From: Hormiphora californensis
Taxonomy: Eukaryota > Animalia > Ctenophora
DNA length: 64,000 nt
NCBI GenBank assembly: GCA_020137815.1
Contig: CM035361.1
Span: 930,001 to 994,000, forward strand
Direction: 5' to 3'
Under the pieces are notes generated by a model, which searched no databases, was not told where the DNA came from, and saw only the letters and a program-made list of their open reading frames with translations. How positions within the stretch are numbered: the first letter of the stretch is position 1; each line of letters begins with the position of its first letter. A program made the translations under genes and the position numbers. Shown here piece by piece: positions 1 to 64,000 of the stretch.

Positions 1-259
1 GCACACAGTGGGTCGTTTCAGAGTCTGTTTTACAGAATAATAGTGTGTTTTGAAAGAACGGCTGACTATCATGGAAACGCGAATTTAACAGCACCCCAGG
101 CCCCGAAAGTTCATGTATCAATACTTTCGCATGTTTTTAAATTTCTGCGGCCCCGGCTATCCACCAAACTTGTTTGGTTTTTGGATCTAGTATCAGACAT
201 TTTGTTATACTACTTAGCTGAGTTTAATAAACGTGGATTGGGGATTCACGGACTTTTTC

Positions 260-945
260 AATCGCAGATATCCAATCTCAGATATCAATTGCGAATAACG
301 AATATTATAGTAATCGCGGACAACCAATCGTGGATAACTGATCACGAATCCGTTATATATAAGTTATCGCGATTAATTATCGCGATTAGCTATTGCGATT
401 AGCTATCGTGATTAGCTATATTTGCGATTAGCTATCCGCGATTGGTAACTATCATATTACTCATTCGCGATGAGTTGTCGTGGTAAGATCCGCGATTATT
501 CTCTGATTTTGATACGGATAACGATCAGTGATCACGGATAAGCATTGATAATCAAATATCTGATACAATCAGGTTCTATAAGGTACTAATTCGCTCTTTT
601 CTCGTTTTTTTTATAAATCGTCTTATATTTAAGACAGTCATAACTCTAGATATGACTACCCATTATAACTGAAAATGCGGCAGTAAACCTTATCTTATAA
701 AATAAATCTGATTCAATGTTAATTTAGACTCTGAAATGCTTCTTTCTAGGCGTTTTTAAAATCGTCTTAAATTTAAGACAGTCATAAATCTAGATATGAC
801 TTCCAATTATATCTGAAAATACAGCAGTTGACCTACTTTGGCAAAAATATATGTGATAAAATCATGATTTATAGTTTAATTTGCTCTTTTCTAGGCTTTT
901 TTGAAAATCGTCTTAAATCTTAATACAGTCAGATGCCCGTAACTG
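260..945. repeat. Degenerate short repeats (TATCGCGATTAG-like, 260-560), then about three diverged ~140-bp units (AAATCGTCTTAAATTTAAGACAGTCA core)
   Basis: Direct inspection; the core recurs near 614, 759 and 906. Confidence 0.65.
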
Positions 946-949
946 AAGA

Positions 950-1594
950 ACCGTAACTCGGGTTTGCTTGAAATTTTGATCGTGTGTTCAAGATGTCGAG
1001 ACAACATTACGTACCAAGTGGCGTATTCGTAGAACGACGGGAAGGCTGTCTTAGACGCTAAAGAAAACTTAAGACAGTCATAACTTTTGTTATGACTGTC
1101 AGTTTTCTCTGTCCAAGCTTTAATACAAGGTACACCACTAGACCTACCGACTCCCAAAGTTTCATGGTGATAGCCTTAAAACTCTGGCCTCTATTAAGTA
1201 CGCAAAAAGTGGTTATTTTACGGTGGTTCGTGACGCGAAAAACGGACATTTTGTCTAAAATACGACCCTCTGTAACGTAAAAACTGTAACTCCGATTTGC
1301 ATGAAATTTTGAACGTGTGCTCTAGGTGTCAAGGCAACACGAACTACCAAGCGGCAAGTTCGTAGGACAACGGGAAGGTTGTCTAAAACAAAGTTGAAAT
1401 TGCCGATTTCAGACAATAAGTATAGTAGCGCTGTCAAGATTTTCAAAAATTTTCAAAAAATTCAAAATTTTTTTTTCGCGATTTCGATTTTCCATTCACT
1501 GGAAGCAAGAATGCTTGGAAAATGGACATTTTTTAAGGGAAGGATGGTTGGGGTGAGAGAGGATTGGGCCCCGGGCGCTTGCCAGCGCTATGAT
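950..1594 (+). mobile_element. Possible non-autonomous Helitron/Helentron-type element ending in a GCGCT-TGCC-AGCGC hairpin (left boundary uncertain)
   Basis: Hairpin at 1575-1588 is identical to one at 62814-62827, and each terminates a non-coding repeat-like block. Confidence 0.35.
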
Positions 1595-1636
1595 TAATCG
1601 TAAACACCTCTACTAATTCCCTTTTTCTTCCTCCAG

Positions 1637-1990
1637 GAGTGTACAAGGTGCGGCGTAAGGTTCACCTTCGCCGAGAGAAGACACCATTGTCGACAGTGTG
1701 GTAAACTTTACTGTAACACATGTAGTTCCAAATGTAAACCGTTGTTACATCTGAACATTACTCAGAAGGTTAGTGTGTTACCATTAAGTTATCATGGTTA
1801 CCATTTAGTTACCATAGTTACCATTTAATTACCACCTGGGCACTTTTGGACGAATATCTGAAGTGGTATGTGACATTCTAATCAATCATTATTTTGTTAG
1901 GTGAGGGTCTGTGAGGACTGCTTCAATTCGATAAGCGAAGAAGAATCGGCATCTCTAAAATTAAAACCAATTAACTACGAGCTGGCATAA
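1637..1990 (+). CDS. Last two coding exons (1637-1768, 1901-1990) of a FYVE zinc-finger protein; 5' part lies outside the window
   Basis: AG/GT-bounded exons join in frame to ECTRCGVRFTFAERRHHCRQCGKLYCNTCSSK...VRVCEDCF...ELA*. This contains the FYVE signatures R(R/K)HHCR and RVC and eight Cys ligands. Confidence 0.9.
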
Positions 1991-3113
1991 AGGAACTCCA
2001 ATCAATTGCTTTTGTGATGCTAGAGAGACTATGATGGGTTTTATTAACGGTGACTGGGCCTACATGGTTTAGATAGAGCCAGAGGTTGGAAATAAAACAA
2101 TCTTTGATTTTGTACAATATATTGCGGGTCGATGTTTTTTTGTGTGTTTTTTTGTGATTCATTTTCATCCGTGCTGCTGAGTTGTCGCGTTGATCGTGTG
2201 TAGAATCTTTTTTCACTTCAAAACAAGCTCTCACAAACAATATTTCTAAAAGGGTGTAAATAGTTATTTTAAGTGAAACGGACTTTCGATTGAATTTGCT
2301 GAATCGTTCACTTTTCAATTAACGAGTTGTAAATGTTAAGATAGGGCAGAGAGGAGACTTACATGATCATCTGTTTAGAACGTTTTGGGTTTTTTGTTAA
2401 GTGTGTGTTAAACATGCAAATGTGTGTATTTATTTAGTGTTTTTGTTGTTGGTCATTGATTTAATAACTTTGAAACACTGTGTTTTTATTTTTCCCGGCT
2501 CTTGAAACCTGACAATGTCCATTTCCTGTGGGCTTTCCAGAGACTGCAATTGAAAACTCCTAAAAGCTGAAGCTTTCGATTATCGCACTCATTTGGAAAT
2601 GGCTCATCAACTGGAAAGTCCAGGCCAATCCCAGCCACTGTGGCAGGTGGCTGGGCTTGGAATTCAATATCCATGGGCCGATACGTCGAGGCGCCGCCGG
2701 TCTCTGGACCTCCATCTCACAGGTTGTTCGAAACGCGCACTATTCTGTTGACTCACTGCTGACAGCTTGGTCTTTCAACAGAAGAGTGTCCGCGCGCGAA
2801 ACGCAACAAACACGTTTCCAGGAGAAATGTGTCAAAACAACGGACCTCATAAATCCTAATTCACTCAGGTCTCAGCTTTACCAATGATTATTGAAGCGAT
2901 CAGGTAATAGGTATCCCAAGTAGGTACATGGTTACCAAAGAGTACAAATATTTTATGTAACTGATTAAGAAAATATACACACAGTACATTATTTACACTC
3001 ATTACAAAATTAATCACACACTCACTCAGTCCAGCTGCTCTATTATCTCACAAAAAACTCTGATATATTTTGAAAATCTGTATTTCTAAAAAACTCTCCC
3101 CGCCTCTTTCCCC

Positions 3114-6100
3114 TCATTTCCGCCTTGACACTTTCATCGGCTTACGACTGTTCCTCTCCTTACAAACAGGCATATGCCTCTTTCCGGCAGTTTCGTTAAA
3201 CCTAGTGAGAGATGGTTAGGGGAGAAATAAGTAGATAAAGAAAGATATAATTGAATGATTTAAGAAACAGCTAATAAATAAAGATATGGAAAAAAGAGTT
3301 AAGTTACAGTTGCCTTGTTTGAACAAAACAAAGTTACAGCTATTAGATAATAAAGATATTATTCTTCATCTATGGAAAAAAGGTAATATTTAAGAAATAG
3401 TAAGTTACCTTCTGTTGCAAGTAGGGCATGTTATGTAGTCTGGGTTTTCAACGGGAGGGGCAGCAACTCCCGTTCTGGCGCACTTTACTATCTGTTGGAA
3501 CTCATCTGTGGGAGAGGAGGAAGATGTATAAGGTGGGATAAGTTGGTTTTGGAGGGGAAGAGGGAGATGTGTATTAGATGGGATGGGGATATCATAGATA
3601 AGGTGAGATAGTTTTTAACTGGTCGAAGATGGATCGGGCACGCAACATGGTAGAGTAGCTAACTAACGGTTTGTTCAAATGATAGTTTCTATTCAGATTG
3701 CTCGAGAGTTATTACCGTGTGCATTTTTCCATCCCCTCGTTTTTGGTTTGTTATGTTCAACCTTATGCATCCCTCTAGCAACATATTGGGCGTAGTCCGT
3801 TCCTTCCGCTCTCTTCTTCGTTGTATCAAATACTTTCCGCTGCTTAGTAGCTGTCTTCTGTTATATAGAAGTGGTGTGGTGTTAGTTAACTTGGAATGTT
3901 TTTGGGCAAGAACAGAGAACAATTTCAGGCTCAACTCTTTTGATCAGTAGGTAAAGGCAGACTATAAAGTATTATTTAACATGTTCGTCCCCAAAAACGC
4001 GAGAAAGTGGCTCTGAGCTCGAGTGCACCTACGTTACAAATGTTTGTATGTTTAGCCAGTCTGTCCTCCCCAAACTTCCTCCCACAGATTCCACATGGTA
4101 CCAACCGAACTGGCATGACAGCATCCTCCCCTTCAATGGGTTGGGAGAAGATATCAGGGGCTGGGGGTGGGACTACTTCTGGGGGCGAGGTTTCCTGTAA
4201 TTAGAGGGTAGTGAGAGTTATTAGAATGAAATAAGTTAGTTAGTTGTAAGTGTTATTAGAAAGAGGTATTAGAGTTTAGAAATCAGTCAGTGGAGAGAAA
4301 ACAAATGGGAGGTGTGAGTGTGACAAATGATATGCGTGGTTTTAGAAAAATTGTGAAATCGGACAAACATTACAAAACATAATATTGAATACAAAAACAA
4401 AAAATCGACTGTTTGTGGTTCATTGAATTGTCTACTCCTTTTTTACCCTTGATGGTGGTTGATGTTGTTTAGTGGGCTGGGCTGGGGTACCACCTGCCCT
4501 TTTCTTTGCTGATTTCTCCATCTGCTTTTGGAACATTTTCTTTTGTGTTTCTTCCAGCCTAGAGAGGAAAACAATACAGGGTGTTCATTTTGGATCTTTA
4601 CAAGCGTTGGGCTTCACCCAGAAAACAGTTGACTAGATTAGGTCGTGAAACTTCTTACTTGGACTATTCTATACCCTCATTCAAGGTTCCTGGGGATTTT
4701 GGAGCTCTATTACCCCGGGAAGTGTGTTTTTGGCATCAAAACTACCAGAAGGAATTTTTTGCTGGTGCTGAGACTTTGCTAAAATGTTTTTTGGGTAATT
4801 TCTATGTCAATCCTAAAGTTTCATGGAGATTGGATGTGTTTTTCGGACTCAAAATTTCGTAAAAAGTGGCTGGAAAGGCTCGAAAACGGCTCAAAAACGG
4901 CAAAAATGGAATCTTTCCAGCCACTTTCTATGAAGTTTTGAGTCCGAAAAACACATCCAATCTCCATGAAACTTTAGGATTGACATAGAAATTACCCAAA
5001 AAACATTTTAGCAAAGTCTCAGCACCAGCAAAAAATTCCTTCTGGTAGTTTTGATGCCAAAAACACACTTCCCGGGGTACTAGAGCTCCAAAATCCCCAG
5101 GAACCTTGAATGAGGGTATAGAATAGTCCAAGTATGAAGTTTCACGACCTAATCTTGTCAACTGTTTTCTGGGTGAAGCCCAACGCTTGTAAAGATCCAA
5201 AATGAACACCGTGTATGTTTACTTTCAAGTCGAAATAACATAATTAATATTGCCGAGTTTGGGTATTATATGAACCGATAAAAAGATAACAAGTTTCCAG
5301 GGGGGGGGTACCTTTTTCGTTTTTGTTCCTCCAGCCTCTTCTTCTGTAACGCCTTCCTCTCCTGATCTTCCTCCTCTTGCATTCTCTCCAACCTCCTCTC
5401 TTCTTCAGCAATCTTCTTTTTTAGTGATTCCTCCTTCTTTCTGATCATCTCTCTCAGCCGGGCTTTCTCATCCACAGGGATGGGGTCTTGTTCTAGGAAT
5501 AGAGGAGAGTTATGGTCTTGTTCAGATAGGAATAACTCTAATTTCCATATAACTCTCCCGTATATATAGGAGAGTTATTATGGAAATTAAAGTCTCCTTC
5601 ACAGAATATAAAGCAGATTGGAGCTGTAGTATAGTTGACATTGTCTCTACACAAGCATGTTGACTACCATTCTTACCTTGGTTCTCTTCTACTGAAGGCT
5701 GCTTTTCAACCGGTTTCCGTTTTCTCTCTGACGCCGCTTTGTTGCTAGGTGTTTTAGCTGGGGTTTTGGTGGGACCGTTTGGAGTCTTTGTTGCTGCGTT
5801 GTTATAGCCGTTGTTAGGGGTAGGAGCGTTGATATAGCCGTTGCTAGGTGTCTTTGTCGGAGTGTTAGATGATGATATTGGTGGGATAACAGGTGTCTTA
5901 TTGAACTCACTAACTCCAGAACCTGGAAAAGAGACGGGTTGTTAGTTGTAAACAGAGAAATGAGACTTCAACTAGATCAGTACCATGATGCACGTCCAAA
6001 ATACTGGACTAAGTAACGCGGGAGGGGTTGTTATGTTCAACCGTCCTTTACAAAACTTGGTGCCAAAATTTGAATTTGTATCTGCATTTTGATGTCTCCT

Positions 6101-9100
6101 ACCTCTTCTAAAAACATGAGTATCTCCTTCATCAGCTAGGTTGAGAGGTGTTGGGGTTCTGCTTTGTATGATTTCGGTACAGACGTTCCAATCAATCGGG
6201 GACATGCCTAAAATATTTTGTTAATAGTATTCGGATATTCTGCTTCTCCTTAGATCATTGTTAAAGAACCTGTCAGGCCAATGCTCTGACCACAGTTCTC
6301 GCACGCTCCGCGAAAATGATAATAGGGTGAGGCCAATGCTCTGACAGTATAGAACTGTGTGTTAGAACTCTCTCCTGCTAATTTGCATGGCAGATTCTTT
6401 GTTGTAAAATTCATGGTAATGCTAGTCTCTATTCTTAGACCACATACTCCAACTTCAACTAAACAAAACTTCTCACTTCTTATTATTTTACATACACAAC
6501 TCCTAATTTTGCTAGGATTATCATAGGACGGCGAATAAAGAAAAAACAGATACGAATTCCTAATTCCTGAGACACAACAGCTACACCTGCAGTTAACAGC
6601 TTGACTACTGAATTCTCTAACCTGATGGTTTCCTCTGCACAACGCGGTGCTCTGCAAACGCAGGATCTATCTCGAAATCATTGTTGTTAGGGACAGGTTC
6701 CTGTTGCTGTTGTTGCAGTTCCTGTTGTTGTAGTTCCTGTTGTAGTTGTTGCTGTTCCCCTGTTGGCGGCCTGCTACTGTACCTGTAAAGATTCGGTTAG
6801 ACATTTGTTATAAGATATCAATAATTGATGCGTTGATCATGGATAGTCGGTGATCCCTCTCTTTTACCCCCCCCCCCTAACTGTTGCGCCTATGATAATG
6901 GCAGCTTGGCTAGCTCTCCGACTATTAGGCTATACAGGAAAACTATATTAATTATAAAAATATCAATAAGAATTATGTTGTTGAGCAAGGAAAATTATTG
7001 CAATACCTTGCGGCTTGCCTTGACTAACATTAGTAGGGCTCTCTCTCCCGAGATGCATGGCTAACATACAACTCCAGATTTAAATGACTCATTATACCGC
7101 GTGGCCCAAATTAAAGGGAGGGTACGTTGGCCTTCTTTTCACCCAGAAGTTTAATTTCAATCACTCTGATATTTTGACACAATGTCTGCATGGTTACTCA
7201 TTCGAGGAATCCGAAGTTTCAGCCCTCTGGATAAAAGTTCATTTTTTTCGACCGAATGAACATTGAATGAACACCAATATGGGACCATATTTCGGTACCA
7301 AAGTTTCACAAATTTGTTTGGCTATCGATTTCCTTTCGAATGGGACCAGTTTGAGCTTAATTGGATCACCACAAGAATCACAGTGATCCGTTTTCTAAGC
7401 CTAGGGTAAGTCATGTGATCCCCATCAAATTATGACGTGTTAGCAAGAGAGCTTACATTTTAACGGATGCTGTATCGGTACACCATCCTCATTAGCAGAC
7501 GTGATACGTGATACTCGACCGTTACACCTGCTTATTGGCACTTAGTAATGACGCTATCGTCTCATTAGGTGTCAGATGACCAAACCTAGGGTTAGATAAC
7601 TAGACACTGTGTCTCTTGTGGTGGTCCAATTGAGCTCAAATTAGTCGCGTTTGAAAGGAAATCGATACCCGAAGGCGACTGTGAAATTCCGGTTCCAAAA
7701 AGCAGTCCTGTTTTCAAGTTCATTCAGGATTCATTCCAGTCGGAAAAATGAATTTTAAGATAGAGAGCCTTAATTCCTGCTAACATCAAAATTGATCAAG
7801 TGAAGTGGCCGTACAGATTTTTAGCGCCTGAATTTACCGATTTCTGGTCAAAACAGGTCAAAATCGATGTTTGGTAAAAAATATCATCTTTAAATAACTT
7901 ACTATTTCACCCACTAAACTTCATTCAATTTTAATAAAAATGCAGATTGCCATTTGTTGATACTTGCTCTATTGTATGGCGGTTTTTTGAATAATAAAAT
8001 CGAATTTAATCAAGAGAAAACCTCAAAAAACCCAAAAAACGAAAAATTGAGTTCATTAATGAACTTTCAACTTTTATGATTTGAAACTTCGGATTCCTCG
8101 AATGAGTACCCATGCAGACATTGTGTCAAAATATCAGAGTGATTGAAATTAAACTTCTGGGTGAAAAGAAGGCCAACGTACCCTCCCTTTAATTTGGGCC
8201 ACGCGGTATTATCGAACAACAGCGCACATTATCATAGTTGTTTGTAGCTTGTCTAATAAGGATTATCAGGCACGCCCCCCCCCCCCCCCCCGTATGAACA
8301 TGAACAATATTATTTGTAAATTGTCTCACCTCTTGTTAGGTGTGCTCTTGACTCCACTAGCCTGCCTCGCACCAACGGGAGGGAGAACCGCCTTACTGTT
8401 CGAGTTCAGGGAATTGTTTCGAGGTGGGGGTGGTTGTGTGATAGCATGTTGGTTGGAAGGAGTTGTAGTTGATAGACTCCTGTAGGAAGGGAGGGAGAGG
8501 GTGGGGTGGTTAGATAGGTATAGAGAGGGGGTTTAGAGAGAGGGATGGTTAGAGGGATGGATGGTTAGAGGGAAGGGAATTGAGGTATCAGCACTCGTAC
8601 GATGAGACCATCGATAATGACGTCATATGAACCTGATTCTGCGTTACTTACTGTTTAGTTCTCTTCTTTTGAGGTGTCTGATGTTGTTGTTGCTGGGATG
8701 GAATTGGAGCTGTCTGGTTCACAACCTCAGGCTCCACTCTCCTATTATTATACTGACTCGCTTCTTGAAACCCCCGTGGCCCATTATCGGTACGAGCCAA
8801 TTGGGCTCTACTACCGGGGAGCGAGGGAGGAAGGGAGTAACGCTTTGTTCTCTCTTGCTCTCGTGTAGCCGCGTTAGCACTTACAACAGCTCGCATCTTC
8901 TCTTCCTGTGGTAAAAATGATAGTTTCTATGGAGATAAATGGTGGAATAAGATCTCTTTTATAGCGTAATTATCCACTCTACTTGATAGAAACACACGTA
9001 CCCCCCCCCCCCACGTACCACAACTTACCCTTTCGATAAACACTTTCCGTTGGAAGTTCTGTTTGATCAGTTCTAATTGGGAGCTGTGCCTCCGGAAATG

Positions 9101-9169
9101 CCGGGATGTCCTGAGGGATGGGATTCGAGATCCGGGGGGTTTTACCACAACTGGATAGGCTGATGCCAT
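3114..9169 (-). CDS. ZC2HC1C: Zinc finger C2HC domain-containing protein 1C-like (FAM164 family), about 11 exons
   Basis: ATG at 9169 (MASAYP...ELIKQNFQRKVF), a charged coiled-coil exon (~5312-5492), LVPCGICGRKFGEDRLAKHTNIC (~4033-4110), RKVFDTTKKR...WKNAH (~3717-3857), NPDYITCPTCNRR (~3409-3505) and FNETAGKRHMPVCKE...RRK* (stop 3114). Two C2HC fingers in the ZC2HC1 arrangement; paralog assignment is from memory. Confidence 0.8.
4577..5213. mobile_element. Foldback MITE (637 bp, almost fully palindromic), family A copy 1, TA target duplication; intronic in ZC2HC1C-like
   Basis: TA|CAGGGTGTTCATTTTGGATC ... GATCCAAAATGAACACCGTG|TA. The mirror-image ORFs in the ORF track reflect the ~300-bp inverted arms. 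Termini are Tc1/mariner-type. Confidence 0.92.
7097..8206. mobile_element. Non-autonomous TIR element (1110 bp) with ~125-bp TIRs and TA duplication, holding an older diverged internal palindrome (~7235-7760)
   Basis: TA|CCGCGTGGCCCAAATTAAAGGGAGGGTACG ... CGTACCCTCCCTTTAATTTGGGCCACGCGG|TA. Inner imperfect arms, e.g. TTGAGCTTAATTGGATCACCACAAGA vs TCTTGTGGTGGTCCAATTGAGCTCAA. Confidence 0.88.
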
Positions 9170-9459
9170 GACTGGGTTGTTCTGTTGGGTTTATATAGGA
9201 GTGTGTGTAGTTGTGATTTGTAGTTCTGAGCTTTTCCTTCTATACCATCATGTGTTCATGTTGGTTTTGAGCTAGAAAAAGGAAGCAGGATAGTCAAAAA
9301 ATGTATAAAATTTACATAGTTTGGATTGAGAATTGAGGCAGCAAATTGTCTTTTTATCAAAGGTGCAATCTTTACATCTGAAAACACAGTTAACACAAAA
9401 CTATATGCAAAATGAATCCTTCGCTCAACGAATAAACTAATATGGGAGATAGCCAGCTA

Positions 9460-9722
<263 letters not shown>

Positions 9723-10099
9723 ACGGACCGCTTCTATACGTTATTGCATGTCGATCGATGTAACACACATCACGAGACACTAGTTATTAAACTGTTTAAA
9801 TATACCCCGAGCTAAGTCGATAGCACTATACCTCATTCTCTCACGCTTACTTTGTGACGTATCATGTGACGTAATTTGCTCAAAAAATTAGCAACTCATT
9901 TTGGGACAGTTTGGGACAGTTATGGGGGATAGTTCGGGTGGGATATCGTGAACCTAGAGAACCAAAGATACACCTGTCACCATTCACCAACTAACCACAC
10001 AAATAAATTATAACGGACACAATCCCACATACTATAAACGTCCTTCACATCGGTTGAAACCAGCAACCCTTTCCCTCTGTACAACATGTTCCGAGGCTT

Positions 10100-10122
10100 G
10101 TAACCATGGTAACCATGGTAAC
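10100..10122. promoter_or_regulatory. Two overlapping X-box-like (RFX) motifs GTAACCATGGTAAC
   Basis: Matches the GTNRCC(N0-3)RGYAAC consensus at 10100-10113 and 10109-10122, upstream of the ZC2HC1C-like start and just after the BBS7 stop. Could instead be a short minisatellite. Confidence 0.35.
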
Positions 10123-10126
10123 CAGC

Positions 10127-13100
10127 TCATGATGCAGCAATCTCGAAGAAGTCGATAAGAGATTCTAGTTCGTAATTATCCAGTACCTCGAGCAGCATGG
10201 GTACCTGAGATTACGGGTCATTATTATTTATTAGTCAAGAGTCAAATGAGATAAAGAACCGTTATTGATATTCAAGAGAGAAATGAATAAAGAGGGATCA
10301 TATATTGCGAGATGGGATGGGGTTTGGGTGAGAAGCTGGGTAACAGGTGTAGTTACATTATTACAAAACGGTGCATCTAAAAGAGAAGAAAACGGGGGAG
10401 AGAGGGAGATAGAGATTAAATTGAGACCGTGACTTGTCTCGACAAGACTATTATCTCTTTAGCTTATACAGCTTTAAACCTGTTTTGCTCGCCGCGGAGT
10501 GTGGAGAAGTTGAATGTCTGATACTCTGATAGTTTTTACTAAACAATAATACTCGGAAAATGCCGCGATACACCAATCACTCAAGTTGTGTACTGCTTAC
10601 CTTATTCTTGACGTTCATCCCCTTGAATTTGTACTTGTCAATGTAAAGATCTGTTATCATACCGTATAACCTGCAATATAATTAGGTAATTAATTAGGTT
10701 ACTAATTAGGTAACTAATTAAGTAATTAGTTGTAATGATATTGTCTCATTGTCCCGATTGGTATGGTTTTGTGAAATAATGAAATATTGAAATATATGAT
10801 ATTGTGTTAGTACCGTTCTAGATGGCAGGGTTGTAATTTAAAACTAGCTTGTAACTTTTCTGCGTTGTCCAAAATATCCCTGTACTCTGGTGACAGGAAA
10901 TCAACTGATGGTTCATGTAGCGATAGCTCCTGAAAGATGGTTTTAATGATTAGGAAACATGATTTAGTTAATAACTATCTATGTAATAACTAATAACTAA
11001 ACCAAATGTTCGATTGTCCCACAATCCAATATTTAGTCGGATGAACTTTTATGTTCAATTTTGTGAGGCAATTAGATCAGTTACTATTTGGCCATCCCTA
11101 AATATTAAATGCATGGCTGGAGATTATATGTATCTCGGTATAACAACTAAATATAGGTTGATATTGTTTTTTTAGTTATCTAGTACACTACGTATCACCG
11201 TCCCATATTCTTCTAGGAAGCAATGAGGCCCAAGATAATTTTGTTTCTCCTCTTGGTTACAGTTGACTCAAATCAGTTGACCGTCCAATCAGTCACTGCA
11301 TCACAATACAAAGTTGTAATATATGGTTTCAAGATTGACCCGGGTAATGTTGTTGATGGAAACTACACCACTTTGTTCATTGCTAGATCTACAGCACGGA
11401 AATGGTTGAAGTTGAATCTAACGAAACCAGCAAATGTTGGAACGGTAGCTATTGTAAACAGGTTGGTATTTTGAATCATTTCATCTCCAAAACAGACGAA
11501 TGTTCTAACCCTCCTTTTCATTTGTTTCATGGTGCGGGGCACAGTGAGTGCAGGGTCGAACAAGGCAAATCAGACCCTCAATTATCAATCTTACATTTTA
11601 CAGGATCGATTTTGGTAGAGACGAAAATTCTATGATTACTATCAGAGACCGTATTATCGGAACTACTGTCGAATTGACAGGATATAATGATCACGTCATA
11701 GTGACCTGTGGGACAATAACAGAAAGTCAACTAGACTACAGCTCATATGAGGACCAAACATATACCGTACGTTATCAAATTTAATTAAATAATTAATTAC
11801 ATGATTAATTAAGTAATGAATTAAAATTAACCTAGTTCGTCTTGAGTTAACTAATAATTTCAGGTGAACTGTCTTCAACCATCCTACACGCAGATTGTTG
11901 AAGTTTGGAACGAAGCAAACCAAGTTATGAATTTAGCAGAAATTTTCGTTTATCAAGCTAAAATTAGTAAGTAAAACAAGTTTGCAAAAACATGAACAAA
12001 ACACAAGGTATTTTATTTTAAATTTGCTAAAAAACTAAAGTAAGATTGGGGATCTTACTTTAGTTGCTACAGCTAAATTATTTGTTTTTCCGTAAAAATG
12101 GGGGTAATTTAACCATTCTAGGGAGAATTCCTCAGAAAAAAGTATGAATTCACCTTCAGAGCATCAATAAGTTGAACTTTCTTCGCCAGCAGTAGCTGTT
12201 CGTCAAGTTTAGGATGTATCAGACGAAGGGCATGAGGAATGGAGTCATCATTCAACTCGTATGTTATACTGAGGATATAAAAGGGAGTTGTTGACTCGTT
12301 GAGGTTATAGTCAGGTACTCTCTCACGCGTTATAAATAAATCACGCGTTACTTTCTATATCACGCGTGATTGTTTACCTAAGGGAAATCTTGCGTTGCGT
12401 CGCCAGTTTCGTTATCACATCTTTCAGTATTGAAATTGTTGAAATGTTATCCGATCTAAACTCAACCGAATTCTGAGTGTGGGGATCTGTATATTAGATA
12501 ACTCCCATTCAAAATAAGTTCTACATAAATGTTCCACATATTATATCTGTTTGATTCCTTGTTTAATATATAAAACTACAATAACTAACTTCCCTCTACT
12601 TCCATTACCAGCTACTAATTACCAGCTACTAATTACCAGCTACTAATTACCAGCTACTAATTACCAGCTACTAATTACCAGCTACTAATTACCAGCTACT
12701 AATTACCAGCTACTAATTACCAGCTACTAATAACCTGGGTATAATTGCACTCCAGTTGGGTATCAAGGAAGGAACTCTGGAAGTACATGACAACTGTATC
12801 TCCCTGAGGACACTTCTCTGGGACATCGGGAATGCAATACCCAATCCAGGCGTGCACTTCGCCTGGTGAGAGATATTGTTTAGGTTAGGTATACCGTGAC
12901 ATTGATGTGATGAGTTTCAAACATTCTTATTCTTCAAATGAGCTCTTCTATAATGGCGATCAGACTATAAATCTAGTAAAGTTGGGGTGTGTTATATTGA
13001 ATGATTGCCTATTGAGTGCTACTTACCTAAACTAAACTTTCCAGTCAATTTCAACAAATTGAAAGGTCTTGAATCATCCAAAATATGAGTCCGCCTGTGC

Positions 13101-15472
13101 AACGACAGTGGTTTGATCTGGTATTGTCTGAGTTGTGCTGTTTTTGGCTGAATTCTGGGGGTTATGTAAACTTGTAGTGTCCCATATTGACCCTCAATCG
13201 ATCGAATCTTTACATCAAGGCGAGTTGTGTTCGCCTGACATCTGAAATAAAACGAGAATTTACAAAAAATCTCAAATTACGCTCCCGGGGAATACAGTCA
13301 ACTCTCAATCAATCCTCGATTAACATGCAACTAACTCTTGTATTCACTCCCGATAATCCAGTTGCTACTCAAAAGTATCTACTGACCGATATGTCGCCAG
13401 GATGAAATTCTTGTCCTCAGGATTGCAGGAGCTGTGTGAGACTACTGCTGAGTTCCTCTCAACATCCAACAGGTCAATCGGTACATCACACTGCGAGAGA
13501 GGGGTAACCACTAGGTGAGATTAACAACAAGAATAAGTAATAGTTCTCTGGAAAAGTTAAACGAAAAAGACGAGTCCAGTGATAAAGTATCCTGATCAGG
13601 ATATCACTGCAGTATTGATCACTGATTAAAATATCGGGCCGGTACCAACCTGAACTAAAACGTTCTCAATAGGCATTTGGATCTCGATAGAAAGAAGGTA
13701 GTTTGCATCTGTTGGACTCAGCACAAACTTGTCATTGACATGGAACTTTAGGACAGCGCTCACAGCAGAGTCAGAAGAGGCAGATTGTTGGTACTTTTCA
13801 CGCTCTGAGACAACTTGCCTGAAAGGAAACAATGAGTTAGGGACATTATTAGGGGACAACTTGCCAAACAGATAATACGGAATATTATTTGGAGATCAAA
13901 TAGATTTGGAACACCCAATACTAAGATATACTGAAACAGTACATCTGACTACTACTTGATAGTAAGAATAAGATATATATTAGATAGCTACCACTTCTCA
14001 CCGTTTCAGATCCTCTATTTCCCTTTTGAAATCCTCAACTTTAGTTTTAGTGCTACTACTGACTACTGCAGCCCCGGTGTGAGACCGTGCCTTGGGCTCT
14101 GTTGTCAGGCTTATCACATGTCCGGGGTAGGTTGATATTACCACATCTAGGAAGGGGGGAGTTAGTAACTTTATCACAGGTTCAATCTCTTATAATTATT
14201 GAAGTTTGTACATCTTGTACGGTCGTTGTTCAACTTAGTATACATATGAGTCACTGTTTTGTTCTAACTCTCCTTTACAACCGCTGCGGGGCACGATGGA
14301 TAGTGAAGGTCGAACAAAGCAACGAGTTACTGTTGCACCACCTACCTGGATGGCTTGTCGACCCAATAAGACCGGTACCCACTGCAGTTATTGTTTCTGA
14401 GACATTGGCTGACGTGATCTTTTTAGGTTGACCCTACAGAGAGAAGCAAGGTTGATCATATGAAGCAGATTGTGAACTGAAATTTGAAAATCGACAATAA
14501 AATTTAGAATCATAAATGTAATATCAATTACCTACCTCAGTTATAGAGTAGATTTCCACGTTTCCGTCATCCCGTGATATTACAACATCACTGATTCCAT
14601 CGCCAGTAATATCGTAAGAATCGATGGCAGTGATACCGCCCATACCTCCTGGGTTGGGAATCTCCCACCTGAGAAGGGGGGGTTTAGTTGTGTGAGGTGG
14701 GAAAAGTGGACAGCGATCAGGGTCTAACTAGGCAAAAAAGAAAGGGGTGGAGAAGTTAGAAAAGATGTGAGTGAGAGGTAAAGTACCTGTGACAGGGATT
14801 ATCTTTATTGATTGTAACAAGTCCTACCAGCCCATCCTGTGTTCCATAAAGTAGATTATTATGTCCATACCCACTCATAACATCATACAATGCCAGAGTT
14901 GAGGGCGCCCCTGGAACCTCCGCCTCGTACAGCAGATCATTCCCAGCAAGAACTCTGAGAACACGATCCTGACATCCAAGAACAGGAATCACCTCCTGAG
15001 CATCGTTTGGTATCCCACAAATATCATTTATTTTGTCAGATGACAGGTAGAAATGGGTGTCTTTGCAGTTGCGATACATGTTGTAAATGTAGTGTCCTGT
15101 GATGTGTAAATCTGCACCCCATACATGCATACTTTTGATCGAGTCCGATAGGTTTGTCTCAAACATGAGGAACTGCTTTCCTTTCTTTGTAAAACCTCGG
15201 ACTTCCGAGTTTGTCGCTAGGAAGATCTTTTCTCTGAGCGATCCAAGAGCACCGCCAAGCTCCACTCGGTCGATCCTATTTCCAGGGAGCGTCTTGAAAT
15301 CAACAACTGCATCACTTTTTCTAACTTGAAAGCACGTTAAGATGCCATTGTGATCACCAACCGCAATTCGTTGTTGGAGTTTCTTGCCCGGTGGGTTTGG
15401 GAGGACTTTGAGGCATTTATGAGACGTTGAGCCAACTGTCATGTGATCCACACGGGACAAACTGATCTCCAT
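10127..15472 (-). CDS. BBS7: Bardet-Biedl syndrome 7 protein (BBSome subunit), about 12 exons
   Basis: Exon 1 (15472-14787) [14 protein letters not shown]...[11 protein letters not shown]...[16 protein letters not shown]...[17 protein letters not shown] parallels the BBS7 N-terminus. Terminal exons give [23 protein letters not shown]|[11 protein letters not shown]...IDFFEIAAS*. Confidence 0.95.
11223..11974 (+). CDS. Nested secreted ~170-aa F-type lectin / F5/8 type C (discoidin)-like protein; exons 11223-11461, 11604-11766, 11864-11974; antisense within a BBS7 intron
   Basis: Signal-peptide-like [16 protein letters not shown], then ASQ...NVVDGN...WLKLNL...VGTVAIVNR...CG...C...MNLAEIFVY. All junctions are GT-AG and phase-compatible. 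Confidence 0.75.
12604..12732. repeat. 14-bp minisatellite (ATTACCAGCTACTA) x ~9 in a BBS7 intron next to a splice donor
   Basis: Direct inspection. Confidence 0.95.
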
Positions 15473-16668
15473 GATGATGTTTAACAAACGACTAGAAAAT
15501 CATCAGAAAATACATCAGGAAACTAAAAGTTTTGACATGGCGAAAATGAAAGTGTTTTCGGAAAATTCTAGTGCAAGCCCAAAAAAAATAAAATAAGGTG
15601 GAATTTTTGACTGGAGTTTTCAACTGTGGAAAAGATTCATACAAAAACATACAAAAATAATAATTTTACGTATTTCTATCCCGTGTCCAGTTTTTGAAAC
15701 TTGCAAAGTTCAAACCCCGTGAGGAAATACCGTAAAGAGCATTCATATTCTTTTAGTCTAGTCGTTGAACACTTCTTCAGTTTGGAAACTTCCAGATCAA
15801 CCTTTCTCACGCGCATGCGCCAAATCCTAAGACTTCAGTAATTCTTTGAATTGACATCTACATGTTTAGTGCCGGTAGGAAATTAGGATTGCAAATCACC
15901 CAATCAAAATCAAGAACGGCATCTCTTGAAACGCGGGCCGATTTAAAATAAAACGAAAATTCAAAGCATACTCGGAAATTTATCACGCAGACCGTGTGCC
16001 ACCGCGCGTAAAATCAGACAATTGTATGCTTGTCGCATTGGAAAATGATTCAATGCAAGGATCGTACAATGTTTATGCAGACCTTTCACGACCGCGATCA
16101 ATCGTGCACTGTTGACTCGTGCTGATCGGCTTGATAATTGTTGACAACCTCTCTCTTCTCTCCAACTCTCTCTCTCTCTCTGTTCCGCTGACTCTGGCTC
16201 CCTTGCTCGCCTCTGCTTCTCTCTTCCACCCTCTATGTCTTTTGTATTCCCTGACTCTCGTTGCCGTTGTCGTCGTTTGGTTATTACCATATATTCCAAA
16301 CTCCTATCCATTACCTAATTTCCTTCCGATCTTAACCACCTTCATTATGTTTGTATAATGAAAAAACAGGATAAGTGTAGTTAAATCAATAGAGGATGGT
16401 TGGAGGTGTTACATATCATGAAGAGGAAGTTGAGGATAATTCGTTTAATTGAGAGCTTTATCATTTTGTATGAAAACAGGTAAGTGAGCTCCCGGCTGGA
16501 TCGAGGTGTAAGTGACGTATCATGAGAGACTGATATTCATAAATTGGCTTACTTTCTCGATGGAGAATCAGGGAAGGAGCTGTCCAACAAGGGCCCCCCA
16601 CTGACAGTGGACGTTCTTGAATTACGTGTATGCTAATGGCTTTTTTCTAGTCCTGAATGTGCGTTGTG

Positions 16669-18402
16669 GAGGAGAGATGGAGAGATGGAGAGATGGAGAG
16701 ATGGAGAGATGGAGAGATGGAGAGATGGAGAGATGGAGAGATGGAGAGATGGAGAGATGGAGAGATGGAGAGATGGAGAGATGGAGAGATGGAGAGATGG
16801 AGAGATGGAGAGATGGAGAGATGGAGAGATGGAGAGATGGAGAGATGGAGAGATGGAGAGATGGAGAGATGGAGAGATGGAGAGATGGAGAGATGGAGAG
16901 ATGGAGAGATGGAGAGATGGAGAGATGGAGAGATGGAGAGATGGAGAGATGGAGAGATGGAGAGATGGAGAGATGGAGAGATGGAGAGATGGAGAGATGG
17001 AGAGATGGAGAGATGGAGAGATGGAGAGATGGAGAGATGGAGAGATGGAGAGATGGAGAGATGGAGAGATGGAGAGATGGAGAGATGGAGAGATGGAGAG
17101 ATGGAGAGATGGAGAGATGGAGAGATGGAGAGATGGAGAGATGGAGAGATGGAGAGATGGAGAGATGGAGAGATGGAGAGATGGAGAGATGGAGAGATGG
17201 AGAGATGGAGAGATGGAGAGATGGAGAGATGGAGAGATGGAGAGATGGAGAGATGGAGAGATGGAGAGATGGAGAGATGGAGAGATGGAGAGATGGAGAG
17301 ATGGAGAGATGGAGAGATGGAGAGATGGAGAGATGGAGAGATGGAGAGATGGAGAGATGGAGAGATGGAGAGATGGAGAGATGGAGAGATGGAGAGATGG
17401 AGAGATGGAGAGATGGAGAGATGGAGAGATGGAGAGATGGAGAGATGGAGAGATGGAGAGATGGAGAGATGGAGAGATGGAGAGATGGAGAGATGGAGAG
17501 ATGGAGAGATGGAGAGATGGAGAGATGGAGAGATGGAGAGATGGAGAGATGGAGAGATGGAGAGATGGAGAGATGGAGAGATGGAGAGATGGAGAGATGG
17601 AGAGATGGAGAGATGGAGAGATGGAGAGATGGAGAGATGGAGAGATGGAGAGATGGAGAGATGGAGAGATGGAGAGATGGAGAGATGGAGAGATGGAGAG
17701 ATGGAGAGATGGAGAGATGGAGATGGAGAGATGGAGAGATGGAGATGGAGAGATGGAGAGATGGAGAGATGGAGATGGAGATGGAGATGGAGATGGAGAT
17801 GGAGATGGAGATGGAGATGGAGATGGAGATGGAGATGGAGATGGAGATGGAGATGGAGATGGATAGATGGAGATGGAGATGGAGATGGAGATGGAGATGG
17901 AGATGGAGATGGAGATGGAGATGGAGATGGAGATGGAGATGGAGATGGAGATGGAGATGGAGATGGAGATGGAGATGGAGATGGAGATGGAGATGGAGAT
18001 GGAGATGGAGATGGAGATGGAGATGGAGATGGAGATGGAGATGGAGATGGAGATGGAGATGGAGATGGAGATGGAGATGGAGATGGAGATGGAGATGGAG
18101 ATGGAGATGGAGATGGAGATGGAGATGGAGATGGAGATGGAGATGGAGATGGAGATGGAGATGGAGATGGAGATGGAGATGGAGATGGAGATGGAGATGG
18201 AGATGGAGATGGAGATGGAGATGGAGATGGAGATGGAGATGGAGATGGAGATGGAGATGGAGATGGAGATGGAGATGGAGATGGAGATGGAGATGGAGAT
18301 GGAGATGGAGATGGAGATGGAGATGGAGATGGAGATGGAGATGGAGATGGAGATGGAGATGGAGATGGAGATGGAGATGGAGATGGAGATGGAGATGGAG
18401 AT
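16669..18402. repeat. 1.7-kb compound microsatellite: (GGAGAGAT)n to ~17770, then (GGAGAT)n
   Basis: Direct inspection; it explains all the 600-aa ORFs here. Confidence 0.98.
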
Positions 18403-19486
18403 TCTGGGTTTGGGAAGGGAGGGGGATGCGGAGGGGGGAGGGGTGTGGTAGTAGTGGATGTTTGTGTGGGGTGTCTGTGTGAAGGGTGAGCAATGCTCAC
18501 TGAGCATGTGTGGGTCACCATGAACTGATTTGTAATCTCTAAATTAGGCGATCTAATTTAGGCCCTACCCAGTACCCCACATCAGCGGAGAAAACCTTAC
18601 TCTCGTTAATTAAGCTCTCATATTTCAAGAAACTTTTCAATAAGAAACTTTTTTCTAGGAAACTTCAAGTGTAAGCAATCCAAAAACAAAAAGAATTTTT
18701 TCTATATCAAGAAACTAAACAAGTTGGGGGTGTTCTATTTTGTTGTGGTGTCTCTGAATTGTGTGATTTACATTTGAAAAGTTTCTTTTAAAAAAGTTTC
18801 TCACTAAAGCGTTTCTTAAAAATCGAGAGTAAGGTATATCTAAAAAGATGATGACAGTAGATAAATGTAGGATTTCCTAAAACCTGCTCCCAACCTCCGT
18901 ACTGATATCTAATCTCTTCATTAGGCCCTACCTCTCCACGTCCCAACAACCGATAAAAAACTAAATAGATGTTGGATGTCCCTAAACCTGCTCCCATCCT
19001 TTGTACTGACTACTGATATATTCTCTCCTCATGCAGGGTCGAGACAGTGATATCTATTTGTTTGGAATATGACCAGATAGTATATGGGATCGCCTCATAA
19101 CAAGCACAAAGCTGACAAAAAGCCCAGGACCAGTACACGATATTTAAATTAACCCTGTGCGATAGAAATTGGTAAGTCTCGTTAAAGTCAGAGTAGACAG
19201 AAAAAGAATTGTACAAGCTTGATTGATGTAATAGAGCAGAACTCTCCGAGTATTTTCACTTTTCCCGCTCTGAAAAGATACATTCCTCGCTCTATTATAT
19301 TTGTTACCAGGGGGCTGGAACTCTATCTCGCTATGTTCTGTGGGCACTGGGCCCAGTGTCAAAGTATCTCAACCCGACTAGGAGCCTGAGTTTTATTAAA
19401 AATTTGACTAGGAAGGAAACAAATGTTTCTGTTTTAATACATAATTAAGTTTTAACACATTGATTAATTAACTAGATTATTGTATA

Positions 19487-19658
19487 CAGTCGGACCCCGA
19501 TTTAACGGCACCCTCGGGGGAAAGGGTTTTGTCCGTTAAATCGGGGTGTCCGCTAAATCGGGGTCAAATATGGTTGATTTTCTATATCGGGGGAAGATTA
19601 TGCTGCCGTTAAATCGGGGTGCCGCTAAATCGGGGGCCGTTAAATCGGGGTCCGACTG
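19487..19658. mobile_element. MITE family B (CAGTCGGACCCCGATTTA TIRs, internal AAATCGGGG repeats), TA duplication
   Basis: TA|CAGTCGGACCCCGATTTAACGG...CCGTTAAATCGGGGTCCGACTG|TA; related copy at 33836-34007. Confidence 0.92.
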
Positions 19659-19704
19659 TAATAACAAAAGGTTAAATTTAAAAAAAGTAATGACTAAGAT
19701 TTTT

Positions 19705-19776
19705 GTCAAACCTGGGGATCGAACCCGAGTCGCCTGCTTGACAGGCGAGAATTGTACCACTCGACCACCAAGCTTC
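19705..19776 (-). pseudogene. tRNA-Asp(GTC)-like pseudogene or SINE head
   Basis: Minus strand reads TGGTCGAGTGGT (A box) ... CTCGCCTGTCAAGCAGG ... GGTTCGATCCC (B box). Acceptor and anticodon stems are imperfect. Confidence 0.55.
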
Positions 19777-20062
19777 TGCCATTGGGACAATTCAGCGCTG
19801 TATATAATGTTTAGATCTCTAGTCTACAAAGCATGACTTTTCAGCAATTAGCTTATGGTGCGCTGCGGGATCCCTGACTAGCACATGATACCTCCTAGGC
19901 TCCCTCTCTACCTACTAGAGATCCTGACAACGATGAGAGAGATCTCACACATATGCATTGACAAGCGTTCTTCTATGATATTTTGATGCTATCAGTGTCA
20001 TGTTACAACACACTGGAATGAATAAAGAGAGAGAAAAATTATGAAAGTAAAAAGTAAGCCAA

Positions 20063-20135
20063 ATCACCCCATCCGGATTCGAACCCAGACCATCGGGGTG
20101 AGAGTCCATGGTGTAACCACTACACCACCGATGGA
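20063..20135 (-). pseudogene. tRNA-Glu(CTC)-like pseudogene or SINE head
   Basis: Minus strand reads TGGTGTAGTGGTTA (A box) ... ACTCTCACC ... GGTTCGAATCC (B box). Stems are imperfect. Confidence 0.5.
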
Positions 20136-20507
20136 AAATGGAAGTGGTGAAAATCAGAGTTCTCCAAATCAGAGAAAATACAAAGATGGTGATTTGAATA
20201 GAAGTTTGTCACCCCTAACTACATTGTTTTTTAAAATTTGCTACAACAGTAATATACCATTTTCTTAATTTCTCACTATGATTTTCACATTTTAGAAATT
20301 TGACTAGATGTTTTGGCGATAAAATTGACTAGCAGCCAGGATCCCTAGATACCCGAACTTTGACACTGGGGCACTGGGCGTGTATGCCCGAACAGTGAAC
20401 CTGCCCCGCCGTGTGTATAATAGAGAGCAATTTCACAGCGAGGAATGTATCATTGTATCTTTTGAGAGCGGGAAAAATGGAAAATACTCGGAAAGTTATA
20501 TGCTTTA

Positions 20508-20661
20508 AAGTCGGATTTTTTGAAGTTGTCACCCCCCCCGTTTCGTGCGCGGAATGTTTTTGTGCGTCACATCACATGTTAACGTGTGGTGTGCGCGTCA
20601 AAATTGATAAATTTCACATGCGCAGTCATTTTGGGGTGACAACTTCAAAAAAATCCGACTC
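20508..20661. mobile_element. MITE family C (~28-bp TIRs AGTCGGATTTTTTGAAGTTGTCACCCC), TA-flanked
   Basis: Inverted termini at 20509-20535 and 20633-20660. Confidence 0.8.
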
Positions 20662-20819
20662 TACTACCTCAATCAAGCTTCTCCAATTCTGCTTCTGTCC
20701 ACTCTCACTTCAATGCGTACGTCAGTATTCCCCACTGACCGGCTTCCTTCATTCATAGCTGTGACATGCATAACTAGAACTGTGACGTGTGTATGTGTGT
20801 GTGTTTATAACTGTGTCAA

Positions 20820-23800
20820 TATTCTCTAATGGTTACAAAGTGTTCAGACTGGATCGCTGTGCTGCTACCCATCCCTTTGACCCCGATCAACCCAGGAAGT
20901 TTAGGGCCAACGGTGGTGGGGTGCTCATAGCGCATAGGGAAGACCTTTCTCTTTCTAGTTATAAGTTTGACCGCTTTAGTACCCAGGCAGAGATTCTCAG
21001 TGTTGTTTTCAACTGTAGTACCAACATCAGTTTCTGTATAACCACCTTTTACCGTGTTAGTTCGTTAACATCTGTTAACCTGTCCAATGTTAAAAGTTAT
21101 TTGTTGAATCTGGCCAAAACCAGGAGTTTCAAGCGGCATTTCTTAGTCGGTGACTTCAACCTACCAGGGATCTCCTGGCCCGATGGCACCACTAAGAATG
21201 CTCTTGAAAGTGAGTTCGTTGACTTTCTCTGTGGTGAACTAGGTCATTCCCAGATGGTTATGTCCCCTACACATGTCTCTGGTAACACATTAGATTTGTT
21301 GTTCACCAACTGCCCGGATCTCGTTGGTCAGTTGTCAGTTTGTGATGTGAATGAGGTGTGTTGTTCTGATCACTACGGGCTGAGATTTAATATAAATCTA
21401 AGTTTCAACCGTAGTAGCCGTCCTGCCAGATTTCGTTATGATTTTAGAAAGTTCGACCCCATTCCACTGAATGTCGCCCTTGGCATGGTGAACTGGGATC
21501 GGCTTATCAGTGTTAATATCAACGATTCCTGGGAGAATGTGAGGAGAGTGATTGTTAGTCTGTGTGAGAAGTACATCCCCAAGAAGCGTGTGAGAAACCC
21601 TTTCACCCCGTCGTGGCATGATGATCGTGATGTGGTGAGAGCTAGAAACAGGAAGGAGACCCTGAGATCTCGTCTCAGTGGCAACCCCTCTCCTGAGAAT
21701 AAGACAGCTTATTATGTGGCTAGAAAAAACCTAAAGAGGGTTATCTCATCTAGAATGAACGACTATTTTGATGTTGATTCTGGGTGTGGTATCACCAAGA
21801 GGTTCTGGTCTCATATTAAGTTGTCCAGTAAGACCCTGCGGATCCCCGAGAGTGTGTTTAGTGACGGTGTGTATAGGTCTGATCCCTCTGGTAAGGCGAA
21901 CCTGTTCAACAACCATCTTGTCTCACATTTCACTGCTCCTAGTAGCTACGATATTGAGGTAGATGTGTCTGAGAGCTCAGTGTTCTTTACCTATAACGAA
22001 GTGTATACTGCCCTTGCATCTATTGATAGTTCTAAGGCCTGTGGGGATGATGGGATACCTGGCAGAGTCCTCAAAAACTGTGCTGGGTCTCTCACTTACC
22101 CCCTCTGGTTACTGTATAACATTTGTGCGAGGGAGGGTACATTTCCCGACGCTTGGAAGCTTGCCTCAATAGTACCTGTCTTTAAAAAAGGAGATCGGAG
22201 AGACGTGGCTAACTATAGACCCATATCTCTACTTTCTCTTGTTTCTAAGGTCCTAGAGAGGCTTGTCAAGCCTAGGATTCTAGATATATGTTCCCCTCAC
22301 CTAGACCCCCGTCAGCATGGTTTTCTAGGAGGTAGATCCTGTACCACACAACTTATTCCATTCACCCACAATGTGGCAGAAGCATTAGACGCGAGGGCAA
22401 GGGTAGATGTTGTATACTTTGACTTCTCCCGTGCCTTCGATTCTTGTAATCATGATCTGATACTGAGTAAGCTGAAGCTGGGTTTTGGTGTGGGTGGTCA
22501 GTTGCTGGGACTCATTAGGAGCTACCTGAAGGATAGATGTCAGAAAGTTGTTATTGATGGTGGGAGCTCTGATATCCTTCCGGTGGCCTCTGGTGTACCC
22601 CAGGGATCCATCTTAGGTCCTGTATTGTTCGTCCTGTTTATTAATGATATATTTAACTTAACGTCACCTGGGACTAACATCTCCCTGTACGCTGATGACA
22701 CCAAGATATGGCGCAGAATAGACAGTATGAGTGATCATTTTGAACTTCAGAAGTCAATTGATGCCTTGTATGATTGGTCAATTCGGAGCATGATGCGGTT
22801 TCATCCAGCTAAGTGCCAGGTTCTGAGTGTCATCAGCCCTACCACACAGTCATCTAACCCTTTCAGTAGCCTCCCCTTCCACAAGTACTTCTACTCTCTT
22901 GGAGGGGTGGCTCTGGAGTATGTCACTAACCAACGTGACCTGGGTATTGTCATCAACAGCACTTTAGATTTCAACTCCCACTGTGACTCTATTATCACAT
23001 CCATGTCGTTTAAGTTCAACCTGCTCCGCAGGACTTGTTATTTCCTCAGTAGGAGTTCTTGTAAGAGAACACTGTATCTGTCCATGGTGAGGTCGTTAGT
23101 TGAGCACTGTAACCAGGTCTGGTCGTGTGTGAATGCTGGTAGTCTGAGGTCACTTGAACTGCTGCAAAAACGGGTTGTGAAATGGATCAGAAATGAACCA
23201 CTTGCCTCGTATACAAATGACGAGTATGTGGATCATCTGCTGAGTTTGAACCTTCTCCCGTTTAAGCAGCTGTTCGAGTTTTACGATCTTAGATTGTTTT
23301 ACAAGATTGTGTATGGTATGATTAGCATCACTGTCCCTCAGTACATTCAACCGATCAACCCCAGCACACTCAGAGCCACCCGTCAGAATAGTGACATTCG
23401 TGAGGGTCGTGACAAAACGACTCTAGTGTTCATGTCTGCCTACCACACGAACACTCATAGGGCTCTTAGGACTAGCTTTTTTCACCGAGTCACTGATTTG
23501 TGGAATAAGCTGCCCTACTCTATCAGACAGAGTGATTCACTGACTGAGTTTGTCCGTCTCACTAAGAAACACCTGATTGAGTCCATTGTACCCAGTAACG
23601 TTCTCTAGTACACAATACACCTCCCCTCCCCCTACCCCTCCCCCTACCCCTCCCCACTCTGTTCATGTTCACAGTCCGAGATATGAGGCCTGCTCCACCC
23701 TCGGGATAGCCGCCCAGTCCACCAGGTATTTTCTACCCCCTCTCTTTAGTACTTCAATTACCGTGACGAGGCTTTTGCAGTATTTTACTAGCCTTCTATC

Positions 23801-24012
23801 TAGATTTCAGGGCCCCTTAGCTGCAGCAGACGCTGTGTGGGGTCCTTAGTGTGTACGGTTCTGATGTGTGTATTGATTTCTTTGCCTTTGTAAGTATACC
23901 TAAAATAGTTCTTCCCAGTAAAAAAAAATTAATTGTCACTGAAAAGATAGTAATGTTGTTACTGTCCGAGTTATCTAGCTTATTCGGGTTTATAAATAAA
24001 AATATCAATATC
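20820..24012 (+). mobile_element. 5'-truncated CR1-group LINE with open APE-endonuclease/reverse-transcriptase ORF2 (to 23608), 3' UTR stem-loop and AATAAA + (AATATC)2 tail
   Basis: APE motifs GGGVLIA, LVGDFN, LDLLFT, SDH; RT motifs YRPISLL, QHGF, DFSRAFD, GVPQGSILGP, YADD. The N-terminal APE motifs are missing. Hairpin GGGCCCC...GGGGTCC at ~23810-23846. Confidence 0.92.
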
Positions 24013-25297
24013 CCCTAAAACAAATGAAATTTTCATTTGTTATTGGGGATATTTCTTTGAAAAGGGAGCAAGTTTACGGGTGTGGTTGTACCATAGTTTT
24101 GTGTTAGGACTATCCACTATAACTGTGTTACTGTTATTGTAAACTTAAATTGTAAATTGTTTTTTCCATTTCAGTAACTGAAGGAGCTGCTAGTGCAAAA
24201 CTATATGTGGAGGACTACAAAATATATATATAGAGGACTACAAGTGCAAGTGCAGTACAGTGCAAGGGGATCGCTAGTGTCTAATGAAGCCGGTTTATCA
24301 ATTATTGGCGTAATGACGTGGCTGCTCTGACTTACGATGACATTGAATCTGGTATTAATAAAGATTTGACTCTACAAAGACCATAAAAAGGCCATGGACT
24401 CTATATTCTAAAATACTCGAAGCTTATAAGAAGAGTCATACGACATACGGGCTGTGATTGTGGCTGTGATGAGCTGTCGAGGTGAGAGGACATGTAGATT
24501 TCATGGGTGTAAAGTAACTGTGAAAGTTGTGTTTTCTCCTTTTGGTCGGGATACGAACTGAATAGGGTTTTATTGTAGAACAACGCTACGTTCTACAATA
24601 TGATATCAAAATTAAAACCCGTCGAATACTCTAGTACTCATTTCATAAAGCTGGTCAGTGGTCCAGATCCGGCCGGAAGGAGAAAACACAGCTTCCTCGT
24701 TAATTATGCGGCTAATCAACAATTTTCTCTCAATAGCTGAGAAACTGATACTGATAGTTCCCATAATTTATGTGAAAAATGCGGATCTGTGTGTTATATT
24801 TATAATTATCAACTGCCATGCTATTCATTATCATATTTTAAATTTTGTTACCTTGTTTATAAAACTAAAAGATGTTTATAATTTGACTCCCTACACTGGC
24901 GAAAAAAGGAAGATGCTACTGGTTCAAAGTTTCAAACATTGTTTGGTAATGTCATGTCATGTTTTTGTTCATCAGCAAGCTGCCGTCTGCCCTGGTAAAT
25001 TGACGCCAGGGCGCGAATGTTTGTCTGTTTGTCTGTGACTTGATGGGAGAAACGGCTGACGCGGAGATCAACTCTGTGGAAATTTGGCGCGAGATTTCAC
25101 GGCGCGCACGTCGTATGAAAGGTCGAGCACAAGGTCTGACCAGTCACGTGACCACTGCGCGTCGTTGAACCGCCGTTGAGCCGCAGCGCGAAAAAAAGTG
25201 CTGACATTGACCGGACCTTGTGCTCGACCTTGTGCTCGACCTTCATGTGCTCGACCTGAACATTTCCGAGTATGCTCATTTCATTTCAAAAGACGCT

Positions 25298-25359
25298 TTT
25301 GGCATGCGCTGCAGACCCCAAGTGCGCGCGTTTTCCACGGCCTGTAGCATAGGCCAAAA
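25298..25359. repeat. ~60-bp imperfect hairpin element also present in the 5' region of the LeuRS gene
   Basis: TTTGGCATGCGCTGCAGACCCCAAGTGCGCGCGTTTTCCACGGC-CTGTAGCATAGGCCAAA, identical to 38386-38429 + 38585-38602. Confidence 0.85.
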
Positions 25360-25495
25360 GACGCTTCGGTTCAAAAAGTTAAAGAAGATTTTGTTTCCTT
25401 TTCAGTGCTCTCGGCTCTCGCCTTCACACCGGCTTGCTGCTGAGCTTTCATCTTTGCTCTGGATTATTTCTCTATTTTGTACTCAATCTATAGAA

Positions 25496-26774
25496 ATGTC
25501 AAACAATGTGGAAATGTTAAACGGGACGGATGGTAAGGGAGACGAAGAGGAGGGAGAGGACTTCCCGACACTATCAGAAATGCTAGAAACTCTCCAAGCC
25601 CCAGAGTGGATATTCTACGTCATCATATCAGCAGTTTTATGTTTCTTCATAATAGGACTTGATATTAGAACGATCTTACAGCACAAAAAGTTTTCTACCC
25701 GTCACCCTCTTCAGTGCCAAACAACACTTGGTATTCTCCAGGTTAGACCGATCACGAATTTGATGTTACCTGCGTCCTGCAGTTGTCATGAAGTTCATGA
25801 CATGAACGGCGATCATTACACTACCAATAGCACGCAGATTAATGTCAATTTTGCTGTCAACGTCATTTAATCGTTTATCATCTTTATCATCTTTGACAGA
25901 TGTCAATAGCCTGTCAATTGTTATCCCTTGAAATGACTAAATATCCAATTATTTTCAGGTATACCCTATATACGCAATAATGCACGCAGCTGGTCTTATC
26001 ATCCCTAAAATGACAGAGCTCTGTTTGTACATCGCAGAAACATATGAAGCTCTAACCTTCCTGTTCTTCCTACGTCTCGTTCTGACATATCTGGGAGGAA
26101 AGAAAAGTACCAAAGCGACACTGAAAGGGGACCATGTCCATGTTAATGTGTTTCCACTGTGCTGTCTTTTCTGCTTTCCATCATTCAAGTTTACCAGAAA
26201 GTACTTCATTTTCTGTGAGTGGCTCGTCTACTCCTACGTCATTTTCTCCGTTGTCTTTGGGTTTGTGGAAATGGCTAACATTCTAGATCAAAGCCATGAT
26301 TATCCCGCAAACGTGGTTGAAGCGGATATCAGCCTTGCATACAACATTACTTCTCTAGCGCTCCTAGTAGTTGCAATTTACGGCCTATCAGGGATCTACC
26401 ACAGCGCTGAGGAGTACCTAAAGCACAGGGCGATTATCAAAAAGTTCCTAGTTTATAAGGTGTTTGTAACTCTTGCAAAGATTGAGGAGCTCCTGGTTGG
26501 GTCTCTAGTTAGTAAGGAGATAATCCATGAGGAGTGGAGGTTCAATAAAGTGTTCACAGCTGCTCTCCGTGCTCGGTTCATGGTGTCATTCCTGATTGTG
26601 GTCGAGGCGGCATTCTTCTTTCCCCTGGCGTGTCGGTGGTATGGTACTGAGGATTATGTGGCGTTGGAGGATGAAGGGAATCTGGCTAAAGATTTGGATG
26701 TGGTGATTGATGGGTTGGCAGAGATGGACAGGAATGGATGCCCACAGTCATTGGAGGGAGATAACAAGGTTTAG
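25496..26774 (+). CDS. Organic solute transporter alpha (SLC51A)/TMEM184-family multipass membrane protein, ~353 aa; exons 25496-25741 and 25959-26774
   Basis: Phase-0 GT-AG join gives ILQ|VYPIYAIMH...IPK...ETYEALTFLFFLRLVLTYLGG, then a Cys cluster PLCCLFCFP and KKF..K, with multiple hydrophobic helices typical of the Solute_trans_a family. Confidence 0.8.
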
Positions 26775-27039
26775 TAAGTTGTCAGAAAGTCTGAACAATA
26801 ATGCCACTAAAACATTGTCCAACAGTGCCCATTGTTGGTCAGAGTGCCTCCACTAAAACATTGTCCTATAAAAAAACAGCATGTCCAGTTATTAGTGTGT
26901 CTGGTAGAATCATTAATGGAACCGACCTCTCTCTTTCTCTCTCCAATACACAATGGATCGCATTTTTGCATGTGACTATCAACCACGTGTTGTCTATGTA
27001 CATAATGTAGGGAGAGAAAGAGTGAGAGAGAGAGAGAGA

Positions 27040-27132
<93 letters not shown>

Positions 27133-27754
27133 AATATAGTAGGTGATCGATCATACTAGGCTCGCATGCCATTTTCCCGTGTGGTTTTGTTTGTAGTCCA
27201 ACACTGTGCACAGTTATTCTCGTTGCTTGTATAGTGCGAACAGTACATCTTGTATTGCCCCCTGATACTTGGTTCCAACTGTTTACTGTATGAATGTGTG
27301 TTTTGAAATCGAGTTAGCAGATCAAAACAGATTAACAACTGAAAATGTTATATTTTTAAATGTATGGCCTATTTTTTTTAGATAATTTTAGAAACTAATT
27401 AACAGTGTAAATAATTAATTAACAGTTTTAATAATAATGTGTCTAGTTGCATGTTTTAACCAGTTGATTTTCGTTAAACTGACTTGTCGTTATTGCTCCC
27501 TGCCTTTTCGTCTCTGTTTCCTCTTTTTCCATTTATTTTCTCCTTCAATGTTTCTTTTGCGGTTATACTGTGTCAAATGACCGGTAATGAATGACTAAAT
27601 GCTAGACAGAAAAGTGAAAAGATAACTTATAATTACTTCCCGTCCCTTTGTCGCTTCATACCCCACCCCTTTATCTCTAATCTTTCTCTCCTTCAATTTG
27701 ACCCTTATAATTGACATCCTCTCTGTCTCTATTTCCAGGTTCCTAAATGATAAC

Positions 27755-36250
<8,496 letters not shown>

Positions 36251-36846
36251 ATATGAAGGAAATGACCAAATATGGAAGAATGATGATCCAGCTTTGAGTA
36301 CAACTTCAAGTTCAAGTTTTGAGCTTTACGATTAATATATTTACTCCATTTCCTATGGACTATTTGTTTTCTCACAAATCATTTGTTGTCACACATTCTC
36401 ACAAACCACTTCATATTATTGTCTCTGGGAGACTCTCTCGCTGGTCGGGGGATTTATAGGTCTGCGGGATCAGGAATTAGGATCTTATGTCCGGGTAGAC
36501 TGGTAGAGAAAGATATTAAACAACTACAGTATTTGTATGGTTATTGTTACGGCTTTCAGGGCAGGGCTCTTTTTACTAGGATACGTACTACGTAGACGTA
36601 GGGCAACGACTTGAAGATCTACTTATTCTACTTCTGATACTGAAATAGTTTGTTTGTTTGTTTGTTTGTGATTGCTGCGTCTGGAGGATGACAAATAGTT
36701 CTATAAAATTATATGAGTGTGAACTGTGAAGGTACTATTTAATACTGACGGCCGGCTATTATTTGATAAGTTAATTTACAATCAGTCTTTTTTGGGTTAA
36801 TATTTGTTTTGTGGCTATTTGTGTATTTAATCAATTATTAATTATA

Positions 36847-36908
36847 CACGGTCGCTTGTATTGGTGAAAAGGTGTTTGGACACCGTTTCTCCAATACAAG
36901 CGACCGTG
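36847..36908. mobile_element. 62-bp micro-MITE/hairpin with 18-bp perfect TIRs
   Basis: TA|CACGGTCGCTTGTATTGG...CCAATACAAGCGACCGTG. Confidence 0.75.
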
Positions 36909-37385
36909 TTAGTGGCTTATTCTAGCAGCTGTGACGAGCATACGACAGTATATTTGTGTTTATTTGACGGATTCCTATCAAAATTATTAAATATAAATTG
37001 ATGTTTTTCATTTCGAGGCCAGGTGGATACTGGAGTCCAGAACATGATGTTCAGACTTCAGTATATTGAGGTCTGTGTAGACGTGTTGGCACTGTACTTG
37101 GCGTTTGGCAATGGCAATCAAGTGATTCATTCCCTTTCGTGATTAATCTGTCAAAGTATTGACTATTGACCTGAATCATCTGAATTCTGAATCACTTGAT
37201 TGCCCAACACTACACCGACACGACACTGTAGTAACTGCATCTTCGGCCTGGCGTAAGACTGCTCACTGAGAGCCGAGAGGTGCCTGCAGGATTGGAATAT
37301 GTCACTGACATTGTCAGCGAGACGGACGTCGGACGTGACGTCGTGACACTGAAAATGCCATGCCCATGGCCATTTACTTCATGTA

Positions 37386-38021
37386 CACGGTGTTCATTTT
37401 GGATCTTTACAAGCGTTGGGCTTCACCCAGAAAAAAGTTGACAAAATTAGCTTATGAAACTTCATACTTGGACTATTCTATACCCTCATTCAAGGTTCCT
37501 GGTCGTTTCGGAGCTCTAGCACCCCGGGAAGTATGTTTTTGCCATCAAAACTACCAGAAGGAATTTTTTGCTGGTGCTGAGACTTTGCTAAAATGTTTTT
37601 TGGGTATTTTCTATGTCAAACCCAAAGTTTTATGATGATTGGATGTGTTTTTCGGTCTCAGAATTTCGAAAAAAGTGGCTGGAATGACTCTAAACGGCTC
37701 AAAAATTGACATTTTAGAGTCTTTCCAGCCACTTTTTTCGAAAATCTGAGACCGAAAAACACATCCAATCATCATAAAACTTTGGGTTTGACATAGAAAA
37801 TACCCAAAAAACATTTTAACAAAGTCTCAGCACCAGCAAAAAATTCCTTCTGGTAGTTTTGATGCCAAAAACACACTTCCCGGGGTGCTAGAGCTCCGAA
37901 ACCACCAGGAACCTTGAATGAGGGTATAGAATAGTCCAAGTATGAAGTTTCATAAGCTAATTTTGTCAACTTTTTTCTGGGTGAAGCCCAACGCTTGTAA
38001 AGATCCAAAATGAACACCCTG
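37386..38021. mobile_element. Foldback MITE family A copy 2 (636 bp), TA duplication; termini indicate opposite orientation to copy 1
   Basis: TA|CACGGTGTTCATTTTGG...CCAAAATGAACACCCTG|TA. Confidence 0.92.
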
Positions 38022-38436
38022 TACTACTACCATACTACAAAGACTCCATCCAGCTCACTCAGCTCAGTCTTTCAGACTCCTGGACTGGGACAGTGGACCT
38101 GAGCTGCACCGGGTTCCCCGGCCTACTGGACCAGTAGGCCGGGGTATAGGTGGAGGTCTAGAGATTTACTTGGAAGCATACACTAGTGAGAGCTTAGACC
38201 TGACTATGAGACATAACATGAGCTTCTTTCAATGGTTTCATCTCAAGAGACCGCGATGGCATATATTTGTAAAGTTGACTGCGCAGTAAAGCCGCGCGAA
38301 ATTTCGAGCTTTTAATGCATGCGCGTTGTAAAAACTGAGCTCATATCAGGTGAGTTGCAAAAGTCAAGGCTGTTCACAGTTTTTGTTTGGCATGCGCTGC
38401 AGACCCCAAGTGCGCGCGTTTTCCACGGCTTCTAGG

Positions 38437-38580
38437 TAGTGGAAGCTCTTACGGTATTCCCACGACCGTGGGAAAAGAGAGATAGATAGAAATACTAAGA
38501 GAGAGAAATTTATCTCTCTTAGTATTTCTATCTATCTCTCTTTTCCCACGACCGTGGGAATACCGTAAGAGCTTCCACTA
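38437..38580. mobile_element. Palindromic MITE family D (TAGTGGAAGCTCTTACGG termini); 60-bp sister copy at 63689-63748
   Basis: Near-perfect 144-bp palindrome; the same 18-bp termini recur at 63689-63748. Confidence 0.88.
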
Positions 38581-38840
38581 AGGGCCTGTAGCATAGGCCA
38601 AAGTTTTTGTCCCAAAAAAGAGGCTGTTCACAGTTTTTTTACAAAAAAGTTGGAACCTCTTGTAATTTTACGTTTCTGCCATCCATCTGTGGATTTTGTT
38701 AACTTAAGACATCAAGCTTTGCCTATCTTCAACTAATATGTTATTTTTAATAAACTTTCAATATTTTTTCCCCCATTATTTCCATAGTTTGATGCACAGT
38801 TGACCCAGTGGCATCGCTCGGCACACGACTCCTTAGAACC

Positions 38841-41800
38841 ATGTCCACAGCAAAGCGTGATTTTCTCATTGGCATTGAGAAGAAGTATCAGGGATTATGG
38901 GAGCAAGAAAAGTTGTATGAAGGGGTCGTAAAAGACCCTGAAGAACCGAAATACTTCGCCACAATCCCTTACCCGTACATGAATGGCAGGCTACATTTGG
39001 GTCACTGTTTCACCATCACAAAAGTTGACTATGCTACGAGATATCAGCGTCTGAAAGGGAAGAACACCCTCTTCCCTTTTGCATACCATTGCACAGGCAT
39101 GCCAATCAAGGCATGTGCTGATAAGCTCAAATACGAGATGGCAACCTTTGGATGTCCTCCAGTTTTCCCCGAAGAGGTAGCTGCGGAGGTTGTCGAGGAA
39201 GAGATAGACTTCGAGAAAGATCCAGCGGCTTACGAAAAGAAAAAGGGGAAAATGCAGATGAAGTTCGGTGACACAAAGTACCAGTGGTCGATCATGGAAG
39301 GAATGGGAATCCCTAAAACAGAGATCCCAAAGTTTGCAGACACGGCCTACTGGTTGACTTACTTCCCGCCCCACTGCATGGACGACCTGAAGGGAATGGG
39401 TCTGGGAGCTGACTGGAGGAGAGGATTTATCACAACCGATGTTAACCCTTACTACGACTCCTTTGTCAGGTGGCATTTTAACACCCTGAAAGCAAAGAAC
39501 AAGATCAAGTTTGGTAAGCGTTACTCGGTATTCTCACCCAAAGACAAACAGCCCTGCATGGACCACGACAGAAAATCTGGTGAGGGAGTTGGCCCTCAGG
39601 AGTACACCGGTATCAAAATCAAACTTCATTCGCCCCTTCCATCTGCCCTAAAGTCTCTGGAAGGTAGAGATGTCTTCCTTGTTGCTGCCACCCTCCGACC
39701 AGAAACAATGTACGGACAAACCAACTGTTTCGTGAAGGATGACATCGACTACATTGCGTTTGATGCCCTAAATAACGAAGTATTTGTAACCACGATGAGG
39801 GCTGCAAGGAACATGGCGTACCAGGAATTAACCCCTGATTATGGAAAGGTGAATGTGCTGGTAAAGCTGACTGGGTCGGATCTAATGGGAGCTGCGATTA
39901 AAGCACCACGTGCTCAGTTTGAGAAGTTGTACGTGCTCCCAATGATGGGTGTCAAGCCGAACAAGGGAACTGGAATTGTGACGAGTGTGCCCGGTGACGC
40001 ACCGGATGATTATGCCGCACTGATGGACCTAAAGAATAAGCAGCCGCTGAGGGAGAAGTATGGGATTACGGACGATATGGTGAAGTTTGATCCTGTTCCC
40101 ATTATCAATGTTCCCGGTTTTGGAGATTTGTGTGCCGTGATGGCATGTGAACAGATGAAAGTGAACTCCCAAAATGACAAAGACAAGCTGTTGTTAGCGA
40201 AGGAGAAATGTTACAGAAAAGGTTTTGATGAAGGAGTATTGTTGGTTGGCAACCACAAGGGAGAGATGGTGAAGATTGCAAAGCCTCTGATCAAGGAGGA
40301 AATGGTGGCGTGTGGCGAGGCATTCAAGTACCAAGAACCGGAGAAGGAGATTATCTCACGGTCGGGTGATGAGTGTGTCATTGCCCTTTGTGACCAGTGG
40401 TTCCTGACCTACGGAGAGGAGGGTTGGAAAGCGAAGACGGATGAATGTCTAAAGAATGTTGAGTGTTACTTTGAGGATACTCGACAGGCGTTTGAACGTA
40501 CCATGGCTTGGCTTCATGAGCATGCATGTTCCAGGAGTTTCGGACTTGGAACAAAGCTGCCTTGGGATGAGCAATGGTTGGTTGAATCACTGTCTGATAG
40601 TACCATCTACATGGCTTACTACACCGTGGCTCACTATCTTCAGGGCGATATCTATGGATCTACACCGGGAGCACTCGAGATCAAACCTGAGCAGATGACC
40701 CACGAAGTATGGGACTACATTTACTTCAAATCCGCTGCATACCCATCCAATAGTACTCTCTCCAAGGACACTCTGGAGACTCTACGACGGGAATTCCAGT
40801 ATTGGTACCCGGTTGATCTGAGGTCGTCCGGGAAAGATCTCGTCCAGAACCATCTGACCTACTGGCTGTACAACCACACGGCTGTGTGGTCTGACGAGCC
40901 GGAGATGTGGCCAAGAAGTGTCCGGGCTAATGGCCATCTGCTGATGGATGGAGAGAAAATGAGTAAATCTCTGGGGAACATTATCTCCCTCGCCCAGGGA
41001 GTTCAGATCTACTCCGCTGATGGAATGAGGCTGGCTCTAGCTGATGCTGGTGATGTCCTTGAGGATGCAAACTTCAACACGAAACAAGCCAACGCTGGAA
41101 TCCTCCGACTCCACACTTTCGCAGAGTGGGTCACGGAGATTGTCGCTCAACTGCCAACAATGCGAACTGGTCCTACCACATCCCAGTTGTACGATAGGAT
41201 CTTTGCCAACGACATCAACAGAGCACTTTCCCAGACTGATGTCCACTTTGGTAATACCATGTTTAGGGAGGGACTAAAAACAGGATTTTATGAGTTCCTA
41301 AGTGCCAGGGACAGGTACAAGGAGCTAGCAGCGGCCGGTCTTGGAATGCACCGTGGCCTGGTTGAGAGGTACCTCCGAGCTCAGATCATTATTCTGACCC
41401 CGATCTGTCCGCACATGTGTGATTACCTGTGGAGGGAGGTGATGGGAGAGAGTAGTAGTGTGGTGGGCGCAGCATGGCCAGAGGCTGGACCTGTCGATGA
41501 TTCCCTGACCAAGGCTTCGGAGCATTTGATGGAGTGTGTCCATGATTTCAGGTAAGAGAGATGTGAAAACCTTACTTTATTGGGAATACCGGAATCTTAC
41601 GTTATTTTGCGTTTACCGAGGCATGATTTGGGTTCGAAATTCAGTTTCTTTAAATAACTTTCCTCCAGGATCAAGTTGATTAATTACACGAAGCCAAACA
41701 CTAAAAAGGGTAAGGCCATCACCCCCAATGAGCCTCCTAACAGTATTACAGTTATCTACGCTAATGACTACCCCGCTTGGCAGGTTAGTGTTTGATGGGA

Positions 41801-43389
41801 AGCATGACATTTTCACCTCAAAATTCCACCTTGAGGGTGACACCTAATTAAGGAAGTGTCAAACTTCGTGTGTTGACCACTATTTATAGAAATGATTTGA
41901 CATTCCAATTTAACAGAACTTGACCCCCATTTTATATTAATTTCACCACCCCTACATAGGAGAAAACGCTAGACTACCTAAAATCAACATACAACGCAGC
42001 TGAAAACTCCTTCCCGGATAATAAGGCGCTCCTGCAACACCTCAAAACCATCCCAGAAGTGAAGCCGTTCATGAAGAAGCTGATGCCTTTCGTGGCTTAT
42101 GTGAAGGAGCAGGTCGCTGTGAAAGGTAGGTTAGTTTGTGAAGGAGCAGGTCGCTGTGAAAGGTAAGTTACTTAACCGTAACTTAACTTACCGTAAGTGG
42201 GTAAAAGTTTCTGTCAAAGTCGTGAAAGGTACAAGTTGTTATGGGTGTGTCACCGTGCGACCTGTGTGTGTGTGTGTGAGTTTGTATACTTTGTAACACG
42301 CTGCGTAATATCCTGTTTGTTGTACCTGCACTGTCCACGCTTGCTATTCTGTGGCAAATACTGTGGAATGTTCTTGTAGCTGAAGATTTAGTCATATTCA
42401 TGGTTTAGTGAAGACAATAATTGGACTAATTAGCATATTAGAGGGGGTGTAATTAAGGATTTCTCACCAACACCACAGAATGTAGAAATTGTTGTCAAGT
42501 AACACCAATCACCATTCGATAGTGATCTACACAGTGCAATGTAGTATTACATTCTCCACTCTACACAATGTAGTATCCGCCCTTCACAATGTGGAAGATT
42601 ACACACACACTCTCCCAGGTGTCTCAGTTCTGGAGTCCCACCTGTCCTTCAGTGAACGAGATCTGTTCCTCCAAAACAAGGAGTACATCCTCCGCTCTCT
42701 GGATCTGGATGACATTCAACTAGTAGAATCAGCCAGCCACCCTGACCAGAAACTGGTAGCTGATGTGTGTCCTGGGAAGCCAATGTGTAAATTTGAGAAG
42801 AGATCTCTCAACCCTACTACCTCATCCAAGATGACGAGGGTTGTTAATATCCAGCCGTGTACCCCTCATTTTTCTCTGGATGTTCCTGTTTTTGATGCTG
42901 ATACGGTGGAGGATGTGATAGCGAGGATGAAGAGGATGGATAGGAAATTGAAAACGAAACAAGTCACTCTCTACAGGTAATTTTCCCCCAAGTTTAGCAT
43001 TTTGTAGGAAACAAAACCTTGCACCTCGAATCTCGATATATGCCGTGTATTCTTACGTACATGTTCATACTACAGCTACAGTAATTGGACACTATTATTT
43101 CAAAATTATTTCAAACTTGATACCCCTCCCCGCCCTTGCCTGGCTAGACTGTGTTTCGGGCACACGATGTAAAGGGAGGGTTAGAACATTTAACAACCCC
43201 GCCCAAGGTTATCCATCCGCCAGGTATGTTGACTCAGCTAAGGGACCCCGCCAGATGCTCGCATTTGATCAGCCCATGATGTGGAACAAGAGGCAACTTG
43301 ATCTAGACAGCACTGTGGAGTATGAGGAGGCTGGGTTGAAGGTGGGGGGCAAACAGCTCGGTGACACGATATGTTATACCGTCAGTTAG
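38841..43389 (+). CDS. LARS1: Cytosolic (eukaryote/archaeal-type) leucyl-tRNA synthetase; exons 38841-41551, 41669-41783, 41960-42125, 42619-42976, 43224-43389
   Basis: PYPYMNGRLHLGH (HIGH motif), CP1 editing motifs ATLRPET and KGTGIVTSVP, ESLSDSTIYMAYY, GKDLVQNHL, KMSKS. Downstream exons join in phase (YPAWQ, KKLMPFV, CPGKP). Confidence 0.97.
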
Positions 43390-45272
43390 ATGTTGATTTG
43401 ATAAGAGCGTGAACCCCTGGGCATGAACCCCTGCGCAGCCAATTACAATCAATTATGTGTGGTATCAACTAATCTCTAGGTTATTTTGAAGCACGTGGTT
43501 TTTAGGTTTTTTGTCCGGTTTTTAGTGTGATTTAAATATTAAATATACATCGAGGGATTATTTAACAAGTGGTATCTAGTTTTTTGTATCCTTATTTAAA
43601 TCACTAGTTGAACTAGAAAATATATGGCTGAGCCATTGAGTTAACCATGACTGAATAATTTAACTTATTTTCCACCCATCAGCAGTGTTTTAACTGATTA
43701 GTCCCACATTATAAACCTCTTTTATTTTTCCCTTGGATGACAATTTGATGTTTTATTCCTGACTTCAATCATGTTCCTAACCCCACCCCCCCCCCCCACG
43801 CGACAACCCCCCCAACACCCCCCCCCCCCCCCCAGCAACCACCCCCCTCCCTGACTTTGGAATTTTGACTTTTCATTAATATATGATGGCCTCCCTTCTC
43901 AGTTGGTTACGAAGTCACCCCTTAATATTTCATATAGGCTCGCGCCCACTGGGGCGCTCGCGCGGAGGGGTAATTTCATTACCAACCTTCTCAGCAACTC
44001 CCTAGATGTCTTTTCTATTTTCTACAACTGACTGTACGATCATTAACAAAGAAAGCCAAGCCTTCCTACAGTGCTGTCTCTCTGAACAGAAGAGCTCGAG
44101 AGATGATCTCATAGACTCTATTCTCATGCTCTGCTCTCTCTCTCTCTCTCTCCAGATCCCGCAAATCAGAGCCCAGCGCGGCGCGCTTGCAATCGGCAGT
44201 TAAATAAAGTGATAGACAAACGCCCAATAGTATGCTAGGAAGTAATCATGGCCGCCCTGGGTAAAAACCGGTTTAGTTCATGGTTATATTTTTGAATTTT
44301 AAAAAAAGGGGGGGGGGAAAAAAAGGGGAAGGGGAAAGCGGGTGAAAAAAAAAAAGCGCCCCAAAAAAAGGGGCCCCCCCCAAAAAAAAAAAAAAAGGGA
44401 AAAAAACTCAGAAAAAGCCCCCAAAAAAAAAAGAATAAAAAAATTTTTAAAAAAAACCCCCTTTAATTTTTAAAATTTTTTTTTTTTTGGGCCCCCCCCC
44501 AAAAACCCCCCCCCAAAAAGGAAAAAAAGAAACCCCCCCCCAAAATTTTTTTCCCTTTCAAAATTTTGGACCCCCCGGGGGGGAAAAAAAAAGGGAGGGG
44601 AAAAAAAAGGGAAAAGGGGGAAAAAAGGGGGGGAAGAAAAAAAGGGGTTTGGGGGGGGGAAAAAAGGGGGAAGGAGGGGAGAGGAGAGGAGAGGAGAAAA
44701 GGGAAAAAAGGGAGAGAGAGAGAGAGAGGGGAAGGAGGGAGAGGAGGAGGGAAGGGAAGGAGCGAGAGAAGAGGCGGAGGAGAGAGAGAGAGAGGAGGAA
44801 AGAAGAGGAGAGAGGGAGGGGCCCGGAGAGACTTTGAGGACTTGAGAGAGTTAAAAGGAGAGAAGCCGGGGCCGCGCGCGAGGAAGAAGACCCGAGACGA
44901 AAGAGGGGCAGAGAAGCCGCGGATTGTTTAAATATAGGAAGATTTGAAGGTAGAGTGCACCCTAGAGATTAGCTGCGCCGGCTCCGGAGGGATTTACAAC
45001 TTCTCAGAACTCTAGATGTCTTTTTTAAAACTGGATCATACTAAGCTCCGCCCTGGTCTCTATAGAAATTCGTCTTCTCTCTCTCGCTCTATGTCCTCTC
45101 TTCTCTTCCTTCTCCCCTCTCTCTCTCATACTCTTCTTCCTACCCCCTTCCAGCATAGTCACATGCCCAGAAGTTCAATTAATCATGGCAAGCTCTAAAG
45201 TCAAATAGGACAGTTTTGTTCAATAGCTTGGTTTCTTTTTAATGGCATTTTATCAGACAGGAAAAGGACGCA

Positions 45273-45313
<41 letters not shown>

Positions 45314-45314
45314 C

Positions 45315-45357
<43 letters not shown>

Positions 45358-45374
45358 GTCAGACAGACAGACAC

Positions 45375-45421
<47 letters not shown>

Positions 45422-45457
45422 CACAGACAGACAGACACACAGACAGACAGACAGACA
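45273..45457. repeat. (GACA)n microsatellite
   Basis: Direct inspection. Confidence 0.95.
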
Positions 45458-45927
45458 TGAATTGTATAATAGTCGAAGCTAGACAGACTGAAAACTGAGT
45501 GTAGAAAGACAATAGGAAGAAGACTACCTTTTGTGTAAAGTTTCCTCCCACTCATACAAGCTGTATGTTCATTGTTGTAAGTGTTACTGGTATTAAAGTT
45601 TTCTAAACTTCTATTTAGAGAAAATAAGAGTTAGTCTGACAAAGTATCGCTAATTCTGAACTTCAGACTGGAAGTGGAACGTGGCAAGTCACTAGTGCAG
45701 AACCGTACGTCATACCGTTTTATTATCAAATCAAAAAGATATACCCCCAGCGACAATGACTTGCCTATAATGTTTTTACTTCTCTATCCCCCTCTCTCAC
45801 TCTATCTCATTCTCTCCTCTCTCTTCCTCCTCCGACGGGCAACGTCACTCGACACACCCATCAGAGAGACAGAGCTGTAGAAGGGTATTTATATTGAAAC
45901 ATCCTGCTTCACAAACCTTCCCCCACA

Positions 45928-45979
<52 letters not shown>

Positions 45980-46164
45980 GGGTGCCGCACCACGAGGAAC
46001 TATGTACGTGTAGCCTTGCTTGTTGTCGTACATCTCTTTCCCTCCTAGAATATGTTCTGAAGCAGTGTATGAGTGTGTTGCTATACACCTTCAATCCAAA
46101 GTCATGGCTCCTGCTTGAATCTCATGTGGTCTCTTGTTTAGTGTCCCTTCTAAACTAGGTGGTT

Positions 46165-48477
46165 TGGTTTGGTTTGGTTTGGACCACTCATCTGGGACTG
46201 TAAACAGTCACACAGCCAAGTCTCGCCGAACAGGCGAGACAGCATAGTGCCGGATCATCCTTTCGGAATCACCACCAGATCGTCTTCTGTCTGTCGTCGG
46301 TGAAAGAATATGAAATCATACTTCTAGATCTTAAAATTAAATTGTTCTCAGTAACAATCAATCAAAGCTAATCAAATCAAATCATTATATAATATTCTCA
46401 TCAATAATAAAATAAGGTGTACATGTACAATATATAAACATATGAAACATTAACAAATTATGAATGAATCATGAATGTGTTTGGAATGAAATCATTAACG
46501 AATCTTAAATAAAAACATTGAATGAATGAATTGTGATCAACATAAAATTAGAAGTGAAACAACAGTTTACGCAATTTTTGAGCGACTCTGGTGATTTTCT
46601 TTTATTGAGCAAATACACAGTTTAGTGCGATGGTGCGTGATAGTGGATTTTAAATGAGCGATCAAGAATTTAGTGAATGAAATGCGGTAATTGACTAGAA
46701 ATACTAGTGAACTGTCGAAATGAAAAACATTGGTTTTTACACGGTTTCGAGTGGTTGTGGATGATGATGGATTTGAGCGAGCGTCTCGACCTATGTCTGC
46801 TCTAATTAGTCATGTGATTAAAACTTGAATTGCGACCGTGAAAGGGCTGTATATGTGTGATATTGAGCGAGTATTGGTGAGCGGTGTATCAACAACAAAC
46901 AGTACGGACTGACAAACTTACGACCTTGATAGATGTGATGGGTACTAACTGTGACGTCTTGGTGATGAGATGAGAGGTATATCTTTTACAGTAGAGGTAA
47001 AGATACACGAGAACGATCAAACACAAATAAGGGCGGGGCAGATAAGACAATTTGTGAGTTGTTACACGCGATAAGCGACTTAGTGCACCAAAACACAAGG
47101 ATTGTCTCTGTAGCGAGGTATAAAAGAAACTGCTCTAAATTGGGAAGGGCCAGGGTGGGGGAGGTGGGTGGGGCGGAGGGGAGGGGCGGAGGGGGTGGGA
47201 GGTGGAAAGTAGAAGCTTGAGGCCAGTACAAACTTGCCGAAATAGACGTGTGTCGGGACATTTACTAAACAAGGCCGGGGGTGGGGGTAGTGTTTACTGA
47301 AATTGGGTAGTGGGGAGAAGAAGAACTGGCAATTTGTGTGCGGTGATAGTCCAAAATGGCAGCGGAAGCGAGAGTAAAAACAAAGACAATGTAAGGAGAC
47401 AAGTAGTGACAATGTGGCATATTTGATCTTGTGTGAATTCTTCGGTCGCAAAGTTATTTCTCAGTTCAATTGCAAGATTATTTTAATTAAATTTAAATTT
47501 TGAAATATGAACTTGAAATTTTGGGAGTACTTTGGACAGCATATTTACACTTTAGAAAGGTTGTAGTAGAAGCTTGAGGCCAGTACAAACTTGCCGAAAT
47601 AGACGTGTGTCGGGACATTTACTAAACAAGGCCGGGGGTGGGGGTAGTGTTTACTGAAATTGGGTAGTGGGGAGAAGAAGAACTGGCAATTTGTGTGCGG
47701 TGATAGTCCAAAATGGCAGCGGAAGCGAGAGTAAAAACAAAGACAATGTAAGGAGACAAGTAGTGACAATGTGGCATATTTGATCTTGTGTGAATTCTTC
47801 GGTCGCAAAGTTATTTCTCAGTTCAATTGCAAGATTATTTTAATTAAATTTAAATTTTGAAATATGAACTTGAAATTTTGGGAGTACTTTGGACAGCATA
47901 TTTACACTTTAGAAAGGTTGTAGTAGAAGCTTGAGGCCAGTACAAACTTGCCGAAATAGACGTGTGTCGGGACATTTACTAAACAAGGCCGGGGGTGGGG
48001 GTAGTGTTTACTGAAATTGGGTAGTGGGGAGAAGAAGAACTGGCAATTTGTGTGCGGTGATAGTCCAAAATGGCAGCGGAAGCGAGAGTAAAAACAAAGA
48101 CAATGTAAGGAGACAAGTAGTGACAATGTGGCATATTTGATCTTGTGTGAATTCTTCGGTCGCAAAGTTATTTCTCAGTTCAATTGCAAGATTATTTTAA
48201 TTAAATTTAAATTTTGAAATATGAACTTGAAATTTTGGGAGTACTTTGGACAGCATATTTACACTTTAGAAAGGTTGTAGTAGAAGCTTGAGGCCAGTAC
48301 AAACTTGCCGAAATAGACGTGTGTCGGGACATTTACTAAACAAGGCCGGGGGTGGGGGTAGTGTTTACTGAAATTGGGTAGTGGGGAGAAGAAGAACTGG
48401 CAATTTGTGTGCGGTGATAGTCCAAAATGGCAGCGGAAGCGAGAGTAAAAACAAAGACAATGTAAGGAGACAAGTAG
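46165..48477 (-). mobile_element. ORF-less retroposon (~2.3 kb): 5' tandem 357-bp monomers, unique body, 3' hairpins, (CCAAA)4 tail, 16-bp target-site duplication
   Basis: TCTAAACTAGGTGGTT at 46149-46164 and 48478-48493. (TTTGG)n abuts the left copy. Hairpins GTCTCGCC/GGCGAGAC and TCC-TTTC-GGA lie near the tail. Confidence 0.8.
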
Positions 48478-48478
48478 T
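47208..48478. repeat. Tandem array of a 357-bp unit, ~3.56 apparently identical copies
   Basis: Units start at 47208, 47565, 47922 and 48279; the ORF track repeats with a period of 357. Confidence 0.97.
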
Positions 48479-49492
48479 CTAAACTAGGTGGTTACCCCCT
48501 AGCTGTTGCTTCTTCCGGCCCAGTGCTTGTCTCTTGTGATGCTATTGGTTGATTTTCTATAAAACGGGTTTTCATTGTACAAAATTGATACAATAAAATG
48601 TTTTATGACACATTTTCTGTTGTATTTGCACTGTTCACGTGATATGTGTTCTATATTTACTGGTACACAGTACACTGTAATTATTGTTGTTGTTGGTTGA
48701 TGAAAACACCCTGTACTGGTGTTGTTTGTTCATTTTCGGCTGTAGTAATGGTATTTCATTGCTGTTGTATTTCATTGTGAAATACAGTTTCACATCGTTA
48801 CTTCAATTTTTGAACCGTTCATTCTGTGTTTGTCACCGGAGGATCGAGGAGACAGATCGCTATTTTAACCAGATTTGCTTGGCTCTTTTATTTCTCCTAA
48901 TATTTCCTGGAACTCAGGAGAAACAGAAATTGTCTCCTAATACAAGACTGTCAGGAGTAATAGTGCCATTATTACATAAGTATGAAGTGGATCTGAGATA
49001 TGATTGTAGCACCCCTCCCAGTAGTGTGAGAACATATTTCCTGAGTATGTTAGGGGCTTCCACACATATCTCACCTCTCTGAGAATGGATGCATGTAGAG
49101 GAGAGGGAGAGAGGGAGAGAGAAAGATAGAAAAGTAGAGGGCGAGAGAGAAAAAGAGAAAGATAGAGAAGTAGAGGGAGGGAGAGAGAGGTTAGAGAGAG
49201 AGAGGGAGAGAGTACTTATTCGGGATAAAGATATCATATGTCAGTGAATGATGTGTATGTGATTTGTGCTTGATTCCTGATGATGATAAATTTCAGTTCT
49301 TTTTTTGGTCTTCGATCTTCTCTTGTGTGACTTGATTTAAATTAATTGGTTGAGTAATTAGGTTTTTGCTGGTTGGTTATTATTAGCTAGGATTTGTGCA
49401 TCATTTGAGTGATTGAGTGTCAATGTATTGTATCAGGGCGTGGCTTTCTCCGATATTGCATTAACAACAATACAATGCGTTCCAGCTGGTTG

Positions 49493-49524
<32 letters not shown>

Positions 49525-51478
49525 TCTCTCTCTCTCTCACTTTCTATCTCTCCTACTACCAATTTGCTATTTCAAAGGATACATCACTTGTTGCTACTTG
49601 CAGTATCCTCCAATCACCAATGAACCTCGGCCTTCCTCACATCCTCCATTTCTTGTCCCTCTTGCTCTCTTCATCGCCCCCTGGCCCCTTTCTCTATATT
49701 CTCACTCTTTCTATCTCACTCTCTCTACCTCTCCCTCTCTCTCTTTTCAGTCCTCGCCTCTCACCCAACATCCTGTCTCACTCTAATTCTGCACACTCTC
49801 CCAGAATGAGTAGCGCAGGAATTAGAGCCAGTGCTGACAGCTCAGCAGGGAGACATGTGGGAAAGTGGTCATTTTGGGTGTGCAAGGTTACTATAATTCA
49901 TTCAGCAACTGTAAAACGTCTTGTGAATTGATTTGTGAATCCAACTGTGAATCCAACTGTGAATCCTCCTCGTGTTTGTTGAACCGCACGAGAGATCGTC
50001 GGAACTGTGAATCCTTCTGTGAATCCTAAGTCTTGTGATAGTCTTATTTGGTTTGGTTTTGGTTACACAGCCAAGTCTGTATTGTGAGAGTTGGCGTAAT
50101 GATATAGCACTTGAAGTGCTTGTACCCTCATGAGCGGATCAATACTGCACGTGTACATTTGATCTTTACAACACATGATCTTCATCATCCAACGGTTTTC
50201 CGGCATGATTTGTGCATTGTGCGGTATGTGTATATTTAAAGGGCTCCCTTACGCTGCGTCATGATATAACATATTACTCATATTTGTGTATTTCGGCCAT
50301 TTGTCAGTGATATCTGATATCTTATGACGTTATTGTGCCTTGTAATCTAGTTCTCTCAAAACTAGAACTTTAGTTTTGGTGATATCACTTTACGTTGTTA
50401 GTAATTCTGTAACAACCCTTCTAGGCACCACTCCTACCCCACTCCTCAGTCCCCTCAGCACCACTGATATGATGTTTTTCTTCTAAAAGTACCTGAGGCT
50501 TGCTTATTTGATGTTGGGGTAACGATGTTAGCAGAATTGTGAATAAGAATGCTGTATCAACCCAGGCGATGCAGTGGGAGGCTCCCACTGCTTTTTTTTG
50601 TTACTACTGTACGTGCCCTATAACGTGAGGGATCACCAACATTTGATAGCTTTACCAACTGTTCAATATATTTCTATAGTTCACCTTCGTCTGAGTTCGA
50701 TAGAAATCCAATAAACCAGTGGCAGTATATTAATTCTTTTTTTGGATCTCTTTTTATGGCCTTATTTGGTCACAAAAACGCTACCACCCCTTCGTTTATA
50801 ACCCACACCACCAACCGTTTACTGCCCCCACACGATCACTTCCCCATCTAGAACATATATTGAACCTTTCTCGTTTGTATCATTTAATCTTTCTGAATGC
50901 TATGCTTTGAATTCGACATTGACCAATGACAATAACCAACTGTGCCCACCCCAAACGAATGTTCTCCCATTTAAATACATCTAACTAATCTCTCCAATAT
51001 TGAATATTGTAGCCAAATGTAACTATATCTTCTAACCCGGAATGTTAACTAACAACTCTCCGATACAATATATCTTTTTACTTCTGACCCCTGATTGATA
51101 ACTTATCTAACTCTCTCCAATAGCCAAATGTAACTACCTTCTAACCCCTCCGACTGATAACAATGTGATATGGTTGCACCAGGGCACGATTCATATCTTC
51201 TTCCCCAGCTAGAAATCACCGAACATTCCCTAAATGACGATCAGGTACGTTTAACTAATCACATTTTGATTACAATTAATTTATGATTACAATTAATTTA
51301 ATTTATTTATGCAATAATGCAATTAAAATTAGTTGTAAAACAGGTAAGTAAGGTGGTATTATGTGAAGTTTACAATGTGGTCTTGTTTATCGCATTATAT
51401 CAGTTCAACTTGTTTTTACGATATTTTGGACCACGTTAAAAGACAAAAGTAAACAAAAGAGGTAGTTAAAAAAAGTAA

Positions 51479-52429
51479 ATGAAAAAGCTGGGTGCATTAG
51501 TTTTGGTAGTTAAGATGGATACTGTACGTGAGGAGAGTGACCTGACACTTGAGCTAAATGGGAACATCATTTCCCCCATGGACATGGCTGGAAAATCGGG
51601 AAAGACCCTTGGTATCTATCTTGATGAACAAATGGATATGAAACGTCAAATCTCCATGGTCAAGAGGAATGCTGGAGTTACTATGAGGAACCTCTGGCAG
51701 ATCCGCCGATTCATTGATAAACCTCTACGTCTGATGCTTGCCTCCCAGCTGGTCATATCCAAAGTGGACTATTGCAATGCCCTGTATTTCAACCTGCCGG
51801 CCTCTACCATCAAGCCGCTGAAAGGACTAATGAATCAAGTAATAAGATACATCCATGGAGTCAGAGAGAGGAAAGTTGATCTGGACCCCTTCTACCGTGA
51901 TTCCCATATCCTTACGATTGAGAAGAGGATTTTCTTCAAAATCTGTTTACTAGGATACAAGATCTATTATGGAAGTGCCCCTCAGTACCTTCAGGATCTA
52001 GTGGAACATGATGAAAATACTGCAGTGCAAAAGTCTACTCGTCAGAGCTGTAAAGTAGACCATTACAAGTTAAAGCTACCTTCTGGAAATGTGAAAGTGA
52101 GCAAACTGGGTAAAAGGAGAATATCCCAATATCTCCCCATGTCTGGAACAACCTACCGGAGAACCTTAGAGACGCACCTTCAGAGGACTCCTTCCGTATT
52201 CGCCTGAAGACCTACCTGTTCGATGCTACTGTTACCTTCTCTGAAAGACCTTATTTGGTTTTCGACGTCAGTCTTTAATAATTTCTTTTCGGTTATTCAT
52301 TAGTCCCCGTTTCTCACACGGTCACCCCTGCTGCTGTCACATATTTCTTTATAATCTAAGATACTTTTCAGTTTATCATTTTTGTTATTATTTTTTCTGA
52401 TTATACTTGTCACCCACAGTCACCAAGTG
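51479..52429 (+). mobile_element. 5'-truncated L2/CR1-group LINE remnant (C-terminal end of ORF2 + 3' UTR); the UTR resumes at 53737-~53762 after a nested insertion
   Basis: LGIYLD...ISKVDYCNAL...HILTIEKRIFFKICLLGYK...APQYL is typical of the post-RT region of L2-type LINEs. There is an apparent frameshift near 52140, and AATAAA at ~53746. Confidence 0.75.
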
Positions 52430-53722
52430 GAGGGTGAGATTCCTTCCCACGCCCTTGAGATGCAGGCCGCGGCTAATGTCTACTTTTTTAGATAGCAATA
52501 GTGTCCTACAGACCAGGCAGGGAATCTTCAGGGGTGACCCGGCATACCCCGGGGTAAACCATGAAGCTCTTGAACTGCCTGGAGCATCTCACATACCACT
52601 CCAAGGAAACAGAGCTGCCCTCCTTGGGTGGTGTGTTTTTCTCTCTTCCTTTCTCTAATCCGCTCATGACTCATCTCTCTCTGAATAGAGATACCCCCCG
52701 GCCGGTATTACACCATCTCCCCAGCCTTGTGCACTGGGCCAAAGTAGATGGCTAAATACCGGCCAAAACCCGTCCTCCAGCAAAAGTCCAGGCTGGAGGA
52801 GGTCTAATCTCAACTGGCCTTCCTCTACCTTCTGTCCACCTAGCCTCTGGACAGGTATAAAAGGTCTAACAAGCTAGGTCATAACTGGTTAGCTACCACC
52901 GACTCTCGGCAAAATTCCCACGCCGAGGTCGAGATAAACTCAAGGGGTGTTTCCGTAGCCCAACAGGGAGAAAATACACTAACCAGTAGCCTCGCTACTA
53001 CCTACGCTTCTTCAAAAGTCCATGAGAAGCGTAGGAGATTCCCAAATGGCGATTACCCCCCAAACGATGAAGGTAACAAACCAACATCATCCCTCTCTAC
53101 CAACAAACAAGCCTCCACAAAAACCTGATCAACAAACAGAACAAACCACTATCCCATGCTACAAAACAAATTTCTATGAGTGACACACATAGATACCTAA
53201 CCCACTAAACATTTCACACGCCAGAGTTCCGTTAATTGGGAAGGAACCTGCCCTAACTACCCCATGAACGGCCGGACGCTGCATCTGCATCACGAACAAA
53301 AAGTGATGTTCCATGAACCCGCATGGAGTACTGATTACAAATCAGAGGTTGGCAGCGCAAAATCTACAAAGGTGCCATAGTCAATGGAGCGTCCGAATTG
53401 TCCTAGCCAAGGCCACATCTAAAGCGATCAATGCTGAGATGCCACTCACCAAGGATCGCTGGAGATATCCGAGACTGGCACAATGTGAAAACAGTGCTGG
53501 TGCGGTCCTTTTCATGGGACCTGTCAAGGCAGTTATGGGAGACGATTCCACCCTTATCTCCAAAACCATGGACACAAGACGGAGGAAGAAAACTCTCCCG
53601 GGGGAAAGAGGAAACTCTGGAACCTGAGCTCCGTCCTTCTCGGGCGTGAGGAACTGGCTGCCGGACGGGATAAAATCACAAGTAGAGGATTGGAAGCGGA
53701 GGCGCATACAACAACAACAACA
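52430..53722 (+). mobile_element. 1.3-kb non-coding, hairpin-rich retroposon with (CAA)5 tail and 14-bp target-site duplication, nested in the L2-like 3' UTR
   Basis: ACAGTCACCAAGTG at 52416-52429 and 53723-53736; the (CAA)n tail immediately precedes the right copy. Confidence 0.85.
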
Positions 53723-54376
53723 ACAGTCACCAAGTGTTGAGAGTTAATAAAGTCTACTATATATGTCAGTTATATGTCACCAGTATGAGTTACCATTTAA
53801 GACCTTTTGTCAACCAATATGTCAAGATAGGATGAGAGAACCGCTATGAATGGCAACTGCTCTTCGAACCAATCGAGAGTACTTGTCTATTTAGCCGGTA
53901 TATAAATCCATTTTGTTGTTGTTGTAGTTGTTTGATGTTGCAGCTTGCTCTCTAGAACAACATTGGCTACGAAGTTACCCCTTGCCAGCGCACGTGAAGG
54001 GGTTATTTCGTAACCAAAGAACAACATACACACACATCTCGACTAAACCCCCTCTTTGAGTAGCTCTTTTGGTATGTTAAGTAATTAATTCTTTTGTCGC
54101 CTTTTAGCAAGTTACGACTTGGCATGACAACCATGTAACGTGATACGTCACAAGCTTCCAAGTATTTCACCCATGTGATTTACATATTAATATAAGGTGT
54201 GAGATTAGGGCACAATAACATAAACAATATAATGCGTTATAATATCATTATAAATCATGTGGTGGTAATTTGTAATCGCTTCTCTGTTGGCAATCAGATC
54301 TTTAGTTGCTGCAACTTCATCGCAACTCCCTAACTAGCAGGGATAAAAACAAACAACTGCTCTCTCTCTCTCTCTA

Positions 54377-54439
<63 letters not shown>

Positions 54440-54443
54440 ATCC

Positions 54444-54478
<35 letters not shown>

Positions 54479-54522
54479 ACTACACCGTATTTGTTAGGAA
54501 CCACTTTACACAGTTTGTTGTT

Positions 54523-60091
<5,569 letters not shown>

Positions 60092-61859
60092 GGTAGGTAC
60101 TGCAGTAGTTGTTGATCTTTAAATGTGTGTATGAATCTGGTCTCTGTTAGCTTCAGCCATTTGTGTTATCGGGGGGTTATCATTTACTTGGGTTTAAATC
60201 AGGTATCATGGGGGAGGGGGAGGGGTTGGACTTGATGATGAAAAAAGGTGGTATTTCTCGGAACCATCACCTCCCCCTTCCCGTTATCACAATTTCACGG
60301 CTGTACTTGTGTTGCCACAGGAACAAACCACTGGCTGAATTTCCAATAATTAGATTACTGTTTCACTGGGCCAAAATATCAGCAGACCTGTTTCACACAA
60401 GGCCAGGAGGCAGGAAGAAAAGAGATATCTGGGTTAGGTTAATAATTGCCACACGATAGTTTTCTAGGCTGATTTTAGTCATTAAAGAGCTAATCAGCAG
60501 ATGCATTTCTTTGATGCGGCAGCAAAACGAGTAGCACAATTTTAAGAGAACACGCCATGCACCTGGCACTATCACAAGAAGACATGTTGTGTAACAAGAT
60601 TTTGAAATCTTTGTAACAACCAGCAACAGTGGATAGTTTGTATGATAGGTCGAATATTTATGTTTATGGTTCAAATATCCGTTCATACCTAAACAGTAGG
60701 GGCTTCCATCGCTCCATGTACTATCACTTCGGCACGTGATCGACTCTATCGATGGAATGTATCCCTCACTACAAAGAAAGAGAGAGAGAGAGTTTTAGTC
60801 GTGGTGTTATTCATTGTGGGGTTTTTACATACCCCTACGGCCTACTCCCCTGCTATTCGGCACACATGCTAAATACAATCAATGACAAAGAAGTAGGAGA
60901 AAGACTAGAGGGGGGACGGTAGCCCAAGAGTTGGAATGTAAACTGAAAAAATTTTTGGCGTTTTTTCCCCCCTTTTTTTCCTTCAATGAAAAATGCTTGA
61001 ACCGTCAAGTGGACAAGATTGAAAAAATTTTAAACAATATTATGCCAAAAACTAACAGAAATTAGGGGGAAAGGTGACATTTTGGGTCAAACGAACCTAG
61101 CCCCCCCCGGGTTTTTTACAAAGGGAAAGAGGGAGAAAGAGGAGGGGAGGAGGGAAGGGGTAGGGAGAGAGAGAAGGAGAAGAAGCCAAAGCCCCCCGGG
61201 CGAGAAGACCGGAGAGAAGAGGAGCGTCGGGGGGAGATTCTTCCCCCTCTTCCCCTTTTCCTTCTTTCCCTCTCCTTTCCCTTTTTCCCCTTTACCTCTT
61301 CCGTAAGGGCGGGCAAAGGTGTCAGTTTGAAACAAAAATGGTCCCTTTTCCCGCCCAAATAATTTTGTTTGTTTTGGATAATTTTTGTTCATTTTTTTTC
61401 CCCGCCGGGGGTGCCCAAGGTCCACCCGGGATGCCTTTTTACTTTGTAAAAAAAGGATAGCAGGGTTTTTGAATCGAAAAACGACTTTTTTGGTATACAA
61501 AAATCGGTTTTGAGGGAATTTTTTTGGTCAACTTTCGTGCGAGGGGGGGAACGGGCGGGGCACGATTTGAAGTTGCGGAGAGTTTAAAATGGCGCCCACA
61601 AACTATTGAAAATTTATGAGGCGTGCGCGGCTATAAACTGTAACGCGCGGCAAAATTTGTTTTATATCGGCCGCGCGTTTTTGGGGAAAATGGAGAAATT
61701 GAAAAATATGTTTATTTTAACCTTTATGTACTGATTACACTTATTGTTATATTCCGTATTAATGGGCCCGCTCAACCCGGTTTTCAAAAAAAAAAAAATA
61801 TGTTTTGCGTTTTTTTCAAAAGTTCGAAAAACACAAATCCCCATTTTGCGGACAGCTTA

Positions 61860-62833
61860 ATGGCGAGTTGAATGGCAAATCGAAGAGGGCAGGGAAACAC
61901 AGCATTATGAATACATAATGCAATAATTCTTGTTGGTATTTTCTGATGTGAAATACGATGTAAGACATGTCTGGACGTAGCAGAACTTGTAAAGACCGTC
62001 AGGAATCGCTAAAGTACGAAAATTTCAATTTTGACGTCATTGTGACGTCATAGCGTGACGTCACGACGTTATAACGTCATGCTAGTAAAAAATTATTATC
62101 AGGCTCATCTAGATAAAGATGCTGACCAAGTTTGAGATCGATTGGACAAGATTTGAGGTCACTATGGCGAAAAACGCACTATCGTCATATCTATTTTCAT
62201 ACAGTCTTAAAACTTCAGACGCGATTTAAGACCCTTGGAAATAGAGTTTCACAAATTCGCTATATAGTTTCTGAAAGTTTAGACGATTATCTTTCACAAG
62301 TGTGGTCTCCATTTTTCAATCAGAAGCCGTCTTCAGGGTGTAAATTGAGCTCAAAGAAATTTGGTCGATTTGAAAAATGTCTTAACTTTATGACAGTTTT
62401 AAGGACGTTCTGGTTGGACCTAGAACATGAAAACCGTCCAATAACACAATTCAAACGATTATCTTTCGAATGCAACAAACGAGAAGTGTCTATCTCTTGT
62501 AGTTTTTCCAGAAAATTGTCTGCAAATTGTGTAAAAAAGCGTCTATATATGAATCTATATATGTATATATAGACCCGGGACATTTATTGCTTTTTCTACC
62601 ATGTCATAACTCTGAAACTAAAAGAGATAGAGACTTGCCCTTTTAAACTCCAGTAGATCTAGTCTACGTGACACTGTATACCAAATTTCAGACCGATTGG
62701 TGAAGTGGGGGCCTCGCTATGTGCGTCGCAAAATGCCATTTTTGGCTAAAAACTGAAAAAACTTATTACTGCTTTCTGGCACGCGCGGCTGGGGGGAGGT
62801 GGTGGTCACCTTTGCGCTTGCCAGCGCAGTGAT
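61860..62833 (+). mobile_element. Possible Helitron/Helentron-type non-autonomous element ending in a TGCGCT-TGCC-AGCGCA hairpin (left boundary uncertain)
   Basis: Same hairpin as 1575-1588 and similar internal short motifs (GTCATAACTCT, TGACAGTTTTAAG). Confidence 0.35.
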
Positions 62834-63022
62834 AGTTTTAGTAGATCATTGGCGATCATGGTAACTAAGTGAGCTACCCATCCCGTAACCATCATCATCT
62901 GATCCCAAACTCAAGTAGTGATAATGTATACACTATACATTTTAAGGCCAGAGGGGGGTTGACGTTTTTTGGAGTGTTTTTGAGGTATACTTTATATTAA
63001 AGCGCTTAGCAAGGCGGATCGA

Positions 63023-64000
63023 TTAAATGTATAATTGATAGCACATGCCTGGTTGATTCCGATATCCTACCGATGCGTTGTCGAACACGGAATAAAAATA
63101 AACCTGGTCCACCGTTTTACTCCAGGTAGTCATACAGTCGCCTTCAGTAAATGCTGTTCTGACAACCTATTGGAGTTAGTTGTTACTAAATAAATTCTCA
63201 AACAAACATATTCAATGAATATGTGAATAATTATTATTCATTTTGCGATTGTGGTGATATCATAATCCGTGACAGTTCGATAATACTAATAGTATATGAA
63301 CAAGCTAAGGCACTCTTTCGTTCCTTTTTTCACAAACCTGATCGCCATTGCAAGTTATGATAAACTCGTCTGCAGTTTTCTGGAACGTCCAAATTCTCAC
63401 GGTCTCCTCGGTACTCGGCTGGATGGTAAAATTCCCTTTAGTGACACATTTCAACAAAGAGTACTGCATCAGTGGCGGTGTGATAAATATATCAATTATC
63501 CCAGTCTGCGTTCCTCCGCTCAGGGAGGTTAATCTCAGGAGAGATTTGTTTGTCTTGGTAAGCACTTGGAAGGCTGGAGACGAAAAGTCAGAGATGGAGA
63601 TGAAGGATCTTTGAACTGGGTGCCAGGCTGAAAGAGAGATCTGGATGTTAGTTACTCTTCGGATTTTTATGGATTGTTATGCAGATTGTAGTGGAAGCTC
63701 TTACGGTTTTTTCCACGGTGTGCGACAAAACCGTAAGAGCTTCCACTATTGGACTTAAACTTACAATCATTTAGAAAGTACTCAGTGGATGCATCATCGA
63801 TAGTTATTAGAAAATCCAAGGCCGCCAAAGTGGCACTCCATTCATTTACACAGCTATCCGGGTACGTGAGTTGGTAAAATTGATCACCATTCAACTCTAT
63901 CACAAAAGAGTTTGATGAAGGAGTAAACTCCCAGGTGTGTACTGTGTTCATGGCGATAGCCTTACCAAGCGACACAAAATTTTCATGGCAGCCTCCCAAT
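63023..64000 (-). CDS. Partial gene with tandem ~110-130-aa extracellular-type domains; exons >64000-63765, 63627-63338, 63166-~63023
   Basis: Two homologous repeats: HTWEFTP...IELNG...CVNEWS...DFL..DDASTEYF and RIWTFQKT...IITCNG...CMTTWS...YFY..DNASVGYR. Joins are GT-AG and phase-compatible; the 3' end is uncertain. Confidence 0.65.

Follow-up and report, generated by a model that had tools for sequence, protein, structure and literature searches.

The gene that starts at 38841 in the window (the whole 64-kb stretch of DNA analysed here) is a ctenophore cytosolic-type LeuRS (LARS1), and its start codon is preceded by a short, open, presequence-like extension in the same frame. We propose that leaky near-cognate initiation at GUG 38808 (AUU in lobates) would yield a predicted mitochondrial LeuRS isoform, a reading to which we give about an even chance. 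The extension is a real and partly conserved feature, and through it a question about how ctenophore mitochondria translate can be tested at a single codon. Ctenophores are reported in PMC4558845 to have lost the mitochondrial tRNA genes and all but two of the mitochondrial aaRS, with mt-PheRS retained, in agreement with the losses that the first-pass annotation of this DNA had given as background.

The gene was annotated as follows.

38841..43389, plus strand: LARS1 coding sequence, cytosolic-type LeuRS (similarity, Pfam, RNA contigs)
38841-41551, 41669-41783, 41960-42125, 42619-42976, 43224-43389, plus strand: LARS1 exons

The LeuRS assignment, already made from the open reading frame, was upheld by similarity and by clade placement, both of which give the ctenophore cytosolic type. 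The protein read from ATG 38841 (A at -3) is 77% identical to that of Bolinopsis microptera and 56-58% identical to bilaterian cytosolic LeuRS, and its Pfam match covers class I synthetase and anticodon-binding domains. In the tree it lies within a 100/100 clade of 14 rows that includes named ctenophore proteins. Four downstream GT-AG introns were borne out by RNA contigs.

The region upstream of the start codon contains these elements.

38315..38349, plus strand: candidate upstream 5' exon, putative (start codons and donor read from the DNA)
38347..38355, plus strand: splice donor CAG/GTGAGT, sole exact copy within the window
38350..38787, plus strand: intron or outron of 438 nt, lengthened by small repeats of nested arrangement
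38367-38384 and 38621-38638: 18-bp direct repeat flanking the mini-element region
38386..38605, no strand assigned: ~60-bp mini-element, with a second copy at 25298-25358
38437-38580: 144-bp hairpin element, interrupting the ~60-bp mini-element
38765..38787, plus strand: polypyrimidine tract with the first AG, the probable site of leader addition (38787/38788)
38798..38808, plus strand: two weaker AGs (ends 38799 and 38808), putative acceptors that would keep the frame of the upstream exon

ATG 38319, which opens MRVVKTELIS in the candidate exon, the donor at 38349/38350 and GTG 38808 were all found where the first-pass annotation had placed them. A second ATG lies at 38315, in a frame that hits a stop within the candidate exon, and both ATGs have T at -3, a weak context. 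The 64 kb contain a single exact copy of the donor 9-mer, where 0.55 copies would be expected when both strands are counted; since a chance match in the ~760 nt before the acceptor would be uncommon, the donor at 38349/38350 is likely genuine, and the exon that it would close is a putative part of the transcripts. Eight of the 11 listed RNA runs were examined and had zero depth over 38156-38369, which was not counted against the exon; the four runs that gave the downstream introns, as far as their pieces were listed, also had zero depth at 38584-39011, and own-species reads reach no part of 38156-38930 except the intron repeat. The candidate exon was also considered as a leader RNA gene, which was rejected on the absence of the leader 3' motif there.

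The strongest acceptor is AG 38787: the 60 nt ahead of it are free of other AGs, and the pyrimidine share before it is 85%, compared with 60% before AG 38799 and 50% before AG 38808; GC content rises from 25% before AG 38787 to 55% after it. These are the three AGs noted in the first pass, which had missed a fourth at 38836, 4 nt before the main ATG and in a different frame from the upstream exon. An in-frame AG at 38850, just past the main ATG, had likewise been missed, as had ATG 38315 and an out-of-frame uATG at 38792. Reading the DNA bore out the stop that follows a join of the upstream exon to 38788, as well as the in-frame joins to 38800 and 38809.

Two 5' ends were recovered, both from relatives, and both were leader-spliced at the first acceptor. 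The first, X11, comes from an RNA run of a relative with ~85% identity: its contig aligns with 38806-38912 (16 substitutions and 4 gaps in 107 positions), and 30 unaligned 5' letters stand in front of the aligned part. Of these, 12 agree at every position with the 3' end of the ctenophore spliced leader given in PMC8527503, which according to that source is carried by 56% of long reads, and the remaining 18 locate the junction at 38788. The X11 alignment starts exactly at CAG 38806-38808, which fits a conserved acceptor equally with a conserved start. The second, L001, is a lobate transcript whose protein is 97% identical to that of B. microptera; it was the sole locus returned by a motif scan of metagenome contigs (prokaryote genomes gave 0) and is laid out as leader end, 45 nt and ATG. 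One leader junction was seen in each relative, at low sampling, with no second acceptor, and the upstream exon was found in neither 5' end. The leader at the first AG in these two relatives tells against the switch by acceptor choice from the upstream exon that had been put forward in the first pass, and suggests that the window mRNA is likewise leader-spliced at 38787/38788. The junction phase is 1 in the window (38787/38788) and 0 in the lobate mRNA L001.

Three further elements lie between this junction and the main ATG.

38790..38792, plus strand: in-frame TGA closing the main frame upstream of the extension (genome DNA)
38792..38803, plus strand: out-of-frame uORF of three codons and a stop, in weak context, at +5 after the acceptor
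38808..38840, plus strand: predicted near-cognate start and presequence extension, GTG plus 10 codons (VASLGTRLLRT)

From the acceptor to the main ATG, neither the window nor L001 has an AUG in frame. GTG 38808 is the sole in-frame near-cognate codon between TGA 38790 and the main ATG; initiation there, raised in the first pass as a secondary option, fits best, although the context is middling (C at -3, G at +4). The extension is open and basic and has no acidic residues, and the residues further upstream include some that are acidic or helix-breaking in the window, in L001 and in the Mnemiopsis-like records.

Comparable extensions were found in other ctenophores. L001 reads IAVRRILGSL in frame ahead of MST, with ATT at codon -10 in a strong context (A at -3, G at +4) and two later near-cognate codons. 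Alanine follows the start codon in both the window (GTG-GCA) and L001 (ATT-GCT), and it also follows Ile -10 in the protein-only lobate records. Six of the 30 listed members of the database cluster have residues before MST, and the motif is present in all six (IAVKRILSAV; IAVKRILSSV in four Mnemiopsis-like records; MFQRVLSSV in P0135, a database protein with a start codon of its own called at -9); upstream sequence is visible in 3 of the 8 ctenophore-type clusters, and such gene calls are selected for open frames. In these six proteins and in L001, as in the window, the 9-11 codons ahead of the main ATG are open and basic and encode no acidic residue. Further searches of ctenophore N-termini added P0144 alone, which begins at MST. 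A hydrophobic-x-basic-hydrophobic-hydrophobic motif, which we take to be of the Tom20 type, occurs in the four relatives scored (4/4) and is absent in the window.

Extensions of different lobate-type sequences have 6-9 of 10 residues in common, with bodies 88-91% identical, and that of P0135 shares 3-5 of 9 residues with the lobates, with bodies 79-82% identical. The differences among lobate extensions are conservative (K/R, S/A/G, V/L/I) and reach beyond the uORF stop. In X11 the frame of the extension is intact despite four single-base indels (two insertions and two deletions), Arg -2 persists although its codon differs at two bases (AGA to CGC), and Thr -1 becomes Ser; among the differences listed (10 of the 16), the six that fall in the coding part are all silent. 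The window extension, compared with the lobate ones, has 1 identical residue in 9-10 when unshifted and a best BLOSUM sum of 3-8, and is akin to them in properties only, without real sequence similarity. The presequence-like extension proposed in the first pass does recur in other ctenophores; among lobates and P0135 the resemblance is one of residues, and to the window it is one of properties. An R-3-like processing site had also been suggested: Arg stands at -2 in the window and X11 extensions, but the last Arg of the lobate forms is at -6 and the site is absent there.

Presequence character was scored with simple measures of our own (net charge, acidic residues, hydrophobic moment) on each extension plus the native MSTAKR. 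The five extended forms scored have a net charge of +3 or +4, zero acidic residues and a hydrophobic moment of 0.60-0.71, against a moment of 0.42 and two acidic residues in 18 for the short form read from the main ATG. Presequences are defined in PMC12895284 as 10-70 residues long, amphipathic, basic, rich in Ser/Thr and without acidic residues; the composition of the extended forms fits this definition, and their length lies at the short end of the range. The combination of near-cognate codon, open frame, charge, moment and G at +4, criteria chosen once the data were in view, turned up by chance in 5 shuffles and 2 random window segments out of 20000 each for the window, and in 17 shuffles and 11 random segments out of 20000 each for L001. 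Fourfold sites are identical between the window and L001 at 82 of 277 positions, so that the two are near independent in silent sequence. In neutral simulations of 20000 trials, the similarity among lobates was reached 59, 21 and 1321 times with divergence assumed to be 50%, and 1958, 1012 and 9394 times (5-47%) with it assumed to be 30%.

The non-AUG start fits this evidence better than the splice switch. In the mechanism that we favour, a single leader-spliced mRNA with its junction at 38787/38788 would retain a 53-nt UTR. Scanning ribosomes would pass the weak uAUG, and a minority would initiate at GUG 38808 (AUU in lobates), most of them initiating at AUG 38841 to give the cytosolic enzyme. 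The 10-11 added residues and the native MSTAKR would together form an amphipathic presequence of 16-17 residues, and the imported LeuRS would charge imported cytosolic tRNA-Leu, replacing the mitochondrial LeuRS that is reported lost. The uATG stands at +5 after the leader junction with T at -3 in all three DNAs (window, X11 and L001), and the residue pairs at -14/-13 of the protein-only records (Tyr-Gly, His-Glu) would fit the same uATG; in L001 the uORF shares its bases with the extension's first half. One may speculate that the uORF governs how much of each LeuRS form is made. A frameshift joining the uORF to the main frame was considered and rejected on the differing offsets (-49 and -41 nt), and a structure-assisted start was unsupported, 5' folding being ordinary (z 0.47 in the window and -1.04 in L001).

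The upstream exon might still act in a minor cis-spliced mRNA, in which its AUG, joined to AG 38808 or 38799, would supply the mitochondrial form and the leader-spliced mRNA the cytosolic one. We consider this unlikely, although several observations speak for it: the consensus donor is unique in the window, the joins to 38800 and 38809 are both in frame, and the 38809-joined form, which carries a net charge of +5 and a single acidic residue in 27 residues, would be a passable presequence. The conserved block of X11 begins at a CAG (38806-38808) that is also an acceptor, and no stop interrupts the frame as far back as the acceptor in L001, the protein-only lobate records and, it appears, X11, so that an upstream AUG exon could give the start there. 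Alternative splicing serves human and zebrafish synthetases in the same manner (PMC7600831). However, the strongest AG gives a stop, and the spliceosome would have to pass it over in favour of a weak AG 12 or 21 nt further on. The exon is in 0 of 2 recovered 5' ends of relatives, its two ATGs both have T at -3, the junction phase is not the same in the window and L001, and P0135 has its own start codon called at -9.

Less probable again, and in our estimation decidedly so in absolute terms, is that the stretch is part of the 5' UTR, goes untranslated and is maintained for needs of the RNA itself (trans-splicing, uORF), with either a LeuRS confined to the cytosol and import of charged tRNA-Leu, or import of the enzyme without a presequence. 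Import of charged tRNA has been proposed for Toxoplasma (PMC8554336), the overlap of the L001 uORF with the extension could explain part of the conservation, and the absence of sequence similarity between the window and lobate extensions is a point in its favour. On the other hand, the conservative lobate differences continue past the uORF stop, X11 retains its Arg through two base changes and its frame through four indels, and the retained mt-PheRS implies charging within the organelle (PMC4558845).

It is very improbable that the extension is translated for a purpose other than mitochondrial import (another location, stability or translational control): its shortness and the lack of a conserved cleavage motif speak for such a purpose, but its composition agrees with the presequence definition (PMC12895284) and the ctenophore lineage has no reported mt-LeuRS (PMC4558845). 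Most improbable of all is a choice between two leader acceptors, 38787 for a long form and AG 38836 for a cytosol-only mRNA, which would draw on the position of AG 38836 4 nt ahead of the ATG, one AG within the L001 extension and the precedent of Trypanosoma IleRS (PMC3273800), but in X11 a change of 38835 from A to C removes AG 38836, the two relatives' 5' ends have no leader junction there, and the long mRNA, lacking an in-frame AUG, would still require a near-cognate start.

Among the matches listed in a search that lay mostly outside the subscription literature, none dealt with the targeting signals of ctenophore synthetases or with their initiation at non-AUG codons, and the available part of PMC12718117 leaves ctenophores unmentioned. 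The charging of imported tRNAs in ctenophore mitochondria is assumed, not demonstrated, in the literature as far as the accessible portions of these sources go. The locus pins the question to one codon and one peptide of 10-11 residues, and it separates import of the enzyme from import of charged tRNA. The NCBI LeuRS models of Bolinopsis microptera (XP_063692555.1) and Mnemiopsis leidyi (KAL5272613.1) begin at MST and, if near-cognate initiation is correct, they miss an isoform. A broader proposal, which we regard as a long shot, is that the whole ctenophore mt-synthetase set has mostly been replaced through hidden near-cognate presequences of ~10 residues in post-leader UTRs, a weak uAUG setting the ratio; if this phylum-wide case were true, LeuRS would be the first visible member of a set of isoforms missed by annotation.

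Among known systems, Trypanosoma brucei IleRS resembles the ctenophore locus in leader trans-splicing, in the import of all mitochondrial tRNAs and in the use of one gene for both compartments, but there two leader acceptors give a long and a short mRNA (PMC3273800), whereas one acceptor was seen in each of the two relatives and the leader-spliced mRNA of L001 lacks an in-frame AUG ahead of the main one. Human LysRS and zebrafish HisRS are dual synthetases encoded by single animal genes and come nearest to the splice-switch model; they use a cis-spliced AUG exon (PMC7600831), which was not present in the two relatives' 5' ends. A further precedent is given by ALA1 and GRS1 of Saccharomyces cerevisiae, where one mRNA gives a mitochondrial isoform from a non-AUG upstream start (ACG codons in AlaRS, a 23-residue addition in GlyRS; PMC7600831). 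These are other enzymes, with a longer extension, shown by experiment and made without trans-splicing (PMC7600831).

The closest known case is the LeuRS of Cryptococcus neoformans, CNAG_06123, a near-cognate dual-localised aaRS ('DualNCC') with ribosome-profiling support (PMC7049704). It is the same enzyme, encoded by one cytosolic-type gene in an organism that lost the mitochondrial LeuRS, and an in-frame near-cognate start (there ACG/AUU) opens a predicted targeting sequence ahead of the main AUG (PMC7049704). The ctenophore sequences likewise have an in-frame near-cognate codon without an intervening stop (GTG 38808; ATT at L001:26), followed by an extension that is presequence-like by our simple measures. 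The difference is that between a fungus and an animal reported to lack mt-tRNA genes, the ctenophore locus, known from sequence alone, having a leader-spliced UTR of 45-53 nt, a uAUG at +5 and 10-11 added residues. The locus would appear to work like a near-cognate dual-localised synthetase, with provisional membership of that class; the mechanism is already known from fungi, the same enzyme included, and the ctenophore case would be a new instance of it.

The features listed below lie around or within LARS1, the gene for a cytosolic-type leucyl-tRNA synthetase.
14756-15499, minus strand: exon of a BBS7 gene (Pfam E 1.6e-80)
20786-23608, plus strand: open LINE-type endonuclease/reverse-transcriptase frame of 940 codons
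25211-26774, plus strand: organic solute transporter alpha family gene
33620-36260, plus strand: multi-exon coiled-coil gene
37383-38024: 642-bp element with inverted arms, upstream of LARS1
38386-38605 (interrupted) and 25298-25358: 60-bp mini-element that carries short inverted repeats at its ends
38792-38803 (15-35 in L001, a leader-spliced LARS1 transcript of a lobate ctenophore): weak upstream ATG, +5 past the leader junction
42126-42170: local duplication of about 30 nt of the LARS1 intron 3 donor region

The coiled-coil gene ends about 2 kb upstream of LARS1, on the same strand. A shorter, putative LINE-type fragment was also observed at 51479-52207. The arms of the 642-bp element, 312 nt each, are inverted and 98% complementary, and a second copy (90% identity) was found at 4575-5215; by its sequence, this element looks like a miniature inverted-repeat transposon. 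One copy of the 60-bp mini-element (25298-25358) sits in the 5' region of the transporter gene, and the other is split inside the LARS1 intron upstream of the main ATG by a 144-bp hairpin element, the ends of which were found again near 63.7 kb (63688-63748).

Within LARS1, the duplication in intron 3 creates a second possible donor near 42164; the first of the two is the one used in the RNA contigs. At the 5' end of the gene, the weak upstream ATG at +5 was present in three ctenophore LARS1 sequences, in frames that differ. GC-rich near-palindromes, one of them GCGCGAAA, were located at 38294-38309, immediately 5' of the candidate upstream exon, and may be a sign of the promoter. GCGCGAAA is similar to an E2F-type site.
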